Assembly: GCA_905234245.1 (NCBI GenBank)
Contig: CAJOGN010000005.1
Span: forward strand, 411 to 64,410
DNA length: 64,000 nt
Origin: an uncultured Lachnospiraceae bacterium
GTDB lineage: Bacteria; Bacillota; Clostridia; Lachnospirales; Lachnospiraceae
Reading direction: 5' to 3'
This document shows, one piece after another, positions 1 to 64,000 of this stretch; position 1 is the stretch's first letter, and each line of letters begins with the position of its first letter. The notes below the pieces were generated by a model, which was not told the origin of the DNA, did no database searches, and worked only from the letters and a program-made list of their open reading frames with translations. The position numbers and the translations under genes are program-made.

Positions 1-636
1 ACCTCCTTCAGGATTAGAAGGGTTAGCGCCACCTTCGCCGGTATCAGAAGGATTAGTATTACCTCCACCAGTATCAGATGCACCTTCACGTAACACTCTG
101 ACTTCCTCCGCTGATAGCATTCTGCCAACACCTGTGGAATTGTCAATAAGATAAGTGCCAACCAGACTGTCTAAGCTACTAGAATTATTAGCAGCAAGAA
201 TCATACCCACGTCAGTTATTGTAGATTTAGCGGCTATATTACCATTGTAGTCAGCGTTATAGATATTAAGATTATTACTAATATCAAGATTACAATTCCA
301 TGCATTATCCTTATTTATCTGACCAGAATACGGAATAGCAAAATGCCATGAATTGACATCGTAACTGTTATGATTCTCGACTGATACATTGAATTGAGCA
401 TAGTATGAGCCGTTGCTTTCCCAACCGTTAGATTTGTTAAATGTAACAGCTAGACCTTTGAAATTACGAATAGAATCATAATTATCCCCAGCTGATAATC
501 TAGGATTAGAATTAATTGTTCTCATAGGCACAGAATAATACCCGCTAACTCCTTGATAAATGAGTATAGCCAATAATAATATAACAACGCCTATATATAA
601 TATTTTCACATCAGAATGTTTTCTCAATCCTACCAT
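1..636 (-). CDS. Membrane-anchored protein with a CBM2-like (cellulose-binding family 2-like) beta-sandwich domain. Partial: the C-terminus runs off the left edge.
   Basis: Hand translation of the minus strand from ATG 636..634 (RBS AGAGGAA upstream) is open to base 1. It gives MVGLRKHSDVKILYIGVVILLLAILIYQGVSG (TM anchor), then ..AVTFNKSNGWESNGSYYAQFNVSVENHNSYDVNSWHFAIPYSGQI..WN..YNGNI.., which matches the CBM2 W/N pattern. A G/N/P/S-rich linker follows at the edge. Confidence 0.55.
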   Translation of the reverse strand, partial: MVGLRKHSDVKILYIGVVILLLAILIYQGVSGYYSVPMRTINSNPRLSAGDNYDSIRNFKGLAVTFNKSNGWESNGSYYAQFNVSVENHNSYDVNSWHFAIPYSGQINKDNAWNCNLDISNNLNIYNADYNGNIAAKSTITDVGMILAANNSSSLDSLVGTYLIDNSTGVGRMLSAEEVRVLREGASDTGGGNTNPSDTGEGGANPSNPEGG

Positions 637-678
637 TTCCTCTCTTCTTAATATACTTTGATTATAACACTTACAACT

Positions 679-748
679 AAAAGAAGCGAGTTATGATTAT
701 ATATCTAGAGCCTGCTCTCAAAAGAAGTGAGTTATGATTATGTATCTA
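679..748. repeat. Two copies of a 29-bp direct repeat (679..707 and 720..748, 27/29 identical, period 41 bp)
   Basis: AAAAGAAGCGAGTTATGATTATATATCTA versus AAAAGAAGTGAGTTATGATTATGTATCTA, read directly. The second copy touches the stop of ORF 746..964. Confidence 0.75.
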
Positions 749-964
749 TAACTTCCTAATCAGCAGCACCACCCAAGACACAATTAAGATAATAAAGAAT
801 GACACAACAAGTCTTACCATATTGCAGTGTGCAAGCTCAACCGAAAAAAGTAGTACATATCCAAATACAATCATAATTGCAATTAGCAAAGCATAAAGAC
901 CGCTATATAATAGATCAAGCTTAGTAATTGCTCCCTTGTTCTTCTCAAAAATAAAATTCTCCAT
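746..964 (-). CDS. Small hydrophobic protein (72 aa, two predicted TM helices), unknown function
   Basis: ORF with AGGAGG 8 nt upstream of the ATG. Two long hydrophobic stretches. No recognisable family. Confidence 0.4.
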   Translation of the reverse strand: MENFIFEKNKGAITKLDLLYSGLYALLIAIMIVFGYVLLFSVELAHCNMVRLVVSFFIILIVSWVVLLIRKL

Positions 965-1133
965 AAGTCACATCCTCCTGTCATCGTCATTGTTCTATGG
1001 CATTATAACGAAAGATGTGTACAATAAAAGGGACACATCTTACGACATGTCCCAAATCTTTACTCTGATGCAACCACAAGCAATGTCACCTGAGTCAAAC
1101 GAAGCATTCCCTAACACACATCAAAGCTTTATT

Positions 1134-1706
1134 CTATAATAGATATTTAGATTCTTTTCTTAATGCAGATAGTTTTTTCTTTATTAGTGCAGCTTGCGGA
1201 AAACTATTATCCTTAATATTAAGAACATATAGATGCTCACTCATAAGTGTTAACTCAATTTTTGAAAGACCCTCTTTCGCCTCATGTGATTTTATCACGG
1301 CGTCAACAGTAAACCATTCTACTTTGAGTTTATCAATATATTCATCAGTGGATTTTTTGTCGTACTGATTATGTGCTACAACACTTGAAATACTCTGCCT
1401 CATAGTCGAAAGGGTTCCATTCTCAACTCGGTTTGACGTATGTTTATCATTCACATGCCAGTCAAGGCGTTTTCTTATTGACTCTTTTGCAGCAATTCCA
1501 ACATAAATACTGTATAGTCCATTTTTTTGTTCAATGTATGGCAAGACATCCGACTCATTTACATCCAACGCTGATAGAATAATATGTAGTTCAGATTCGT
1601 AAGCCCACCATTTATAATAACCCGGACGATCATTTGGAATATTTAATAGTTCGCATTTATTTCGCAACTTATTTGCTTCAATTATTTCATTTGCTATAAT
1701 TCTCAT
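1134..1706 (-). CDS. GIY-YIG nuclease superfamily protein
   Basis: PGYYKWW (GIY-like), YVGIAAKESIRKRL (YIG plus conserved Arg), IELTLM (Glu) and LNIKDN (Asn) occur in the canonical order. The start overlaps the upstream gene stop (ATGA-type overlap at 1703..1706). Confidence 0.65.
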   Translation of the reverse strand: MRIIANEIIEANKLRNKCELLNIPNDRPGYYKWWAYESELHIILSALDVNESDVLPYIEQKNGLYSIYVGIAAKESIRKRLDWHVNDKHTSNRVENGTLSTMRQSISSVVAHNQYDKKSTDEYIDKLKVEWFTVDAVIKSHEAKEGLSKIELTLMSEHLYVLNIKDNSFPQAALIKKKLSALRKESKYLL

Positions 1707-2137
1707 AAGCTATGTTGGTCAAGCCATTGTAACTGCATGCCAAGACCTCCCTTTCCTTTAAGTGGAATTTCATATAGATAATTATTCTTTATCAATTCAG
1801 GCTCTATAAATTCATAATAGTTTTTGCCACATAGTAAAAACAACTTATCGTTGTTTGGATCAAACTTATCACTCATCTGTTTCCATGAAACATTTGCCCA
1901 TTCAACCCTTTCTGACTTAGGTTTTCCATTTAATGTAATATCGTATGGCTCAATAATATCTGAACTATGTATCAAGTGATGTTTTGCTGACAGGATATAG
2001 ATGTCATCAGCTTTAATAATCTTCTTTGAATATTTCAATTCTTTTTGAAATAAAGTACTTTTCTGATAAAGCTCAATAGCCTCACATTTATAAGACTTCT
2101 TATCTTTCGTGCAACCAATTATAGCAATATTATTCAT
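1703..2137 (-). CDS. DUF6884-like protein
   Basis: IGCTKDKK..A.ELY.S.LF......ILSAKHHL......I.PYD.TL matches the DUF6884 signature as I remember it. Strong RBS AAGGAGG upstream. Confidence 0.6.
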   Translation of the reverse strand: MNNIAIIGCTKDKKSYKCEAIELYQKSTLFQKELKYSKKIIKADDIYILSAKHHLIHSSDIIEPYDITLNGKPKSERVEWANVSWKQMSDKFDPNNDKLFLLCGKNYYEFIEPELIKNNYLYEIPLKGKGGLGMQLQWLDQHSL

Positions 2138-2152
2138 AAAAATATTTCCTCC

Positions 2153-2438
2153 TTAATGTGCGTCCTTCCTCGTCGGCAAATGTCCGGGCATATAGCCAAT
2201 AAACGTTTTCTTTTCAACAGATGACTTCTGCTTATACAATGCGGAGAGAACCCATTAAGTGCCAAGTCTGCCATCACGAACTCGAACTTTCGTCTATACT
2301 TATCATATGTCATTCTGCATCCGGTCTGACTACGAGGTCATTGAAGAGTCTATCACTTCCTAAGAGTTCTGTGGCCTCGATATATCTCTTCTCTACTAAC
2401 GGCAGAATATCGGGGTGAATAGGAACCCCAAATCTTAC
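2153..2438 (-). pseudogene. Tyrosine recombinase (phage-integrase family) C-terminal remnant: N-terminally truncated, with an in-frame stop and frameshifts
   Basis: Minus-strand translation gives VRFGVPIHPDILPLVEKRYIEATELLGSDRLFNDLVVRPDAE*. It continues MTYDKYRRKFEFVMADLALNGFSPHC.. and, in another frame, ..FIGYMPGH..DAH*. This resembles the integrase catalytic region (HxxR / GH / Y-H) but is broken. No N-terminal part exists, because the ALDH gene stop lies at 2460. Confidence 0.6.
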
Positions 2439-2459
2439 AATCAACACTTAATAATCATA

Positions 2460-3866
2460 TTATTTTTCAAATAATTTAATGAACTTTTCTTTTAGTATTC
2501 TCTTTTCATAAGGATGCTCTCGCATAGGCAGGTTAAAATGTGTACTACCATATAACACTGTCTGTGGATGAGTAAATTCTCTGAATCCCCATTCACCATG
2601 ATAAGCTCCCATACCGGAATGGCCTGTACCATTAAATGGAACACCCTTAACCATAATATGCAAGCATACTTCATTAACACATCCACCGCCGAATTGTTGC
2701 GTACTCATAATATGCTCTGCCCACTCTATATCCTTGGTAAATAGATATAGTGCCAAGCCATGCTCTCTGCTTGCAATATTATCCATAAGCTCATCAATCT
2801 TGTTATCATCATATACGATAATAGGAAGAAGTGGTGAGAATAATTCGCGATTAACTATCTCCTCTTCCAGACCAACAGGATATATTATTGTAGGCTCAAA
2901 TCTTCTACTCCTCCTACTACCATTACCGCCGTATACTATCCTGTCAGAATATTTCTTGGCTGTTTTAGCACATTTGTCATATGCAGCCTTGGTAATAAGC
3001 TTAGGATATTCCTTATTTCTAGCAGCATTAGGTACCTGTCTCTTGAACTCCTTCTTAAGAGCCTTAATGAACTTATCAGCCACCTCAGAAGCAACTGCCA
3101 CCTGATTAACATTAATACATATCTGCCCTGCATTTAACGACTTGAAGAACGCAATCTTTCTTGCTGCATCCTTAATATCTGCATCTTTTCTTACAACAGC
3201 AAAATTACCCTCTTCTCCACCAAGTTCAAGCGCAACAGGTGTAAGGTTCTTAGCTGCCATCTCTAATATATGCTTAGCTACACGAGGCGAACCTGTATAG
3301 AATATCTTGTCGAATCTCTCTTCAAGACACATATCAGCCACATCATGACCACCATCAACAATAGCTACGAATTTTGAAGGGAATATCTCTTCTATCAATT
3401 CCTGCATTGCCTTCGTACAATTAGGTGTCTTAGAGCTTGCCTTAATAACTGCTGTATTACCACCTGATATAGCTGCTATAAGCACACCAAGGGATAAAAG
3501 AATTGGGAAGTTGAATGGACTTATTATAAGAGTTGTACCATAAGGCATCTTATACACCTTCGTAATCATACTAGGGAAGCAGGTTAGACCTGAGAAATGT
3601 GTCTCAGTCTTAGCATACTTATCTAATCCCTTAAGTGTCTCATTTGCTTCAAGCACAACTGTTCCTATATCACAAAAATACGCTTCAAGGCCATGACGAC
3701 CTAAGTCTTTATATAAGGCTTTCTTAAGGTCATCCTCATGTCTTATTACAGCATCACGAAGGCGAATAATAGCCTTCTTTCTGAAATTAAGATCTAATGT
3801 CTTATTAGTTCGAAAGAACTTGTTTTGTTTTTGTACCAACTCATGAATGTTTTCTTTTGTCCACAT
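2460..3866 (-). CDS. Aldehyde dehydrogenase family protein (class-3-like, NAD(P)+)
   Basis: 468 aa. Has LELGGEEG (ELGG motif) and NAGQICINVN (catalytic Cys). Length and layout are typical of the ALDH superfamily. Confidence 0.9.
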   Translation of the reverse strand: MWTKENIHELVQKQNKFFRTNKTLDLNFRKKAIIRLRDAVIRHEDDLKKALYKDLGRHGLEAYFCDIGTVVLEANETLKGLDKYAKTETHFSGLTCFPSMITKVYKMPYGTTLIISPFNFPILLSLGVLIAAISGGNTAVIKASSKTPNCTKAMQELIEEIFPSKFVAIVDGGHDVADMCLEERFDKIFYTGSPRVAKHILEMAAKNLTPVALELGGEEGNFAVVRKDADIKDAARKIAFFKSLNAGQICINVNQVAVASEVADKFIKALKKEFKRQVPNAARNKEYPKLITKAAYDKCAKTAKKYSDRIVYGGNGSRRSRRFEPTIIYPVGLEEEIVNRELFSPLLPIIVYDDNKIDELMDNIASREHGLALYLFTKDIEWAEHIMSTQQFGGGCVNEVCLHIMVKGVPFNGTGHSGMGAYHGEWGFREFTHPQTVLYGSTHFNLPMREHPYEKRILKEKFIKLFEK

Positions 3867-3889
3867 AATAAAACCCCCTTTTATTCATG

Positions 3890-4666
3890 TCACATCTTCT
3901 TTTCCTGCCATTTTGCTGCGAAATCAAGCAACGCTCCATCTGGTGCAAACTTGCGAAGCACATAGGTTGCCTTAACTACCAGACCCGGTAGAATTATTTC
4001 CTTCTTATTGTACATTTTCCTGATTGCATATTTCGCAAGGCTTCTAGGCTTCATTCCCTTAGCCTCTGCGTCAATTCCAGCTGCCTCATTAAAGCCAGTT
4101 GGAACTGGTCCAGGACACAATGCTCCAACATATACATTAGACTCAGCAACCTTGGCTTCTCTAGCAATCGCTCTTGTCATATTAAGGACATAAGCCTTAG
4201 TTGCATAATATGTTGCCATATAAGGTGAGCCAGGCATATATCCAGCAGAGCTTGCAATATTAAGAATATAGCCTCTGTTCTTCTCAAGCATATCATATAA
4301 GAACAGCTTCGTTAATACATGAACACCAGTAATATTAGTATTAATCATATTTATTTCTCTATCAAGGTCAATGTCATCGAAGTCACCAAGGGCTCCGAAG
4401 CCTGCTCCATTAATTAACACCTGAACATCAAGATGCTTGTGTTTTTCATAGAGCGCCTTGCATTCATCCACATTTGACACATCACACACGTAGTATTTAC
4501 ATTTATGATTATAGAAATGTGTTCTTGAAATGTGATTATATTCCTTAGCTAGCTGCTTGAGCTTATCTTCACTCCTGGCAACAAGAATGATATCAAGGCG
4601 TGATAATAGACATCTTGCCATCTCTTTGCCAATACCTGAAGATGCTCCCGTTATTATTGCATACAT
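3890..4666 (-). CDS. SDR family oxidoreductase
   Basis: TGASSGIG cofactor motif at the N-terminus and YYATKAY (YxxxK) active site. 258 aa. Confidence 0.9.
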   Translation of the reverse strand: MYAIITGASSGIGKEMARCLLSRLDIILVARSEDKLKQLAKEYNHISRTHFYNHKCKYYVCDVSNVDECKALYEKHKHLDVQVLINGAGFGALGDFDDIDLDREINMINTNITGVHVLTKLFLYDMLEKNRGYILNIASSAGYMPGSPYMATYYATKAYVLNMTRAIAREAKVAESNVYVGALCPGPVPTGFNEAAGIDAEAKGMKPRSLAKYAIRKMYNKKEIILPGLVVKATYVLRKFAPDGALLDFAAKWQEKKM

Positions 4667-4686
4667 ATTAATTCCTCCTAGTTTAT

Positions 4687-4806
4687 ATGTGCAGGCACTA
4701 TAGCTTACTTATGTATCAACTAACATATACCTTCACGCTCATACAGAAAATCGCTTAGAAGGTATATGTTAGCTGATACGATACTTAGTAGCATTCACCT
4801 GCACAT
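4687..4806. repeat. Conserved-loop hairpin, copy A (apex TCATACAGAAAATC at 4739..4752)
   Basis: ATGTGCAGG pairs with CCTGCACAT and CTAACATATACCTTC pairs with GAAGGTATATGTTAG. These stems flank CGCTCATACAGAAAATCGCTTA. Lies between the permease stop and the SDR start. Confidence 0.75.
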
Positions 4807-4833
4807 TTTAATTATATTAATGTATATTATACA

Positions 4834-6198
4834 TCAGAACAACGCAAATTTAAGTACAAAAAGACCTGCCAAAATGTACATTAGTGGTTTAATGGACTTA
4901 TAGTTGCCTGCTATTAAGTTAATTACTACATAAGAGATTATACCAACACCAATTCCATCAGATATACTGTATAGCATAGGCATACATATAAAGCATAGAT
5001 ATGCAGGAATTGACTCTGCCGGGTTTTTGAAATTAATGTCTACGACGTTCATGGCCATTAAGAATCCAACAAATATTAATGCTGGGGCAACGGCAAATCC
5101 TGGAATCGCAATGAATATAGGACCAATCACAAGAGACACAAGGAACAGTATTCCTGTAACAATTGATGTAAGTCCAGTTCTTCCACCCTCGTTAATTCCT
5201 GCTGAGCTTTCAACATAAATTGTAGTTGTTGATGTTCCACTTACTGCACCAAAAGCATTTGCAATGGAATCAGCAACTAAGGCCCTCTTCATTCCACGCA
5301 CTTTACCATCTTCATTTACCATAGAGGTATTAGCAGTGCAGCCAAGCAAAGAGCCCATTACATTGAATAGGTCTACAAATAACAGGGAGAACACTATAGA
5401 TATAATATCAACAATTCTAACACTGGATAAATCCACGCTAAAGCATGCCGCAAACGAATCAGAGAAGCTTCCAAATCCGTCAAATATAAACTTAGTTGGA
5501 ATAACGGATGGGGTATCTGGTCCAACCTCATATAGACCTGTAAGCTGGGCAATAATTCCAAGCACCCATGAGACTCCAACACCAATAAGTATCGAGCCCT
5601 TCACCTTCCTAACATGGAAGATACCAATCACAATTATTCCTATCAGGCATAAAACTGCAGATATTCCGTCAGTGTGAAATCTTCCATTAAAGTCAACAAT
5701 CTTAACAAGGGTATCATCAGATGCAACCACTACCTTGCCCTTCTGCAATCCGATAAATGCGATAAAAAGCCCAATTCCAACGGTAAGACCTTTCACTAAA
5801 TCCTTGGGAATTGCATTGAAGAGAAATGTAGTAACATTAGTCAGCGTCAATACAAGAAATATAACTGCTTCAATAAATACGCATAGCAAGCCTAATTGCC
5901 ATGGAAGCCCCATTAAGTTGCACACTTCGTAGGTAATATAAGCATTAAGGCCAAGTCCTGGGGCTAATGCAAATGGCAGATTAGAAAAACACGCCATAAG
6001 TAATGTTCCAACACCTGATGCAAGGGCTGTTGCAACGAATACTGCATTTGCATCCATGCCAGTCTCACTTAGAATTGCAGGATTGACTGCAAGGATATAT
6101 GCCATAGTAACAAATGTAGTTAGACCAGCAATTAATTCTGTTTTCGTATTTGTCTTGTTTTCTCGAAATCTAAATATTCTCTCTAACATATCTAACAT
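4834..6198 (-). CDS. NCS2 family nucleobase permease (AzgA/PbuG-like adenine/guanine/hypoxanthine transporter)
   Basis: ..ENKTNTKTELIAGLTTFVTMAYILAVNP.. is the typical N-terminus of this family, and the protein is multi-TM. The start is trimmed to ATG 6198, because the longer ORF (6255) would run through the yajC terminator hairpin. Confidence 0.85.
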   Translation of the reverse strand: MLDMLERIFRFRENKTNTKTELIAGLTTFVTMAYILAVNPAILSETGMDANAVFVATALASGVGTLLMACFSNLPFALAPGLGLNAYITYEVCNLMGLPWQLGLLCVFIEAVIFLVLTLTNVTTFLFNAIPKDLVKGLTVGIGLFIAFIGLQKGKVVVASDDTLVKIVDFNGRFHTDGISAVLCLIGIIVIGIFHVRKVKGSILIGVGVSWVLGIIAQLTGLYEVGPDTPSVIPTKFIFDGFGSFSDSFAACFSVDLSSVRIVDIISIVFSLLFVDLFNVMGSLLGCTANTSMVNEDGKVRGMKRALVADSIANAFGAVSGTSTTTIYVESSAGINEGGRTGLTSIVTGILFLVSLVIGPIFIAIPGFAVAPALIFVGFLMAMNVVDINFKNPAESIPAYLCFICMPMLYSISDGIGVGIISYVVINLIAGNYKSIKPLMYILAGLFVLKFALF

Positions 6199-6212
6199 TA
6201 TATCACAAATAC

Positions 6213-6270
6213 AAAAAAGCTTCGCCCTCGCCGAAAAAATATATTTAATCGGCAAATTAAGGCGAAGCTT
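6213..6270 (-). terminator. Putative intrinsic terminator downstream of yajC
   Basis: On the minus strand AAGCTTCGCC ... GGCGAAGCTT (10 bp), with an inner TGCCGA/TCGGCG pairing, is followed by TTTTTTG. Confidence 0.55.
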
Positions 6271-6286
6271 AATCTTACTATAATTA

Positions 6287-6724
6287 TTATTTGTTGTTCT
6301 TTCTAGCTTCCTTCTCTTCCTTCTTCTTACGCTTAGCTTCTTCCTTAGCAGTTTGAGCCTCTTTACGCTCTTGTGCTGCCTTAGCGTTAGCCTCTGCGTC
6401 TTCAGGCTTCTCTACACTAGTGATTGCAGATTTCTGCATAGGGATACGGCAGTTCTTATTGCTTCCGAACTCAACAATAACAACATCCTCACCTATGTCA
6501 ATAATTACACCGTAGAAACCGCTTGATGTAAGTACTGTATCTCCAACTGCCATGTTATTAAGCATAGCGTCCTTTCTCTGCTTCTCCTTATTAGATGGAC
6601 GAATCATGAAGAAATACATAAGTACGAATAAACCAATGATCATTATGATCATTCCGTATTTACCAAAAAAGCCGGCAAAACCTGAAGCCTGCTCAGTTGC
6701 CTCTAATAATAATCCAAAATTCAT
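6287..6724 (-). CDS. yajC: Preprotein translocase subunit YajC with a long Lys/Glu/Ala-rich C-terminal tail
   Basis: One TM helix followed by MIRPSNKEKQRKDAMLNNMAVGDTVLTSSGFYGVI..., the YajC signature. Conserved position next to tgt. Confidence 0.85.
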   Translation of the reverse strand: MNFGLLLEATEQASGFAGFFGKYGMIIMIIGLFVLMYFFMIRPSNKEKQRKDAMLNNMAVGDTVLTSSGFYGVIIDIGEDVVIVEFGSNKNCRIPMQKSAITSVEKPEDAEANAKAAQERKEAQTAKEEAKRKKKEEKEARKNNK

Positions 6725-6853
6725 TAGATAATCCTCCTATTTCTTAAAATACCATTCAACATTTTACATAATATTGTAATATATATCAAGTAAAAATTGG
6801 TTATTTTAAGTATTTGTGATTATATGGCAAAAGGCTCCTGCTTTCTTACCTTA

Positions 6854-7135
6854 TTATACACTCCACCTATGCTTACATTTTTCACAGTAGCAACGGTCAT
6901 TATAGTGACTGCTTGGGGTATAGACAACATCATCACCAGTTGCACCACATTTTGGGCAAGTATAATCACCACCTCCAAAGCATCCGCCACCTGATACTGC
7001 CTCAAGCTGCTCATCGTTTAGCACTACTCCTTCTTCCTTGGCAAGAGCTAATATCTCATCAGAATTCTTACATTCTTCAACTTTTTTTATTTGCTCATCA
7101 GTTAATCCCTTTAATAATTCTTTTCTCATAGTCAT
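6854..7135 (-). CDS. Nif11-like-leader / double-glycine peptide precursor with a Cys-rich, zinc-ribbon-like core
   Basis: The leader LTDEQIKKVEECKNSDEILALAKEEGVVLNDEQLEAVSGG ends in GG. The core GCFGGGDYTCPKCGATGDDVVYTPSSHYNDRCYCEKCKHRWSV has 6 Cys. RBS spacing favours the second ATG at 7129. Confidence 0.65.
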   Translation of the reverse strand: MTMRKELLKGLTDEQIKKVEECKNSDEILALAKEEGVVLNDEQLEAVSGGGCFGGGDYTCPKCGATGDDVVYTPSSHYNDRCYCEKCKHRWSV

Positions 7136-7239
7136 TATCTCCTCGTCTAGTTAATACATTTTGATAATAATATTTATCACTATTATCATTTTATCCTACA
7201 CTTATATATACACATTTAATACAAAAAAAGCGACATTTA

Positions 7240-8370
7240 TTATAATATATCGTCTAAATGTTCTGACTTGGTCTTCTTGTATTCTGCGAATCTGTTATCT
7301 TCTATGGCCTCTCGTATCTCTTCCATCATAGTGTTATAGAAGTACAGATTATGTAGCACGCATAGTCTCATTCCAAGCATCTCCTTACTCATAACAAGAT
7401 GCCTTATATACGCTCTTGAATAATTTCTGCAGGCCGGACAATTACAGCCCTCTTCTATTGGACGAGGGTCCAGCTTATACTTCTCATTTCGTATATTAAC
7501 CTTGCCAAGATTGGTATACAGCTGGCCATGTCTTGCATTCCTACTAGGATATACACAATCGAAGAAGTCAACACCTCGTTCAACCGCTTCAAGAATGTTA
7601 TTAGGAGTTCCTACTCCCATTAGATATACAGGCTTGTCCTCTGGCAAATGGGGAACAGTCACATCAAGGATTCTATACATCTCTTCATGTGTCTCACCTA
7701 CTGCCAGACCACCGATGGCGTATCCATCAAGGTTCATATCAGCAATCTCGTCAGCGTGGTTAATTCTAATATCCTCGAATATAGCCCCCTGATTAATGCC
7801 GAACAATAACTGATTCTTATTAATCGTAGACTCGTTAGAGTTAAGCTCATCCATCTTAGTCTTACATCTTCTAAGCCACCTCGTAGTTCTTGCAACGGAT
7901 TCCTCAACATACTCTCTTGATGCCTTACTGCTTGGACACTCGTCAAATGCCATTGCAATGGTAGATGCAAGATTAGACTGAATAGTCATACTTTCCTCTG
8001 GACCCATAAACAGCTTCCTGCCATCAATATGGGAATTGAACATTACACCTTCTTCTTTTATCTTACGAAGCTTCGCTAGAGAGAATACCTGAAATCCACC
8101 AGAATCAGTAAGAATAGGCTTGTCCCATACCATGAACTTATGAAGTCCACCGAATTCTTTGATTAGTTCATCCCCAGGACGAACATGTAAATGATATGTG
8201 TTAGAAAGCTGAACCTGCGTCTTAATTTCCTGTAAATCAACTGTTGATACAGCACCTTTGATAGCCGCAGAGGTTCCAACATTCATAAAAACAGGGGTCT
8301 GTATATCACCATGAACAGTTGATAATACAGCCCTCTTTGCTTTGCCATCTTTATTAATAATCTTATACAT
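7240..8370 (-). CDS. tgt: tRNA-guanine transglycosylase (queuine tRNA-ribosyltransferase)
   Basis: TPVFMNVGT, DSGGFQ, zinc site CxCxxC (CNCPACRNY) ... H. 376 aa. Confidence 0.95.
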   Translation of the reverse strand: MYKIINKDGKAKRAVLSTVHGDIQTPVFMNVGTSAAIKGAVSTVDLQEIKTQVQLSNTYHLHVRPGDELIKEFGGLHKFMVWDKPILTDSGGFQVFSLAKLRKIKEEGVMFNSHIDGRKLFMGPEESMTIQSNLASTIAMAFDECPSSKASREYVEESVARTTRWLRRCKTKMDELNSNESTINKNQLLFGINQGAIFEDIRINHADEIADMNLDGYAIGGLAVGETHEEMYRILDVTVPHLPEDKPVYLMGVGTPNNILEAVERGVDFFDCVYPSRNARHGQLYTNLGKVNIRNEKYKLDPRPIEEGCNCPACRNYSRAYIRHLVMSKEMLGMRLCVLHNLYFYNTMMEEIREAIEDNRFAEYKKTKSEHLDDIL

Positions 8371-9461
8371 TATTTATATATTTCCTTCATATAATCCATC
8401 TTGGAAGTCATATTATCCATCATCAAATCAAGAAGTGTAATCGCCGCCATACTCTCAACAACCACTACTGCTCTTGGCACAATAATAGGGTCATGTCTTC
8501 CGTTAATTGTAATATCAATTTCATCATGTAATCTATCAATGGTATGCTGCTTCTGACTAATTGAAGGCGTCGGTTTAATTGCTACTCTAAATACAATATC
8601 CTGTCCTGTGCTAATACCACCAAGCACACCACCTGCGTGATTAGAATGGAATACCACATCCTTTTGATAAGACATCTCGTCATTGTTATTGCTTCCGTTA
8701 CTTGTTGCAACTCTGAAGCCATCTCCAATCTCGAAGCCCTTAACAGCACCAATAGAAAGCATTGCCTGAGCAAGCTTAGCGTCTAATTTGTTAAATACAG
8801 GCTCACCAACCCCTGGCTTTACACCGTGAATCACACATTCAACTATACCACCAACTGAGTCGCTATTTCTCATACATTCCTCTATATAGTCCATAGCCTG
8901 AAATGCCACTCTGTCATTAGGCATATATAGTGGATTATCTATCTCATCCATATTAATATCATTAGGATCAGATATAACGTACTTACCAATTGCCCTTGTG
9001 TAACAATTAAGTGTAACACCTAATTCTCTAAGAATCTTGCTGGCAACTGCTCCGCCCGCAACTCTTGCGATTGTTTCTCTTCCTGAGCTTCGTCCACCGC
9101 CGCGATAATCCCTGATACCGAATTTCTCTTCAAATGTGTAATCAGCATGACCTGGTCGATAAACATTTGCAATATTAGAATAGTCCCTGGACTTCTGATT
9201 ATTATTCTCCACCATAATAGATATAGGGCATCCTGTAGTTACCCCTTCCATTGTTCCACTAAGTATTATGGCCTTATCATCTTCATTTCGTGGTGTTGTG
9301 TATTTTGACTGACCAGGCTTTCTCCTGTCGAGAAATACCTGAATGTCCTCTTCATCTAATTCAAGTCCTGCAGGGCAACCATCGATAACAACTCCTAATG
9401 CTTTGCCATGTGATTCTCCCCAGGTTGTAATTGTGTAATTATGTCCAAATGAATTATTCAT
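8370..9461 (-). CDS. aroC: Chorismate synthase
   Basis: TTWGESHG and RPGHADY motifs. The start is trimmed to ATG 9461 (MNNSFGHNY...). The GTG-extended ORF to 9497 would read through a hairpin cluster. Confidence 0.93.
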   Translation of the reverse strand: MNNSFGHNYTITTWGESHGKALGVVIDGCPAGLELDEEDIQVFLDRRKPGQSKYTTPRNEDDKAIILSGTMEGVTTGCPISIMVENNNQKSRDYSNIANVYRPGHADYTFEEKFGIRDYRGGGRSSGRETIARVAGGAVASKILRELGVTLNCYTRAIGKYVISDPNDINMDEIDNPLYMPNDRVAFQAMDYIEECMRNSDSVGGIVECVIHGVKPGVGEPVFNKLDAKLAQAMLSIGAVKGFEIGDGFRVATSNGSNNNDEMSYQKDVVFHSNHAGGVLGGISTGQDIVFRVAIKPTPSISQKQHTIDRLHDEIDITINGRHDPIIVPRAVVVVESMAAITLLDLMMDNMTSKMDYMKEIYK

Positions 9462-9472
9462 AACATGCTGTG

Positions 9473-9535
9473 TTTCGACGAAGTCGAAATACTGCACGCA
9501 GCCGCATTTCGCGAAGCGAAACTACAAATGCGTGC
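9473..9535. repeat. Nested GC-rich hairpin cluster upstream of aroC
   Basis: TTTCGAC-GAA-GTCGAAA (9473..9489) and TTTCGC-GAA-GCGAAA (9507..9521). The second is enclosed by GCACGCA (9494) / TGCGTGC (9529). Confidence 0.6.
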
Positions 9536-9558
9536 TGCTCCTTTCTATATTGTTATTA

Positions 9559-10605
9559 CTATGAAAGCCTCACTATCTTCATACAATTTGGCTGATTAAC
9601 CTTAACAGGTGGCTTTCTCATTAACGCATAATTCCATTCATAATTAATCTCGAATGCACGCATTTCATTGGAATCATGATTAAGAGAAACCACATGCTTT
9701 CTGTCAGGCATCACGCTTATATACTTAGGATAATCACCTGATACCCTTGTGTCGAACTTGAACTCTAACATGCCAGTTCTCTTATTTCTCTTAAGGCAAG
9801 CCAAGCTATTAACAGCATCTACAGATGAGAATACATATTCTTCATCAGCAGAAAGCTCTATAGTGGCAGCAGCCGCTGTCATATATGTGTCCTTAATTAC
9901 GGACACCGTCTGAATCAAATCATAGTCAAGCTTACCATCTTTATTAATAATCTTATATACATCAATCTTGTTACGTTTCTCACTAAGCAGATACAGGAAC
10001 TTGCCATTATGAGACATGCGAACCATTCTTGGAGCTGTACCAAATGCACATCGTATTATTGCTGCCTCGTTAAGCTCACCCTTATCATAATCAATCTCAT
10101 ATACAACTACCTGGTCAATACCATAATCAACTGTGTATAGATACTTTTCATCAGGAGACAGCTCAACACATGTAATCTTCGGCTCTAATCTTCTCTCAAC
10201 AGAGCTGATACCCTGGCCTTCATGGAACAATCCACATGCAATCTCTCCTATACTCCCGTCCTCTTCAAGATTCATCATCGTTACACGTCCATCATGATAT
10301 CCGCCAATGAAGAGGTATCTGTTCTTAGAGTCAACAGCGAGATAACAACCTCTCATACCGCCAATCCATTGGGTATTAATGAAGCTTAGGTTGCCATCCT
10401 CTTCTATACGAAATGCGCTTACACCTTCATCAACTATCGAATATAAGAACTTCTTGTCTCTTGACGAGATAAGATAGGAGGGGTTATTGACATCAACTTC
10501 TCCCTTATATGTAAACACACATTCTTCAATATCTACATCGTAGATCTGAATTCCCTTCTTGTTATTATTAGTGTAGCTTCCTACATATGCAACATATCCT
10601 GCCAT
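9559..10605 (-). CDS. Lactonase family protein (7-bladed beta-propeller, 6-phosphogluconolactonase-like)
   Basis: 348 aa. Repeated blade-like segments (..KFLYS.., ..RYLFIG.., ..KYLYTVDYG.., ..KFLYLLSE..) are typical of the lactonase beta-propeller family. Confidence 0.75.
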   Translation of the reverse strand: MAGYVAYVGSYTNNNKKGIQIYDVDIEECVFTYKGEVDVNNPSYLISSRDKKFLYSIVDEGVSAFRIEEDGNLSFINTQWIGGMRGCYLAVDSKNRYLFIGGYHDGRVTMMNLEEDGSIGEIACGLFHEGQGISSVERRLEPKITCVELSPDEKYLYTVDYGIDQVVVYEIDYDKGELNEAAIIRCAFGTAPRMVRMSHNGKFLYLLSEKRNKIDVYKIINKDGKLDYDLIQTVSVIKDTYMTAAAATIELSADEEYVFSSVDAVNSLACLKRNKRTGMLEFKFDTRVSGDYPKYISVMPDRKHVVSLNHDSNEMRAFEINYEWNYALMRKPPVKVNQPNCMKIVRLS

Positions 10606-10607
10606 AA

Positions 10608-11831
10608 CTAGTCTTCCTTCCTTCTAATAATATCGTATCTATCAAGTTCTATACCTAAGTCAATCCAAAGCATTTCCTTTGGATGAGGTGCGCTATCCAC
10701 ATCTACACCCTTCTCATTAACAATTCGCTTAACTTCTACTTCTATGTTATCACCATTAGGTTTCATTACTTCAATAGTCTCGCCCACTGAGAACTTATTC
10801 TTCTGCTCAATTGAATATAAGCCATCCTTACACTCGCCAATAATTCCAAGATAAGTGTACTCCTTGATATAAGTGTTATTATCATATATCTGGGCTTCAT
10901 GCGTTGGCTTACCGAAGAAAAAGCCTGTTGTAAACTGTCGATATGTACAATTAGAAATCTGGTCAAGATACCAAGGCATATTCTTCTCATAAAGCTCAGG
11001 ATCTTTAAGATAATCATCTATTGCCTTACGATATGTCCTTGCAACAGTAGCTACATACAGGGCCGTCTTCATTCTTCCTTCAATCTTAAAGCTGTCAATT
11101 CCAGCGTCAATAAGCTCAGGAATATGCTCTATCATACACAAATCCTTGGAGTTAAATATATAAGTTCCTCTCTCGTTTTCATATACAGGAAGATACTCCC
11201 CTGGGCGTTCTTCCTCCATTATATGATATTTCCAACGACAAGGATGGGTACATTCTCCCTGATTCGCATCACGACCAGTAAAGTAATTACTAAGGAGGCA
11301 TCTTCCTGAATAGGAAATGCACATTGCACCATGAATAAATGTCTCTATCTCTAAATCATCAGGAATATTCTCTCTTAACTCCTTAATCTCATCCATGGAT
11401 AATTCTCTGGCTGAAACAACACGCTTTGCCCCAAGCTTATGCCAGAAATTATATGTTCCATAATTAGTATTATTAGCCTGTGTGCTTATATGTATCTCGA
11501 CCTCTGGCCACACCTTTTTAGCAATCTCGAATACACCAGGGTCAGATATAATAAGTGCATCTACACCTATACTCTTAAGCTCTTCAAAATATTCATAGGC
11601 AAGAGTCAAATCCTTATTATGCGCCAATATATTCGCAGTTACATATACCTTAACACCGCGTCCATGTGCAAACTCTACACCTTCTGCCATTTCCTCGTTA
11701 GAGAAATTCTTAGCCTTGGCACGAAGTCCGAACACATCGCCACCAATATATACAGCGTCAGCTCCGAATATAACAGCCTCCTTAAGAACCTCCAAAGAAC
11801 TGGCAGGTACAAGTAATTCAACTTGTCTCAT
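10608..11831 (-). CDS. Peptidase U32 family protein (YrrO/TrhP-like, linked to tRNA U34 hydroxylation in B. subtilis)
   Basis: ELLVPA...AGADAVYIGG..FGLRA...F, E..IHGAMCISYSGRCLLS and a C-terminal beta-barrel. Sits next to a YrrM-type methyltransferase, as in yrrMNO. Confidence 0.85.
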   Translation of the reverse strand: MRQVELLVPASSLEVLKEAVIFGADAVYIGGDVFGLRAKAKNFSNEEMAEGVEFAHGRGVKVYVTANILAHNKDLTLAYEYFEELKSIGVDALIISDPGVFEIAKKVWPEVEIHISTQANNTNYGTYNFWHKLGAKRVVSARELSMDEIKELRENIPDDLEIETFIHGAMCISYSGRCLLSNYFTGRDANQGECTHPCRWKYHIMEEERPGEYLPVYENERGTYIFNSKDLCMIEHIPELIDAGIDSFKIEGRMKTALYVATVARTYRKAIDDYLKDPELYEKNMPWYLDQISNCTYRQFTTGFFFGKPTHEAQIYDNNTYIKEYTYLGIIGECKDGLYSIEQKNKFSVGETIEVMKPNGDNIEVEVKRIVNEKGVDVDSAPHPKEMLWIDLGIELDRYDIIRRKED

Positions 11832-11845
11832 TAATAATCTCCAAT

Positions 11846-12487
11846 CTACTTTACTACAGTAAGTGCAACACCATCTCCAACAGAAAGAATTGTTGTATCG
11901 TAATCTTCATTCTGACACAACTCATAGAGATATTCTCTAATTCTCTTATGAATTGTACGATTCCTTCTATCAACTATAAAATGTGATTCAAGAATATCAC
12001 CATCCTGCAACACATTATCTGTAACTATTACAGAGCCAGGAGAAGTAAGACGCTTAATTTCTGGCCAAAAGTTAATATACTGCCCCTTAGCCGCATCCAT
12101 AAACACAAAATCATATACTCCTGTGAGAGTAGGAAGTATGTCTTTTGCGTCACCCTCTAATAAGGTAACTCTATCAGCCACACCGGCTCTACTGAAATTC
12201 TCTCTTGCAATAGGGATTCGCTTCTCGTAATTCTCTATAGTTGTTATAGAACAATCATCACTTGTATTATATGCCATTAAGATTGCAGAAAAACCAATGG
12301 CAGTCCCAACCTCTAATACTCGCTTAGGCTTATTCATTGCAAGTAAGGTTCGCATTAGATATTGCATATCCTTACGAATAATTGGAACAAAGGTATCGAT
12401 TGCTTCTGCTTCTATTGTATCAAGAAGCTTACCATTACCCTTCTCTATGGAATTAAGATATACACTCAATCTGTCATTATCAACCAT
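11846..12487 (-). CDS. trmR: Class I SAM-dependent O-methyltransferase, family 3 (YrrM/TrmR-like)
   Basis: VLEVGTAIGFSAILMA (SAM motif I) and FVFMDAAKGQY. 213 aa. Synteny with the U32 peptidase gene. Confidence 0.75.
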   Translation of the reverse strand: MVDNDRLSVYLNSIEKGNGKLLDTIEAEAIDTFVPIIRKDMQYLMRTLLAMNKPKRVLEVGTAIGFSAILMAYNTSDDCSITTIENYEKRIPIARENFSRAGVADRVTLLEGDAKDILPTLTGVYDFVFMDAAKGQYINFWPEIKRLTSPGSVIVTDNVLQDGDILESHFIVDRRNRTIHKRIREYLYELCQNEDYDTTILSVGDGVALTVVK

Positions 12488-12494
12488 AATGTCA

Positions 12495-14153
12495 CTATAC
12501 TTCCATAATAATTGGCATTATCATAGGACGTCTCTTAGTCTCTTTCCATACGAAGTCACCAAGTGCATCCTTAATACGAGCCTTGATTTTATTCCAGTCA
12601 GTAACGTTTTGTGACATACATTTATCCATTGTATCATTAAGGACATCTCTTGCAGATTCCATAAGATCTTCTGCACCTTTTACATATACAAATCCACGGG
12701 ATACAATATCAGGTCCAGCCAGAACCTGGGCACTTCCGCTCTCAAGAGTAAGAACTACAATGATAATTCCGTCCTCAGACAGACGCTGTCTGTCATGTAA
12801 TACAATATTACCTACGTCACCAACACCAAGTCCATCAACCATTATTGCACCTGTATGAACATGGTCAGTAACCTTAGCACCTTCATCATCTAATTCCAAT
12901 ACATCTCCAGATGACAATATGAATATATCATCAGACTTATATCCAAGGGTTGTTGCAATTCTTGCATGGGCCTTAAGATGCTTATACTCTCCATGAACTG
13001 GTATTACATACTTAGGATTAACAAGAGAATATATAAGCTTAAGCTCTTCCTGACAGGCATGTCCTGATACATGGGCATCCTGAATAACAACCTCTGCACC
13101 ACGTCTTGAAAGCTCATTAATAACCTTAGATACTGCCTTCTCATTACCAGGAATTGGATGAGAAGAGAATATTATTGTATCGTTAGGTTTAATAGATACC
13201 TTTCTATGAGTACCATTGGCCATTCTTGACAAGGCAGCCATTGACTCTCCCTGGCTTCCTGTTGTTATAAGGCAGGTCTGCTCATCAGAATAATTCTTAA
13301 GCTGGTCGATATCAACAAGTGTATACTCAGGCACCTTAAGATATCCAAGCTCCGAAGCCGTAGCAATAATGTTGACCATACTTCGGCCTTCTACCACTAC
13401 CTTCCTTCCGAATTTATGGGCAGAATTAATGATTTGCTGCACCCTGTCAACATTTGAAGCAAATGTAGCAATAATAATTCTTGTAGACTTATGATTCTCG
13501 AACAATTCATCAAATGTCTTACCAACAGTCTTCTCTGACGGAGTAAATCCAGGGCGCTCAGCATTAGTACTATCAGCCAGCATTGCAAGCACACCCTTCT
13601 TACCAAGCTCTGCGAATCGGGTTAAATCAATAGCATCACCATATACAGGTGTATAATCCACCTTAAAGTCTCCAGTATGAACAACTACTCCTGCTGGTGA
13701 ATAAATTGCAAATGCAGCTGCATCCTGAATACTGTGATTAGTCTTAATAAATTCAACACGAAAACAGCCAGCATTAATATGCTGCCCGTATTTTACGACT
13801 TTACGCCTTACCTGAGACATAAGATTATGCTCGCGAAGCTTATTATCAATAAGACCTATTGTAAGCATTGTTGCATAAATAGGCGCATTAATCTCCTTAA
13901 AGACATAAGGAATGGCACCTATATGATCTTCATGACCATGAGTTATGAAGAACCCTTTAATTTTATCTTCATTCTCCTGAAGATAAGTAATATCAGGAAT
14001 AACAAGGTCTACTCCTAACATATCTGTCTCTGGAAATGCAAGACCACAATCCACAACGATAATACTGTCATCATACTCGAAGGCAGTAATATTCATTCCA
14101 ATTGCCTCTAAACCTCCCAGAGGAATGATTTTTAATTTTCCGTTTTCTGACAA
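12495..14153 (-). CDS. rnj: Ribonuclease J
   Basis: Metallo-beta-lactamase HGHEDHIG motif, beta-CASP region and a C-terminal domain. 552 aa with the typical N-terminus KIIPLGGLEAIGMN. Confidence 0.93.
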   Translation of the reverse strand: MSENGKLKIIPLGGLEAIGMNITAFEYDDSIIVVDCGLAFPETDMLGVDLVIPDITYLQENEDKIKGFFITHGHEDHIGAIPYVFKEINAPIYATMLTIGLIDNKLREHNLMSQVRRKVVKYGQHINAGCFRVEFIKTNHSIQDAAAFAIYSPAGVVVHTGDFKVDYTPVYGDAIDLTRFAELGKKGVLAMLADSTNAERPGFTPSEKTVGKTFDELFENHKSTRIIIATFASNVDRVQQIINSAHKFGRKVVVEGRSMVNIIATASELGYLKVPEYTLVDIDQLKNYSDEQTCLITTGSQGESMAALSRMANGTHRKVSIKPNDTIIFSSHPIPGNEKAVSKVINELSRRGAEVVIQDAHVSGHACQEELKLIYSLVNPKYVIPVHGEYKHLKAHARIATTLGYKSDDIFILSSGDVLELDDEGAKVTDHVHTGAIMVDGLGVGDVGNIVLHDRQRLSEDGIIIVVLTLESGSAQVLAGPDIVSRGFVYVKGAEDLMESARDVLNDTMDKCMSQNVTDWNKIKARIKDALGDFVWKETKRRPMIMPIIMEV

Positions 14154-14165
14154 TTTATACCTCCA

Positions 14166-14441
14166 TTACACTAAATCTGTATCTTCCAAAAGTTCAGAGA
14201 ACACCTTAATTAAGGCTTCGTACTCATCGTCCTCTTCAACAGGAACATACGTTAACTCGTTATCATCATCAGACACTTCCTTAAAGATATAAGCATCTGA
14301 CTCGTCAGAATCATCCTCTGATACGAGTAGATACTTCTTTTCTTTAAGAGTTGTCTGTTCAATTACAAATAATTCGACTTCTTCATTACTATCTGTATCA
14401 TAAAAAGTTATTTTATCCAAAATTAAAACTCCTATCATCAT
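14166..14441 (-). CDS. DUF1292 (YrzB-like) acidic protein
   Basis: Acidic ~85-aa protein in the conserved position after ruvX. AGGAG spacing suggests the real start may be TTG at 14420. Confidence 0.8.
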   Translation of the reverse strand: MMIGVLILDKITFYDTDSNEEVELFVIEQTTLKEKKYLLVSEDDSDESDAYIFKEVSDDDNELTYVPVEEDDEYEALIKVFSELLEDTDLV

Positions 14442-14505
14442 CTAGGTCATAAAATATCTTCACACTCATACAGAAAATCGTGTTGAAGATATTTTATGCC
14501 CTAGA
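14441..14505. repeat. Conserved-loop hairpin, copy B (apex 14466..14479)
   Basis: TCTAGGTCATAAAATATCTTCA pairs with TGAAGATATTTTATGCCCTAGA. These stems flank CACTCATACAGAAAATCGTG. Confidence 0.75.
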
Positions 14506-14517
14506 TTAGCTACCAAC

Positions 14518-14967
14518 TTATTTGCCATACTTCTCTTCAAGAAAACCTTGCAGGATGACCATGGCAGCGACTTCATCAACGAATTCTTTGTGATTAACTG
14601 ATTTAATGCCACATTCATCTAATATCTCATGAGCTTCAAAGCTAGAAAGCCTCTCATCAAAATAATTGACCTTGAGTCCTGTCCTTCGCTCAAGATTCTC
14701 ACCAAATTCTCTGGTCTTACGGCAACGCTCTCCCTCAGTATCATCCATATTCATTGGAAGGCCAAGAACAATCTCGTCAACACCATATTCTTTAATTATT
14801 TCATCAATTCTAGACAAGGTCTTTCTAATTTTACTTTCCCTGTCTCTTCTAATAATCTCAAGACCACTTGCACTCATAAGTAAAGGGTCACTAATAGCAA
14901 CCCCTACTGTCTTACTACCGAAATCTAATCCTAGATATCGTTTGTTATTATTCATTATTGATTCCAA
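14518..14967 (-). CDS. ruvX: Holliday junction resolvase-like protein RuvX (YqgF family)
   Basis: YLGLDFGSKTVGVAISD at the N-terminus, ..DER.SS.EA.. and a C-terminal AA.ILQ.FL. Confidence 0.9.
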   Translation of the reverse strand: MESIMNNNKRYLGLDFGSKTVGVAISDPLLMSASGLEIIRRDRESKIRKTLSRIDEIIKEYGVDEIVLGLPMNMDDTEGERCRKTREFGENLERRTGLKVNYFDERLSSFEAHEILDECGIKSVNHKEFVDEVAAMVILQGFLEEKYGK

Positions 14968-15221
14968 GCCTCTGAATTAATATACTCTCTAAGCAATTCC
15001 TCTACTAATTCATCCTTCTCAACCTTCATAATAAGGCTTCTAGCATTCTTATGACTTGTGATAAATGTTGGGTCACCAGACATAATATAACCCACTATCT
15101 GATTAACAGGATTATATCCCTTCTCAGATAATGCCTCATACACCTCTTTGATAATATCCTTAACAGATACCTGAGGTTCATTCTTAATTCTAAAAAATTG
15201 TGTGTTGCCTAAATCTTGCAT
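14955..15221 (-). CDS. UPF0297 / IreB family regulatory phosphoprotein (YrzL-like)
   Basis: 88 aa. ..VYEALSEKGYNPVNQIVGYIMSGDPTFITSHKNARSLI.. is the family signature. Synteny with ruvX. Confidence 0.85.
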   Translation of the reverse strand: MQDLGNTQFFRIKNEPQVSVKDIIKEVYEALSEKGYNPVNQIVGYIMSGDPTFITSHKNARSLIMKVEKDELVEELLREYINSEAWNQ

Positions 15222-15281
15222 AGCTTTCTTCCTTCTCTTTATAAAAACCCAATTTACTTAATGTTTATTTTATATCAATTG

Positions 15282-16595
15282 CTACATTTTTTCAACCAAT
15301 AGTAAGTTATTATGAATACTTACACCTCTAACCTTAATTATCTCATTAGACAAATCATCCTCGGTCTTAACACAAACCATAATGTATTCCTTCGTATAAC
15401 CACGATAATACCTTTCCTTATCTATTAGGATGCTTTCCTCCATTAAGGCATCCATTTCTTTGCCAATGAATTGCTCCATATAATCTATCGACATTTTTTT
15501 ATTTAATTCAAGTAGCTTGCCACTTCGTGATGACTTGAGCGCCTCATCTACCTGTCCTGACATCTTATCAGCCTTGGTTCCTTTACGCCTGCTATACTTG
15601 AAAATGTGCATTGCAGCAAAATGTACTTTATCTAAGAAGTCATATGTTGTAGTGAATTCCTCCTCTGTCTCCTGGGGAAATCCCACGATAACATCAGTTG
15701 TAATGGCAGGATTATGGAAATACTCCCTTAGGAGTACACATTTATCATAGTATTCAGAAGTTGTATACTTCCTATTCATCCTACTTAACACATCGTCGCT
15801 GCCACTCTGCAAAGACAGATGAAAATGAGGACAAATCTTGTCTACTTTAACAAGACGCTTAACAAAATCCTCTGTAATAATACCTGGTTCAAGAGAGCTT
15901 AACCTGATTCTCTCTACTCCTTCAATATCATTAATAGCCTCTATTAAGTCAATGAGATAATAATCCCTATCATCCTCGTTTACATGATATGAAGATACGT
16001 GTATTCCTGTTAGCACGAATTCCTTGCAGCCTTGCTTGGACAGATTAGCGATTTCTTCAACCACACTACTAACACTTCGTGAGCGCACTCTTCCTCTTGC
16101 ATATGGAATAATACAGTATGTACAAAACTGGTTACAGCCATCCTGAATCTTGATAAATGCTCTCGTCCTTGAAGACACATTTTCAAGAGTCATATCCTCA
16201 AAGCCAACCTTACTATTGTTAATGTCTTCCAAGTCGGACAGCTTCTCCTTTGATTCAATGAAGCTTTCAATATCATCCACAATATTGTTCTTCCTATTGT
16301 TGCCAATATAAATATCGGCGTTAATCTTATCCTTGTCTGCATCAGTAAGGCCCTGCACAAAACAGCCCATTGCAACAACTATAGCATCCGGATTTCTACG
16401 CCTTGCACGATTAATCATTTGCCTTGATTTGTGGTCAGCAATATTGGTAACAGAACAGGTATTAATAATATATACATCAGCTTCGCTTTCGAACTCGACA
16501 ATTGAATATCCGCCCTTCTTTAGCAAATCAATGACAGCCTCAAGTTCATAAGTATTAACTTTACATCCAAGATTATGATATGCCGCACTTTTCAT
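15282..16595 (-). CDS. mtaB: tRNA N6-threonylcarbamoyladenosine methylthiotransferase MtaB (radical SAM)
   Basis: N-terminal LGCKVN, radical SAM CNQFCTYCIIP and a TRAM-like C-terminus. The start is trimmed to MKSAAYHNLGCKVN (16595). Confidence 0.9.
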   Translation of the reverse strand: MKSAAYHNLGCKVNTYELEAVIDLLKKGGYSIVEFESEADVYIINTCSVTNIADHKSRQMINRARRRNPDAIVVAMGCFVQGLTDADKDKINADIYIGNNRKNNIVDDIESFIESKEKLSDLEDINNSKVGFEDMTLENVSSRTRAFIKIQDGCNQFCTYCIIPYARGRVRSRSVSSVVEEIANLSKQGCKEFVLTGIHVSSYHVNEDDRDYYLIDLIEAINDIEGVERIRLSSLEPGIITEDFVKRLVKVDKICPHFHLSLQSGSDDVLSRMNRKYTTSEYYDKCVLLREYFHNPAITTDVIVGFPQETEEEFTTTYDFLDKVHFAAMHIFKYSRRKGTKADKMSGQVDEALKSSRSGKLLELNKKMSIDYMEQFIGKEMDALMEESILIDKERYYRGYTKEYIMVCVKTEDDLSNEIIKVRGVSIHNNLLLVEKM

Positions 16596-16689
16596 TAAGT
16601 GTTTTTTCTCCTTACTTATTGACTTTTGTTCAAATAACATTTAGGATAATAGGTAGTATATATTATAAAAAATGTGGGAGGTTTTGAAA

Positions 16690-16920
16690 ATGACAAAAAT
16701 ACAAATTTCTCTAAATTCAATTGACAAAGTAAAAGCATTTGTTAATACAATTGCTACATTTGACACTGACTTTGATCTTGTATCAGGTAGATATGTTATT
16801 GATGCAAAATCAATTATGGGTATTTTCTCATTAGATTTATCTAAGCCAATTGAGTTAGCAATCCATTCAGAAAAAGATGTGGATGACATCCTAAAGGCTT
16901 TAGAGCCATACACAATCTAA
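16690..16920 (+). CDS. HPr-family protein of the Crh-like type (Ser46 region present, His15 absent)
   Basis: ..DAKSIMGIFSLDL.. matches the HPr Ser46 region. The position of GIHARPA reads SIDKVKA (no His). GGGAGG RBS lies before ATG 16690. Confidence 0.75.
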   Translation: MTKIQISLNSIDKVKAFVNTIATFDTDFDLVSGRYVIDAKSIMGIFSLDLSKPIELAIHSEKDVDDILKALEPYTI

Positions 16921-16943
16921 TCTGAACAAATAATAACACTAAT

Positions 16944-16971
16944 TAGCACAGGTCATGCCTGTGCTATTTTT
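16944..16971 (+). terminator. Intrinsic terminator of the HPr-like gene
   Basis: TAGCACAGG-tcatg-CCTGTGCTA followed by TTTTT. Confidence 0.7.
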
Positions 16972-17000
16972 GTGCAATCTAATAATGGCTATCGGTATAA

Positions 17001-18191
17001 CTAGTCATCACCATTAACAATAATGACCTCTGTACTGTTATAAGCCTCCTCAAGCAACCTGTCTATATCGTCTTCAAGCCTTTTTTCTGATTTCTTGATT
17101 CTGTCTAGCTTAGGCTTTGTCACGGGATGCTTAGCCACGAATATAGTACAGCAATCCTCGTACGGCTGTATTGAAGTCTCATAGGTGTCTATTTTTTCGG
17201 ACACCCTTATAATCTCCTGCTTATCGAATCCTATAAGAGGTCTATATACAGGAAGTGTACATACTTCATTAGTTGTAAGAAGAGACTGCATCGTCTGACT
17301 GGCAACCTGACCTATGCTCTCTCCAGTAATTAATCCTAAGCAATCATCCTGCAAGGCAAAATGCTCCGCAATCATCATCATATATCGCCTCATAATAATT
17401 GTTAACTCTTCATGAGGACATTTCTCATATATAGCCAGCTGTATATCAGTAAAGTTAACAATATGAAGCTTAATTGGACCTGCGTACTTAGCCACATATT
17501 TTGCAAGGTCAACCACCTTCTGCTTGGCGCGCTCCGAGGTATAAGGTGGTGCATGAAAATAAGTTGCTTCCAGCTGCACGCCACGCTTTGCAATCATATA
17601 TCCAGCAACAGGGGAATCAATCCCACCTGACAGAAGAAGCATAGCTTTACCAGCAGTTCCAACAGGCATACCCATTGGTCCTTCGATTTCCTTGCAATAG
17701 AAGTTGATGCTCTCTCTAATCTCAACATGAATCATAACCTCAGGATTATGAACATCCACCTTAAGTTCAGGGAATGCGTCAAGAAGCTTCTCACCAAGGG
17801 ATGCGTTAATCTCCATTGAGTCAATGGGGTAATCCTTCCTTGCTCTTCTTGCCTTAACCTTGAATGTGAAATTCTTATCCTCAAACTCTTCATCAATATA
17901 CTTAACAATCTGCTCTGCTAGCTTATCAAAGCCCTCATCTTCTGTAATTACAGCAGGGCAGATTCCTGTAATTCCAAATACTTTAGTCAGACGATTAATT
18001 GCTTCGTCATAGTCATAATCTCCATCAACAGTGATAAATACTCTTCCCTGTTCTTTATAGACCTGGAATTCTCCATCCACATTTTCAAGAGTCTCCTTAA
18101 TGCGGCGAACCAAGGCGTCCTCGAACACATATCTGTTCTTACCCTTAATTCCAATCTCTGCATATTTTATAACAAATGCACTCGTTAACAT
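17001..18191 (-). CDS. thiI: tRNA 4-thiouridine synthase ThiI
   Basis: EIGIKGKNR (N-terminal ferredoxin-like domain/THUMP) and the PP-loop SGGIDSPVA. The start is trimmed to ATG 18191, because the longer TTG ORF contains the RBS AAGGAG itself. Confidence 0.92.
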   Translation of the reverse strand: MLTSAFVIKYAEIGIKGKNRYVFEDALVRRIKETLENVDGEFQVYKEQGRVFITVDGDYDYDEAINRLTKVFGITGICPAVITEDEGFDKLAEQIVKYIDEEFEDKNFTFKVKARRARKDYPIDSMEINASLGEKLLDAFPELKVDVHNPEVMIHVEIRESINFYCKEIEGPMGMPVGTAGKAMLLLSGGIDSPVAGYMIAKRGVQLEATYFHAPPYTSERAKQKVVDLAKYVAKYAGPIKLHIVNFTDIQLAIYEKCPHEELTIIMRRYMMMIAEHFALQDDCLGLITGESIGQVASQTMQSLLTTNEVCTLPVYRPLIGFDKQEIIRVSEKIDTYETSIQPYEDCCTIFVAKHPVTKPKLDRIKKSEKRLEDDIDRLLEEAYNSTEVIIVNGDD

Positions 18192-18209
18192 ATCATTCTC
18201 CTTAATCAA

Positions 18210-19364
18210 TTATCGTCTGGTGTATTTCATTAGCTTAGGTATAATATCTTCTAGCACATCACACGCGTAGTCCACTTCTTCTATGGTATTGTAAATGCTA
18301 AAGCTAAATCGAACTGTCTTATCAAGCATTTCTTTAGGCACATTAATCGCCTGCAGGGTTTTACTAATAGCAGGCTTATTAGATGAGCATGCCGAACCAG
18401 CAGACACATAGATTTCCTTCTCTTCTAAGCTATGAAGCACAACCTCCGCCCTTACATCCTTGATGCTTACACTTACGATGTTAGGGGCGCTTTGCTCGTT
18501 AGTCAGACCATTGATGGTCGCGAAATCCATATCCTTAATTCTGTCTACAAAATGCTCTTTCAATATGCGAAGCTTCTTAACATTTTCCTCCATATCATCA
18601 CACATTAGAGATACAGCCACGCCAAGTCCGCACTGGGAATACACATTTTCAGTACCGGAGCGAAGTCCTCTCTCCTGGCCACCACCGTATATAATAGGCT
18701 TAATCTTAGTGCCCTGCTTAATATATAGAAATCCACTTCCCTTAGGGCCATGAATCTTGTGACCACTAACAGACAGAAGGTCAATACTCATCTTCTTCGG
18801 ATTAATAGCATACTTGCCGAAGGACTGAATTGCATCAACATGGAACAAGCAATTAGAGTTATGCTTCTTAATAATCCTGCCAATATCTTCAATTGGCTGA
18901 ACAGCACCAATCTCATTATTAACATGCATAATAGAGACAAGAATCGTGTCGTCTCTTATATTATCCTCTAACTCACTTATTGATACTGTCCCATTATTGT
19001 CACATGGCAAATATGTAATCTCATAATCTAATTCCTCAAGCATCTTTAATGGTGCATTAACAGATGCATGCTCGATAGAGGAAGTGATGATGTGCCTGCC
19101 TGCACGTTTGTTAGCCATGGCTGAACCAATCAACGCCATATTGTTAGACTCTGTACCGCCAGATGTGAATATAATCTCCTTCTCATCTGCCTTGAGAGAC
19201 TTGGCAATAATGCTTCTGGCTTCACTTAGCATCTTCTCTGAATCAAAACCTACGTTATGAAGAGATGAAGGGTTGCCGTAATGCTCGTTCATTACTTCAT
19301 TCATCTTCTCTATAACCGAAGGTGCACATTTAGTTGTTGCTGAATTATCAAAATAACATAACAT
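18210..19364 (-). CDS. Cysteine desulfurase (NifS/IscS family), partner of ThiI
   Basis: PLP-Lys motif SGHKIHGPKG, active-site loop SAGSACSS and YFDNSATT at the N-terminus. Confidence 0.92.
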   Translation of the reverse strand: MLCYFDNSATTKCAPSVIEKMNEVMNEHYGNPSSLHNVGFDSEKMLSEARSIIAKSLKADEKEIIFTSGGTESNNMALIGSAMANKRAGRHIITSSIEHASVNAPLKMLEELDYEITYLPCDNNGTVSISELEDNIRDDTILVSIMHVNNEIGAVQPIEDIGRIIKKHNSNCLFHVDAIQSFGKYAINPKKMSIDLLSVSGHKIHGPKGSGFLYIKQGTKIKPIIYGGGQERGLRSGTENVYSQCGLGVAVSLMCDDMEENVKKLRILKEHFVDRIKDMDFATINGLTNEQSAPNIVSVSIKDVRAEVVLHSLEEKEIYVSAGSACSSNKPAISKTLQAINVPKEMLDKTVRFSFSIYNTIEEVDYACDVLEDIIPKLMKYTRR

Positions 19365-19380
19365 AATCTAGTCCTATTCT

Positions 19381-19448
19381 GTCAATAAGTGACAAATACC
19401 TGCCCGCTCATACAGAAAATCGCTTGGCAGGTTTTGTCACTTATTGGC
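19381..19448. repeat. Conserved-loop hairpin, copy C (apex 19408..19421)
   Basis: GTCAATAAGTGACAAATACCTGCC pairs with GGCAGGTTTTGTCACTTATTGGC. These stems flank CGCTCATACAGAAAATCGCTT. The right arm overlaps the last codons of rsmE. Confidence 0.75.
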
Positions 19449-20184
19449 CTGTAATCTGTTCTATATCCAACATCACCATAGCCACAGTTGTTATGGCTGC
19501 TGTATCAGTTCTTAGTATACGCTTTCCTAAGGATATGATTTCACTTTCCTTGAGTGCTTCAATCTCTTCAGGTGCAAAGCCACCTTCTGGTCCTATGAAT
19601 ATTGCCACCTCTTTATAATCCGATAGTTTCTTAAGAGCATTTACAGTAGCTTCCATACCATTCTTATTCTCATAAGGAACCAGCCGCAAAATATCAGGCG
19701 AAGTCGACTCCTTAACAGCCTCATCAAAGGTCATGAAATCATAGATAAATGGAATACACGAACGCTTTGACTGCATTGCTGCAGCCTCTGCAATCCTCTC
19801 ATACCTGTCAACCTTCTTTGCCTTCTTCTTATCATCAAGCTTAACGACGCAGCGCTTCATTTCAACAGGAATTATGGATGAGACACCAAGCTCAGTACAT
19901 TTCTCAATTATTGTCTCCATCCGATCCCCTTTAGGCACGGCCTGATACAGACTAATCTTGCAAGGAAGCTCTGTTGTCAGTAAATCATCAATCACCTTAA
20001 GTGTAAGCTCATCATTATCAACACTTGTCACCTCACACAAATAGCTTTCCTCTGCGCTGGTACTAACTCTTATCTTCTCGCCTTTCTTGATTCTACAGGC
20101 CTTAACAAGATGATTAGCATCACTGCCATTAACCTTAATCATATTATCTTCTATCTGGTTATTATCAATAAATATCTGTTGCAT
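19441..20184 (-). CDS. rsmE: 16S rRNA (uracil1498-N3)-methyltransferase RsmE
   Basis: 247 aa. Has a PUA-like N-terminus (HL.K..R...G) and a SPOUT C-terminus (IGPEGGF...E......G....SLG.RILR.ETA). Confidence 0.9.
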   Translation of the reverse strand: MQQIFIDNNQIEDNMIKVNGSDANHLVKACRIKKGEKIRVSTSAEESYLCEVTSVDNDELTLKVIDDLLTTELPCKISLYQAVPKGDRMETIIEKCTELGVSSIIPVEMKRCVVKLDDKKKAKKVDRYERIAEAAAMQSKRSCIPFIYDFMTFDEAVKESTSPDILRLVPYENKNGMEATVNALKKLSDYKEVAIFIGPEGGFAPEEIEALKESEIISLGKRILRTDTAAITTVAMVMLDIEQITGQ

Positions 20185-20186
20185 AA

Positions 20187-21134
20187 CTATTCCTTAACCG
20201 CTGTAATATTAACCCATTCTCCAAGATGGTTAGTCTCAGTCACCTTAAATCCTGCTTCCACAAGTGCATCCTTAACAGCATTCTCCTTAAAGTCAATGAT
20301 TCCAGATGTAATGACCATCCCGCCCTTTTTGAGTGCATTGTACATAGCCTCTGACATATCGATTAGAATATCAGCTAAGATATTAGCAACAATAATATCG
20401 TAACACTCGTATCCAACCATTTTCTGAAGTGTCTTATCACTGGCAAGGTCACCTATGTAAAATGTTGCTTTCTTAGTGTCAAGATTATTGACCTTGAAAT
20501 TAGAACAGGCTGCATCAACACAGTTAGGATCAATGTCAGTTCCTGATATATGACCAGCGCCATATAACAAAGCAACCATTGAGAGAATTCCACTTCCAAA
20601 GCCTAAGTCTAATACATTATCACCTTTTTTCAGATGCTTCTGTATTCCCTCAATACATAGCTTTGTAGTCTCATGGGCCCCTGTTCCAAATGTTGTACCA
20701 GGGTCAATTGATATACATTTATCTACTCCCACAGGCGTATCTATCTGTTCCCATGTTGGTTTTATAAGTAAGTCTCCCACCTCAAAAGCATGGAAGTATT
20801 CTTTCCATTTGTTAAGATAGTCTTCATCTTCTAAGACTTCTTCCTTAATAGTACCTTCTCCAATATCAGAATAGCTACCTATATCTTCTATAACCGACTT
20901 CACCTTATTAATAAGATTATCATCTTTTGTTTCCAAGTAGAATATAATCTTGCAAAGCCCGTCATCTATCGGCATATCAGGTAATATCTCCTCATAGTCC
21001 TTGCCCTGTATCTCATCATGAACTGGAAGGTTATCTTCTATCTCTAAGGCCGTCAATCCAAGATTAGTAAGTTCATAACATATATCTTCACAAGCAGAAG
21101 TTGTCGTTTTTATCGTATATTTTACATATTTCAT
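20187..21134 (-). CDS. prmA: Ribosomal protein L11 methyltransferase PrmA
   Basis: I.IDPG..FGTG.H.TT..C and VLDLGFGSGIL motifs. The start is trimmed to MKYVKYTIKTT (21134). Confidence 0.9.
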   Translation of the reverse strand: MKYVKYTIKTTTSACEDICYELTNLGLTALEIEDNLPVHDEIQGKDYEEILPDMPIDDGLCKIIFYLETKDDNLINKVKSVIEDIGSYSDIGEGTIKEEVLEDEDYLNKWKEYFHAFEVGDLLIKPTWEQIDTPVGVDKCISIDPGTTFGTGAHETTKLCIEGIQKHLKKGDNVLDLGFGSGILSMVALLYGAGHISGTDIDPNCVDAACSNFKVNNLDTKKATFYIGDLASDKTLQKMVGYECYDIIVANILADILIDMSEAMYNALKKGGMVITSGIIDFKENAVKDALVEAGFKVTETNHLGEWVNITAVKE

Positions 21135-21324
21135 TTTACATCCCTTTTTAATTATAAATCTACCCAATACATAAAACCATTCCACATACAATCTGCATTA
21201 TTATAACATATAATTTGCGTTATATCTTTTTCATTTTGAAATATATTATATATTAACTTGACAACAGTATTATTACACATTATACTCATTTTATAAGGAA
21301 GCGGTTTTCTACCGAAGGTAGCTT

Positions 21325-21810
21325 TTACGAGTAATCCGTCGGTTTACACGCTTCTTTTTTTATATTTATAATATCGTGAAGAAATATCCCTTTATCATTA
21401 ATTCTTGCAACAGCTGTTGCGTTATAATAGTTCTTCCGATTAGCATTCTCTACATTATCATATACTTGTACTACAAAATAAACATCATATCTATACCAAC
21501 CCCTTATTGCATTTTTAGAATGCTTCTTATCCTTATTCTCAACCCATCTCCTGTTAGAAGCTGAAGACAATAATTCAGGTATAACTTGAACAATATTGGC
21601 CTTAGTTTTTGCCAAACCTCCTCTAAGCCTCTTCGTATAGTTTGAACTCGTATACTCGTCTGCAAACAATGCATTAATTATAATATAATCCCCATACTCC
21701 TTATTGTAAATTGCTAAGCCATCATATTTTCGTAGATATTTTTCGACATCATTCCACGCAATATTCTGTTTCCCTCTAAAAATAATCTTATTTACTTCTA
21801 TATATTCCAT
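21325..21810 (-). CDS. Hypothetical protein (161 aa), an orphan gene in an AT-rich spacer
   Basis: ORF flanked by >100 bp of non-coding AT-rich DNA on both sides. I cannot confirm any family. The ..KHSKNAIRGWYRYDVYF.. segment vaguely recalls stand-alone toxin/nuclease-like domains of polyvalent proteins. Confidence 0.5.
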   Translation of the reverse strand: MEYIEVNKIIFRGKQNIAWNDVEKYLRKYDGLAIYNKEYGDYIIINALFADEYTSSNYTKRLRGGLAKTKANIVQVIPELLSSASNRRWVENKDKKHSKNAIRGWYRYDVYFVVQVYDNVENANRKNYYNATAVARINDKGIFLHDIINIKKEACKPTDYS

Positions 21811-22115
21811 AAATACTCCCCGTAAAACATATTAATAATTATTGGATTGCGCAAGAATTATGTTGATTCGACATTTGAATTTGACAAATAGAAATATAGA
21901 TAACAAAACGTCTTAATGCGCATTTTTATGCGTAATTCTTGCCAAGAATTGTAGGTATATGGTATCACTATACCAATAATTATTCAATATAAAAATGAAG
22001 GATATCATAAGCCTTATCTTTATCTCTAAACTCGCCCTAAAAATGTGTAGAAAATGTGTCTAAAATATCATATAATTATGATTATAATATTAACAGTTCG
22101 AAAGGAGAAAAAAAT

Positions 22116-23404
22116 ATGGGATTAATTAAAGCTGCTATGGGCGCTGCAGGCGGAACTTTGGCAGATCAGTGGAAGGAATTCTTCTATTGTGATGCAATGG
22201 ACAAAGAAGTAATGGTTGTCAAAGGTCAAAAGAGAACTTCTGGCGAAATGACAATATTATTTCTAATGGTTCGGGAATTGCTGTAGCTGACGGTCAATGT
22301 ATGATTATCGTTGAGCAGGGTAAGGTTGTTGAAATCTGTGCTGAGCCTGGTGAATTCACATTTGACTCATCTACAGAGCCTACAATATTCTCAGGAGACC
22401 TTGGCGATAGCATTATTGCCACCTTCCAGGAAATGGGTAAGCGATTCACTTATGGTGGAGACCCCGGCAAAGACCAGAGAATCTATTACTTCAACACCAA
22501 GGAATTAATGGACAACAAATTCGGAACTCCTAACCCGATTCCTTTCAGGGTACTTGATTCTAAAGTCAATCTTGACCTTGACACATCTGTAAGATGTTCC
22601 GGCGTATATTCATACAGAATAGTTGATCCTATTCGTTTCTATACTAATGTATGTGGAAATGTATCTGAAGAATACAGACGTGAAGAGATTGAATCTCAAC
22701 TTAAGACAGAGTTCATCGATGCACTTCAACCAGCATTCGGTGCGCTATCTAACTTAGAGATTAGACCTAATCAGATTGTCTCTCACAACAAGGAATTAAA
22801 GGATGCAGTTAATGAGGCATTAAAGGACGATTGGCTTGAGAAGCGTGGTCTTGAGATTATCAGTATTGCTATTGGTTCTGTATCACTTCCTGATGAAGAT
22901 GCAGAATACATCAAGCAGGCTCAACGTTCTCGTGCATTCTCAGATCCGGGTATGGGCGCAGGTCTAGGTGCTATTGCCGGTGCTGATGCTATGAAGGCAG
23001 CTGCTTCTAATGAAGGTGGTGCCATGAATGGATTTGTTGGAATGGGAATGGCAATGAATGCTAATCAGATGAATACTGCTAATACAGCTAATCTGTATGC
23101 TATGAATCAGCAAAATCAGCAGATGCAACAGCAACAACAGATGCAACAACAAGCTGCTCCTGCTGGAAATGCCTGGACATGTCAATGTGGCACACAGGTT
23201 ACTGGCAACTTCTGCCCTAACTGTGGTTCTAAGAAGCCTGAGCCTCAAGGCGCATGGACTTGTCAATGTGGCACACAGGTTACTGGCAACTTCTGTCCTA
23301 ACTGTGGCTCTAAGAAGCCTGAAGCTTCTACTTCCTGGACTTGCCAATGTGGCACATCCAACACTGGTAAATTCTGTAGCAACTGTGGTTCTCCACGACC
23401 ATAG
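22116..23404 (+). CDS. SPFH-domain protein of the YdjI family (COG4260-like) with a poly-Q linker and three C-terminal zinc ribbons. The frame is interrupted by a 1-nt frameshift near 22246..22248.
   Basis: Frame 1 (22116..22286) reads MGLIKAAMGAAGGTLADQWKEFFYCDAMDKEVMVVKGQKRTSGE. The next frame, open from 22193, continues NDNIISNGSGIAVADGQCMIIVEQGKVVEICAEPGEF... One extra A in GCGAAATG would join the two frames. The C-terminus carries 3x WTCQCGT.VTG.FC.NCGS. Confidence 0.8.
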
Positions 23405-23428
23405 TATTTTACATGAAAGGAGAATAAT

Positions 23429-24514
23429 ATGGCTGATTTAAATGAATATAAATGTCCCAATTGCGGTGGTGCATTAAATTTCGATTCAGGCATTCAGAAG
23501 ATGAAATGTCCGTTTTGTGATTGCGAATTCGAAATGGATGACCTTAAGGCTCTTGATGAAGAGCTTAAAAGTGTAAATGCTGATGATGAATTCAAATGGG
23601 ACGGTGCACAGGGTGAAAAATGGTCTGAAGAAGAGACACAGAACATGAAGGTCTATGTATGTCAGTCCTGCGGTGGTGAAATTGTAGGTGATGAGACTAC
23701 AGGTGCAACCAGCTGCCCATACTGCGATAACCCTGTTGTTATCAAGGGCTCATTTTCTGGCGATCTGAAGCCTGATTATATTATTCCATTCAAGCTTGAT
23801 AAAAAGGCTGCAAAGGAAGGGCTCAATAAACATTTACAGAAGAAATTCTTCCTTCCTAAGGTATTCAAAGACCAGAATCATATTGATGAAGTAAAAGGTA
23901 TCTATGTCCCATTCTGGTTATTCGATACTGATGTAGATGGTCAGGTCAATTACAAGGCTACTACTGTTCGTCATTGGTCTGATAGTAATTATAATTATAC
24001 AGAGACAAGCTATTATAGCGTATATCGTGCTGGTAAGCTTGGCTTCGACAGAATCCCTGTTGATGGTTCAACTCAAATGCCTGATGATTTGATGGAATCA
24101 ATTGAGCCTTTCGACTTCGAAGGTGGTGCCAAGGAATTCCAGACAGCATATATGGCTGGATACTTAGCTGACAGATATGATGTTGATGATAAGCAAAGTA
24201 TCAATAGAGCTAATGAACGCGTGAAGGTTTCCACAGAGGAAACATTTAGACAAACTGTAACAGGCTATACTACAGTTGATGTTGAAAATAGTAATATCAG
24301 AACTATTGATGGCAAGACAAGTTATGCAATGTATCCAGTATGGATTCTTAATACTACATACAATAACGAGCATTATCTATTCGCCATGAATGGTCAGACA
24401 GGCAAATTTGTCGGCAACCTGCCAACTAACTGGGGCAAATTCTGGGGCACACTTTGTGGTCTTAGTGTAGGTCTGTCTGCAATTATATTATTGCTACAAT
24501 ATCTATTCTATTAA
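23429..24514 (+). CDS. Zinc-ribbon protein with a C-terminal TM anchor (YdjG-like position)
   Basis: YKCPNCGG..(17)..CPFCDC and CQSCGG..(13)..CPYCDN double zinc ribbons. Hydrophobic C-terminus LCGLSVGLSAIILLLQYLFY. Starts 25 nt after the SPFH gene. Confidence 0.65.
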   Translation: MADLNEYKCPNCGGALNFDSGIQKMKCPFCDCEFEMDDLKALDEELKSVNADDEFKWDGAQGEKWSEEETQNMKVYVCQSCGGEIVGDETTGATSCPYCDNPVVIKGSFSGDLKPDYIIPFKLDKKAAKEGLNKHLQKKFFLPKVFKDQNHIDEVKGIYVPFWLFDTDVDGQVNYKATTVRHWSDSNYNYTETSYYSVYRAGKLGFDRIPVDGSTQMPDDLMESIEPFDFEGGAKEFQTAYMAGYLADRYDVDDKQSINRANERVKVSTEETFRQTVTGYTTVDVENSNIRTIDGKTSYAMYPVWILNTTYNNEHYLFAMNGQTGKFVGNLPTNWGKFWGTLCGLSVGLSAIILLLQYLFY

Positions 24515-24530
24515 GGAGGTGTATATTAAG

Positions 24531-25367
24531 ATGAGAAAATCAATTAGAAAATCAATCATACTTGCTATGGTCGCATTACTCACATTGACATTTTCAATTC
24601 CAGTATGCGCCGCAGAAACAGCTAATAACGCTCCAGCTACAACAGCAAATACAACAAGTGGCTCTGTTCTTCTAGATGACAAAGCAGAACTACTTAAAGG
24701 GAATGAACCTCAGCAGATATTAGAGGAATTAGAGGTTGATTCTTCTAAGAGTGACTGTAATATTGCCGTAGCAACGACCAACCAGGGCTTAAATGCAACA
24801 GATATAGTTACTTATTCAAACAATTATTATTCTAATGTTGTACAAGGCAAAACCCAAACTAGTTTTTGCATACTTCTAACAGTAGATATTCAATCACGAA
24901 ATGTTGATGTAAGAACATATAACCCTGGCAGCAAAAGAAACTTGAACACAGATGCTTCAAAACAATTAAGAGAAGACATTACTAGTGATTTGTCAAAAGG
25001 TAATTATGCTAAAGCATTCTCAAAATTCGGCAAAGAAGCTTCTGACATGGCAGTAAGCATTAATGAAGATGGTACCCCAAATAAAGCAGCATTTCCATGG
25101 GGCAAAAGGATATTGATATCACTTGTAATTGGTATTATCTTATCAGTACTTATATGTGTAATAATCAGATCTCAGCTTAAGAGTGTTGCTATGAAATCCA
25201 ATGCGGCTGATTATGTAAGGGAAGGTTCTCTTAACATCACATCACAAAGCGACAGATTCTTATATAGCCACGTTAGTAAAACAGCTAAGCCAAAGAATAA
25301 TTCCTCTAGTAGCGGCGGAGGATATGGAGGCGGAAGCTCAGGAAGCGGTAGCACCGGAAGCTTCTAA
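24531..25367 (+). CDS. TPM-domain membrane protein (YdjH/YgcG-like) with a Gly/Ser-rich tail
   Basis: Signal peptide, then a TPM-like segment (LLDDKAELL...CNIAVATTN), a TM helix and the C-terminus SSSSGGGYGGGSSGSGSTGSF. AGGAGG lies 11 nt before ATG 24531. Confidence 0.7.
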   Translation: MRKSIRKSIILAMVALLTLTFSIPVCAAETANNAPATTANTTSGSVLLDDKAELLKGNEPQQILEELEVDSSKSDCNIAVATTNQGLNATDIVTYSNNYYSNVVQGKTQTSFCILLTVDIQSRNVDVRTYNPGSKRNLNTDASKQLREDITSDLSKGNYAKAFSKFGKEASDMAVSINEDGTPNKAAFPWGKRILISLVIGIILSVLICVIIRSQLKSVAMKSNAADYVREGSLNITSQSDRFLYSHVSKTAKPKNNSSSSGGGYGGGSSGSGSTGSF

Positions 25368-25462
25368 TTACAATTTAAGGCATATTATAAAAGGTGGTAC
25401 ATATCACATGATATGCACCACCTTATTTTTGATTAAAACTATCGATTATAAATACTCCATTA

Positions 25463-28400
25463 TTACTCAACTTCTATCTTGCAGCATGCTCCTTCGAATA
25501 ACCACCCAATAGACACTAAATAGAATGCTTCGCCTTCATTTATTGTCCATAAATGCTCTGCAGCTGGACTATATGGATTATATAGTCTATATACAGGAAT
25601 CCCTTCTGTAGACTCCATCTTATATACATAATGTGATATTCCCTCGTAATTCCAGCCAATTGAACTTAGATATTTTGCTTCGCCAGCATTTTCTGTATAG
25701 AAGTGAAAACCTCCGCCATATGGATTATATAATCTATATACAGGAACTGCATATTCCTGCGAGGCGTCAACTACATATGTGTCAGAATCACTTTCATGTC
25801 TCCATCCATGCATTTCAAGATATATTACTTCGCCTACATCCCTAGTATATAGGTGTTCACCTCTTATAGGGTCATATACACGGTATAAGTCACCCGCAAG
25901 AATTCTATGTAATGGTATTTCAACATTTTCCCCTAGCACAGAATCTTTAACAAGAGCTATGTCTTTTACAGGGTCAACGGAGATTACATTACCAGACTCC
26001 TTAACAATCAGAGAAGATTCTCCAACATAAGTTGGCTTCACATCATTGTATTTATTATCACCTACTACCTTGTACCATACATAATATTCCCCTGGCTCAG
26101 TAGCTTTAGGTACTGATGTGCTCCATTCTGTTGGTTCGTTGTCTTCAGTCCCTAGCCCATAATACAATGTGCCACCATCTGTATTACCTGTATTGGACAA
26201 TTCCATTGGTTCACCTGTATAAGTTATTCTCTCATTAGCATCTGGTGGTGTTACTGTAGGGTTGATTTTACTAACCTTAACATCACATTTAGCTGAGAAT
26301 TTATCATCAGATGTCTTAACTGTAATTACAGCATTTCCTTCACCAACACCCGTCACTACTCCCATGCTACTTACTGTAGCTACAGAATTATTGCTGCTGG
26401 TATATACAACATCTTTACTAGAAGCATCCTCAGGTGTAATGGTAACCTTAAGTATCACACTATCTCCTACCGTCATTTCTGTCGATGTTGGTGATACACT
26501 AATACCCGTTACACCTATAGGCATCGCCTTACCATAACTAACGCATAACTCCTGACAATGTGGCATTGTAATTATACTCGCATTGCCAGCAAATGTAGCT
26601 ATACTATTGATATTGTACTCTGTGTTAAATGGTCCATTATGTGTAAAGAGCAATTCCATCAGCAGCTCTCTAATCTCTGTCACATGACTATTCATTGACT
26701 CGAACTTGCCATGAAGCATCTTCTTAAATTCTTCATTGTACAAGCCCTCTGTATCAATCTTCTTAGCTAAGTCAGCATCAATCTGGCTAAAGGCTCTCTT
26801 GAATTCTCCATCAGCTGCATCTTCTAATCTGTCATAATACTGAGTTCCCCCTGTCTCAGGAGTATACTTTTTCATAAGATAAAGAATAGCTGTAACAAAG
26901 CCTTCAAACTGGCCATCTCCCTTGTCAATTGCTTTATTAATCTTATCCATATCAGAACTCAGAAAGCTCATCATGCTTGTAAGAGTATACAGGAATTGTC
27001 TTGCACCTTCTGGCGTTCTATTTGATTCAGTACTGTATGCCGCAGACGTTGGAACAGCACCCTTAGCGCAAGCTTTTAAGAACTCAATTACTATCTTTCC
27101 AAGAGGAATCTTACTAACATCAAATCCATTTTCGGCAGAGCCTGGATAGAATGAGCCTAATACATTCTTGGCAATACCTGCATATGAACTTGGAACTGCC
27201 TTGTCAATATACTTCTCAAGTTCCTGTATCCCTTTATCCTGCTCGTTATCATAGACGAAATTACCAATAGTCTCAACAAACTCATCAACTGTATAAGAAT
27301 CCATATCAATTGATTCTCCAGTTGTGTATTCAATAATCTGCTCTATTGCAATAGCCGCTGCATCATCTTCACCAAATGCCACACCTTCTTCAACTAGCTT
27401 CTCTGATGCATAAGCAAGATAACTAAATAACATAGGCTGCGTCATCTTAGATGCAAATCCATCATAATTATTAAGCAAATCCTGGGCCATAGAATACATA
27501 CCCATCATAGCAGCAAAGGCTTCCTGATATCCTTCACTTACAAATTTCGTAGTTGTCGAGAAATTGTGCAGCCCTATATTTATCTTCTCATTGATAAAAC
27601 TAACAAGACCATTTTCTCCACTTTTTCCGCCTTCTTTATCCTTAATATCCAACGCAGCTAAATCAAATACTTTTTCGTGAAAATATGATGGTGCTTTTTT
27701 CGCATATTCATTATACGCATACGTATCTAGTTCTTTTAATTTCACTATCATCTGCTCTTCTGTAGCACCTTCATAAGTATATACCTTACCATAATAGGTA
27801 TATCCCCATTGGTCCAAAGGCAGATATGTTACATAATCATACTTAAAAGGATAGTTATGTATTCCACTATAAACAGAATCTGCAGGATTAACATTTCCCT
27901 GAGAAGAACTTGTATATGCCTGACCTGGTGTATCATATTGATATGCGCCACCACGAGCTGCTGAGACGCTTAATGTTCTGCTCTTAGTTGCACCACTGGT
28001 AATAGTTCTTGGTGTTGCAAATGTGTAACAATATATGTTAGTTGGTTCAACAGTAACATTTCCGCCAAAATATTCTGCACCACCGTCTGCAAAGAAGCCT
28101 CCTAATGTATTAGATACGGCTCCACCTCTACTAAATCCTGCAATCCACACCTTGAGATTACCATCTATCTTATTCTTGCTTAGGTATTGCTTCGTAAATC
28201 TTAATACCTCATCACGAGCCTCAAAAAAGCCTTGATGAACAGCCCCCGTACCAATATTGGTATTGCCTGACCACTCTTGTCTGTATCCACCACTTCGAGG
28301 AATAATGGCTAGCAAAGTATACTTCTTGCCATTTTCTTCAATCACTCTGTTACCTAAGGCAACACCCATTGAATTATCAAGCATTTCATGATGATACCAC

Positions 28401-28783
28401 TCATTAGATTCAACATTACTAAAGCCTAATTCTTTAAGAAAGTTCTCAACATTTTCAGAACCATTAGAAGGGTCCTGCTCATATTTATCTTCCTTGTCAC
28501 CCCATTTATTTCTCGATGCCAAGGTTGCCTGAGCAGACAATGTAACAAGATGTGCATCTACATCATAGGATGATTTCATAAAATAAGCATCATCATATTC
28601 GTATGTATCTGTTCCCTGCTTGTTAGCGCCTTCATACAGATTATAATGATATGTACCCGTCTTAGCACTATTGTTAAGGTCCTTCGCACTAGATACAGTA
28701 AATACAGATGTAGTAAGCAGAGCCACGCTAAGTACTCCACTAACAATTCTTTTCATGATAATATTCTTGCTAATTTGTTGCAT
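25463..28783 (-). CDS. Large secreted alpha/beta-hydrolase (lipase-like GxSxG) with a Big_2 Ig-like domain and three C-terminal ~33-aa wall/ligand-binding-type repeats
   Basis: Signal peptide; WIAGFSRGGAVSN (G-x-S-x-G). The Big_2 segment runs ISVSPTSTEMTVGDSVILKVTITPEDASSKDVVYTSSNNSVATV..GEGNAVITVKT. The C-terminus has 3x VYR(L/V)Y(N/D)P...H(L/F)(Y/W)T...GE..YL...GW..E. Confidence 0.75.
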   Translation of the reverse strand: MQQISKNIIMKRIVSGVLSVALLTTSVFTVSSAKDLNNSAKTGTYHYNLYEGANKQGTDTYEYDDAYFMKSSYDVDAHLVTLSAQATLASRNKWGDKEDKYEQDPSNGSENVENFLKELGFSNVESNEWYHHEMLDNSMGVALGNRVIEENGKKYTLLAIIPRSGGYRQEWSGNTNIGTGAVHQGFFEARDEVLRFTKQYLSKNKIDGNLKVWIAGFSRGGAVSNTLGGFFADGGAEYFGGNVTVEPTNIYCYTFATPRTITSGATKSRTLSVSAARGGAYQYDTPGQAYTSSSQGNVNPADSVYSGIHNYPFKYDYVTYLPLDQWGYTYYGKVYTYEGATEEQMIVKLKELDTYAYNEYAKKAPSYFHEKVFDLAALDIKDKEGGKSGENGLVSFINEKINIGLHNFSTTTKFVSEGYQEAFAAMMGMYSMAQDLLNNYDGFASKMTQPMLFSYLAYASEKLVEEGVAFGEDDAAAIAIEQIIEYTTGESIDMDSYTVDEFVETIGNFVYDNEQDKGIQELEKYIDKAVPSSYAGIAKNVLGSFYPGSAENGFDVSKIPLGKIVIEFLKACAKGAVPTSAAYSTESNRTPEGARQFLYTLTSMMSFLSSDMDKINKAIDKGDGQFEGFVTAILYLMKKYTPETGGTQYYDRLEDAADGEFKRAFSQIDADLAKKIDTEGLYNEEFKKMLHGKFESMNSHVTEIRELLMELLFTHNGPFNTEYNINSIATFAGNASIITMPHCQELCVSYGKAMPIGVTGISVSPTSTEMTVGDSVILKVTITPEDASSKDVVYTSSNNSVATVSSMGVVTGVGEGNAVITVKTSDDKFSAKCDVKVSKINPTVTPPDANERITYTGEPMELSNTGNTDGGTLYYGLGTEDNEPTEWSTSVPKATEPGEYYVWYKVVGDNKYNDVKPTYVGESSLIVKESGNVISVDPVKDIALVKDSVLGENVEIPLHRILAGDLYRVYDPIRGEHLYTRDVGEVIYLEMHGWRHESDSDTYVVDASQEYAVPVYRLYNPYGGGFHFYTENAGEAKYLSSIGWNYEGISHYVYKMESTEGIPVYRLYNPYSPAAEHLWTINEGEAFYLVSIGWLFEGACCKIEVE

Positions 28784-28861
28784 AACAACCTCCCAATTAC
28801 AGTCATATATTTCTATAATACCATAATATTGTGTTCAAAAATAGCAATACATATAATAAAA

Positions 28862-28893
28862 AGCGACTGTCAACAGATTGTGCAACAGTCGCT
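28862..28893 (-). terminator. Intrinsic terminator immediately after dnaJ (T-runs on both sides, so potentially bidirectional)
   Basis: AGCGACTGT-(14 nt)-ACAGTCGCT flanked by AAAAA / TTTATTTTT. Confidence 0.7.
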
Positions 28894-28899
28894 TTATTT

Positions 28900-30078
28900 T
28901 TATAAATCATCAACTACATCTTTTATTTTGCCCATGAAGCCCTTTTTCTTCTTCTCTTGCTTTACCTGCGTCCCCCCAGGCTTTAATGTATTACCTGTCT
29001 TCTCATCGAATTGACGAAGAAGCTCCTTGGCTTCTGAATTAAGGCCTGTAGGAGTCTGTACGATTAATGTCACATAGTGGTCTCCTCTTACTCCCTTGTT
29101 ACGAAGTGATGGAACACCCTTGCCCTTCAGTCGAATTCTTGTATCAGTCTGTGTTCCTGCCTTAACCTCATATATAACCTTGCCATCTAAGGTATCAATT
29201 ATCACCTCGCCACCAAGTGTTGCCTGTGCAAATGATATAGGAGCATTAGAGAATATATCATAATCGTGTCTCTGGAATATTGGATGAGGCTTAACTCTTA
29301 CTTCAACAAGCAAATCACCTCTAGGTCCACCATTGATTCCAGGCTCACCCTTGTCTCTAATTCTTACGCTTTGTCCATTGTCAATACCAGCTGGAATAGA
29401 TACCTGAATTCTCTTCTTAGAAGACACATAACCAGTACCACTACAAGCGCTACATTTCTCCTTGATAATCTCACCAGAACCATTACAGTCAGGACATGTT
29501 GTGACATTTTGCATAACTCCAAAGAGAGTCTGCTGTGTCATCATAACCTTACCTTTACCATTACATTTCGTACATGTACTCTTAGAAGTTCCTGGCTTAG
29601 CGCCACTACCGTTACATGTAGGGCATGGGTCCTTAAGAACAAGCTCTATCTCTTTCTCGCAGCCGAATGCCGCTTCTTCAAATGTAATGACAAGGGATGT
29701 TCTGATATTCTGACCCTTCATTGGACCGTTAGAACGGCCTCTGCCACCGCCGAATCCAAATCCACCGAACAGGTCGCCGAATATATCGCCAAATATATCT
29801 GAGAAATCCATACTTGAGAAGTCCATACTAGGACCACCCATAGAACCGTCGAATGCAGCATGGCCATATTGGTCGTACTTACTCTTCTTCTCAGGATCTG
29901 AGAGGACTGCATAAGCCTCAGAAGCTTCCTTGAACTTCTTCTCAGCCTCTGCGTCTCCTGGATTAACATCAGGATGATATTTCTTAGCAAGCTTTCTGTA
30001 TGCAGACTTAATCTCGCTTTCGCTTGCGCTTTTACTTACTCCTAGGACCTCATAATAGTCCCTTTTTGAATCTGCCAT
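28900..30078 (-). CDS. dnaJ: Molecular chaperone DnaJ
   Basis: J-domain DYYEVLGV...KKYHPD, G/F region and four CxxCxGxG zinc motifs. The start is trimmed to [14 protein letters not shown] (AAGGAG RBS). Confidence 0.95.
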
Positions 30079-30102
30079 TATTAACTCCTTATATACTAGT
30101 TT

Positions 30103-30127
30103 AAGGGTGAGGCCTTGCCTCACCCTT
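30103..30127 (-). other. Perfect 11-bp GC-rich stem-loop between dnaK and dnaJ (attenuator or mRNA-stability element candidate)
   Basis: AAGGGTGAGGC-ctt-GCCTCACCCTT. No T-run follows on the minus strand. Confidence 0.5.
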
Positions 30128-30134
30128 GATTATA

Positions 30135-32021
<1,887 letters not shown>

Positions 32022-32045
32022 CTATATACTTTAGTTTTAATTGAT

Positions 32046-32191
32046 ACCTGACTACTATTATGTAATTATCTTACGGAGATTACGCTATCGCCCAGTCCTC
32101 GCGCAGCGGTACTAACCTCAGCCTTCGGCTTCGCTAAGTGCCGGCGCTGTGGAGGATCTCCTTTTAAGACAATTACATAATAGTAGCAGGT
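32046..32191. repeat. Long imperfect inverted repeat (35-bp AT-rich arms) enclosing a 75-bp GC-rich core, in the grpE-dnaK intergenic region
   Basis: ACCTGACTACTATTATGTAATTATCTTACGGAGAT pairs with ATCTCCTTTTAAGACAATTACATAATAGTAGCAGGT. The core contains GCCTTCGGC and CAGCG/CGCTG pairings. Confidence 0.65.
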
Positions 32192-32202
32192 CGACTTAAT
32201 AC

Positions 32203-32865
32203 TTAATTAGCTACCTTAACCATTGCATGTCTAAGAACTGTGTCATTGTACATATAGCCCTTCTGCAATACTTCTACTACTACATTCTCGCCAAGCTCTT
32301 CATCCTCTACATGCATTACCGCATTGTGATAATCAGGATTGAATTCTTCGCCTTCGGCTTCAATCTCTTTAACTCCTGCTTCTTCAAGACTTGTCATTAG
32401 TTGCTTATATATCATCTTCATTCCATCTGCAAATGAATCACCATCAGCAGCCGCATCAAGTCCTCGCTCGAAGTTATCTACAACTGGGAGTATTTTCTCT
32501 AATATACTTTTTGCTCCCATGTCATACATCTGTGTCTTTTCTTTATCGCTTCGTTTTCTGAAGTTCTCAAACTCAGCCATCTGACGCATAACCTTGTCAT
32601 TTAATTCATCAATGATTTCCTGCGCCTTATTCTTTTTATCTTTTTTAGATGATTTCTTATCCTCTGAAGAATCTTCCTTATCTTCAGACTCTGCTTCTTC
32701 AGATTCTACAGAAGTTTCTTTTGCAGCTTCCTCTTTATCTTGCGAATCATCAGTCTTTTTTGTATCCTCTGATGCTTCTTCTACTTCAGATTCTTCTTTA
32801 GCTTCTTCCTTGCTTTCTTCTGTATCGAAGTTCTCATCTAATTTCTTCTTGGTCTTCTTAGACAT
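32203..32865 (-). CDS. grpE: Nucleotide exchange factor GrpE with a long acidic/Lys-rich N-terminal extension
   Basis: ..MAEFENFRKR.. and the C-terminal ..GY....VLRHAMV.V. signature. Sits between hrcA and dnaK. Confidence 0.93.
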   Translation of the reverse strand: MSKKTKKKLDENFDTEESKEEAKEESEVEEASEDTKKTDDSQDKEEAAKETSVESEEAESEDKEDSSEDKKSSKKDKKNKAQEIIDELNDKVMRQMAEFENFRKRSDKEKTQMYDMGAKSILEKILPVVDNFERGLDAAADGDSFADGMKMIYKQLMTSLEEAGVKEIEAEGEEFNPDYHNAVMHVEDEELGENVVVEVLQKGYMYNDTVLRHAMVKVAN

Positions 32866-32937
32866 TTCACATAATCCTTTCTTATATTTTTCTATCTAAA
32901 TCATAGGACTACACCTATGTCTTTAGCTTAATCAATT

Positions 32938-33987
32938 CTAACTGCCGGGTTCTACAACATCCTCCGACTTAACAACACTTTCAAGCTGAGTCTTTAAGTT
33001 CTTCAGATTATTAAGTACATTTTCATAATCCATTCTCTTCGGTCCAATGATACCTATCGTACCCTTGACTCCTTCCCCAAGCTCGTATGTTGCTGTAACA
33101 ACTGAACAATCCTTCATAGTTTTAATTGAAGAATCATTACCGATATATACCTGAATTCCCGTCTCGTCTGATTCACTATTAGTCTCAGCTATAAAATCAG
33201 CCAGCGGCTTTTTCTCTTCAAATGCATTGATTAAGTCTTTGGCTTTCTCGGAATCGCTTAGCTCCGGATACTTGAATATATTGGTTGCACCGCTTGTGTA
33301 TACCTCCAAATCCTCTTCATCCTTAATCGTATCCGCTACTGATTGAAGTACCTGCTCTACAATCTCTTCGTGAATACCTGCCTGCTCCTTCATATTGGAA
33401 ATGAGTGATAGATTAATCTCATTAACAGTAAGTCCGTTAAGATTGGTATTAAGAAGCATATTGAGCTTGAGCATTGTCTCATTATCTAGAGGTTTTTCAA
33501 CCTCAATCACCCTGTTCCTAACAAGATTACCTTCCATAACAACTACAGATAGGACATGATTATCATCCACGTTAGATATCTGAACGAATTTGACCTTGTT
33601 AGATTGAACAGATGGTGCAAGAATCATACTTGCGTACTGTGTGTTGTTGGCTAGCACCTTAACAACCTGCTTTAACAGCTTTTCCATCTTGCCAGTCTTC
33701 TCGAACATTATCTCCTGCATCTGTGTGACTTCTTTATCCTTCTCAGCCATCAGATGATCTACATAGAAGCGATATCCCATATCAGTAGGAATTCTTCCTG
33801 CCGACGTGTGGGGCTGTACTATGTAGCCAAGCTCCTCAAGGTCTGCCATCTCATTTCTTATAGTTGCAGAAGACAGATTAAGATAACTCTTTGAAATTGT
33901 CCTTGAGCCTACCGGTTCTCCTGTCTCTAAATAATTCTGAATTATTGCATTAAGAATTATCTCTTTTCTCTCGTCTAATTGTTCCAT
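32938..33987 (-). CDS. hrcA: Heat-inducible transcription repressor HrcA
   Basis: ..ERK..IL.AII..Y..TGEPVGSRT.SK......SSATIRNEM.DLEE.G.. The start is trimmed to MEQLDERKEII, because the longer ORF would include the CIRCE operator. Confidence 0.93.
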   Translation of the reverse strand: MEQLDERKEIILNAIIQNYLETGEPVGSRTISKSYLNLSSATIRNEMADLEELGYIVQPHTSAGRIPTDMGYRFYVDHLMAEKDKEVTQMQEIMFEKTGKMEKLLKQVVKVLANNTQYASMILAPSVQSNKVKFVQISNVDDNHVLSVVVMEGNLVRNRVIEVEKPLDNETMLKLNMLLNTNLNGLTVNEINLSLISNMKEQAGIHEEIVEQVLQSVADTIKDEEDLEVYTSGATNIFKYPELSDSEKAKDLINAFEEKKPLADFIAETNSESDETGIQVYIGNDSSIKTMKDCSVVTATYELGEGVKGTIGIIGPKRMDYENVLNNLKNLKTQLESVVKSEDVVEPGS

Positions 33988-34055
33988 ATTATTTCCCCAA
34001 AGATTAACAGCCGCTTGAATTATCTTATGCGGTTTTATATCTTTTATTTTGTCTG

Positions 34056-34082
34056 TTAGCACTCAAATTATTAGAGTGCTAA
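34056..34082 (-). promoter_or_regulatory. CIRCE operator (HrcA binding site) of the hrcA-grpE-dnaK-dnaJ operon
   Basis: TTAGCACTC-aaattatta-GAGTGCTAA is a perfect match to the consensus TTAGCACTC-N9-GAGTGCTAA. Confidence 0.95.
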
Positions 34083-34097
34083 CATCTATCTAGACAT

Positions 34098-34126
34098 AAT
34101 TTAACACCCTTAAAGAAGAATGTCAA
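34098..34126 (-). promoter_or_regulatory. Sigma-A-type promoter of the hrcA operon
   Basis: On the minus strand: TTGACA (34126..34121), a 17-nt spacer, then TAAATT (34103..34098). Lies directly upstream of CIRCE. Confidence 0.6.
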
Positions 34127-34167
34127 GGATTATTTTGTGAACTTTTTGTAAACTTTTATAAAATGCC

Positions 34168-34207
34168 AAAAAAGGCCGACATCCCTAAATAATTAGGAAC
34201 ACCGACC
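34168..34207 (-). terminator. Strand-specific intrinsic terminator of hemW
   Basis: Minus-strand RNA GGUCGGUGUUCCUAA-uuau-UUAGGGAUGUCGGCC forms 15 bp, five of them G-U pairs, and is followed by UUUUUU. On the plus strand those wobbles become C-A mismatches. Confidence 0.7.
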
Positions 34208-35392
34208 TTATACAATGAATTCTCTTGCAATAGTATTTTGCAATTCTAGGCCTCTACGAGTTGGCTTAATTCGATTGCCTTCATTAATAAGTAATTCTTG
34301 ATTTATGAGGCTTTCAATTTGGCTTCCATACGCATTTTCAAGGGATATTCTGTATGCATTGTAGAAATCATCAAAGCTTACTCCCTCATTCATACGAAGT
34401 CCAAGTATCATAAATTCAGACATACTTTCCTTAGCTGATAATGTCTCCTGTTCTTCATATTCTATGGCAGGGTTAGCCAGGGAATAATTCTTAATATACG
34501 TATCCAGATTAGTTATATTCTTGTATCTTACCTCTTCATAAAGAGACGCTGCTCCCAGACCAAAGCCAATATATGGTGTCCTCTTCCAATAACCAATGTT
34601 GTGACGACACTCGTACCCTGCCTTGGCATAATTAGACACCTCGTACTGCTCGTAGCCTCTTCCTTTAAGAAATGCATTGACATAATCCGTCATCTCACAC
34701 AGCACATTTTCCTCAGGTAGATACTTCGTCTTCTTAGCCAGACACTGATTGTAATAATCCTCCTTATACCTATCATAAAAGGCTGTGCCCTCTTCAATTA
34801 TCAGGGAATAGGCGCTAATATGCTTAGGCCTAAACATAGTAATCGCTTTAAGCGTCTTACTTAGTGAATCAAGAGTTTGATTAGGAAGACCATACATAAT
34901 ATCGACATTGTAATTAGTAAAGCCCGCCTTCATTAATGAGTCGAGTGTCCTTACAAAGCTATCATAATCGTGAATCCTGCCAAGAGTCTTCAATTCCTCA
35001 TCGTTAGCTGATTGAAGTCCAATGCTTAGCCTGTTAATTCCATAGGACTTATATACAGAAAGACTGTCCTTACTTACCGTTCCAGGATTACACTCAATTG
35101 TAACCTCGGCATCTCTTGATATGGAAAATGTGTCATCAAGAGTGTTCATTATCTTAATAATTAGCTTGGCCTCTAAGGTGCTTGGTGTGCCACCGCCAAT
35201 ATATATAGACGTGACTTTCCTGTCCGATAGCTTTTTGGCTTTAATCTCAATTTCAGAACATAAAGCATTAACATAATACTCTCTTGTTTCTGGATTTGAT
35301 GGAAATGACAAGAAATCACAATAGTCACATTTCTTTACACAAAATGGAATATGAATATATAGTTCTATTTCGTTTTCTCTAGTCTTCATCAA
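34208..35392 (-). CDS. hemW: Radical SAM family heme chaperone HemW (oxygen-independent coproporphyrinogen-III-oxidase-like)
   Basis: [17 protein letters not shown] (CxxxCxxC) and a HemN_C-like C-terminus. Conserved position after lepA. Confidence 0.9.
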
Positions 35393-37190
35393 GCTTTAAC
35401 ACACTCATAAATGCGCTCTGAGGAATGTCAACATTTCCTACCTGACGCATTCTCTTCTTTCCTTCCTTCTGCTTTTCTAACAACTTCTTCTTACGAGATA
35501 TATCACCACCATAGCATTTAGCTAATACATCTTTTCGGACAGCCTTAACAGTCTCTCTGGCAATAACCTTATTGCCGATTGCTGCCTGAATTGGTATCTC
35601 GAATAAGTGACGAGGAATCTCCCCCTTAAGCTTCTCACACATCTTACGACCACGTTCATAAGCAGTGCCTTCGAATACGATAAATGACAGAGCATCAACT
35701 GGCTCCTTATTAATAAGAATATCAAGCTTAACAAGGTTAGACTTAACGTATCCCTTCATCTCATAATCAAAGCTGGCGTATCCACGGGAGCGCGATTTCA
35801 ATGCATCGAAGAAATCGTATATTATCTCATTTAACGGAAGAGTGTATTTAAGGAGCGCCCTTGTCTCTTCCATATATTCCATACTAATGTATTCGCCGCG
35901 CCTCTCCTGGCACAAATCCATTATGGCTCCAATATAGTCTGAGGTTACCATAATCTCTGCCGCAACAACTGGCTCTTCCATATAATCAATTTCAGAAGGA
36001 TCAGGAAGGTTCGATGGATTAGTAAGCTCTATCATCTCCCCATCAGTCTTATGCACTCTGTACACAACGGAAGGTGCCGTTGTAACAAGATCAAGATTGT
36101 ATTCTCTCTCTAATCTCTCCTGAATAATCTCAAGATGAAGCAATCCTAAGAATCCACATCTAAATCCAAAGCCCAATGCAATAGATGTCTCTGGCTCATA
36201 TTGAAGTGCCGCGTCATTAAGCTGAAGCTTCTCTAAGGCATCTCTTAAGTCAGGATACTTGGCACCATCTGCAGGATACAATCCACAGTAAACCATTGGA
36301 TTGACTTTCTTGTATCCTGGGAGAGGTTCTGCGCAAGGATTATCCCTGTTAGTCACTGTATCACCTACCCTTGTATCAGATACATTCTTAATGGAAGCCG
36401 TAACATATCCTACCATTCCAGCTGTAAGCTCTTCACAAGGCACGAACTGTCCTGCTCCGAAATATCCTACTTCAACAACATCAAATTCGGCTCCACTTGC
36501 CATCATCCGAATAGGGTCGTTAGGTCTTATCACTCCTTCTTTTACTCTTATAAATACTATGACACCCTTATATGGGTCATATATTGAATCGAAAATCAGT
36601 GCCTGAAGTGGATTGCTATTGTCACCTGTTGGTGCTGGCAAATCCGTTACAATAGCCTCTAACACATCCTCTATATTCAGACCTGTCTTCGCCGATATCT
36701 GTGGAGCACTCTCTGCCTCAAGACCAATTACATCTTCTATCTCATCTATTACTCGCTTAGGGTCAGCAGACGGAAGGTCTATCTTATTAATTACAGGTAT
36801 AACATCTAAATCGTGGTCTAGGGCAAGATACACATTTGCCAGAGTCTGAGCCTCTACACCCTGAGCTGCATCAACAACTAATATTGCACCATCGCAAGCG
36901 GCAAGAGACCTTGATACCTCATAATTAAAATCCACATGACCTGGGGTATCAATCAGATTAAATATATACTCATTGCCGTCCTTGGCATTGTATACAATTC
37001 TAACTGCCTGGGACTTAATGGTGATGCCACGCTCTCTCTCTAAATCCATATTATCAAGAACCTGGGACTGCATTTCTCGCTCAGTGAGCAGTCCGGTCTT
37101 CTCTATTATTCTATCTGCAAGTGTTGATTTGCCATGGTCGATATGAGCGATTATGCAGAAATTCCTAATATACTTCTTATCTATTGACAT
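35379..37190 (-). CDS. lepA: Translation elongation factor 4 (LepA)
   Basis: [24 protein letters not shown] and NKID GTPase motifs, plus the LepA-specific C-terminus. 603 aa. Confidence 0.97.
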
Positions 37191-37227
37191 GTTGCCTCCG
37201 TGAAATAGCCTTGTAGTTATTATTGAT

Positions 37228-37452
37228 GTATATGGTATAGCTTATATATTCACTTCTAATTCTTCGCTAAGTATATGTAAGGAATTGTTATTAGTCTTAA
37301 GTGATATTAACTAAGAACCGCCCATTGATCTGACATCGTGTCAGCAATAGGCTAGTTCCGACATCCTGTCGGAACTTTCTTACCTCGAACAATTCCTAAC
37401 ATATACTAAGCTTGAATTAATGTCGTGAATATATACAGTCTATACCATATAC
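37228..37452. repeat. Very long imperfect inverted repeat (~62-bp arms) with a ~100-bp core carrying twin mini-hairpins, in the lepA/holA divergent intergenic region
   Basis: The arms are GTATATGGTATAGCTTATATATTCAC...GGAATTGTT and AACAATTCC...GTGAATATATACAGTCTATACCATATAC. The core hairpins are CTGACA-tcg-TGTCAG (37330..37344) and GTTCCGACA-tcc-TGTCGGAAC (37355..37375). Confidence 0.65.
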
Positions 37453-37576
37453 TTCCAATTATAATCTAAGTAATTTTATCATATAGGAATTTTAATCGCA
37501 ATGAATGATATGATATAATATGTCATAAGGTGGGACCCGCTTGTAGGAGGATCCCTTGTGACTGGTAATATATTAT

Positions 37577-38587
37577 ATGGAACAAACTATGAATCAGATT
37601 GAACAGGATATTAAGGACCAACAATTTCATAACTTCTATCTGCTTCTTGGCGAAGAGGATTATCTTAAGAATAAATATGCCAACCTTCTTATTAAGAATG
37701 TTGTTGAGAATAAGGAGTCAATGAACTACTCCTATTATGAAGGGGGTTCAATTGAGGGTGGCGAAGTAATTGGTACTGCTGTTACTCTGCCCTTTTTTGC
37801 AGATAAAAGAATTATTCATATTAAGAACAGCGGGTGGTTTAAATCAGCAAATACTGACTTTAATGACTACCTTGATGATGTGAGTGAAAGCACCATTTTC
37901 ATATTTGAAGAAGAAGCAACTGACAAGCGTTCTAAAGCATACAAGACTGTTAGCAAGGATGGCGTCATCATTGAACTTGATATGCTAAAGGGCTCGGAAC
38001 TCCAAAAATGGATTGGAGGCAAGCTCAAGACAGAGAAGAAATCAATGCAGCGTGAAGCATATCAGGAATTCCTTCTTCGTACTGATAACAATATGGAGAA
38101 TATGGAGCAGGAATTTGAGAAGCTTGTAAGCTACACTTCTGATTCTGATGTTATTACATTAGAGGATGTTGACAGGGCATGTACCAAGCAGCTTCAATCT
38201 AAGATATTCGATATGATTAACGGTATTGCAGAGAAAAATCCTAAGAAGGTTCTTGATATGTATCATGACCTGCTTGCCGCTAAAGAACCGCCTATGAAGA
38301 TACTTACAATGATTCAGAGGCAATTCAGGCGAAGTCTACTTATTAAGGGGTTGAGGGAAAAGGGTTATACACCAGACAGAATCTATGAAGAACTCAAGTA
38401 CCGAAAGGATATTGTCAATAAAAAATTTGTCATTAACAAAGAGCTTAATATGACAAGAAATTTCTCAATTGAAATGATGAATCAGCTTCTTGAAGAAGCC
38501 TGCAATCTTGAGCACGATGTCAAGACTGGCAAAATCAACGACCAGCTAGCTGTTGAAGTGCTAATGATGAAATACGCAAGTAAATAA
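37577..38587 (+). CDS. holA: DNA polymerase III delta subunit HolA
   Basis: 336 aa. ..FYLLLGEEDYL.. at the N-terminus and a helical C-terminal half typical of delta. Conserved neighbourhood with rpsT/lepA/comEC. No clear RBS, so the start is uncertain. Confidence 0.8.
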   Translation: MEQTMNQIEQDIKDQQFHNFYLLLGEEDYLKNKYANLLIKNVVENKESMNYSYYEGGSIEGGEVIGTAVTLPFFADKRIIHIKNSGWFKSANTDFNDYLDDVSESTIFIFEEEATDKRSKAYKTVSKDGVIIELDMLKGSELQKWIGGKLKTEKKSMQREAYQEFLLRTDNNMENMEQEFEKLVSYTSDSDVITLEDVDRACTKQLQSKIFDMINGIAEKNPKKVLDMYHDLLAAKEPPMKILTMIQRQFRRSLLIKGLREKGYTPDRIYEELKYRKDIVNKKFVINKELNMTRNFSIEMMNQLLEEACNLEHDVKTGKINDQLAVEVLMMKYASK

Positions 38588-38595
38588 ACACAAAA

Positions 38596-38629
38596 AATCC
38601 CACTAACCATGACGGTAGTTAGTGGGATT
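38596..38629. terminator. Bidirectional terminator between convergent holA and rpsT
   Basis: AATCCCACTAAC-(10 nt)-GTTAGTGGGATT flanked by AAAAA and TTATTATTT. Confidence 0.7.
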
Positions 38630-38650
38630 TATTATTTCTTATATATTGAA

Positions 38651-38914
38651 CTAGGCAATCTTGTTAACAGCTTGTGTTAGACGAGATACTTTTCTAGCTG
38701 CGTTATTCTTGTGATATACACCTTTGCTTGCAGCCTTGTTAATCTCAGAGATAGCAACTGTTAATGCTTCGCTAGCAGCTTGCTTGTCGCCGCTCTCTAC
38801 AGCTGTCTCGACTTTCTTAATACAAGTCTTAACCTTAGATCTGATTGCTTTATTTCTCTCAGCCTTAGTCTGTGATACTAATACTCTCTTCTTAGCAGAT
38901 TTAATGTTAGCCAA
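38651..38914 (-). CDS. rpsT: 30S ribosomal protein S20
   Basis: (M)ANIKSAKKR... signature. AGGAGG lies 8 nt before TTG 38914, so a TTG start is preferred over the GTG of the listed ORF. Confidence 0.93.
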   Translation of the reverse strand: MANIKSAKKRVLVSQTKAERNKAIRSKVKTCIKKVETAVESGDKQAASEALTVAISEINKAASKGVYHKNNAARKVSRLTQAVNKIA

Positions 38915-38990
38915 TCTATACACCTCCTATTGTAATCTCTTAAGGTTCTGCGAAGCCGGACACGGACAGTCCACAGAACGTACCTTGTCT

Positions 38991-39019
38991 ATCTTATAGG
39001 AAATATAAGACAATGTCAA
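38991..39019 (-). promoter_or_regulatory. Putative sigma-A promoter of rpsT
   Basis: On the minus strand: TTGACA (39019..39014), 17 nt, then TAAGAT (38996..38991). Leaves a ~75-nt GC-rich leader. Confidence 0.5.
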
Positions 39020-39035
39020 GGATTTTATTAAAATG

Positions 39036-40244
39036 TTATCTTATATCAAACATATTTACGAATCCGGTAACTTCTAATATTTCCTTTACCTCTTCATTAG
39101 GATTGTGGAAATAGAATCCGCTATCATCCGGAATTGATTCAGACATTATCATGAACACACGTAGTCCTGCTGATGATATATATTCTGTATCTGTAAGATC
39201 CATCTCAATCTTAAGTACTCCATCTAATTGTTGCTCACGAAATCCGGATAAAAGCTTAGGACCGTTAATAGTATCTAATCTTCCTGTTAATCTGCAATGA
39301 AGGATATCTCCCTCTCTGTCAAATCTGACATTGAACTCTTTTCCATTATCGCTTTTTGCTGATTTACCCTCGTTTACAGTCATCACCCACATGATAATAT
39401 CCTCATATGCTTTTCTAAGCCCATCTAATTCTTTCTCATTATCAAGTGAACTCAGCTTAGGAAGCTTCTCAGCATACGATACTTCCTTAATATTGAATCC
39501 ATGTTCCTTAAAATACTTCTTTGCCTCAGACACTGTTCCATGAATCACGGTATGATTTATAGGAATATCAGCCACCTTGCTTCCACCCTTTCTCATAGTT
39601 TGTCTGACAATCTCTCCATCTGAATCTGTAAGAGCGGCATAAGTTATAGCGCCGAGATCTGTTCCGAATTTATCTGCAGTAATCCATACTCCACCATGTT
39701 CTTTCAATAGTTCTCTGATGTTATTCAAGACAGAATCAAGCTCCGGATTATTAAAATATCCAAGTAGTCCATCCATCAATATACATATCTTACCGTCCAC
39801 ACCCTTAAGTGCATTTCTTAGAGAGTCAAGATTAGTCGCATCAACAGAGGCAAAATGCATCCTGTCATTCTGTTCATTCGTCGCAATCTCCCGAATAGCC
39901 GGTTCTAACTCTTCAATAACGGCAGGCAAATCAAGGCCATAGAATTGTTTTCCTTCTTCCGAAATCACAAGTCCTCTTGGTACATATCCACAGGGAAGAT
40001 CCACAATTGTATCGCAACCGGATTCCTTCGCCATAATATTGCCTATATGGAAGCGTGCTTCATTAGAAACCGTGTAGGCTCTAATTATCTCCGGTGGCGT
40101 ATTATTAGCACCCTTAACAGTAAGATCAATCCTGCTCCCAAGCTCCTTTGCTCCCTTAACATCTGTACTCACAAGTAACCCAAGGCATCCCTTAGCTGTT
40201 GCAAATACAGGGTTTACTTCAAATAATAACTCATTTCTTTCCAT
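39036..40244 (-). CDS. Fusion protein: SAM-dependent (leucine carboxyl / TcmP-like) methyltransferase domain plus a C-terminal STAS domain
   Basis: TIVDLPCGYVPRG, FASVDATN and LMDGLLGYF are methyltransferase-like. The C-terminal LTGRLDTINGPKLL...LDLTDTEYISSAGLRVFM is a typical STAS/anti-sigma-antagonist fold. Confidence 0.65.
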   Translation of the reverse strand: MERNELLFEVNPVFATAKGCLGLLVSTDVKGAKELGSRIDLTVKGANNTPPEIIRAYTVSNEARFHIGNIMAKESGCDTIVDLPCGYVPRGLVISEEGKQFYGLDLPAVIEELEPAIREIATNEQNDRMHFASVDATNLDSLRNALKGVDGKICILMDGLLGYFNNPELDSVLNNIRELLKEHGGVWITADKFGTDLGAITYAALTDSDGEIVRQTMRKGGSKVADIPINHTVIHGTVSEAKKYFKEHGFNIKEVSYAEKLPKLSSLDNEKELDGLRKAYEDIIMWVMTVNEGKSAKSDNGKEFNVRFDREGDILHCRLTGRLDTINGPKLLSGFREQQLDGVLKIEMDLTDTEYISSAGLRVFMIMSESIPDDSGFYFHNPNEEVKEILEVTGFVNMFDIR

Positions 40245-40285
40245 GTTAAATCTCCTTCATAATTTTATAATTAATATATTCTTTT

Positions 40286-41871
40286 CTAATATTTATATCC
40301 CGGATTAAGAAGTTCAAGCAGCTTCTCGTCATGCTTATACGTAAGATAAGGCTTTTCATCTAGTATCATGGTTGCACCTGTCTTAACAGTATACGGTTCC
40401 CACTTCTCTACTCCTCTGTATGACGGAACTCCATCTCTTGCAAAGCTGGTCCACAAGCCACTCATAATATTTGTCATCCTCGGATTCTCAGATGTATTCC
40501 TGAATACATAAGGTATCTCCGAATTGTGTGCGGCTCCGGCATCAGAAGATTGATATGTATACACATAGCCGTATACATCAGCTCCGCCCTGAGCCGCCTT
40601 ATGCTTCATCAGCTTCAAAGTAGGCTGTCTTACAATAATATCTGTATTCTCTGCAATACCTTCATCCTCATTAACATATGCTTTACCGAATTCCTTCTCT
40701 ACCTTGCTTCATGAGTCTGCCCACCATATGTCGCCCATTCTTCGAGATTACTCCCTATAAGAAGAGGTACATCGAAGCTTGCACTGGCAAATGTGTTACC
40801 AGTTATAGGGTTTGTTGGAATGAAATCACCATCTACAACAGGCTGCCATTCTAAGGCATATCCCTCCCCAACTTCTATGGGAATCTTGAACTTTATAGCG
40901 GTATCAGATAAAGCTTTCACCGATGCTTCCTGTAATTCATAATTATCTACAGATTGAATATCTTCTATATCGCTTCTCTTGATATTAAGTTCATCCAGCA
41001 ATCTCTCCGTCAGATATTGACTCACTTCTTTTTCGGTAAAAACCGCTCCCTGAACATCAGATGCTCCTGACTCTACGATAGCTTTATCATATAGTCCCGT
41101 TGCATATGGAGAAGTCATGAGTGCAAGCACCTTGCCACCGCCTCCCGATTGGCCGAATATCGTGATATTGTTCGGATCGCCTCCAAAGCTTGCTGCGTTG
41201 CTTCTAACCCAGTCAAGGGCATCTATGAGATCATATATACCTACATTGGCAGAGTATTTATACTTGTCCCCATAATCGGACAGGTCTAAGAATCCATATA
41301 CATTTAATCTATGGTTGACTGTAATGACTACAACATCCTCATCCTTTGCAAGGTTATGTCCGTCATATTCTTCATCATTTCCCGAGCCTATAGAAAAGCC
41401 TCCTCCATGAAACCATACCATAACAGGTCTGTTACCGCCATCTCCTATGGCAGGTGTCCACAGGTTGAGATTAAGGCAATCATTATCTCCAGTATCAAAC
41501 AAATCCGGCTCTCCACCGAAGATTGCTCCTTGTGGAGAAGTATCTCCATACTCTACAGTATCCTTTACACCTTGCCAAAAATCCGGCTTCTCTGCTGGAA
41601 CAAATCTCTCCGTAGCTTTGGCATAATTGATACCAAGGTAAGTATATACATCATCATTTATCGAACCTCTGACACTTCCGTATGATGTATTAACAATTGC
41701 CTTGTTATTAGGCAATCCTGTTCTGTCCATAGTCAACCATAGGAATAATGCTGCAGCACCAGTGGCAACTGTCAGCGTTAACAGCGTTTTTCCTATGACT
41801 TTTAATATTCTTTTATTCTTATTTTTCTTTTTCTGCCCTTGTTTTGTGTTTGTAGCCATCTGTCCCAACAC
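40286..41871 (-). pseudogene. Carboxylesterase type B (secreted/membrane-anchored), split by a 1-nt frameshift at about 40702..40708
   Basis: The N-terminal ORF (40699..41871) has VMVWFHGGGF and FGQSGGG (nucleophile elbow). The C-terminal frame is open from 40708 and continues KVEKEFGKAY...YVFRN... Restoring one A in GCAAGG would fuse the two frames. Confidence 0.8.
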
Positions 41872-44537
41872 TATTCTACACGTTCAAGTCTGATTCCTTC
41901 CATACCGGCTTCATTCATGATATCGCGCATTGCCTTGGCATACATATCGCCATGAAAGCCCTGATACCAATTGATATAGAAATAGTCTCCAACTTCTGTC
42001 ACCTGTAGCATAATTCCTTTTTCCTGCATAGCATGGAATGCGCTCATTTTGATACGATTGCCGTAAGATGCTGTCCGAAGAGTTCCAAGGTAACTTACTG
42101 CACAGTTAAGTGAAACCTTAGATCTCTGCTCTAGTATAACACTATCAAGTGCTCCTGAAGCGTACGCCTTCTTATAGCCTTCACATATACCGCGATAGAT
42201 TCCACACATATTCTTAATATTCTGTTCTGAAGCAAAACCTTTAAGGAATGCACGATAAGCCTTATTCAATGCAGCATCATCCTTCTTAAGGTCCTCCACC
42301 TGGAATGTATATGGTGCATGCACAACCTGATGTAACAAAGAAGTCTCATTGCCCATTACCTTACGAACGCTAATCGGAGACATAACACGAATGGGAAGTT
42401 CATTCTCCGGATGCACACGCTCCATAGCCCTGGCAAAGAATACATTAAGCATTGACATAGGACTTGCTCCCACGCTCTTAGCATATGACATAAATTCATC
42501 ACTTGGAGCACTGATACAATAACCGCGACAATCCTCTCTAGTAAGGAATAATTCTTCTCTCACTCCTTCAATTGGAATAAATATTGCATTATCGCCAAAT
42601 CCCTGAGCCATAGCAGAAGGGTCTACTGCATCCACCTTAAGATATGCATCTACATCCTGACCTTCCACTACCCCTTCTGTATATACTCCATCCGGCACTT
42701 CGTATGTCTTACCATCAATAATAGAATAGTAATGATAGAAGAATGTCTCAAGCACAGCCTTGAATCCTGTTCCGTCAAGTGGCACATTGTCTGCATAAAT
42801 CCATAGCACATTATCAAGATAACAGAATGTAACTGTATGGAAATTACCGCTTCTTCCATAGGGTTCTATAACTTCGCTGGTCTCTTCAATAATAAACGGC
42901 AGAGGATTCTCTATAAGAACCAGTTCTCCTTCTCTGATTCCAACTCCATATCCCATATAAGGATAGACAGATAATGTCTTATCCCACGCTTTACTAATAG
43001 CATCTGCGTTAACAGCATCGCTTAAGTCGAACCTATATGTCATATAGAATGCTTTATCTGTAGGATATACGCCTCTTGCGAACATTCCGGCGGTTATTGG
43101 GCGCACCATCTTCCATTCTTCTGTAATAGGGTCCCCTTCTCTTGCAACAAAAAGCTTCCTCTCACGATTGAATTTACCCTTTTTAAGCGACCTTACGGTA
43201 TACCAACCATTGCATTGACCTGAACAAAGAAAAGAATCACATCTTGCAAGCATATATAGAGCATAGAAGTAATTAACGGTTGTATCTTCAAGGGCATCCT
43301 TTAAAGCCTGTCCGCTTCTCTTCTTCGCCTCATACTCATTTAAAAGAACAGCACCTGCTTTCTTAAGTTCCTTAACACTTGTTCTCTTCTGTGATATAGC
43401 AATAATCTTCTTCGGGAATGCCGCTCTAATCTTCTTAAGGATATCATCATCCTCAGTTGCAAGGAATATCTTGTCGTATCCGTCTTCATCCATCCATTTT
43501 TGAATTACTGTAATCATCTGTTCGGCAGTTGCATGCTTCCTGTCATTCCCAAGCTTAGAGGTTATATAATCCGTTCCTCTTGCAAGGACACCAAGCACCT
43601 TCTTCCCACCGATTATTGCATCAGCATAATGCTTCAGATCAGAGGCAAATTTCTCGTTAAATATGCTTTCATCAAAGGTGGCAGGAAACTGACAGCCATA
43701 CCATGTGGTGACAAAAATCGACAACTCATGAATAAAGATTGTATTATCTTCAGTCGCATCCTCCGGCTTTGGATTAATCTTAAAATATCTGCTCAAAAGT
43801 TCCTGGGAATATCTTGTACAGTCAGGTTTAAGATATGCCATATATCCTTTGGGAGCAACAGCATTGTCTACCATAGACACATTAGATAATATTCCACCGA
43901 TTCCGGTAATTGGAGTTAGTGCAACTTCCACATACTTAAAAGGTCCCTTTTTTCCTTCCATCAAATCCTGCCAGAAGAAAATATTCTGGAAGGCAACAAC
44001 TGAACCCAACCTTGAATAATCGCGTGTAGTATATCCAATGTCATACACGCTGGCAGTAATGCGAAGTGTACTCTTCTCTTTTTCCGCCGTAAGACTATCC
44101 ACCTTGACAAATCTTTTCGATGGCTCTATAAACCACTCGAGCCTCTCGTCAATATAGTTAATAGTAATATCTGTATGTTTTAATATAATGTTCGCAAGAA
44201 CAATACTGTATTCATCTGCGACTCCAATCTCTGCCTTGTCAAACTGCTGCAAAAATTCCATACACAAATTGTCAATATCATTCTCATCATAACTAAGATA
44301 CGTAGAAATTATCGCAGCTCCCTTTGTCATCATGTATATCTGCTTTCGGGCAATCTCGTTAAAGAGCATCATATTCTCTGTATATTCTAAGTCATAATCA
44401 GGAACCTTACCTTCTTCATCCGTAACATGAACGCGAGTCTCTCCGTCAAGAACCAATTCCAAAGCTTTATGGAATACATTCGCTCCATGCTTGAGAGTTA
44501 CCAAATCTTCGTCATTTCTTTCAACAATATTAAGCAT
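41871..44537 (-). CDS. Large hypothetical cytoplasmic protein (888 aa), function unknown
   Basis: Long uninterrupted ORF whose stop overlaps the esterase start. Weak resemblance only: the middle (GVLARGTDY...IFLATEDDDI...) to fucosyltransferase/NodZ-like folds, and the C-terminal third (ADNVPLDGTGF) to a degenerate HHxxxDG acyltransferase/condensation motif. Confidence 0.6.
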   Translation of the reverse strand: MLNIVERNDEDLVTLKHGANVFHKALELVLDGETRVHVTDEEGKVPDYDLEYTENMMLFNEIARKQIYMMTKGAAIISTYLSYDENDIDNLCMEFLQQFDKAEIGVADEYSIVLANIILKHTDITINYIDERLEWFIEPSKRFVKVDSLTAEKEKSTLRITASVYDIGYTTRDYSRLGSVVAFQNIFFWQDLMEGKKGPFKYVEVALTPITGIGGILSNVSMVDNAVAPKGYMAYLKPDCTRYSQELLSRYFKINPKPEDATEDNTIFIHELSIFVTTWYGCQFPATFDESIFNEKFASDLKHYADAIIGGKKVLGVLARGTDYITSKLGNDRKHATAEQMITVIQKWMDEDGYDKIFLATEDDDILKKIRAAFPKKIIAISQKRTSVKELKKAGAVLLNEYEAKKRSGQALKDALEDTTVNYFYALYMLARCDSFLCSGQCNGWYTVRSLKKGKFNRERKLFVAREGDPITEEWKMVRPITAGMFARGVYPTDKAFYMTYRFDLSDAVNADAISKAWDKTLSVYPYMGYGVGIREGELVLIENPLPFIIEETSEVIEPYGRSGNFHTVTFCYLDNVLWIYADNVPLDGTGFKAVLETFFYHYYSIIDGKTYEVPDGVYTEGVVEGQDVDAYLKVDAVDPSAMAQGFGDNAIFIPIEGVREELFLTREDCRGYCISAPSDEFMSYAKSVGASPMSMLNVFFARAMERVHPENELPIRVMSPISVRKVMGNETSLLHQVVHAPYTFQVEDLKKDDAALNKAYRAFLKGFASEQNIKNMCGIYRGICEGYKKAYASGALDSVILEQRSKVSLNCAVSYLGTLRTASYGNRIKMSAFHAMQEKGIMLQVTEVGDYFYINWYQGFHGDMYAKAMRDIMNEAGMEGIRLERVE

Positions 44538-44832
44538 ATTCCTTTCTCCTGTTACTTCTATATTTATCTCTTATAGTGCAAGAGGATTTTAGTTTATTCT
44601 TTTAGCAAGGTCTGTGCTAGTATATTCATCCCCAGTACAACACTATGTTATTTAAGCTAAAAACTTTCTATATATTATAATATATTTTGCCATCATTGTA
44701 TACCGATAAAACATGGGTTTAAAAAGGAAGAACTCTTATATTATCTTGCTGTGGTTCACTCGAAATCTACCATAATCTATTGTATAAAAAGCTACTTCTT
44801 GCTCTTAGTTAATAATTCAGATTATATAGCGT

Positions 44833-44917
44833 ATTGTATTATCCGGCATCTTGTATTATCTGGCGTCTTGTATTATCCGGCGTCTTGCATTATCCGGCAT
44901 CTTGCATTATCCGGCAT
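44833..44917. repeat. Five tandem 17-bp direct repeats (consensus CTTGYATTATCCGGCRT)
   Basis: Units start at 44833, 44850, 44867, 44884 and 44901, read directly. Confidence 0.9.
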
Positions 44918-44976
44918 CTAGGATTAAAGTCGGCGTAATTCCTTCTCTGGCTAATATTTAATCCCAAACAATTATT

Positions 44977-45103
44977 TTGTTAGCTGTAAACGCATTCCTT
45001 GTTCATTTGTACTGCATGTGCGGCTAACAAAAAGTTTGTCGAACATCATTTGTTAGCCACATTCTGCATAATATCGTATGATTGCTGTGTATTAAGCTAA
45101 CAA
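44977..45103. repeat. Two 54-bp units bounded by TTGTTAGCY ... RGCTAACAA, on the 3' side of the nuclease-like ORF
   Basis: Unit 1 runs from TTGTTAGCT (44977) to GGCTAACAA (45022..45030). Unit 2 runs from TTGTTAGCC (45050) to AGCTAACAA (45095..45103). Period 73 bp. Confidence 0.85.
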
Positions 45104-45151
45104 CATAAAGAAAACATCAACACTATTAGCCATCACCCTATCTTCCTAGAT

Positions 45152-45964
45152 TTACTTACGAAGGCTCATCTTACTAATCATCTCTCTAAGGCATCTTGTA
45201 TTAATTGGATACTTGGATGTCTCAAATGTCCATATCATATTAATCCCCTGATAATACCCATTAGATTCATACTCTCTAATCTTCATAAAAGCATTGTTCC
45301 TATATTCAATGTCATCCATCATACCGAAGTGCTCCCACAGTATTTCTTGTCTTGTTTTTACATTAAGAAGCGTAAAATCAGGATGCACAATTTTTCCTTT
45401 TGAAAACTTAATAGGCTTCTCATATAAATAGGGTATTTCAAATTCATCCAAAGTATCAGCAATAATAATCTCAGATTTTGATCTTACCCTAATGCCACTC
45501 CTTGTGTAATATTCTGTAGCATTTTCTCTGAATTCAAGCTTATCATAATCTTGAGACAACCAGCTACATATATACTCCTCATCAGATACGTATGGAATTG
45601 TTAGTAATTCCCGTTTTAGCTCAGACATCTTGTACACTGCGTTTATATATGGATTAGCATCAGGAATACTGTGTAAGCCTTTCAGCTCATCTATTTCTTC
45701 TGACAGTAATGCAATCAACTTTTCGCTATACTCAACTTGCACCAGCAACTCGGCAAAAGATCTGTCTTTCTTTTTAATATATGTTCCATTTCTCTCTTTC
45801 GAATTTCGTCTAACAAAAAACTGATTGGAGCCACTATGTCTGGTTGCACGAAGAGAGCAACCCTTTGGAACTTTAGTCTTTAGTTGTACAAGTTTGTTTT
45901 TTGTTTCTTGCATAATATATTCTAGTTCTACTATTTCTTTATTAATTGTATCTTTATTAATCAT
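45152..45964 (-). CDS. Hypothetical protein with an N-terminal coiled-coil-like region and a C-terminal PD-(D/E)xK-like (TnsA/Vsr-style) nuclease motif pattern
   Basis: 270 aa with a GAGGAA RBS. The C-terminal half reads VRSKSE(165)IIIADTL..IPYLYEKPI..GKIVHPD(196)FTLLN...EILWE(211)HFG. This is an acidic/PD/acidic arrangement, assigned by eye only. Confidence 0.5.
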   Translation of the reverse strand: MINKDTINKEIVELEYIMQETKNKLVQLKTKVPKGCSLRATRHSGSNQFFVRRNSKERNGTYIKKKDRSFAELLVQVEYSEKLIALLSEEIDELKGLHSIPDANPYINAVYKMSELKRELLTIPYVSDEEYICSWLSQDYDKLEFRENATEYYTRSGIRVRSKSEIIIADTLDEFEIPYLYEKPIKFSKGKIVHPDFTLLNVKTRQEILWEHFGMMDDIEYRNNAFMKIREYESNGYYQGINMIWTFETSKYPINTRCLREMISKMSLRK

Positions 45965-45999
45965 AATTCTTTTCCTCTTCTTATTGTTTGTGTGTGTAA

Positions 46000-46379
46000 T
46001 TGTTAGCCGTAATTATTAATTCGGCTCTTACTTTGCACTTCACCAGCTAACAACACCCCTACTACACTTCACTAGTTGTTAGCCACAACAGCAGGTTCAA
46101 CTCTTGCATCGCACTTCATCGGCTAAAAGTTTCTTCTCCCTTGCCGGTGTTGTTAGCCACAACAGTAGCTTCACCTCTTGTGTTGCACTTCATCGGCTAA
46201 CAACTTCTTCTCCCTTGCCGGTGTTGTTAGCCGTAACAGTAGCTTCACCTCTTGTATCGCGCTTCGCCGGCTAACAACTCCTGCATCTCCGCCCGAGTTG
46301 TTAGCCACAACTCAACAAAATTATCTCTTTCTCGCCTTATCGGCTAACAATTCATATACCAAGGCTCGAATTGTTAGCC
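46000..46379. repeat. Array of five and a half ~74-bp tandem units, each a 54-bp segment bounded by TTGTTAGCC ... GGCTAACAA, on the 5' side of the nuclease-like ORF
   Basis: Forward 9-mers start at 46000, 46076, 46150, 46224, 46298 and 46371. Reverse 9-mers start at 46045, 46121 (degenerate GGCTAAAAG), 46195, 46269 and 46342. The last forward copy overlaps the comEC stop codon. Confidence 0.9.
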
Positions 46380-49154
46380 AAAATCAAGAAATACCTCTAC
46401 TTTGACGCTTTTGTCATCAAGATTCACTTTCAGTCTTCCACAATCTTGTGTACACATATGCGGAATGCCCAAGTCATCTAGTCGCGAAACAACTTCCTTA
46501 GATGGATGGTGGTAACGATTATTAACTCCAGCAGAGATTATTGACATCTTAGGCGATAGAAGTTGCAGAAACTCTTCGCTTGACGAACTCTTAGATCCAT
46601 GATGTGACACTTTAAGTATATCTACACCTGATAGCATATCTCTTAAATCACCATAAGAATACTCAGACTTATCTCCTGTCTCTTCTGACGCATCACTAAG
46701 AAGACATTTCTCGGAATCGACAGTCATGTCGCCTCCAATAAAGAATCTGATATCACTATCATCTTCCTCATATTCTCCTAGGATTGCCAGGGAATTACCA
46801 TTAATATCATCAATCTCATCTGAACCAGCAAACACACATGCAAACTTAAGATTATCTTCAGATACAACATCTCCTTTATCCATCACAATAATTTCTATGC
46901 CTTGTTCATTAGCACGTGTCTCAATATCCTGATAATTCTCCTCACCTAACATGTATTTATCAACCACAATTTTATCGATTGAATATCCACTATCAAGAAC
47001 GTCAAGCAAACCACTTATATGGTCACTGTCTACATGTGATACGAACCAATAATCAATATGACTTATGCCTTTGTATTTTAGGAATGGAAGAATCCTGTAT
47101 GTGCCAACGTTCTTAATATCCGTACTGCCCCCATCAAAGAAATAATTATTATCTCCTGCAACAAGAATTCCGTCTCCTTGTCCTACGTCAATCATATCCA
47201 TTTCAAAATCGTCACAATTATAATTATGAGTTATAAAAATTACGCAAGCTGAGAGCACTGCTAAACATAGTATTAAGTATCTCTTATCCCCAATCAATCT
47301 ATACTTCCAATTGTTCTTTGTACTCTTAGTGCTAAATCCTTCCTTCGTATTCACAAATTCATATTCTAAATACTTCTTGAATATACTCTTGTCATTACCG
47401 TTGCGTAATTGCATTTCTTTTTCTTCAAATACCTTCTCTATATCTTCATACTTATATAGCAAAAACCTCGTAACAAAGAAAAGCACAAGATAGTATACTA
47501 TTACCTTAATTACATTAGGTGAACCTGTGACAATACGAGCCATTGGAAGTTGCAGAGAAAAATATGCTAGCATCTCGTACAAATATACAATTATATGAGC
47601 GCCCCACAACAGAATACTTCCTATAAAATCAAATAATGTTCCTATAATAAACACTCCAAATAGCGCAGCGCCTATAACAACCGTCACTCCACCTATTAGA
47701 GAAATTCCAAGCAATGCTCCTAGAAGTGGTATCACAAGGCAGTTGAGTATAACAACATAAGTTGGTATCTCATAGTAAAATGTGCACACGATAGGAAGTG
47801 TCACCAGTTGTATTAAAATGCCACTTAACAGAGCCTTACAAACTCTTTCCTTAATACTTGGTTTATATCCACTTATCTTAAAAGTGCCAGCCTTAGATTC
47901 ACTAGCCTTATAATCGCCGGACTTAGATTCACTAGCCTTATAGTCGCCAACATTGGTTTCACTAGCCTTATAGTCATCAGCCTTAAATCCACTAATAAAG
48001 CGTGACATAAATGCACTATTAGCAAGTACTCCCACCCTATTAACACGATTACTTCCATCATATACAAACCTAACCCTGCAGAACCTGTCATACATCGCCA
48101 CTAAAGGATTAACCACAACAGCAATCCCCGTCACGGCACCAAATGAGAAAATAAATCCTACAGAATCAACACTATAAGGATACACTAGCAACACATATAT
48201 CATCGCAGTTCCAATGGCCGACAGAGAATCATACCCTTCCCCTAAAATATCAGCAAGTATCATAACAAGGAACATTACCACAGCTCTAATTGTGGACACA
48301 CCTCCAAAGGTAAGCATCCCATAAAGAACTACAATAACAGAAGATATCACACCTGCAACTCCGAAGGGCGTACCTCTTCTGCGCATCATACGGTAAATGC
48401 TCATTCCAACAATAGAGATGTGAAGTCCTGATATCGCCAGAATATGTGCAAGACCTGACAGCTTGAATAAATCCTTTACCTCAGCATCAAGTTCAGACTT
48501 ATCTCCCAAAGTCATGGCAGATACTATTCCCCCTTCCTCTCCAGGAAGATTAGAGATAAAGGCCTGCTTAACATTTTCCCTGAGGCAATACAATAACTCG
48601 CCTACACCAACTAGAGGTTCTTCCACAACTTCTGCAGTTCCCTTAACCTTCATAAGTGTTCCGACAGAATTATAATAAGACTGCTCGTCAAAATTCCCCT
48701 CGTTACGAGCGACATTCCATTTTTCTTTTTTTCCTTCTACTATAGCAGTAGCACCAATTGGTAAATCATCTGAATCAGATTGTAATATTATGGTCTCACT
48801 AGAATCTAAGACCATATCTTCATTGATAATACTATTGAAATATAGATAATAAGAAGTGGTTTTTTTCTCTATCTTAGCTAACTCGCCTTGAAATCTTACT
48901 ACTTGCCCTTCTTCAATTCGATCATAATAATCTCTATCTCTTAGATAATGATTATATCTAATGCTCCCTATTAGGAAGCTTGATATGAAAACCAACAGAC
49001 TAAGAATTATATATATAACCCTTAGCCTATTGTTAATCTCATATATTATTAGTCCTATAAGAAATGTAATTCCAACAACAATAATTATAGGACCGCTAAA
49101 ATTATCATTAATAAAAAGGCAACCTAGCAACATTTCTATAGCAAGAGCAAACAA
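46374..49154 (-). CDS. comEC: DNA internalization competence protein ComEC/Rec2 (competence domain plus C-terminal metallo-beta-lactamase domain)
   Basis: Multi-TM competence region (..LSGLAHILAISGLHISIV..). The C-terminus has DVGQGDG, HVDSDHISG and SHHGS, which are MBL motifs. Confidence 0.9.
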   Translation of the reverse strand: MFALAIEMLLGCLFINDNFSGPIIIVVGITFLIGLIIYEINNRLRVIYIILSLLVFISSFLIGSIRYNHYLRDRDYYDRIEEGQVVRFQGELAKIEKKTTSYYLYFNSIINEDMVLDSSETIILQSDSDDLPIGATAIVEGKKEKWNVARNEGNFDEQSYYNSVGTLMKVKGTAEVVEEPLVGVGELLYCLRENVKQAFISNLPGEEGGIVSAMTLGDKSELDAEVKDLFKLSGLAHILAISGLHISIVGMSIYRMMRRRGTPFGVAGVISSVIVVLYGMLTFGGVSTIRAVVMFLVMILADILGEGYDSLSAIGTAMIYVLLVYPYSVDSVGFIFSFGAVTGIAVVVNPLVAMYDRFCRVRFVYDGSNRVNRVGVLANSAFMSRFISGFKADDYKASETNVGDYKASESKSGDYKASESKAGTFKISGYKPSIKERVCKALLSGILIQLVTLPIVCTFYYEIPTYVVILNCLVIPLLGALLGISLIGGVTVVIGAALFGVFIIGTLFDFIGSILLWGAHIIVYLYEMLAYFSLQLPMARIVTGSPNVIKVIVYYLVLFFVTRFLLYKYEDIEKVFEEKEMQLRNGNDKSIFKKYLEYEFVNTKEGFSTKSTKNNWKYRLIGDKRYLILCLAVLSACVIFITHNYNCDDFEMDMIDVGQGDGILVAGDNNYFFDGGSTDIKNVGTYRILPFLKYKGISHIDYWFVSHVDSDHISGLLDVLDSGYSIDKIVVDKYMLGEENYQDIETRANEQGIEIIVMDKGDVVSEDNLKFACVFAGSDEIDDINGNSLAILGEYEEDDSDIRFFIGGDMTVDSEKCLLSDASEETGDKSEYSYGDLRDMLSGVDILKVSHHGSKSSSSEEFLQLLSPKMSIISAGVNNRYHHPSKEVVSRLDDLGIPHMCTQDCGRLKVNLDDKSVKVEVFLDFG

Positions 49155-49249
49155 AAATCTCTTGTATATAATATCACCTTCTTATCCTTATTATGTATTC
49201 TTATTCAAAAAACTTGTTATAAGCGTCTGTCGCCTATTCTAAGCGCCCA

Positions 49250-50185
49250 CTATTTATTCTCGTCCGACACCACTTGCACAACAAGGGACTGGTCCTCAAC
49301 ATATGTACCGGAAATATCCAGATTATTCTGCTGCGTCTTAGCATTAGCATTTGTTGTCTTAATTACAACAGATGTAACATCCGCCGAATCACACATTGAA
49401 TTAACGATGGAATATATTACAGCCTTGTCAGACACATCTGACTTCTCACTAAGCTGTGACGAATCAAGTGTTATATAGCATACACCATCGGCAACTGCTG
49501 TATATAATATCTTAGTATCCTCTGGAATAGCAACCTTAGCACCATTAGTACTTGGCTTTCTTCTAAGATTATCTATCACTACCTCTTCAATAAGAGCTCT
49601 CTCATCTACATCAACCTGCTTCTTTTCACAGATAAGATTCTGACCATCTTCAGTTGCATAATACAGACTCAATTCCTTCTTAGTAACAAAATTAGAGCTG
49701 TCTGAATAGTCATCAATAAATGAATCATTACTCATGGATGGCACAACATTATTGTCATCGTCAGTAAGTGGCTTATTAGACACATAAAATGTTACTTTGT
49801 TAACGCCCTCAACCTGCAGCATCGTCTTGGCAATGGCAGACCTCGTTAGCACTTCCTCAGTTCCTTGGAGTCTGTAATAATCTGCGCTGAAATCAATAAT
49901 TAGATTTCCTTCATTAAGCTTGCAATCCTTTACCGTAATATCTCCAGGAATAGGCTTAAAATAATCAGCCGAATCAGTATTAGTTGACAATGCATCTAAT
50001 AATTCATCGATTATATCATCCACCTTGTCACTAGTCACTTTATAACTAACAGGAACAAGCATAGACTTATCCTTATCTAAATAATAAACAGTATAATTGC
50101 CCTCCTGCTTGGAGCCGCATCCCACCAGACATAACAACATAAGGGCCGCTATAAACAACAAGGTTACAATTCTAACTCTCTTCAT
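49250..50185 (-). CDS. GerMN-domain lipoprotein
   Basis: Lipobox LCLVGC followed by two GerMN-like segments (YYLDKD..LVPV... / LYYATEDG..L..E). The stop overlaps the start region of the histidine kinase gene's neighbour. Confidence 0.7.
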   Translation of the reverse strand: MKRVRIVTLLFIAALMLLCLVGCGSKQEGNYTVYYLDKDKSMLVPVSYKVTSDKVDDIIDELLDALSTNTDSADYFKPIPGDITVKDCKLNEGNLIIDFSADYYRLQGTEEVLTRSAIAKTMLQVEGVNKVTFYVSNKPLTDDDNNVVPSMSNDSFIDDYSDSSNFVTKKELSLYYATEDGQNLICEKKQVDVDERALIEEVVIDNLRRKPSTNGAKVAIPEDTKILYTAVADGVCYITLDSSQLSEKSDVSDKAVIYSIVNSMCDSADVTSVVIKTTNANAKTQQNNLDISGTYVEDQSLVVQVVSDENK

Positions 50186-51648
50186 TAGCGTTCCTCCTCA
50201 ATATGGTTCAGTGGAATTCTCACATCAAATGTTGTTCCTTCGCCTACTGTTGATGCCACCTTAATCTCACCACTATGCATAATAATAGCCATATGGGTAA
50301 TGGCAAGTCCGAGTCCTGTACCACCAATCTCACGAGAATGAGACTTATCAACTCTATAGAATCTCTCGAATATCATATCAAGAGAATCTTCCGGTATTCC
50401 CATTCCTGAATCTTCTACTTTAATATAGAAGTACCTATGGTCTGAATTAAGTGAAATGTGTACAAACCCACCTGGATTATTGTACTTAATACCATTCTCA
50501 ATTAAGTTAGATATGGCAAGTGACATCTTAATCTCATCAATTTCAGCATTAATTGGTCTAAAGCTCTCAAGTACGAGCTCAACATCCTGCTTCTCTGCAA
50601 TAGGGCGAAGGCGCTTGAGAATTGATTCTACTAACTCATTAACATTTACAGTAGTAATATTAAGGGTGACACTTGACTTATCCATCTTAACCATTGTAAG
50701 CAAGTCATTAATAATTCCTGTCTCCCTCTCTATCTCCTGAGAAATATCATTAATGAATTCCCTATACAATTCTACAGGTGCGTCTTCCCCCATTCCAATT
50801 AGGGAATCTGCCAGCACCTTCATAGATGTAAGAGGCGTCTTAAGCTCATGACTGACATTCGATACGAATTCCTGACGAGACTGGTCGATGTTCTCCATCT
50901 TGTTAACATAAGTATTAAATCTCGACGCCAGCTCCTCGATTTCATCATATCCCATAACATCGATACTCTTAATCTCGTCGCCCATTATACCCTTATTGAA
51001 CTGATTTGACGCATCCTTAATAGGCGTAGAATACTTATTACCAACAATATAGCCTACAACTATAGCGAACACAGCAACCATTATTAATATAATGATTTCA
51101 AATGAAATCATGTATTTAAGATTATCGAAAATGTAGCTAACATTTCCAGACGCCAAGAACACACCCACAATCTTCACAGAGTTCGCAGTGTTACTATCTT
51201 TACTTTCTATAACATCCGTCATTGGAATTGTTGTTGTAAGAATGTCGTTATCCCTGTCGATACTATATAGCTGTTCGCCCTTGGCACTTCTTGTAACATT
51301 TTCCCATAAGAAAACCTTACCCTTATCAACATTATAGGAATCGTAATCAACTCGCAGATTAGAATCTACAAGCATAACTCTCCCGTTGATTAATTGTGCC
51401 AATTCCCCAAGCTTAAGCTCCATTGTTACATCACTCTGTGAGTTCATGTAACCACTTGTAACAACCTGCCTGGTCAGTACTTCCGACCTGGAATAGAGAT
51501 TCTCACTTTCAGACTTGATACTTTGCCCTACATATACAAAGTCAATGATAATAGAAAATAGAATCAGAGGAACAATTGCCATAGCACATACTAATACAAA
51601 TATTTTTACATTTAGTCTCGAAAAAGCCTTGTAAAGAAAATCCTTCAT
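50185..51648 (-). CDS. Sensor histidine kinase (two TM helices, HAMP, HisKA, HATPase_c)
   Basis: H-box SHELKTPLTS, N-box LIENGIKYN and G-boxes DSGMGIP / GGTGLGLAI. Confidence 0.9.
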   Translation of the reverse strand: MKDFLYKAFSRLNVKIFVLVCAMAIVPLILFSIIIDFVYVGQSIKSESENLYSRSEVLTRQVVTSGYMNSQSDVTMELKLGELAQLINGRVMLVDSNLRVDYDSYNVDKGKVFLWENVTRSAKGEQLYSIDRDNDILTTTIPMTDVIESKDSNTANSVKIVGVFLASGNVSYIFDNLKYMISFEIIILIMVAVFAIVVGYIVGNKYSTPIKDASNQFNKGIMGDEIKSIDVMGYDEIEELASRFNTYVNKMENIDQSRQEFVSNVSHELKTPLTSMKVLADSLIGMGEDAPVELYREFINDISQEIERETGIINDLLTMVKMDKSSVTLNITTVNVNELVESILKRLRPIAEKQDVELVLESFRPINAEIDEIKMSLAISNLIENGIKYNNPGGFVHISLNSDHRYFYIKVEDSGMGIPEDSLDMIFERFYRVDKSHSREIGGTGLGLAITHMAIIMHSGEIKVASTVGEGTTFDVRIPLNHIEEER

Positions 51649-51660
51649 ATGTGCTATATG

Positions 51661-52353
51661 CTACTCCTTATAGAAATATCCCAGCCCCCACTTCGTATGA
51701 ATATATCTTGGTTCGCTTGCATTAGGCTCAATCTTCTCACGAAGACGTCTAATATGCACATCAACAGTTCTTGCATCACCTGGATAGTCTTCGCCCCAGA
51801 TTGTTGTAAGAAGCGTATCTCTGCTGTAAACCTTGCCTGGATTATTAACAAGCAAGAGAAGCATATCGAATTCCTTAGAGGTTAGATTAATCTCCTTACC
51901 AAGGATCTTAAGCCCTCTTCCCTGCACATCCAAAGATATATCTCCACTATTAATAACGTCACTTGAAAGTGGCGACTTATTATCTGACACACTTGTCCTT
52001 CTCATGATAGCTTTAATTCTAGCCTTCACCTCAAGGATATTAAATGGCTTAGTTATATAATCATCAGCACCATACTCAAGACCAAGAATCTTATCCATAT
52101 CCTCGCCCTTGGCTGTAAGCATAACAATTGGCATATTAGAAAATTCCCTAATGCTTCTACATACCTCGAAACCATCCATCTTAGGAAGCATAACGTCTAG
52201 TAAAACTATATCGTATTCAGTTTTTCTCGCAAGATTAAGTGCTTCCTCACCATCATAGGCACAGTCAACCTCCATGCTATCCTGCTCAAGTGAGAACTTA
52301 ATTCCCTTAACTATTAATTTCTCGTCATCAACGACTAATACTTTCTTAGACAT
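51661..52353 (-). CDS. OmpR-family response regulator
   Basis: VLVVDDE...LLDVMLPKMDG...LTAK receiver domain, plus a winged-helix C-terminus ..RTVDVHIRRLREKIE...I.T..G.GY. Confidence 0.93.
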   Translation of the reverse strand: MSKKVLVVDDEKLIVKGIKFSLEQDSMEVDCAYDGEEALNLARKTEYDIVLLDVMLPKMDGFEVCRSIREFSNMPIVMLTAKGEDMDKILGLEYGADDYITKPFNILEVKARIKAIMRRTSVSDNKSPLSSDVINSGDISLDVQGRGLKILGKEINLTSKEFDMLLLLVNNPGKVYSRDTLLTTIWGEDYPGDARTVDVHIRRLREKIEPNASEPRYIHTKWGLGYFYKE

Positions 52354-52395
52354 ATTAACTCTATCCTCTCTATGGTCCTAACATCTACTTCAAGT

Positions 52396-52995
52396 CTACA
52401 CCTTAATAGAATCGGCTATCTTATTATATACGCCATCCTTAATTCCAGATATATTCTTAATGTCTTCTATACTATTAAAACTACCCTTGCTTTCCCTATA
52501 CTTAATAATGGAATTAGCCTTAGATTCACCAATCCCCGGCAACGTCATTAGTGTCCTAGCATCCGCTGTATTAATATTAACCTTGCCATCATCAGCGCTT
52601 ACCGCAGCCTCCATAGCCGCTTCATCTCTAGTCTTAATTACAATCTTCTGCCCATCACTAATCTTCTCAGCCTGATTAAGATTGGATACATCAGCATCCT
52701 CTCTTAGACCGCCAGCCATAAGAATTGCATGGAAAATGCGTGGTTCTCCACTAAGCTCATACACACCAGGACTGTTAACTGCTCCTGACACCTGCACAAA
52801 GCATTTCCCAGAGGTCTTAGAAGTCGTATTCTTAGAACTACTATCCTTATCAGTATTCTTCTTATCTGAAGTCTCCGTAGTAGAATTAGAATCCTGCGAC
52901 TTATCTAAATACGATGTCTTCCCACAGGAAGAAAATGTTACAAGACAAATTGAAAACATTAAAAAAATAAAACAAATATTAATTTTTCTTTTCAT
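52396..52995 (-). CDS. comEA: ComEA family DNA-binding competence protein (SLBB plus helix-hairpin-helix)
   Basis: Signal/lipoprotein N-terminus, VSGAVNSPGVYEL (SLBB) and INTADARTLMTLPGIGESKANSIIKYRE..G.F (HhH). Confidence 0.85.
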   Translation of the reverse strand: MKRKINICFIFLMFSICLVTFSSCGKTSYLDKSQDSNSTTETSDKKNTDKDSSSKNTTSKTSGKCFVQVSGAVNSPGVYELSGEPRIFHAILMAGGLREDADVSNLNQAEKISDGQKIVIKTRDEAAMEAAVSADDGKVNINTADARTLMTLPGIGESKANSIIKYRESKGSFNSIEDIKNISGIKDGVYNKIADSIKV

Positions 52996-53121
52996 AAATC
53001 CTCTCCTAAAACAGAAGAAGATTCTAATGTTTGCAATAACATTTTAACGAAAATGTTACAATATTACAAGAGTGTAACATAAATATTTCGATTTATTGTC
53101 ATAAATATTAGCATCCAATTA

Positions 53122-53148
53122 TTAGCACTCAATTTTTAAGAGTGCTAA
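53122..53148 (+). promoter_or_regulatory. CIRCE operator upstream of htpG
   Basis: TTAGCACTC-aatttttaa-GAGTGCTAA is a perfect consensus match, 89 nt upstream of the htpG ATG. Confidence 0.9.
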
Positions 53149-53236
53149 TTTTTTGTTGATTTTTGTATTTTTTAGTGTTAGTATATCTCTTAGGGTTTCG
53201 AAAACAATGAAATTAACAATAAAGGAGTGATATAAA

Positions 53237-55324
53237 ATGGGTGAAAAACATGGAAATCTATCAATTACCAGCGAAAATATATTTCCGGTAATTAAGAAAT
53301 GGTTATATTCAGACCATGACATTTTCTTCAGAGAGTTAATATCTAACGGCTGTGACGCCATTACCAAGCTAAAGAAGCTTGATCTTATGGGTGAATATGA
53401 ATTGCCAGATGATTACAAGCCTAAGATAGATGTAATCGTTAATCCTGAAGAGAAGACATTAACATTTATTGATAATGGTCTTGGAATGACTGCTGACGAG
53501 GTTGACGAGTACATTAACCAGATTGCTTTCTCAGGTGCAACAGACTTCCTTGAGAAATACAAAGACAAAGCTAATGAAGACCAGATAATTGGACACTTCG
53601 GTCTAGGCTTTTATTCTGCATTTATGGTAGCAGACGCTGTTCATATTGATACTCTCTCTTATCAAAAGGGTGCAAGTGCTGTTCACTGGGAATGCGACGG
53701 CGGAACTGAGTTCGATATGAAGGACGGCATATATGAGACTGTAGGAACTAAGATTACTCTATTTCTTAATGAAGATTCTCTCGAATTCGCTAATGAATAC
53801 AGAGCCAGAGAAGTTATTGAGAAGTACTGCTCTTTCATGCCAACTGAGATATATCTTAGCAAGGCAAATGCAGAGGAAGAATATGAGACTATTGACGTAG
53901 AGGACAAGCTTGATACAGATACTGTAATTGAAGAGATTCACGAAGAAGCCAAGTTCGAAGAAAAAGAAAACGAAGATGGCACTAAGGAACAGGTTGAAGT
54001 ATCTCCAGCCAAGGACAAGCTTAAGATTGTAAAAAGACCTGTCCCATTAAACGACACTAATCCATTATGGGCAAAGCATCCTAACGAATGCAGCGAAGAC
54101 GAATACAAGGAATTCTATCGCAATGTATTCATGGATTATAAGGAGCCGCTATTCTGGATTCACCTTAATATGGATTATCCATTTAACCTTAAGGGAATTC
54201 TATATTTCCCTAAGATTAATACAGAATATGATTCTATTGAAGGCGTTATTAAGCTATATAACAACCAGGTATTCGTTGCCGACAATATTAAGGAAGTAAT
54301 TCCTGAATACCTAATGCTTCTTAAGGGCGTAATCGACTGTCCTGATTTACCTCTTAACGTATCACGTTCTGCTCTTCAGAATGACGGTTTCGTTAAGAAG
54401 ATTCAGGAATATATATCTAAGAAGGTTGCTGATAAGCTTGCTGGACTATGTAAGACTGAGAAGGAATCCTATGAAAAATACTGGGATGACATTAGTCCAT
54501 TTATTAAGTTCGGTTGCCTTAAGGATGAGAAATTCTGTGACCGCATGAATGACTACATCTTATTCAAGGATATTGATGACAAGTACGTTACTCTTCCTGA
54601 ATTATTAGTTAAGGAAGACAAAGAAGAAGCTACTGATGAGAATGGCGAAAAGGTAGATGCAGAAGTTGTAGATGATGATACATCTTCTGATGCAACAGAT
54701 GAAAATGCCGAACCAGAAGACAAGCGCACAGTAGTATATTATGTAACAGACAAAGAACAGCAAGGTCAATATATTAAGATGTTCAAGGAACAAGGCCTAA
54801 CTGCTGTTATACTTGACCACAACATTGACACTTCATTTATCTCACAATTAGAGCAGAGAAATGAGACATATAAGTTCGAACGAATTGACGCTGATGTAAC
54901 TGATTCTCTTATTGAGGAATCAGCAGACGGTGAGCTTGATGAGACAACTAAGGAATTAACAGACATTTTCCAGAAGGCGCTATCTAACGACAAGTTAGAT
55001 GTTAAGGTTGCCAAGTTCAAGAATAAGGATGTTGCATCAATGCTTACAGTTAGCGAAGAAAGCAGACGTATGCAGGATATGATGAAGATGTACAATATGT
55101 ACGGAATGGATCCTAATATGTTCCCAAGTTCATCTACTCTCGTACTCAATGCTAACAACGAGCTTGTTGATTACATTCTTAATAATAAGGATGGTGAAAA
55201 TGTTGACTTGTTCGCACAGCAATTATATGACCTTGCGGCAATTGCTAACGCTCCTCTAAGTCCAGAGGAAATGACAAAGTTCATTGAGCGAAGCAACAAG
55301 ATTATGATGATGCTTGCCAAGTAG
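53237..55324 (+). CDS. htpG: Molecular chaperone HtpG (Hsp90)
   Basis: ..YS..DIFFRELISNGCDA..K.. with IGHFGLGFYSAFMVA and LPLNVSR motifs. 695 aa. Confidence 0.97.
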   Translation: MGEKHGNLSITSENIFPVIKKWLYSDHDIFFRELISNGCDAITKLKKLDLMGEYELPDDYKPKIDVIVNPEEKTLTFIDNGLGMTADEVDEYINQIAFSGATDFLEKYKDKANEDQIIGHFGLGFYSAFMVADAVHIDTLSYQKGASAVHWECDGGTEFDMKDGIYETVGTKITLFLNEDSLEFANEYRAREVIEKYCSFMPTEIYLSKANAEEEYETIDVEDKLDTDTVIEEIHEEAKFEEKENEDGTKEQVEVSPAKDKLKIVKRPVPLNDTNPLWAKHPNECSEDEYKEFYRNVFMDYKEPLFWIHLNMDYPFNLKGILYFPKINTEYDSIEGVIKLYNNQVFVADNIKEVIPEYLMLLKGVIDCPDLPLNVSRSALQNDGFVKKIQEYISKKVADKLAGLCKTEKESYEKYWDDISPFIKFGCLKDEKFCDRMNDYILFKDIDDKYVTLPELLVKEDKEEATDENGEKVDAEVVDDDTSSDATDENAEPEDKRTVVYYVTDKEQQGQYIKMFKEQGLTAVILDHNIDTSFISQLEQRNETYKFERIDADVTDSLIEESADGELDETTKELTDIFQKALSNDKLDVKVAKFKNKDVASMLTVSEESRRMQDMMKMYNMYGMDPNMFPSSSTLVLNANNELVDYILNNKDGENVDLFAQQLYDLAAIANAPLSPEEMTKFIERSNKIMMMLAK

Positions 55325-55340
55325 ATAATAACGAAATAAT

Positions 55341-55400
55341 ATATAAATAACAGAAACCTGCATACAGAAAATCGGCATGTCAGGTTTCTGTTATTTATAT
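55341..55400. repeat. Conserved-loop hairpin, copy D (apex CATACAGAAAATCG at 55361..55374). Likely a bidirectional terminator between htpG and the HD-GYP gene.
   Basis: The 20-bp perfect stem ATATAAATAACAGAAACCTG / CAGGTTTCTGTTATTTATAT encloses CATACAGAAAATCGGCATGT. Confidence 0.75.
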
Positions 55401-55448
55401 TGCTTTTCTCTCAAAATCGCTTTACAGGCCTTGGCTGTTTTTTTACTT

Positions 55449-57737
55449 CTAGTTCGCCTTATAGATGGTAAATCCCATCTTATACTCGGCATCGATATCA
55501 AGTATCTTATATGATATATCAAGTGGACTTGCGTCAAATAACTTATAGAAGTCAAGTAATATTCTCTGTACAACCAGGTTAATACTATTAGGGTCAGCAT
55601 TGAATAATACTGCCAGCATCTGAGTGTTACTATATCTTACAGAAATATCTTCATCCCTAATAGACTTCTGAATTGATATCTTCATTGTATCAGTTGCTTT
55701 CTCAAGGTAATCATCTGTCACTTTCGTATCATCTTTCGGACGAACAGAGAATGCTATTACCATGAATTCATATTCGTATTCATCTCTAAGCTTTCTGAAT
55801 ACGCTTGTAACCTCACCCAGCTTAACTCTCTCAACTGTCTCTATGCTATTTTCGCCTCTGATTCTATCGATTGCGTCATTTAATTCAACAGCAAATTTAG
55901 ATGTGTCAATATTGCTGCCCTGTCTTAATACAAAACTGTCGCTACCTTCATTCGTTACTAGTCTGTCTTCATCAAGAAGCTTAATAAATACATCTACTAA
56001 GAATGGATCGAATTGAGTTCCCCGACCATTAATAATTTCTTTTCTAATTACATCCTTAGGCAACGCTTTACGATAAATACGATCAGAATTCATGGCATCG
56101 TATGCATCAGCCACTCCAATAATTCTAGCGTTAATAGGAATCTCTTCACCCTTAAGATGATCTGGATATCCATTACCATCGAATCTCTCATGATGATGTC
56201 TTGCAGCCTTCTCAACACCTGGAATTGATGTAACATTTTTTAGAATATCACTTCCAACTGTTGTATGAGATTGAACAAGCTCGAACTCAATAGAATTAAG
56301 TCTTCCAGGCTTGTTAAGTACCGAATCAGGGACACCTATCTTACCTATATCATGCATCATACCCTGGAATCTAAGTTCTGATATCTGCTCATCATTCCAT
56401 CCTAGTTCTTCAGCAATAAGACATGCAACTTCAGCAACACGCATTGAATGACCAGATGTGTATCTGTCCTTAGCATCTACTGTCTTAGCAAGAGCTTCCA
56501 TTGCAGTTCTAGACAAGTGCTCTACCTGCTCAATCGCTTCGTTCCTGTCAGTATTCATCTGATTGATCTTCTTAACTGCTTGTAGCAGACCAAATATAAC
56601 AAGGAATATAAGTCCTATTGACATAAATGTTCCTGATATTACGGACAGGGATAATACCTGCTCCATAACAAGCTGAATAATTCCGCATAAGGCCAAAAGA
56701 GCCAAACCAACAGCTACATATATATAGGACCTGTCTTTCCTCTTGAATAAATCATATGCCATGGTGACGACAGTCATGAGCATCGTAAGAATGATTATTA
56801 TCAGAGAGCCCATCCTTGTATCAGAGAGCGCTGCCACACCTGTATAATTCAAGACTGCAACAATTCCAAGATTAATTATTGATGCAACCTCTATTATTAA
56901 ATATCCAATATGATATCTCTCATCCTGAATTCTATCAAGATACACAGCGAAGCTTATTGAAATAAGTGGTAACACCAGATACGCACAATCTCGAATTACT
57001 GATGCATTAGGGAATATAAATTGCCTTGCCCGACAATTAGCAACTACCCAAAACGCCAATACTAGTACACAGCATGCAAGATAGTATAAGTGTACCTCCC
57101 TCTTGGTAAACAAGGATAATACTGTGGAAATAATAAGGGCAATTACACCAAGCAATAATACGAATAATCCTAAGAACAGCTCTAATTGATTGAGCTTAAC
57201 TATCTCAAGAAGACATGCCGTCTGCTCACCAATTAAAACCTCACCTAGCTTACCACCATCTCTGTCAAGAACAGCTGTAAATACGATTTTGATTTTAGCA
57301 TCAGTCATGTTCTTAGGAAGTGGAACAAAAAGATATAGATATGTACTATTAATACCATATCCATCAGACCTCTCTGGTGAATATTCATACCACAATTCAT
57401 TATTAATAAATAACTCTATCTTCTGACCCTTACTCCATACAAGTAAAGAATCATACACTTCAGGAACACCCTCAAGCTGCTTCTCTAAGGTTACTGTCTT
57501 CTGACCAGAAAGTGTAGATGAATTAGGCAGTGTTATAGGCATAGTGGAACCATCCTCGTTAACAACAGTCCACTCTGTAAGTGTCTCAACGTTACGAAGA
57601 TTAGGTTCATTATTAGGACGCTTGTTCATCTCACCAACTACGAGATAGACAATCAATCCTATAATAAGAACTGTAAGAATTCCTGCCATAATATCCCTGG
57701 CAAGTTTTCTATTTTTTAATCCAATTGTTTTGCTCAT
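55449..57737 (-). CDS. 7TM-DISM sensor, HD-GYP phosphodiesterase and degenerate GGDEF-like C-terminal domain
   Basis: Periplasmic region plus 7 TM helices. Has HSMRVA..., HDIGK and HHERFDGNGYP (HD-GYP). In the C-terminus SVRYSNTQMLAVLF replaces RYGGDEF. The ATG at 57737 is preferred over the GTG at 57749. Confidence 0.85.
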   Translation of the reverse strand: MSKTIGLKNRKLARDIMAGILTVLIIGLIVYLVVGEMNKRPNNEPNLRNVETLTEWTVVNEDGSTMPITLPNSSTLSGQKTVTLEKQLEGVPEVYDSLLVWSKGQKIELFINNELWYEYSPERSDGYGINSTYLYLFVPLPKNMTDAKIKIVFTAVLDRDGGKLGEVLIGEQTACLLEIVKLNQLELFLGLFVLLLGVIALIISTVLSLFTKREVHLYYLACCVLVLAFWVVANCRARQFIFPNASVIRDCAYLVLPLISISFAVYLDRIQDERYHIGYLIIEVASIINLGIVAVLNYTGVAALSDTRMGSLIIIILTMLMTVVTMAYDLFKRKDRSYIYVAVGLALLALCGIIQLVMEQVLSLSVISGTFMSIGLIFLVIFGLLQAVKKINQMNTDRNEAIEQVEHLSRTAMEALAKTVDAKDRYTSGHSMRVAEVACLIAEELGWNDEQISELRFQGMMHDIGKIGVPDSVLNKPGRLNSIEFELVQSHTTVGSDILKNVTSIPGVEKAARHHHERFDGNGYPDHLKGEEIPINARIIGVADAYDAMNSDRIYRKALPKDVIRKEIINGRGTQFDPFLVDVFIKLLDEDRLVTNEGSDSFVLRQGSNIDTSKFAVELNDAIDRIRGENSIETVERVKLGEVTSVFRKLRDEYEYEFMVIAFSVRPKDDTKVTDDYLEKATDTMKISIQKSIRDEDISVRYSNTQMLAVLFNADPNSINLVVQRILLDFYKLFDASPLDISYKILDIDAEYKMGFTIYKAN

Positions 57738-57876
57738 AAAAACCACCAATAACTAGTTACTAAAACTCTAATGTATATTATAAACTATATTGATGATTAA
57801 GACTAGAAAAAAAGCAAAAAAAAGAGATAGTTACAAAACTGTAGCTATCTCTAAAAAATCATTAACAAAATATAAA

Positions 57877-58323
57877 TTAGTTATAAAGAGAAACGTTAGA
57901 CTTAATCTCTTCGTTACCGCTCTTAACAACATAGTAAGCTGTTCTCTCGTTAGCGTTAACATATACAGTAATCTCATCGATAGGCTTTCTCTTATTGTTA
58001 GCCTTGAAAGCGTCCTTACACATCTTGATTACTTCTGTGCTCTCATAGCTTCTTCCATCAAATTGAACATGGATGCTCTCTACTACTGTCTTCTTAGCTG
58101 TAGACTTCTTAGCTGTTGTCTTCTTAGCTGTTGTCTTCTTAGCTGTTGTAGCCTTCTTAGTTGTAGTAGCCTTCTTAGCTGTTGTAGCCTTCTTAGTTGT
58201 AGTAGCCTTAGCTGGAGCCTTAGTTGCTGTAGCTGTAGTAGCCTTAGCAGCTGTTGCTGTAGTTGTAGCAGTCTTCTTAGCTGTAGCAGTACTTACACTA
58301 ACTTTCTTTGTTGCTTCTGCCAT
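57877..58323 (-). CDS. Lys/Ala/Thr-rich (histone-H1-like low-complexity) protein with a small globular C-terminal domain
   Basis: MAEATKKVSVSTATAKKTATTTATAAKATTATATKAPAKATTTKKATTAKKATTTKKATTAKKTTAKKTTAKKSTAKK, then VESIHVQFDGRSYE... AAGGAG RBS lies 10 nt before ATG 58323. Confidence 0.65.
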   Translation of the reverse strand: MAEATKKVSVSTATAKKTATTTATAAKATTATATKAPAKATTTKKATTAKKATTTKKATTAKKTTAKKTTAKKSTAKKTVVESIHVQFDGRSYESTEVIKMCKDAFKANNKRKPIDEITVYVNANERTAYYVVKSGNEEIKSNVSLYN

Positions 58324-58388
58324 GATTAACAATCTCCTTCCGATAAAAAAATTCTATGTACATAACTTACATTTTTCTAAACAACAAT

Positions 58389-58417
58389 ATTATAATAACA
58401 ATCACAATTTTTATCAA
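58389..58417 (-). promoter_or_regulatory. Putative sigma-A promoter of the K/A/T-rich protein gene
   Basis: On the minus strand: TTGATA (58417..58412), a 17-nt spacer, then TATAAT (58394..58389). Confidence 0.5.
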
Positions 58418-58491
58418 TAGGTTTTGTCAAAAAATTACAACAAAAATAATTTAAGATTTAATAATTTTTTGAACTATTTACATAACAAATA

Positions 58492-59481
58492 TTATTTAAA
58501 TGATACATACTTATTTAACACCTGGAAGAAAGAATCTGTCTTAACATCTTCTGTATCTTCCAATGATAAATTCTCTAATGTACCCTCACTCAAATGAGAA
58601 TAATATTTTTCTTCCTGCTCATGAATTAGATCCTGAACCAACTCATCCTTTCTATGACTAATAACATTTGCCTTGTTTTCTTCAGATAATTCTTTGTTGT
58701 ATTTGTTAGTGCAACGGAAGAAATAATATCCATCATCTGTTGTAATCATATCCGTCACCTGACCGTTCTCAAGATTGAATACAACTGCATCAACCTCCTC
58801 GGGATACTTGTCTCTTCCAAAGGTAACATTAACAGCATCTGCTTCTGAGTATTGCCCAGCTACCGATGCAAATGAATAGCCTTGTTTTAACTGAGCAGCA
58901 GCTGCATCTGCGTTAGCTTTTTTTGTAGTAAATAACACTTCCGCTTCCATCATTCTAGCCTCATCTTCAGAGACCTCTTCATCAACAGAATTCATTAATT
59001 GAAAATATACTTTTTCAGCCAATGCATAATGCTCATACATATCCTCGATATCAGACTTGGATGCACCTGTATAGCTTCTGTCTTCATCAGATAAAGAGTT
59101 GTAATATTCTTCAGCTGCTTTATTAACTGCTTCTTCTTCAGACTTAGTGAGTTTTATGTTATTATCCTTGGCATACAAATCAAGACTATACACTCTTGTC
59201 AAATGATCAAGAATGGCAGACTTCATTCCGTCTTCAATAATCTTGCCATTGTCTTCGCTCCATATTGATGAGTCCTGAAATGTGCCATATAAGTTTTTAT
59301 AATTAGCAAGATATGTTCTAAACTCTGTCTTGCTACATGCATTCGGTCCAATCTTAAATACATTACCAATACCACTGGTTGATGATACATAGAAATGCAA
59401 GTCACCTATGCTACACCCTGTCATCATTACAGATATTATTAATGTTGTAATTGCAATTAATATAAGTCTAGTTTTCTTCAT
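58492..59481 (-). CDS. PrsA/SurA-like foldase lipoprotein (PpiC-type rotamase-like domain)
   Basis: MKKTRLILIAITTLIISVMMTGCS has a lipobox, and AGGAGA lies 5 nt upstream. The C-terminal half resembles a parvulin-like fold (..FASVAGQYSED.....G......FP.EV..AVF.L..G......T..GYYF..C). The listed ORF is over-extended at its 5' end. Confidence 0.7.
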   Translation of the reverse strand: MKKTRLILIAITTLIISVMMTGCSIGDLHFYVSSTSGIGNVFKIGPNACSKTEFRTYLANYKNLYGTFQDSSIWSEDNGKIIEDGMKSAILDHLTRVYSLDLYAKDNNIKLTKSEEEAVNKAAEEYYNSLSDEDRSYTGASKSDIEDMYEHYALAEKVYFQLMNSVDEEVSEDEARMMEAEVLFTTKKANADAAAAQLKQGYSFASVAGQYSEADAVNVTFGRDKYPEEVDAVVFNLENGQVTDMITTDDGYYFFRCTNKYNKELSEENKANVISHRKDELVQDLIHEQEEKYYSHLSEGTLENLSLEDTEDVKTDSFFQVLNKYVSFK

Positions 59482-59514
59482 GTTATCTCCTGTAATTGAT
59501 ATATTACATGTTGT

Positions 59515-59571
59515 AGGATATAGGCACCTGCTAAGCGATTTTCTCCATGAGCGTGCAGGTGTATATATCCT
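59515..59571. repeat. Conserved-loop hairpin, copy E (inverted orientation; variant apex TCATGGAGAAAATC on the minus strand, 59538..59551)
   Basis: AGGATATAGGCACCTGC pairs with GCAGGTGTATATATCCT. These stems flank TAAGCGATTTTCTCCATGAGCG. Confidence 0.7.
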
Positions 59572-59578
59572 ATAATTC

Positions 59579-59836
59579 TTAAACATCAAGCACCAAGTAC
59601 CTGCCATTAGGTAGTGAGAATACTTCCTCACAATTAATGATATCACTATCACTCATTCCTGAAATGTCCGCGACATCATCAAGGTACTCCCTAACCTCTT
59701 TAACATTCTTACACACAGTTGCGAAGCACTCCTCTAGGAATTCATCTGCTTCCTCTCTCGTTGACGCAACCTCTTCAGGAAACAATTGTAATTGATGCTC
59801 TAAAAAATAATCTAATGTATCATTATCATAAGTCAT
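59579..59836 (-). CDS. Small acidic hypothetical protein
   Basis: ORF downstream of addA. GAGG lies 8 nt before ATG 59836; the listed TTG start at 59866 is less likely. No recognisable family. Confidence 0.45.
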   Translation of the reverse strand: MTYDNDTLDYFLEHQLQLFPEEVASTREEADEFLEECFATVCKNVKEVREYLDDVADISGMSDSDIINCEEVFSLPNGRYLVLDV

Positions 59837-59908
59837 ATTATCATCCTCGTTTACTCTATCACACAAGTTATTATTCTAACTCATATATTATTTAAAAAAA
59901 CACAAATA

Positions 59909-62900
59909 TCATTCTACTATAACTACATCTTTAAGGCAAAATGAATATAATATTTTCTCCTTAACCTTCATATGAGACCACTTCTCAATTGCCTTGGCAT
60001 ACAAATCAATCTGTGCCTTGTACCTTTTAACTAACTCGTCACCTGAATCAACCTTGTCAGTCTTATAATCAAGAAGAACAATCTTGCCATCCTCCTCGAA
60101 AAACACATCAATTATTCCCTGAACAATGACAGGCTCTAGTTCCTCCTTGGCATCCTGTAAAATGTTCTTAGGAAGCTCCTGCAATACAAATGGCTGCTCA
60201 ACCCATAGCTTATCAGATACTGCTGCACGATGCATTCTTAGAGCTACATCACTTTCTAGAAATTCCTGCAAGATATCAACATTAATCATCTCGCTTTGCT
60301 CTTCAGTAATGAGGTGCCCTCTCTTCATTGTATCAAGCTGAGCATTAAGGGAAGTGTTATAATCATCATTTACGAAATCGAAGCATTCCATTACACGATG
60401 CATAGCCGTTCCATATAACGCACCAGGATTAACTTCACTAGCCTTCTTCTCTGACATAAATGCAGGAATAGTTATGGCCTTCTCATCTTCATTTTGGAAA
60501 ATGTTACTATCTAGCCCCTCCTTAGAAAATGCTTCCTCCATTGCGTTATGCTTTATCTCAGAAACAGAATACTTCGCCTTAACATTATCGTTTATCTCAT
60601 AAGGATATCTATATGATAATCGCTTGGACACTTCCTCATATAATTCATCTGTGCTGCTTTCAATATATTCTTGAAGCTTAGCCTTCTTATCATTAATTGT
60701 TACATAATCAATTACTTCTTTGACAACAGATGACTTAGGAGTTCTGAATATTGTTATTGAATCTAAATACTCCTTATTACTTTTGCAAAGCGCTCTAATC
60801 ATCCATTCCATTCTGCTTTTAGCAGTAAGGATATAATGATAATCCAAGCCTGCTTTGGTGAATTCATCAAATGTCTCTTGTCCCTTATTTAGGACACCTG
60901 TTACAATTAGCTTTTCTTTAGCACGGGTAAGCGCAACATAGAGCAGCCTTGCTTCCTCAGCTTTTGTCTCTTCCTCTATCTTCCTCTTAATATACTCTTT
61001 ATATGCAGTATCCTTCTTTACTCTGTTACCATTAAGTTCTCTTCTAAGTTCAATACCAAGACCATACTTATTATGTGTAAGAGCACCCATGATACTAGAA
61101 TCAGAATTAAATCCTGCTCCCATTTCACTAACGAATACTACTGGATATTCTAACCCCTTACTTTTGTGCATAGTCATTATTCTTACAACATTATCATTTT
61201 CACCAGAGAGGCTAACCTCTTCGTCCTCGAGATTATATTCCTTAATTGACTCAATGTATTTTGCGAAATTATATAGCCCCTTGAATCTCGTCTTCTCAAA
61301 ATCAATTGCCTTATCAACTAAGGCAAGAAGATTAGCTCTCTTATACTCGCCATTTAACTGAGCACTAACATAGTCAAGATACTTCGTCCTACCATATATC
61401 TTCTCTATAACCTTATGAATTGGAGTATCCGTAAGCTCCTCTCTTAATCCTTCAATTACATCAACAGCATTAGCCAACCTATCATAATCCTCATCTACTT
61501 TATTCTTGTCATCATGAAGATAATCTAAGATTGCGTAATACAGAGGATAATCCTTATACTGTTCTTCATTTCCCGCACCGTATATCCTAACTCTGGCAAA
61601 TGTGTCATTACTAATATCAAACATTGGGCTATGCAAAATAGTAATTAACGGTATATCCTGACTTGGATTATCTAATACTGATAGAAATGCTAACACAACT
61701 CCAACTTCAACTGTATCAAAATAGCCTTTTCCACCTGAAGCGTAGCAAGGAATGTCGTAGGACAATAACACATTTTCAAAATCGCTTCCATGAGTGTTAG
61801 CTGACCTTAATATAATAGCTATATCAGAATATGTAATGTCTCTTAGCTTAGGCTCTCCATTCTCCATAACAGTTACCTGATACTTCGAGTCCACAAGCTC
61901 TCTTATTCGCTCAGCAATAACTGTTGCTTCTAAGGCCCTTGAATTGTCATATTCCGCATCTTCTGCAGCCACGTCCTGCTTATCCATAATAAGAAGCTCA
62001 ACCTGGGAATCGTCACGCTTACCATATGTTAATGTGGCACCAAAATTAAGCTTCACATCATCATTATATTCTATTCCACCACTTTGCTTCGTCATCAGGT
62101 TGAAAAATACATTATTAACGAAGGTAAGAACCTCATCTCTACTTCTGAAGTTCTCCTTAAGATTGAAGGCTGTCCCATTATCAGGACTATTCATATAGTT
62201 CTCATATTTGCCAACAAATATCTCTGGCTTGGCCATACGGAATCCATATATACTTTGCTTAACATCTCCTACCATAAATAGATTCTTATCATTAGATAAT
62301 GCCTTAAGAATCTCCTCCTGCAAATCATTAACATCCTGATATTCATCAACCATTACTTCATTGAAGGTCTCTCTTATAGCCCTTGCTCTGTCAGTTAACT
62401 CCTTTGTGACAGGGTCAACTAAGATGTTAAGTGCCATCCTCTCTATATCATTGAATGTACGAACATTACTATCTTCCTTAAGCTTATCGTACTCATCCAT
62501 TACTTCTTCCACGAAGTCAATAATGGCAAATACATATCTTGAGCTTTCAATACATTCTTTGATAATGTCAGCAGAATTCATTTTCTGAAGCTTGGCTAAG
62601 GCTTCGTTATATGCGTCTAATATTGAATTGAATCTGTTTTGAAGCTCTTTGATAAAGCTACTGTCTAATCCCTTATCTAGTGCTCCCTTAAATCCGGCAC
62701 CTAGCTTCTTAGCCTTCTCATAGTTTAGAGAAGAATCCAGCATTTCTTCATAGGAATCATAAGAGCATAGCAGGCTCAGAGTATCCTTCATACCCTGAAT
62801 ACATACTTCAATCTTATTGTCCTTATCACCATCCCTATAATAATCTCTGCACAGTTCAAGGAAAGCCACTGACATTTTAATTATTGCCTGACACTCTTCT

Positions 62901-63556
62901 TTTCTTTGACTGTGCATTTCATCTAGCCATTCAATGTCGTTAAGTCTTGTTCCCTCCTTAATAATATAAGGCTTTCTAATACTGTCTAACCATTCCTTAG
63001 GCCATGGAAATGCTTCTGCTCTCCTATAGATGTTACTAATTAATGAAGAGAAGCTTGTAAAATCATTCCTGTCAGTATATAGCTTCATCATATCCTTAAA
63101 GTCATGATTGTCTTCTCCCTCGAAGCTACTATCAAGTACATTATCAACTGCTTCCTGAAACAGAAGCTTGCCTTCATTCTCATCACATATTCGAAATGAC
63201 GGGTCGATTCCAATATCGTTAAAATTATCTCTTACGAAGCTACCGCAGAAGCTGTCAATGGTAGAAATGTTAGCATTAGCAATTAAAGTATTCTGACGAA
63301 TAAGATATTCATTGTCAGGCTCTGCTTTAATCTTCTCATCAATGGCTCGACGAATCTTCTCCTTCATCTCCCTTGCTGCTGCCTTTGTAAATGTAACTAC
63401 AAGTAGCTCATCAATCTCAACCCTATCCTCTATTATCTTAGTAATAATGCGTTCAACTAATACAGCAGTCTTACCTGAACCTGCTGCGGCTGACACTAAT
63501 ATATTATTACCTCTTTTTTCAATAACACCCTTCTGGTCTATGGTCCATTTAGGCAT
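59909..63556 (-). CDS. addA: ATP-dependent helicase/nuclease subunit A (AddA)
   Basis: UvrD-type motifs (VSAAAGSGKT, DEYQD, ..TMHKSKGLE..) and a C-terminal RecB-type nuclease (..GIIDVFFEE.....LLDYKTD). 1215 aa. Confidence 0.95.
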   Translation of the reverse strand: MPKWTIDQKGVIEKRGNNILVSAAAGSGKTAVLVERIITKIIEDRVEIDELLVVTFTKAAAREMKEKIRRAIDEKIKAEPDNEYLIRQNTLIANANISTIDSFCGSFVRDNFNDIGIDPSFRICDENEGKLLFQEAVDNVLDSSFEGEDNHDFKDMMKLYTDRNDFTSFSSLISNIYRRAEAFPWPKEWLDSIRKPYIIKEGTRLNDIEWLDEMHSQRKEECQAIIKMSVAFLELCRDYYRDGDKDNKIEVCIQGMKDTLSLLCSYDSYEEMLDSSLNYEKAKKLGAGFKGALDKGLDSSFIKELQNRFNSILDAYNEALAKLQKMNSADIIKECIESSRYVFAIIDFVEEVMDEYDKLKEDSNVRTFNDIERMALNILVDPVTKELTDRARAIRETFNEVMVDEYQDVNDLQEEILKALSNDKNLFMVGDVKQSIYGFRMAKPEIFVGKYENYMNSPDNGTAFNLKENFRSRDEVLTFVNNVFFNLMTKQSGGIEYNDDVKLNFGATLTYGKRDDSQVELLIMDKQDVAAEDAEYDNSRALEATVIAERIRELVDSKYQVTVMENGEPKLRDITYSDIAIILRSANTHGSDFENVLLSYDIPCYASGGKGYFDTVEVGVVLAFLSVLDNPSQDIPLITILHSPMFDISNDTFARVRIYGAGNEEQYKDYPLYYAILDYLHDDKNKVDEDYDRLANAVDVIEGLREELTDTPIHKVIEKIYGRTKYLDYVSAQLNGEYKRANLLALVDKAIDFEKTRFKGLYNFAKYIESIKEYNLEDEEVSLSGENDNVVRIMTMHKSKGLEYPVVFVSEMGAGFNSDSSIMGALTHNKYGLGIELRRELNGNRVKKDTAYKEYIKRKIEEETKAEEARLLYVALTRAKEKLIVTGVLNKGQETFDEFTKAGLDYHYILTAKSRMEWMIRALCKSNKEYLDSITIFRTPKSSVVKEVIDYVTINDKKAKLQEYIESSTDELYEEVSKRLSYRYPYEINDNVKAKYSVSEIKHNAMEEAFSKEGLDSNIFQNEDEKAITIPAFMSEKKASEVNPGALYGTAMHRVMECFDFVNDDYNTSLNAQLDTMKRGHLITEEQSEMINVDILQEFLESDVALRMHRAAVSDKLWVEQPFVLQELPKNILQDAKEELEPVIVQGIIDVFFEEDGKIVLLDYKTDKVDSGDELVKRYKAQIDLYAKAIEKWSHMKVKEKILYSFCLKDVVIVE

Positions 63557-63575
63557 AATAATTCCTCACTTATAA

Positions 63576-64000
63576 CTATTCTTCTGATACTTCTTCTCCA
63601 TCTCTAATAAGACTAATAATGTTCTTATCACTGGCATCTACATATTCGGCATTAACAAATCCCGGCTGTCTTATATCGAATTCGCACACCTTAGAATATG
63701 GGCAGTACTTACATCCCTCATTCTTCTTATGCATTGGACTTGCATCTATCCTGCCAGCATACATATCACTTCCTATTTGCTGCATCTTATGAAGTACATG
63801 TCCTTCAATTGTTCTATAATCGTCAATACTAATACAATTAGAATGAGCTCCAAAGTCTCCATTCTTCTTAGTATCAAAGCATGCATATAATGATTTGTAT
63901 CCACCCTCTGATTCATCTGTATAATTAGTATCTAAAAGCTTAGCTACATCCTGTGACAAGTTTTCTGGCTTAACTAAACCTTCGTTATCCATTTCCTGAC
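63576..64000 (-). CDS. addB: ATP-dependent helicase/nuclease subunit B (AddB), C-terminal part only (the gene continues beyond the right edge)
   Basis: The frame is open to base 64000. The C-terminal nuclease/Fe-S region carries CKYCPYSKVC. Located immediately upstream of addA. Confidence 0.85.
   Translation of the reverse strand, partial: QEMDNEGLVKPENLSQDVAKLLDTNYTDESEGGYKSLYACFDTKKNGDFGAHSNCISIDDYRTIEGHVLHKMQQIGSDMYAGRIDASPMHKKNEGCKYCPYSKVCEFDIRQPGFVNAEYVDASDKNIISLIRDGEEVSEE

Follow-up and report, generated by a model that had tools for sequence, protein, structure and literature searches.

A loop-tagged hairpin family of rumen Lachnospiraceae and its reading as a small mobile DNA element

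REPs, MITEs and attC sites are defined by conserved ends or stems, whereas the window (the 64,000-nucleotide stretch of Lachnospiraceae DNA analyzed here) holds hairpins that combine a fixed loop with free arms and fixed bulges. What kind of element keeps its loop constant while its arms vary, and does it act as DNA or as RNA? An earlier note had described five such hairpins and remarked that their logic of conservation is the reverse of that of REPs, MITEs and attC sites, and the fixed loop and the variable stems and ends found here bear this out. The family is a kind of palindromic mobile element that is tagged in its loop and stands outside any named family. Its best explanation, to which we assign a probability of about 55%, is a small, non-autonomous palindromic mobile DNA element, the loop and irregularities of which are read on single-stranded DNA by a trans-acting enzyme.

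The five hairpins of the window and their conserved core

The degenerate 14-mer TCATRSAGAAAATC occurs in the window at 4739-4752(+), 14466-14479(+), 19408-19421(+) and 59537-59550(-), that is, four times as against no occurrence in 100 shuffled windows, and the shorter motif CATACAGAAAATCG picks up copy D too (55361-55374). All five copies fold into a hairpin, with z-scores of -5.3 to -10.4, and correspond to inverted repeats I1, I2, I3, I5 and I18, which are among the longest short-range ones in the 64 kb. A covariance model built from 39 family members and run over the window with filters off recovered copies A-E and no other match, at 56-73 bits for A, B, C and E and 24 bits (E 7e-4) for D. 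By shuffling, folding and covariance model alike, the five-copy family of the earlier note is real, and its coordinates for copies A-E were right (Table 1). The count of five stands for full hairpins and has to be amended for a sixth, half copy immediately right of copy D, in which the 3' half of the core (AAAATCGCTT) is followed by a right arm of the family type (TACAGGCCTTGGCTG) and then by T7; its left half is absent, and copy D occupies that place. The 14-mer also occurs 120 times in viral contigs; as a control, these occurrences were considered as family members and rejected as chance matches, since none has a flanking inverted repeat (inverted-repeat score at most 7, compared with 18-20 at the window copies).

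Table 1. Hairpin copies of the window, their cores and the corresponding insertions
Feature	Position	Strand	Length gained	Description
Copy A	4687..4806	+		120-nt hairpin, ~43 bp per arm with irregularities
Copy A core	4736-4756	+		21 nt, CGCTCATACAGAAAATCGCTT
Copy A, whole insertion vs empty site	~4680-4833		+153 nt	permease stop codon / SDR-gene Shine-Dalgarno
Copy B (allele B1)	14440..14506	+		67-nt hairpin, 23-nt arms
Copy B core	14463-14483	+		CACTCATACAGAAAATCGTGT
Copy B, whole insertion	~14435-14517		+82 nt	ruvX stop codon / DUF1292 Shine-Dalgarno
Copy C (allele C1)	19381..19448	+		68-nt hairpin, core 19405-19425
Copy D	55341..55400	+		60-nt hairpin, perfect 20-nt arms, htpG / HD-GYP convergent gap
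Copy D core	55361-55375	+		divergent, CATACAGAAAATCGG
Half copy	55413..55437	+		sixth family member
Copy E	59510..59576	-		59-67-nt hairpin
Copy E core	59533-59553	-		CGCTCATGGAGAAAATCGCTT
Copy E, whole insertion	~59493-59578		+86 nt	95-aa ORF stop codon / prsA Shine-Dalgarno

The core is an asymmetric 21-mer, CGCTCAT-NN-AGAAAATCGCKT, with 15 invariant columns in 39 sequences and a variable central dinucleotide (AC, AA, GA, GG, AG or AT). The 14-nt loop is closed by two G-C pairs, and these closing pairs covary (CAC..GTG, GCC..GGC). CGCTCAT..AGAAAATCGCTT is common to copies A, C and E, as had been reported, and the CAC...GTG of copy B is the compensatory change that it had appeared to be, because a sister allele at the same site (B2) has CGC..GC. 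A K-turn, a promoter and a small ORF starting from the loop ATG were dropped as readings of the core for want of support.

Elements are usually 60-70 bp long (range 59-123 nt), with stems of 20-46 bp, loops of 14-21 nt and arms of typically 19-23 Watson-Crick pairs, the median being 20 and the longest reaching 46 or more. The arms differ among the copies within RUG191 and within the window; a subfamily that shares its arms, with more than 12 members, is present in Red_deer_1_mag_187 alone. The outer arms of one copy bear no relation to those of another, and the same holds for the insert ends. The earlier note had placed a conserved core on completely unrelated stems; the core holds, but the stems are not completely unrelated, as GAAGRTATATKTTA is common to the arms of copies A and B, and ACCTGC lies beside the core in C, D and E. 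The core-proximal stem often reads ..AAAKACCTGCA/AGCAGGTYTT.., and a layered arm pattern, [ATGTCT][AAKYA][CCAAAK][ACCTGCA]-core, is common to many copies. Type IIS ACCTGC sites, paired and placed 4 nt away from the core, were also considered, an idea that was abandoned because many copies are without ACCTGC. At the foot of the stem, the 10 nt outside the base are AT-rich in 33 copies and show no conserved position that could serve as a tag.

Pairing between the arms is kept by double changes. Eight of the nine core-proximal pairs have changed on both sides, the double changes amount to 65 cells as against 13.6 in shuffles (none of 500 shuffles reaches 65), and the proximal pairing is lost if the partner arm is shifted by 1-3 columns. 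One-sided (wobble) changes account for a single cell. Over the whole arms there are 1011 Watson-Crick pairs, nine G.T-type mismatches as read on one strand and 15 on the other, and 62 other mismatches, 30 of which are a conserved A.A adjoining the core. A bulge in the left arm, 8 nt from the core, is present in 23 copies, and so is one in the right arm, 12-15 nt from the core, which is nearly always a C in the context G-C-T; other copies, A and B among them, have a mismatched C at position 16. The right-arm C irregularity tracks the orientation of the core, not the direction of transcription. Because the bulges persist, something selects for them. What is constrained in the family is Watson-Crick pairing, the loop and the positions of the irregularities, and the arm sequence is free.

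Strong covariation and arm lengths that cluster at about 19-23 bp, or about two helical turns, would suit a hairpin that is primarily a cis-acting RNA (an RNase III site, an mRNA stabilizer or a dock for a loop-binding protein) and mobile only secondarily. The kind of pairing speaks against it, as G.U is almost absent (one one-sided change versus 65 double ones) and wobble mismatches are no commoner than others. Moreover, neither strand folds consistently better after subtraction of the 2.3 kcal/mol contributed by the loop. A strand-specific G.U signal was rejected on the same ground, because the one-strand advantage of 2.3 kcal/mol is also found in perfectly paired copies and thus comes from the loop (wobbles, 9 vs 15).

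Gene context, empty sites and turnover of alleles

All 53 surveyed copies are intergenic; 39 lie between co-directional genes, eight between convergent genes and one between divergent genes. The location at gene boundaries described earlier holds for every copy in the window, with permease and SDR genes flanking A, ruvX and DUF1292 flanking B, the 3' end of rsmE at C, htpG and HD-GYP at D, and the 95-aa ORF and prsA at E, and the distance to the next Shine-Dalgarno sequence downstream is 5-17 nt for copies A, B, C and E. Among the 39 co-directional copies, 29 have GATTTTCTGTATGA on the mRNA strand and 10 on the opposite one; copy E was confirmed to be flipped. The core-sense strand has a negative GC skew in 39 of the 53 copies, skew and gene direction being confounded at this scale, and a decision between replication and transcription as the cause of the orientation bias was given up because the two are confounded in the data. 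For a role in RNA, this context is favorable in that the copies lie in probably transcribed spacers, usually 5-30 nt upstream of a Shine-Dalgarno sequence, and have GAUUUUCUGUAUGA on the mRNA strand with a bias of 29:10. The same counts tell against it in that a quarter of the copies are oriented the other way and that the asymmetry tracks the core, not transcription.

It is extremely improbable that the copies are intrinsic, perhaps bidirectional, terminators that share a loop by chance. Copy D, between convergent genes and followed by T-rich sequence, would fit such an account. However, a T-run follows five of 33 copies on one strand and one of 33 on the other, so that the earlier statement that they are not classical terminators holds; most copies are inside operons, directly before a Shine-Dalgarno sequence; and stems of 20-45 bp with loops of 14-21 nt are unlike the ordinary terminators of the window, which have arms of at most 16 nt and loops of 2-14 nt.

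Using RuvX homologues, we collected rumen metagenome contigs syntenic with window positions 3800-25400. Their identity to the window is 97-98% for L291, L293 and L295, about 92.5% for L285, L301 and L308, and 79% for L281. Strains 92-98% identical to the window show presence/absence polymorphism at sites A, B, C and E, and the comparison of orthologous intergenic regions suggested earlier thus yielded both filled and empty alleles at A, B and E; with filled and empty sites in near-identical strains, the element is caught in the act. Site A is empty in L285 and L286 (..ttctGA-a-AGGAGGaattaatATG) and filled (+153 nt) in the window, L301 and L308. Site B is empty in L285-288, L293 and L289 (TAA-t-AGGAG), holds allele B1 with its 82-nt insert in the window, L291 and L295, and holds the sister allele B2 in L301, L308, L306, L310 and L315. 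Site E is empty in L316 (tgtTTAA-c-AGGAGAtaacATG), the PrsA of which is 98% identical to that of the window, and the window has 86 nt more. Metagenome assemblies are liable to mishandle palindromes, but these empty alleles recur in several independent samples; the elements are likely to break short-read assemblies. In other Lachnospiraceae, which are distant outgroups with 52-59% identity, the ruvX|DUF1292 gap is mostly 0-23 nt, so the hairpin at site B is the derived state, and it is for site B alone that the direction, gain rather than loss, is firmly established.

At the empty sites A, B and E, a single nucleotide separates the stop codon from the Shine-Dalgarno sequence, and the three resolved inserts sit exactly in this gap. 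Each carries the core and its two arms together with a further 5-28 nt, rich in AT, that lie outside the hairpin. The apparent target duplication is 0 at site A (1 nt replaced), 5 nt (AATAA) for B2 and at most 3 nt (TTA) at site E. CTCCT-N stands on one side of all three junctions, a regularity that is inseparable from selection for the stop/Shine-Dalgarno gap. No donor for the arm sequences was found in the window or in 560 kb of related loci outside other copies. Because the empty sites have no hairpin and the arms are unlike the flanks, the whole hairpin arrived as one unit, and we regard insertion of an entire mobile DNA hairpin as very probable. Once inserted, the element is part of the spacer of the operon, which is probably transcribed, and such sites offer a natural experiment on how an operon is affected by a hairpin of 60-120 nt placed 1 nt before a ribosome-binding site.

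The earlier note had also raised the possibility of a small element that targets existing hairpins or creates new ones. In the former case, the 14-21-nt core would be a tiny element inserting into the loops of existing hairpins or terminators. Nested loop insertions do occur, in the core of Red_deer_1_mag_187 copies (a 31-nt mini-hairpin) and in a terminator loop of L317; nevertheless, the empty sites A, B and E (TGA-a-AGGAGG, TAA-t-AGGAG and TAA-c-AGGAGA), with their 1-nt gap, hold no hairpin, which contradicts the idea at all three resolved sites, and the inverted-repeat survey found no long hairpin without the core in the window. We therefore consider it very improbable. No more credit is due to the latter case, in which the core would trigger a new palindrome, for instance through inverted copying of one flank during fold-back or template-switch synthesis. 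The near-perfect arms and the indels mirrored in both arms are what such synthesis could leave behind. The arms, however, match no flank of an empty site, and neither the rest of the window nor the 560 kb of related loci, so that the resolved sites contradict this idea as well; simple fold-back copying could not yield the conserved bulges; and the same-arm copies of Red_deer_1_mag_187 indicate ordinary copying of whole elements.

The alleles at a given site turn over. B1 and B2 have the same outer arms. A 5-bp indel mirrored in both arms (GGCAT/ATGAC) sets them apart, and their loop-closing pairs (CGC..GC to CAC..GTG), central dinucleotide and right flank differ as well; in total, the element shows 15 mismatches per 100 alignment columns versus 1-4 per 100 in the adjoining genes. 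Template switching within quasi-palindromes is a known mutational route, with which the mirrored indels agree. At site C there are four alleles, namely C1 (window), C2 and two distinct empty ones. C2 consists of two tandem elements, one intact with its core in the other orientation and one decayed to just 'tatgagcg' and the right arm of C1, and L281-284 have a further hairpin at this site with different arms and the core TCATGCCAAAAATC. The C2 remnant and the half copy beside D both break in the middle of the core and keep opposite halves of it. Insert A shows a single SNP over its 153 nt in backgrounds 7.5% apart, and the backbones around it differ at 4-6 positions per 100 nt as far as the very junctions. 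This implies that it spread recently, through either a short recombination tract or repeated insertion at the same site.

One copy is orthologous between RUG191 and Red_deer_4_mag_23, where the flanking proteins are 87-88% identical. Its loop and the 12 proximal pairs are the same in both and its distal arms are wholly different yet still paired; the arms of a palindrome can thus turn over completely and remain paired. Retention of this copy with an unchanged loop and proximal stem is a further point for an RNA role. The gain or loss of copies between strains 97-98% identical with unchanged flanking genes is a point against it.

Copy C carries the last codons of rsmE and its stop codon (19441-19443) in one arm. 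The last 4-6 codons of rsmE vary by strain (..DIEQITGQ*, ..EVECNT*, ..GIEQLE* and ..EIERAGI*; window 19441-19470, L285, L291, L308 and L281), and this variation arises because hairpin elements have repeatedly been gained and lost at the gene end. The elements are therefore a source of structural variation between strains of rumen Lachnospiraceae and change the ends of genes, as the rsmE stop codon at copy C illustrates.

Tandem, nested and half-core copies all exist in the family. Red_deer_1_mag_187 carries a core variant, CGCTCATGACGAAATGTCGCTT, and some of its copies are interrupted, in the core or in the right arm, by a GC-rich mini-hairpin of 31 nt (TATGCGCACCCCGAACGGGGTGTGCCGGTAA); the loci of these variant and nested copies are L144 (~2727), L166 (~7584) and L150 (6838-6880). 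The position of the mini-hairpin indicates that elements nest in one another. AATGTCGTATGCGCACCCCGAACGGGG, beside some of the Red-deer copies, was once suspected to be the 5' end of a group II intron; Rfam gave no match, and the sequence turned out to be the 31-nt nested mini-hairpin. The HD-GYP terminator (CCCGGCATTT..AAATGCCGGG) has a loop with a 31-nt nested palindrome in L317 (14085-14150) and a 2-nt loop in L318 (14085-14120), which indicates that palindrome insertion into loops takes place in these genomes without the core studied here.

Distribution and comparison with known systems

With CRCTCATNNAGAAAATCGYKT we searched 185,579 species, each represented by one genome; the genome of the window is not among these representatives. 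The scan gave 79 loci. About 45 fall in six rumen Lachnospiraceae MAGs (RUG191, Red_deer_1_mag_187, Red_deer_4_mag_23, RUI409, SIG318 and Pseudobutyrivibrio UBA3626), and every one of them is inside a hairpin. The other ~34 are in other phyla, one per genome and without an inverted repeat, which is roughly the number expected by chance. The motif outside hairpins, on which the earlier note had proposed to check the family, is thus found at chance level in viruses and other phyla, and the copies in rumen Lachnospiraceae are all in hairpins. The covariance model, a second check suggested there, gave 58 matches in 302 kb of loci from the six MAGs, whereas 877 kb of syntenic loci from other Lachnospiraceae, most of them of the human gut, gave none. 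The consensus was absent from the phage and plasmid collections searched. The hairpin family is restricted to a small clade of rumen Lachnospiraceae.

A search of Rfam at gathering threshold over the window gave no match for the hairpins, its single match being a TwoAYGGAY RNA elsewhere, and E-value mode gave only chance-level matches for copies B and C. Membership of no Rfam family, E-value mode included, adds to the case against an RNA role. Such a role could coexist with mobility; as the primary explanation it fits poorly, and we hold it to be unlikely. A mobile DNA element is a better fit than a strand-specific RNA, in accordance with the earlier suggestion of a DNA-level role: DNA is preferred because the arms pair strictly by Watson-Crick rules, one copy in four runs against the direction of transcription, and the right-arm C follows the core.

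Among known systems, REPs and their RAYTs are alike in being small, imperfect, multi-copy palindromes with tandem or clustered arrangements. REPs are strictly intergenic; most lie between co-directional or convergent genes, and few between divergent ones (PMC3733652). The core hairpins follow the same pattern. In E. coli REPs, a mismatched bulge in the stem is required for RAYT binding (PMC3479197), and both families have stem irregularities at fixed places. However, REPs are 20-40 nt long with an unpaired GTAG or CGTC tag at the foot, whereas the core hairpins have no foot tag and conserve a 21-nt apical core; their arms are twice as long and differ within a genome, whereas REP stem sequence is shared within a genome. 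MITEs (Correia, RUP, BOX and ERIC) are likewise non-autonomous, polymorphic for presence, co-transcribed with their neighbors and able to fold into a long hairpin, but they have fixed terminal inverted repeats, a fixed target duplication and a variable center, where the core hairpins have variable termini and a fixed center. The core hairpins are REP- or MITE-like in copy number, location and polymorphism, yet fail the defining tests of both.

In attC sites, too, structure is kept while sequence varies, and extrahelical bases mark one strand of the folded single-stranded DNA. Unlike the core hairpins, attC sites have R''/R' boxes at the stem base and a variable center, occur one per cassette and are served by IntI; the stem bases of the core hairpins are unconserved, and the copies lie between housekeeping genes. 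Rolling-circle origin hairpins of CRESS-DNA viruses and pT181/pMV158-type plasmids have a conserved apical loop on variable stems, with the HUH nick site in the loop. The conserved apical loop on a variable stem is what the core hairpins have in common with them, but such origins occur once per replicon beside a rep gene and iterons, whereas the core hairpins are chromosomal, number dozens and have no adjacent rep gene. HUH Rep proteins recognize single-stranded DNA (PMC9973303). The half-core remnants and the variable central dinucleotide suggest, by analogy with rolling-circle Rep nick sites, that the chemistry may take place in the loop.

In IS200/IS605 elements, an imperfect DNA hairpin is recognized as a structure and, as in the core-hairpin family, there is no regular target duplication. 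IS200/IS605 elements have an orientation bias along the chromosome (PMC5027513), and the core hairpins show a bias in which GC skew and gene direction are confounded. In IS200/IS605-derived elements, orientation is tied to the lagging-strand template, and insertion takes place 3' of a fixed 4-5-nt target. A short fixed motif by the insertion (CTCCT-N in three of three cases) is a further likeness, which may reflect tolerated sites. The two differ in that IS200/IS605 carry a pair of subterminal hairpins, with the guide and cleavage sequences located at the ends, and the core element has a single hairpin at its center and ends that are not conserved. Mechanistically, the nearest models are the Y1/HUH enzymes of IS200/IS605 and RAYT, which bind imperfect hairpins and depend on a stem mismatch; they leave the target unduplicated and work at the replication fork (PMC3479197, PMC5027513).

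A possible mechanism, and further features of the window

In the mobile-element explanation, a trans-acting, structure-specific enzyme, most plausibly an HUH/Y1 transposase of the IS200/IS605 or RAYT kind, would recognize the loop and the fixed irregularities on one DNA strand folded into a hairpin. Cleavage or joining would take place inside the loop near the variable dinucleotide (TCAT-NN-AGAAAATC), and this would explain the half-core remnants. The arms would stay complementary for two reasons, in that foldable copies alone would propagate and that template switching would copy arm changes across the palindrome; effects on mRNA, such as processing or stabilization, would be a by-product. 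That the candidate enzyme is one that reads the loop on a single strand has, in our estimate, a little short of an even chance. The more specific proposal of a class of hairpin transposons, with a single-strand DNA enzyme that reads the apical loop and the two fixed bulges, cuts or joins at the variable dinucleotide and targets stop/Shine-Dalgarno junctions, is put forward tentatively. On that proposal, recognition would mirror that of the REP/RAYT, MITE and attC systems. The family would point to a hairpin-recognizing enzyme with a different mode of reading, and HUH nucleases and integrases have repeatedly become tools.

Several observations weigh against this explanation. No candidate enzyme was found in the window or recurring beside the copies in 41 loci: clustering of all ORFs in these copy-bearing loci gave no recurrent neighbor gene, a Pfam scan of unannotated ORFs in the window gave no transposase, and no rep gene was found near the copies in the 41 loci or the window. 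The genomes of the carrier clade were sampled as 8-20 kb pieces, and in the DNA sampled (the window and the 41 loci) we saw neither a RAYT gene nor an IS that shares the ends of the element. Target duplications are irregular (0, 3 and 5 nt), and a fixed cleavage site at the ends is not evident, since the insert ends are unconserved and there is no stem-foot tag. The 5-28 nt of AT-rich sequence carried outside the hairpin count against recognition of the loop alone. Finally, the retained orthologous copy and the 3:1 orientation bias could both be produced by selection at the level of the transcript.

The window has other features of note, several of which vary among strains. An insertion of about 81 nt, GC-rich, lies at 9466-9545 (minus-strand reading) between the lactonase stop codon and the aroC start, with TTTCGC-ttc-GCGAAA and TTTCGAC-ttc-GTCGAAA as its two mini-hairpins (DNA fold z, -4 to -5). 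The window, L291 and L295 carry it, and L285, L301, L308 and L293 lack it (gaaaTAAgcATG). It looks like another mobile palindromic family, unrelated to the core hairpins, at the same kind of site. Positions 21198-22041 form a strain-variable cassette, where the window has a 161-aa ORF (21325-21810) with a weak LPD3 match, L285, L301, L308 and L281 have an Amidase_3 gene, and L291 has neither. The 95-aa ORF next to copy E (59579-59866, minus strand) is acidic, has no Pfam match and is flanked by addA and prsA; in a species 79% identical to the window (L317, L319), the corresponding spacer is 84 nt long and lacks the ORF. An 81-nt tandem duplication in a coding region (23171-23356), the copies of which are 88% identical, is shared by the window and most strains but not by L285. 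The TwoAYGGAY RNA (Rfam RF01731, 82 bits) is located at 37256-37421 (-), upstream of the gene at 35379-37190.

What the first reader, a model, noticed from the sequence alone, without database searches (positions are those of the whole stretch)
44977..46379. Lone nuclease-like gene embedded in a phased array of 15 TTGTTAGCC/GGCTAACAA sites: architecture I cannot assign to any described element
Seen directly: TTGTTAGCC (or a 1-mismatch variant) starts at 44977, 45050, 46000, 46076, 46150, 46224, 46298 and 46371. Its complement GGCTAACAA starts at 45022, 45095, 46045, 46121 (degenerate), 46195, 46269 and 46342. Every forward site except the last (46371, which has no partner) has a reverse partner, and each pair spans 53-54 bp. 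Successive pairs are 73-76 bp apart, about 7 helical turns, so all sites would face the same side of the helix. Interiors and linkers drift between units while the 9-mers stay almost invariant, which suggests selection on the termini as protein-binding half-sites. Two units lie 3' of, and five and a half units lie 5' of, one 270-aa ORF (45152..45964). The C-terminal half of that ORF shows a SKSE ... PDF ... WEH pattern reminiscent of PD-(D/E)xK (TnsA/Vsr-style) nucleases. The array begins exactly on the comEC stop codon (GGC TAA lies inside the last 9-mer). No transposase, recombinase, Rep, Par or Cas gene is present. Possible readings are a centromere/iteron-like nucleoprotein array, a multi-operator autoregulatory region, or the multi-site ends of a novel nuclease-driven selfish element.
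Basis: partly seen in the sequence, partly recalled or inferred. Interest (0 to 1): 0.85.

Follow-up and report, generated by a model that had tools for sequence, protein, structure and literature searches.

The report
Nuclease gene with phased palindrome arrays
A rumen Lachnospiraceae bacterium carries, just after its DNA-uptake gene comEC, an unnamed nuclease gene flanked by regularly spaced tandem copies of its own short DNA palindrome; this pairing recurs across a large unnamed protein family and fits no described genetic system.

Summary
The 9-mer and its complement occur at the stated coordinates, and 15 of the 28 matches (up to 1 mismatch) in the 64-kb window lie in 44977-46379. The ORF has a PD-(D/E)xK nuclease fold at its C-terminus.

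The pairing is not a one-off. The protein belongs to a large, unnamed, fixed-length family with no Pfam, NCBIfam or Rfam model. At least 1,666 clusters at 90% identity are known, almost all about 270 aa.

In 55 of 81 loci TRF finds a tandem array beside the gene. Each unit holds a palindrome spanning about 36 bp whose arms differ between lineages.

Four results point to duplex DNA rather than RNA:
- Arm pairing is strictly Watson-Crick, with 0 G·U in the five outer positions of 37 arm types.
- Unit lengths cluster near multiples of 10.5 bp (51-54, 62-65, 72-76, 83-84).
- AA/TT dinucleotides peak at 10.4-10.6 bp in 31 of 53 arrays.
- Arrays lie upstream, downstream or one gene away from the ORF.

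comEC sits directly upstream in 45 of 81 loci. Close relatives vary from 2 to 11 upstream units, and two related contigs have one solo palindrome instead of the module.

My best reading (confidence 0.5) is a helically phased docking array for its own nuclease. What the module does for the cell is unknown. CRISPR, type III toxin-antitoxin, REP/RAYT, integron, Tn7, partition and oriT memberships all fail.

The parts
46374..49154 (-). comEC (926 aa), the gene directly upstream on the same strand; its stop codon lies inside the first palindrome arm
   Evidence: Pfam Competence, DUF4131 and Lactamase_B. A comEC homolog is directly upstream and co-oriented in 45 of 81 loci. No terminator-like site lies between it and the ORF.
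46342..46379 (.). Upstream site 1: GGCTAACAA-N20-TTGTTAGCC (38 bp), overlapping the comEC stop codon
   Evidence: (I5)
46269..46306 (.). Upstream site 2 (38 bp)
   Evidence: (I7)
46195..46232 (.). Upstream site 3 (38 bp)
   Evidence: (I11)
46121..46158 (.). Upstream site 4 (38 bp); one arm is degenerate (GGCTAAAAG)
46045..46084 (.). Upstream site 5 (40 bp; AGCTAACAA-N22-TTGTTAGCC)
   Evidence: (I17)
46000..46008 (.). Lone half-site TTGTTAGCC, 35 nt before the ORF start codon; the RBS and start codon take the place of the partner arm
45152..45964 (-). 270-aa protein. Residues 1-100 form an antiparallel two-helix coiled coil with a conserved basic beta-hairpin tip (37-52). Residues 145-266 form a PD-(D/E)xK nuclease domain.
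   Evidence: AF2 pLDDT 90 and 88. Foldseek. PADLOC PDC-S68. Invariant residues. Family size.
45095..45131 (.). Downstream site 1 (37 bp, degenerate: AGCTAACAA...CTATTAGCC), 21 nt after the ORF stop
45022..45058 (.). Downstream site 2 (37 bp, both arms exact)
   Evidence: (I6)
44949..44985 (.). Downstream site 3 (37 bp, degenerate: GGCTAATAT...TTGTTAGCT)

Best explanation
This is a two-part chromosomal module: a sequence-specific PD-(D/E)xK nuclease and, beside its gene, a tandem array of that nuclease's own binding sites, which act as duplex DNA.

**Anatomy (shown).**
- Each site is a palindrome-ended element of about 36 bp. In this window it is GGCTAACAA-N20-TTGTTAGCC.
- Sites repeat at a whole number of helical turns. 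Here the spacing is 73-76 bp, about 7 turns, so all sites face one side of the helix.
- In most relatives A-tracts phased at about 10.5 bp run through the units. That pattern suggests curved or wrapped DNA.

**Mechanism (inferred).**
- The protein binds each palindrome as a dimer. The conserved basic beta-hairpin at the tip of its coiled-coil stalk probably reads the arms.
- Neighbouring dimers stack along the phased array, so the array parks and concentrates the nuclease at its own locus.
- The array is also the likely place where the nuclease nicks or cuts. That would fit the rapid copy-number change and the recombination junction seen here.
- In this window the module is probably transcribed with comEC, so the protein would be made when comEC is expressed.

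The benefit to the cell is not known.
For: **Recurrence of the pairing.**
- TRF finds a period-matched array within 700 bp of the gene in 55 of 81 loci (49 upstream, 13 downstream).
- 45 of 75 loci with upstream sequence have at least 3 same-arm inverted pairs. Control regions mostly have 1-2.
- A distant family member also has pairs of span 37 at a 63-bp step.

**Selection on the arms.**
- Arms differ by lineage: GCTAACA, GCGAACA, GCAACA, GCAATGA, GCTATAA and others. The outer span stays at 35-39 bp.
- Within arrays identity is 0.97 for arms against about 0.83 for interiors.
- Upstream and downstream arrays of one locus share arms although their interiors cannot be aligned.

**Duplex DNA rather than RNA.**
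- Across 37 arm types, positions 1-5 are Watson-Crick in 181 of 185 cells, use all four pair types, and show 0 G·U. Over all units G·U is 29 and A·C is 38.
- Some families have arms of only 5-6 bp closing 23-26 nt. That is too weak for an independent RNA hairpin.
- Unit lengths cluster at 51-54, 62-65, 72-76 and 83-84 bp. Mixed arrays exist: 73+63+63 in L067, and 73 with 84 in L051.
- AA/TT power peaks at harmonic 7 in 31 of 53 arrays. Chance gives about 1 in 36 per array. The mixed 73/84 array peaks at exactly 10.5 bp.
- Arrays can lie downstream only, or bracket the ORF plus a neighbouring gene.

**The purine bias needs no RNA function.** 30 of 32 intervals between a co-oriented upstream gene and the ORF lack any hairpin followed by a T-rich tail. 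Avoiding terminators inside an operon would produce this bias.

**Which part of the protein reads the arms.** Protein pairs of 60-85% identity that differ in arms differ preferentially at residues 37, 41, 51 and 57 on the beta-hairpin. This is suggestive only.

**The nuclease looks active.** E165, D196, E211 and H212 are invariant, and the fold hits are.

**The site is dynamic.**
- Strains whose protein is at least 90% identical carry 2 to 11 upstream units.
- The window switches nearest relative between 46435 and 46162.
Against: - No binding or cleavage has been shown, so the link between protein and arms rests on co-occurrence and co-variation. Simple co-inheritance could produce part of that.
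- The N-terminal domain has no significant structural match to any known DNA-binding fold.
- This window's own array lacks the AA/TT periodicity (z = 0.7).
- A few unit lengths, such as 69 and 57, fall off the 10.5-bp ladder.
- Most arrays are strongly purine-rich on the transcribed strand, and most sit just upstream of the gene. An RNA role would also predict both.
- Copy number from 2 to 11 among close strains argues against a tightly tuned stoichiometric role.
Confidence: 0.5

Rival explanations
1. The array works as RNA. It would be a tandem-repeat transcript, made with or just before the nuclease mRNA, that the protein binds or processes. The closest model is a type III toxin-antitoxin pair such as ToxIN, here with a PD-(D/E)xK toxin.
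For: - Tandem repeats lie directly upstream of a nuclease gene on the same strand in 49 arrays.
- The arrays are very probably transcribed, because no terminator precedes or follows them.
- Most arrays are purine-rich on the sense strand.
- The nuclease domain is shared with a candidate defence protein.
Against: - There is no G·U excess in the stems, and some mismatches are conserved without compensation.
- Arms of 5-6 bp around 23-26-nt loops, and an array with a predicted folding energy of zero, do not look like structured RNA.
- A 10.5-bp ladder of unit lengths and a 10.5-bp AA/TT periodicity have no RNA rationale.
- Some arrays are downstream only, one gene away, or inverted relative to the ORF in one paralog lineage.
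- Units within an array are only 70-95% identical.
- The protein has no ToxN/AbiQ-like match.
- No relative was found on phages or plasmids.
- No Rfam family matches.
Confidence: 0.12
2. The arrays are the multi-site ends of a nuclease-driven selfish element. This could be a homing-type or site-specific element that targets a palindrome downstream of comEC, or an element that protects itself from being removed by transformation.
For: - Same-arm arrays bracket the ORF, sometimes together with a neighbouring gene.
- Presence/absence polymorphism exists. L086 and L091 have a comEC that is 82-86% identical to the window's, followed by one solo palindrome (GGCTATAATTCC-N11-GGAATTATAGCC, span 35) and no module.
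- A recombination junction lies at the array.
- Several diverged paralogs can share one genome.
- The module sits beside a competence gene.
Against: - No identical or near-identical copies occur within a genome; co-resident paralogs are roughly 50% identical and carry different arms.
- Orthologous positions are kept across species whose comEC is only 24-35% identical.
- No target-site duplication could be defined.
- No transposase, recombinase or TnsB/TnsC partner is present.
- No relative occurs in 2.9 million viral contigs, and none at full length in 72,556 plasmids.
- A homing nuclease normally destroys its target site on insertion rather than multiplying it.
Confidence: 0.13
3. The arrays are REP/BIME-like extragenic palindromes. 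Either a host factor binds them or they stabilise mRNA, and the nuclease merely propagates them, as RAYT transposases do for REPs.
For: - The units are palindromes of about 36 bp in tandem clusters at gene ends, flanking the nuclease gene on both sides. This mirrors RAYT genes flanked by REPs (my own knowledge of REP/RAYT).
- A solo palindrome sits at the comEC 3' end in L091.
- Array copy number changes quickly.
Against: - The arms are not dispersed. All 13 matches outside the locus are at chance level, and no other palindrome of this type occurs in the 64-kb window.
- There is no Y1/HUH match or motif.
- Arms are specific to each locus rather than shared genome-wide.
Confidence: 0.1
4. The array is a neutral minisatellite that is simply inherited together with the gene.
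For: Copy number varies from 2 to 11 among close strains.
Against: - Arms are conserved while interiors diverge.
- The span stays constant and unit lengths step by about 10.5 bp across lineages whose sequences are unrelated.
- The 10.5-bp AA/TT signal appears in 31 of 53 arrays.
Confidence: 0.05

Closest known systems
F-plasmid sopC centromere with SopB (ParB-type partition site)
   Same: sopC is an array of tandem direct repeats (12 x 43 bp), each carrying an inverted-repeat motif bound by the protein, which builds a large nucleoprotein complex (PMC3177203). The repeat length is close to a whole number of helical turns.
   Different: - No ParA or ParB homolog is present.
- The presumed binding protein is a PD-(D/E)xK nuclease.
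- The module is chromosomal only and absent from the plasmid collection at full length.
- Units are 73-74 bp.
- Several diverged copies can share one chromosome.
Type III toxin-antitoxin systems (ToxIN, CptIN, TenpIN)
   Same: Short tandem repeats lie immediately upstream of a nuclease gene (PMC3401426), and each protein variant has its own repeat.
   Different: - The protein fold differs (PD-(D/E)xK, not ToxN-like).
- Units are twice as long and diverge within an array.
- The stems show no RNA-type G·U signal.
- Helical phasing points to DNA.
- Arrays can lie downstream or one gene away.
REP/BIME palindromes with RAYT (TnpA-REP)
   Same: A nuclease-type gene is flanked on both sides by clusters of palindromic units of about 35 bp.
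   Different: The enzyme is not an HUH/Y1 protein, and the palindromes are not dispersed, at least within 64 kb.
MOB_C relaxases such as pAD1 TraX and their oriT
   Same: A small PD-(D/E)xK-type enzyme acts site-specifically on DNA (PMC6736028, citing Francia et al. 2013). From memory only, pAD1 oriT2 combines an inverted repeat with short repeats at about 11-bp periodicity.
   Different: - No sequence match to plasmid relaxases was found.
- No conjugation genes are nearby.
- The module is chromosomal, and its position is conserved across genera.
PADLOC candidate defence protein PDC-S68 and plasmid 'AAA ATPase / RecD-like helicase' proteins
   Same: Their C-terminal nuclease domain is homologous to residues 145-266 of this protein (E=4e-26).
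   Different: Those proteins are about 1,200 aa with ATPase or helicase modules. Nothing is recorded about arrays beside them. The N-terminal stalk domain here is unrelated.
CRISPR arrays
   Same: The period is about 73 bp and the repeated element has palindromic ends.
   Different: There are no unique spacers, since both interior segments are about 83% identical between units. No cas genes are in the neighbourhood.

Membership tests
PD-(D/E)xK nuclease superfamily | Restriction-endonuclease-like alpha/beta core carrying conserved acidic catalytic residues | tested here: met
   - Foldseek hits to DrdV, Bax1, the R2 endonuclease, Card1 and Can2 at probability 0.95-0.99, though E is only about 7e-3.
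- BFVD hits to DUF2726, DUF559, TnsA_N and endonuclease I proteins.
- PADLOC PDC-S68 C-terminus at E=4e-26.
- E165, D196, E211 and H212 are invariant.
- The canonical lysine of the (D/E)xK motif is not in the usual position.
Tn7-like transposon (TnsA) | TnsA-family protein together with TnsB/TnsC and ends carrying TnsB-binding repeats | tested here: not met
   No Tn7_Tnp_TnsA_N match in Pfam for the ORF or 36 relatives. No transposase-like neighbour was found.
Type III toxin-antitoxin | Toxin of the ToxN/CptN/TenpN (AbiQ-like) families | tested here: not met
   No such Pfam or PADLOC hit. The fold is PD-(D/E)xK.
Type III toxin-antitoxin | [quoted passage not shown] | tested here: inconclusive
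   Upstream tandem repeats are present in most loci. However, some arrays are downstream only, the stems show 0 G·U, and the phasing is DNA-like. RNA activity cannot be tested here.
CRISPR | Identical repeats separated by unique spacers, with cas genes nearby | tested here: not met
   Both interior segments are about 83% identical between units. The neighbours are comEC, an esterase and similar genes.
REP/RAYT | HUH/Y1 transposase, with its palindromes dispersed genome-wide | tested here: not met
   No Y1_Tnp hit. The arms occur at chance frequency outside the locus, and no other palindrome of this type occurs in 64 kb. A whole genome was not available.
Integron / attC cluster | attC sites with R''=RYYYAAC ... 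R'=GTTRRRY, 57-141 bp long, and a tyrosine-recombinase integrase | tested here: not met
   GTTAGCC breaks GTTRRRY, and other lineages use TGTTGC or TCATTGC. The consensus is quoted from memory. The sites span about 36 bp, and no integrase is nearby.
ParABS / sopC-type centromere | ParB-family centromere-binding protein and a ParA NTPase, on a replicon that needs partitioning | tested here: not met
   The ORF has no ParB or other Pfam match, and its sequenced neighbours include no partition-type gene. No full-length relative occurs on 72,556 plasmids.
Iteron origin / replication terminus | A Rep or terminator protein, with the locus at a GC-skew switch or on a plasmid | tested here: not met
   GC skew is uniformly negative across the window. 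No Rep-like hit was found.
MOB_C relaxase with oriT | Replic_Relax/TraX-type relaxase, with conjugation or mobilisation genes nearby | tested here: not met
   No Pfam hit. I equate MOB_C with Pfam Replic_Relax from memory. The plasmid tblastn search found only the C-termini of AAA-ATPase or helicase proteins.
Competence nuclease CoiA | CoiA Pfam domains | tested here: not met
   No CoiA hit at E up to 1.

The most novel reading that the evidence does not exclude
This would be a new class of chromosomal system in which a nuclease is stored on a curved, solenoid-like array of its own DNA sites and is expressed together with the DNA-uptake channel ComEC.

The array would act as a 'DNA antidote' or docking platform for the nuclease. 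The nuclease's real substrates would be matching palindromes elsewhere. One candidate is the hairpin that a solo palindrome forms in incoming single-stranded transforming DNA, which would let the module resist deletion by transformation. Another is invading DNA once the nuclease is released from the array.
Probability: 0.2. Interest if true: 0.9.

Novelty: categorically new. Interest (0 to 1): 0.8.

Why it matters
- **Scale.** The family is large: at least 1,666 clusters at 90% identity, and 1,865 clusters at 50% identity for the N-terminal domain. It is found in rumen and gut Lachnospiraceae, has no name, no Pfam or NCBIfam model and no matching literature.
- **Protein-DNA recognition.** If the protein reads its own array, the family offers dozens of natural protein/site pairs with shifted specificity. 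That is a ready-made system for studying how recognition evolves.
- **DNA architecture.** It would also be a bacterial example of DNA built for helical phasing over as much as 1 kb.
- **Competence.** The recurrent position just after comEC, the copy-number variation and the recombination junction at the array make a link between competence, recombination and a site-specific nuclease directly testable.
- **Assembly.** These arrays probably break assemblies, since many family members sit on short contigs or at contig ends.

Tried and rejected
- **AP2 or integrase arm-binding fold for the N-terminus.** I modelled residues 1-140 alone. Foldseek gave only coiled-coil look-alikes (prefoldin, V-ATPase stalk, Rad50 hook) at E>0.1, so I dropped the idea.
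- **Sense against antisense folding energy as an RNA test.** The purine-rich strand folds better in 45 of 59 arrays. This is a base-composition effect, so I did not use it.
- **Mutual information between protein columns and arm positions.** Shared ancestry confounds it. I kept only the weaker switch-pair contrast.
- **Array orientation tied to the upstream gene's strand.** All inverted arrays belong to one paralog lineage, at the locus divergent from mreB, so this is a single event.
- **Replication origin or terminus.** Rejected because GC skew is flat.
- **Phage or plasmid carriage.** Rejected. The three 'Bacteriophage sp.' hits are unverified faecal contigs, and the one I examined has no array.
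- **Rfam.** Nothing at gathering or permissive thresholds, and nothing in 20 related loci.
- **Literature.** Searches for PDC-S68 and for comEC-linked repeats in Lachnospiraceae or Butyrivibrio found nothing relevant. The pAD1 TraX paper is not held in the library.
- **Exact indel boundaries of the module.** These could not be defined, because the 'empty' relatives carry an extra paralog of the 888-aa gene in its place.
Full report
**1.
- With up to one mismatch the 64-kb window has 28 matches against 13.2 +/- 3.6 expected. Fifteen lie in 44977-46379 (one of these, at 45808, is inside the ORF), and the remaining 13 are what chance gives.
- TRF finds a 74-bp period at 46075-46311.
- The 270-aa ORF (45152-45964, minus strand) lies between five and a half units on its 5' side and further units on its 3' side.
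- The comEC stop codon lies inside the outermost 9-mer.
- No sigma-70-like promoter or intrinsic terminator is predicted between comEC and the ORF.

**2. The protein.**
- It has no Pfam, NCBIfam, PHROG or PDB-sequence match. Thirty-six relatives scanned individually gave none either.
- An AlphaFold2 model is confident, with pLDDT 90.
- The C-terminal half has a PD-(D/E)xK fold. Foldseek gives DrdV, Bax1, the R2 endonuclease, Card1 and Can2 at probability 0.95-0.99. The viral library gives DUF2726, DUF559, TnsA_N and endonuclease-I proteins.
- Residues 145-266 match the C-terminus of the 1,221-aa PADLOC candidate PDC-S68 at E=4e-26. They also match the C-termini of plasmid 'AAA ATPase / RecD-like helicase' proteins.
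- E165, D196, E211, H212 and some 30 other positions are invariant, so I expect an active enzyme.
- The N-terminal 100 residues form an antiparallel two-helix coiled coil tipped by a conserved basic beta-hairpin. No solved structure resembles this domain significantly.

**3. The family.**
- A search of 5.8 billion proteins found 1,666 relatives, nearly all about 270 aa. Every one that carries a name is called 'hypothetical'.
- A profile of the N-terminal domain alone finds 1,865 clusters at 50% identity, again almost all 260-290 aa.
- Among GTDB species genomes 205 stretches encode a relative. The best 80 are all Lachnospiraceae-type rumen or gut bacteria, and the closest is a Pseudobutyrivibrio.
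- None occurs in 2.9 million viral contigs, and none at full length on 72,556 plasmids.

**4. The arrays travel with the gene.**
- In 55 of 81 loci TRF reports a tandem array within 700 bp of the gene: 49 upstream and 13 downstream.
- A separate k-mer test finds at least three same-arm inverted pairs upstream in 45 of 75 loci, whereas control regions mostly have one or two.
- The arm sequence differs between lineages (GCTAACA, GCGAACA, GCAACA, GCAATGA, GCTATAA, GCTGTAA and others). The geometry does not: the outer span is 35-39 bp whatever the arm length, followed by a 34-38-bp linker.
- This fixes the register.
- Within arrays, arms are 97% identical while both interior segments are about 83% identical. 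This confirms 'termini invariant, interiors drift' and rules out a CRISPR-like repeat/spacer layout.
- Paralogs within one genome carry different arms.
- More distant homologs (36-40% identical) keep the 35-38-bp palindrome but shorten the linker.
- One distant member has a span of 37 at a 63-bp step.

**5. DNA or RNA? Several independent results point to duplex DNA.**
- Pairing type. Across 37 distinct arm types, the five outer positions are Watson-Crick in 181 of 185 cells, use all four pair types, and include no G·U. Over all units G·U (29) does not exceed A·C (38). Several arrays carry conserved mismatches without compensation.
- Stem strength. Some families have arms of 5-6 bp enclosing 23-26 nt, and one array has no predicted fold at all.
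- Unit length. Lengths cluster at 51-54, 62-65, 72-76 and 83-84 bp with almost nothing between. Single arrays mix 73+63+63 (L067) or 73 and 84 (L051).
- AA/TT phasing. Inside units the strongest Fourier harmonic is the seventh (10.4-10.6 bp) in 31 of 53 arrays, where chance gives about 1 in 36 per array. The mixed 73/84 array peaks at exactly 10.5 bp.
- Position. Arrays may be downstream only, or bracket the ORF plus an unrelated neighbouring gene. One paralog lineage has the array inverted relative to the ORF.
- Purine bias. The strong purine bias of most arrays is the main argument for RNA. It has a simpler explanation: 30 of 32 intervals between a co-oriented upstream gene and the ORF contain no hairpin followed by a T-rich tail, and usually no TTTTT at all. 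That is what palindromes inside an operon need in order to avoid terminating transcription.
- Caveat. The window's own array does not show the AA/TT signal (z = 0.7), although its closest relative does.

**6. Context and dynamics.**
- comEC is directly upstream and co-oriented in 45 of 81 loci, even where comEC is only 24-35% identical.
- Other recurrent positions follow a beta-CASP metallo-beta-lactamase gene or an ABC-transporter gene, or face mreB.
- Among strains whose protein is at least 90% identical, the upstream array has 2, 2, 3, 3, 5.5 (this window), 9, 10 or 11 units, always in 73-bp steps. The downstream sites stay constant.
- Two metagenomic contigs (L086, L091) have a comEC 82-86% identical to the window's. 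It is followed by a single palindrome (GGCTATAATTCC-N11-GGAATTATAGCC, span 35) and then a paralog of the downstream 888-aa gene, with no ORF and no array.
- The window is a mosaic. The segment 49519-46435 is 88.7% identical to L091 but 68-74% identical to L085. The segment 46162-40000 is 87% identical to L085 but 69-75% identical to L091. The crossover therefore lies at the comEC end or within the array.
- GC skew is flat, so this is not an origin or terminus.

**7. Interpretation.** The most economical reading is a nuclease with a cis-linked, helically phased array of its own duplex-DNA sites.
- Shown: the architecture, its recurrence across the family, selection on the arms, the DNA-type signals, the nuclease fold, and the copy-number and presence/absence variation.
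- Inferred: that the encoded protein is what binds the arms, that it does so through the beta-hairpin tip, that dimers stack along one face of the DNA, and that the array parks the enzyme and/or is where it cuts. The hairpin-tip inference rests on substitutions at residues 37, 41, 51 and 57, which are enriched in protein pairs that have switched arms (weak evidence).
- Unknown: the physiological output.

I give the DNA-docking reading 0.5. The rivals are an RNA or type III-like system (0.12), ends of a selfish element (0.13), REP/BIME-like palindromes (0.10) and a neutral minisatellite (0.05).

**8. Comparison with known systems.**
- The nearest architecture is the F-plasmid centromere sopC, 12 x 43-bp repeats each with an inverted repeat bound by SopB (PMC3177203).
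- The nearest gene layout is type III toxin-antitoxin (PMC3401426).
- The nearest 'nuclease flanked by its palindromes' arrangement is REP/RAYT.
- The nearest small PD-(D/E)xK enzyme acting at a structured site is the MOB_C relaxase TraX (PMC6736028).
- Each membership test fails on at least one defining feature (see the membership table). I therefore file the module as a kind of its own, with a high interest score and an openly uncertain mechanism.

Noticed in passing
window 44834-44919: There are five tandem copies of a 17-bp unit (TTGTATTATCCGGCATC) between the downstream sites and a promoter-like site for the 888-aa gene. Close relatives L001 and L085 have a single copy, so this is a second, unrelated copy-number variant at the same locus.
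   Followed up: partly
window 46162-46435, with flanks 40000-49519: The window is a recombination mosaic. comEC and the DNA upstream of it resemble a lineage that lacks the module (88.7% identity to L091). The ORF and everything downstream resemble L085 and L001 (87-96% identity).
   Followed up: yes
L086 3105-3146; L091 3108-3146: In contigs that lack the nuclease gene, a solo 35-bp palindrome (GGCTATAATTCC-N11-GGAATTATAGCC) sits directly after the comEC stop codon. It could be a deletion scar, an ancestral hairpin or a target site.
   Followed up: partly
window 41871-44537 (-): The 888-aa downstream protein has no Pfam match. It occurs as a tandem pair of paralogs in L086 and L091 and has many metagenomic relatives.
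   Followed up: partly
window 4724-4768, 14451-14495, 55349-55392: Three hairpins have different stems but a shared loop core, CATACAGAAAATCG. This looks like a separate dispersed hairpin family in this genome.
   Followed up: no
window 37256-37421 (-): A TwoAYGGAY RNA (Rfam RF01731) scores 82 bits against a gathering score of 43.
   Followed up: no
window 47886-47994 (inside comEC): comEC contains a coding 15/30-nt tandem repeat that gives GDYKASESK-like peptide repeats. comEC is also far more diverged between close relatives than its neighbours are.
   Followed up: no
window 23171-23392: An 81-bp tandem repeat (2.3-2.7 copies) encodes CxxC-type zinc-ribbon-like peptide units.
   Followed up: no
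L021 329-671 and 2637-2910; L046 167-341 and 3825-4290: Arrays with identical arms bracket a whole neighbouring gene: a beta-CASP metallo-beta-lactamase gene in L021, and comEC plus the nuclease gene in L046.
   Followed up: partly
L001, L003, L007, L018, L020, L027, L034, L044, L049, L055 (upstream arrays): Many arrays have a 145-147-bp super-period, made of two unit subtypes that alternate. L067 has a 199-bp super-repeat of 73+63+63.
   Followed up: partly
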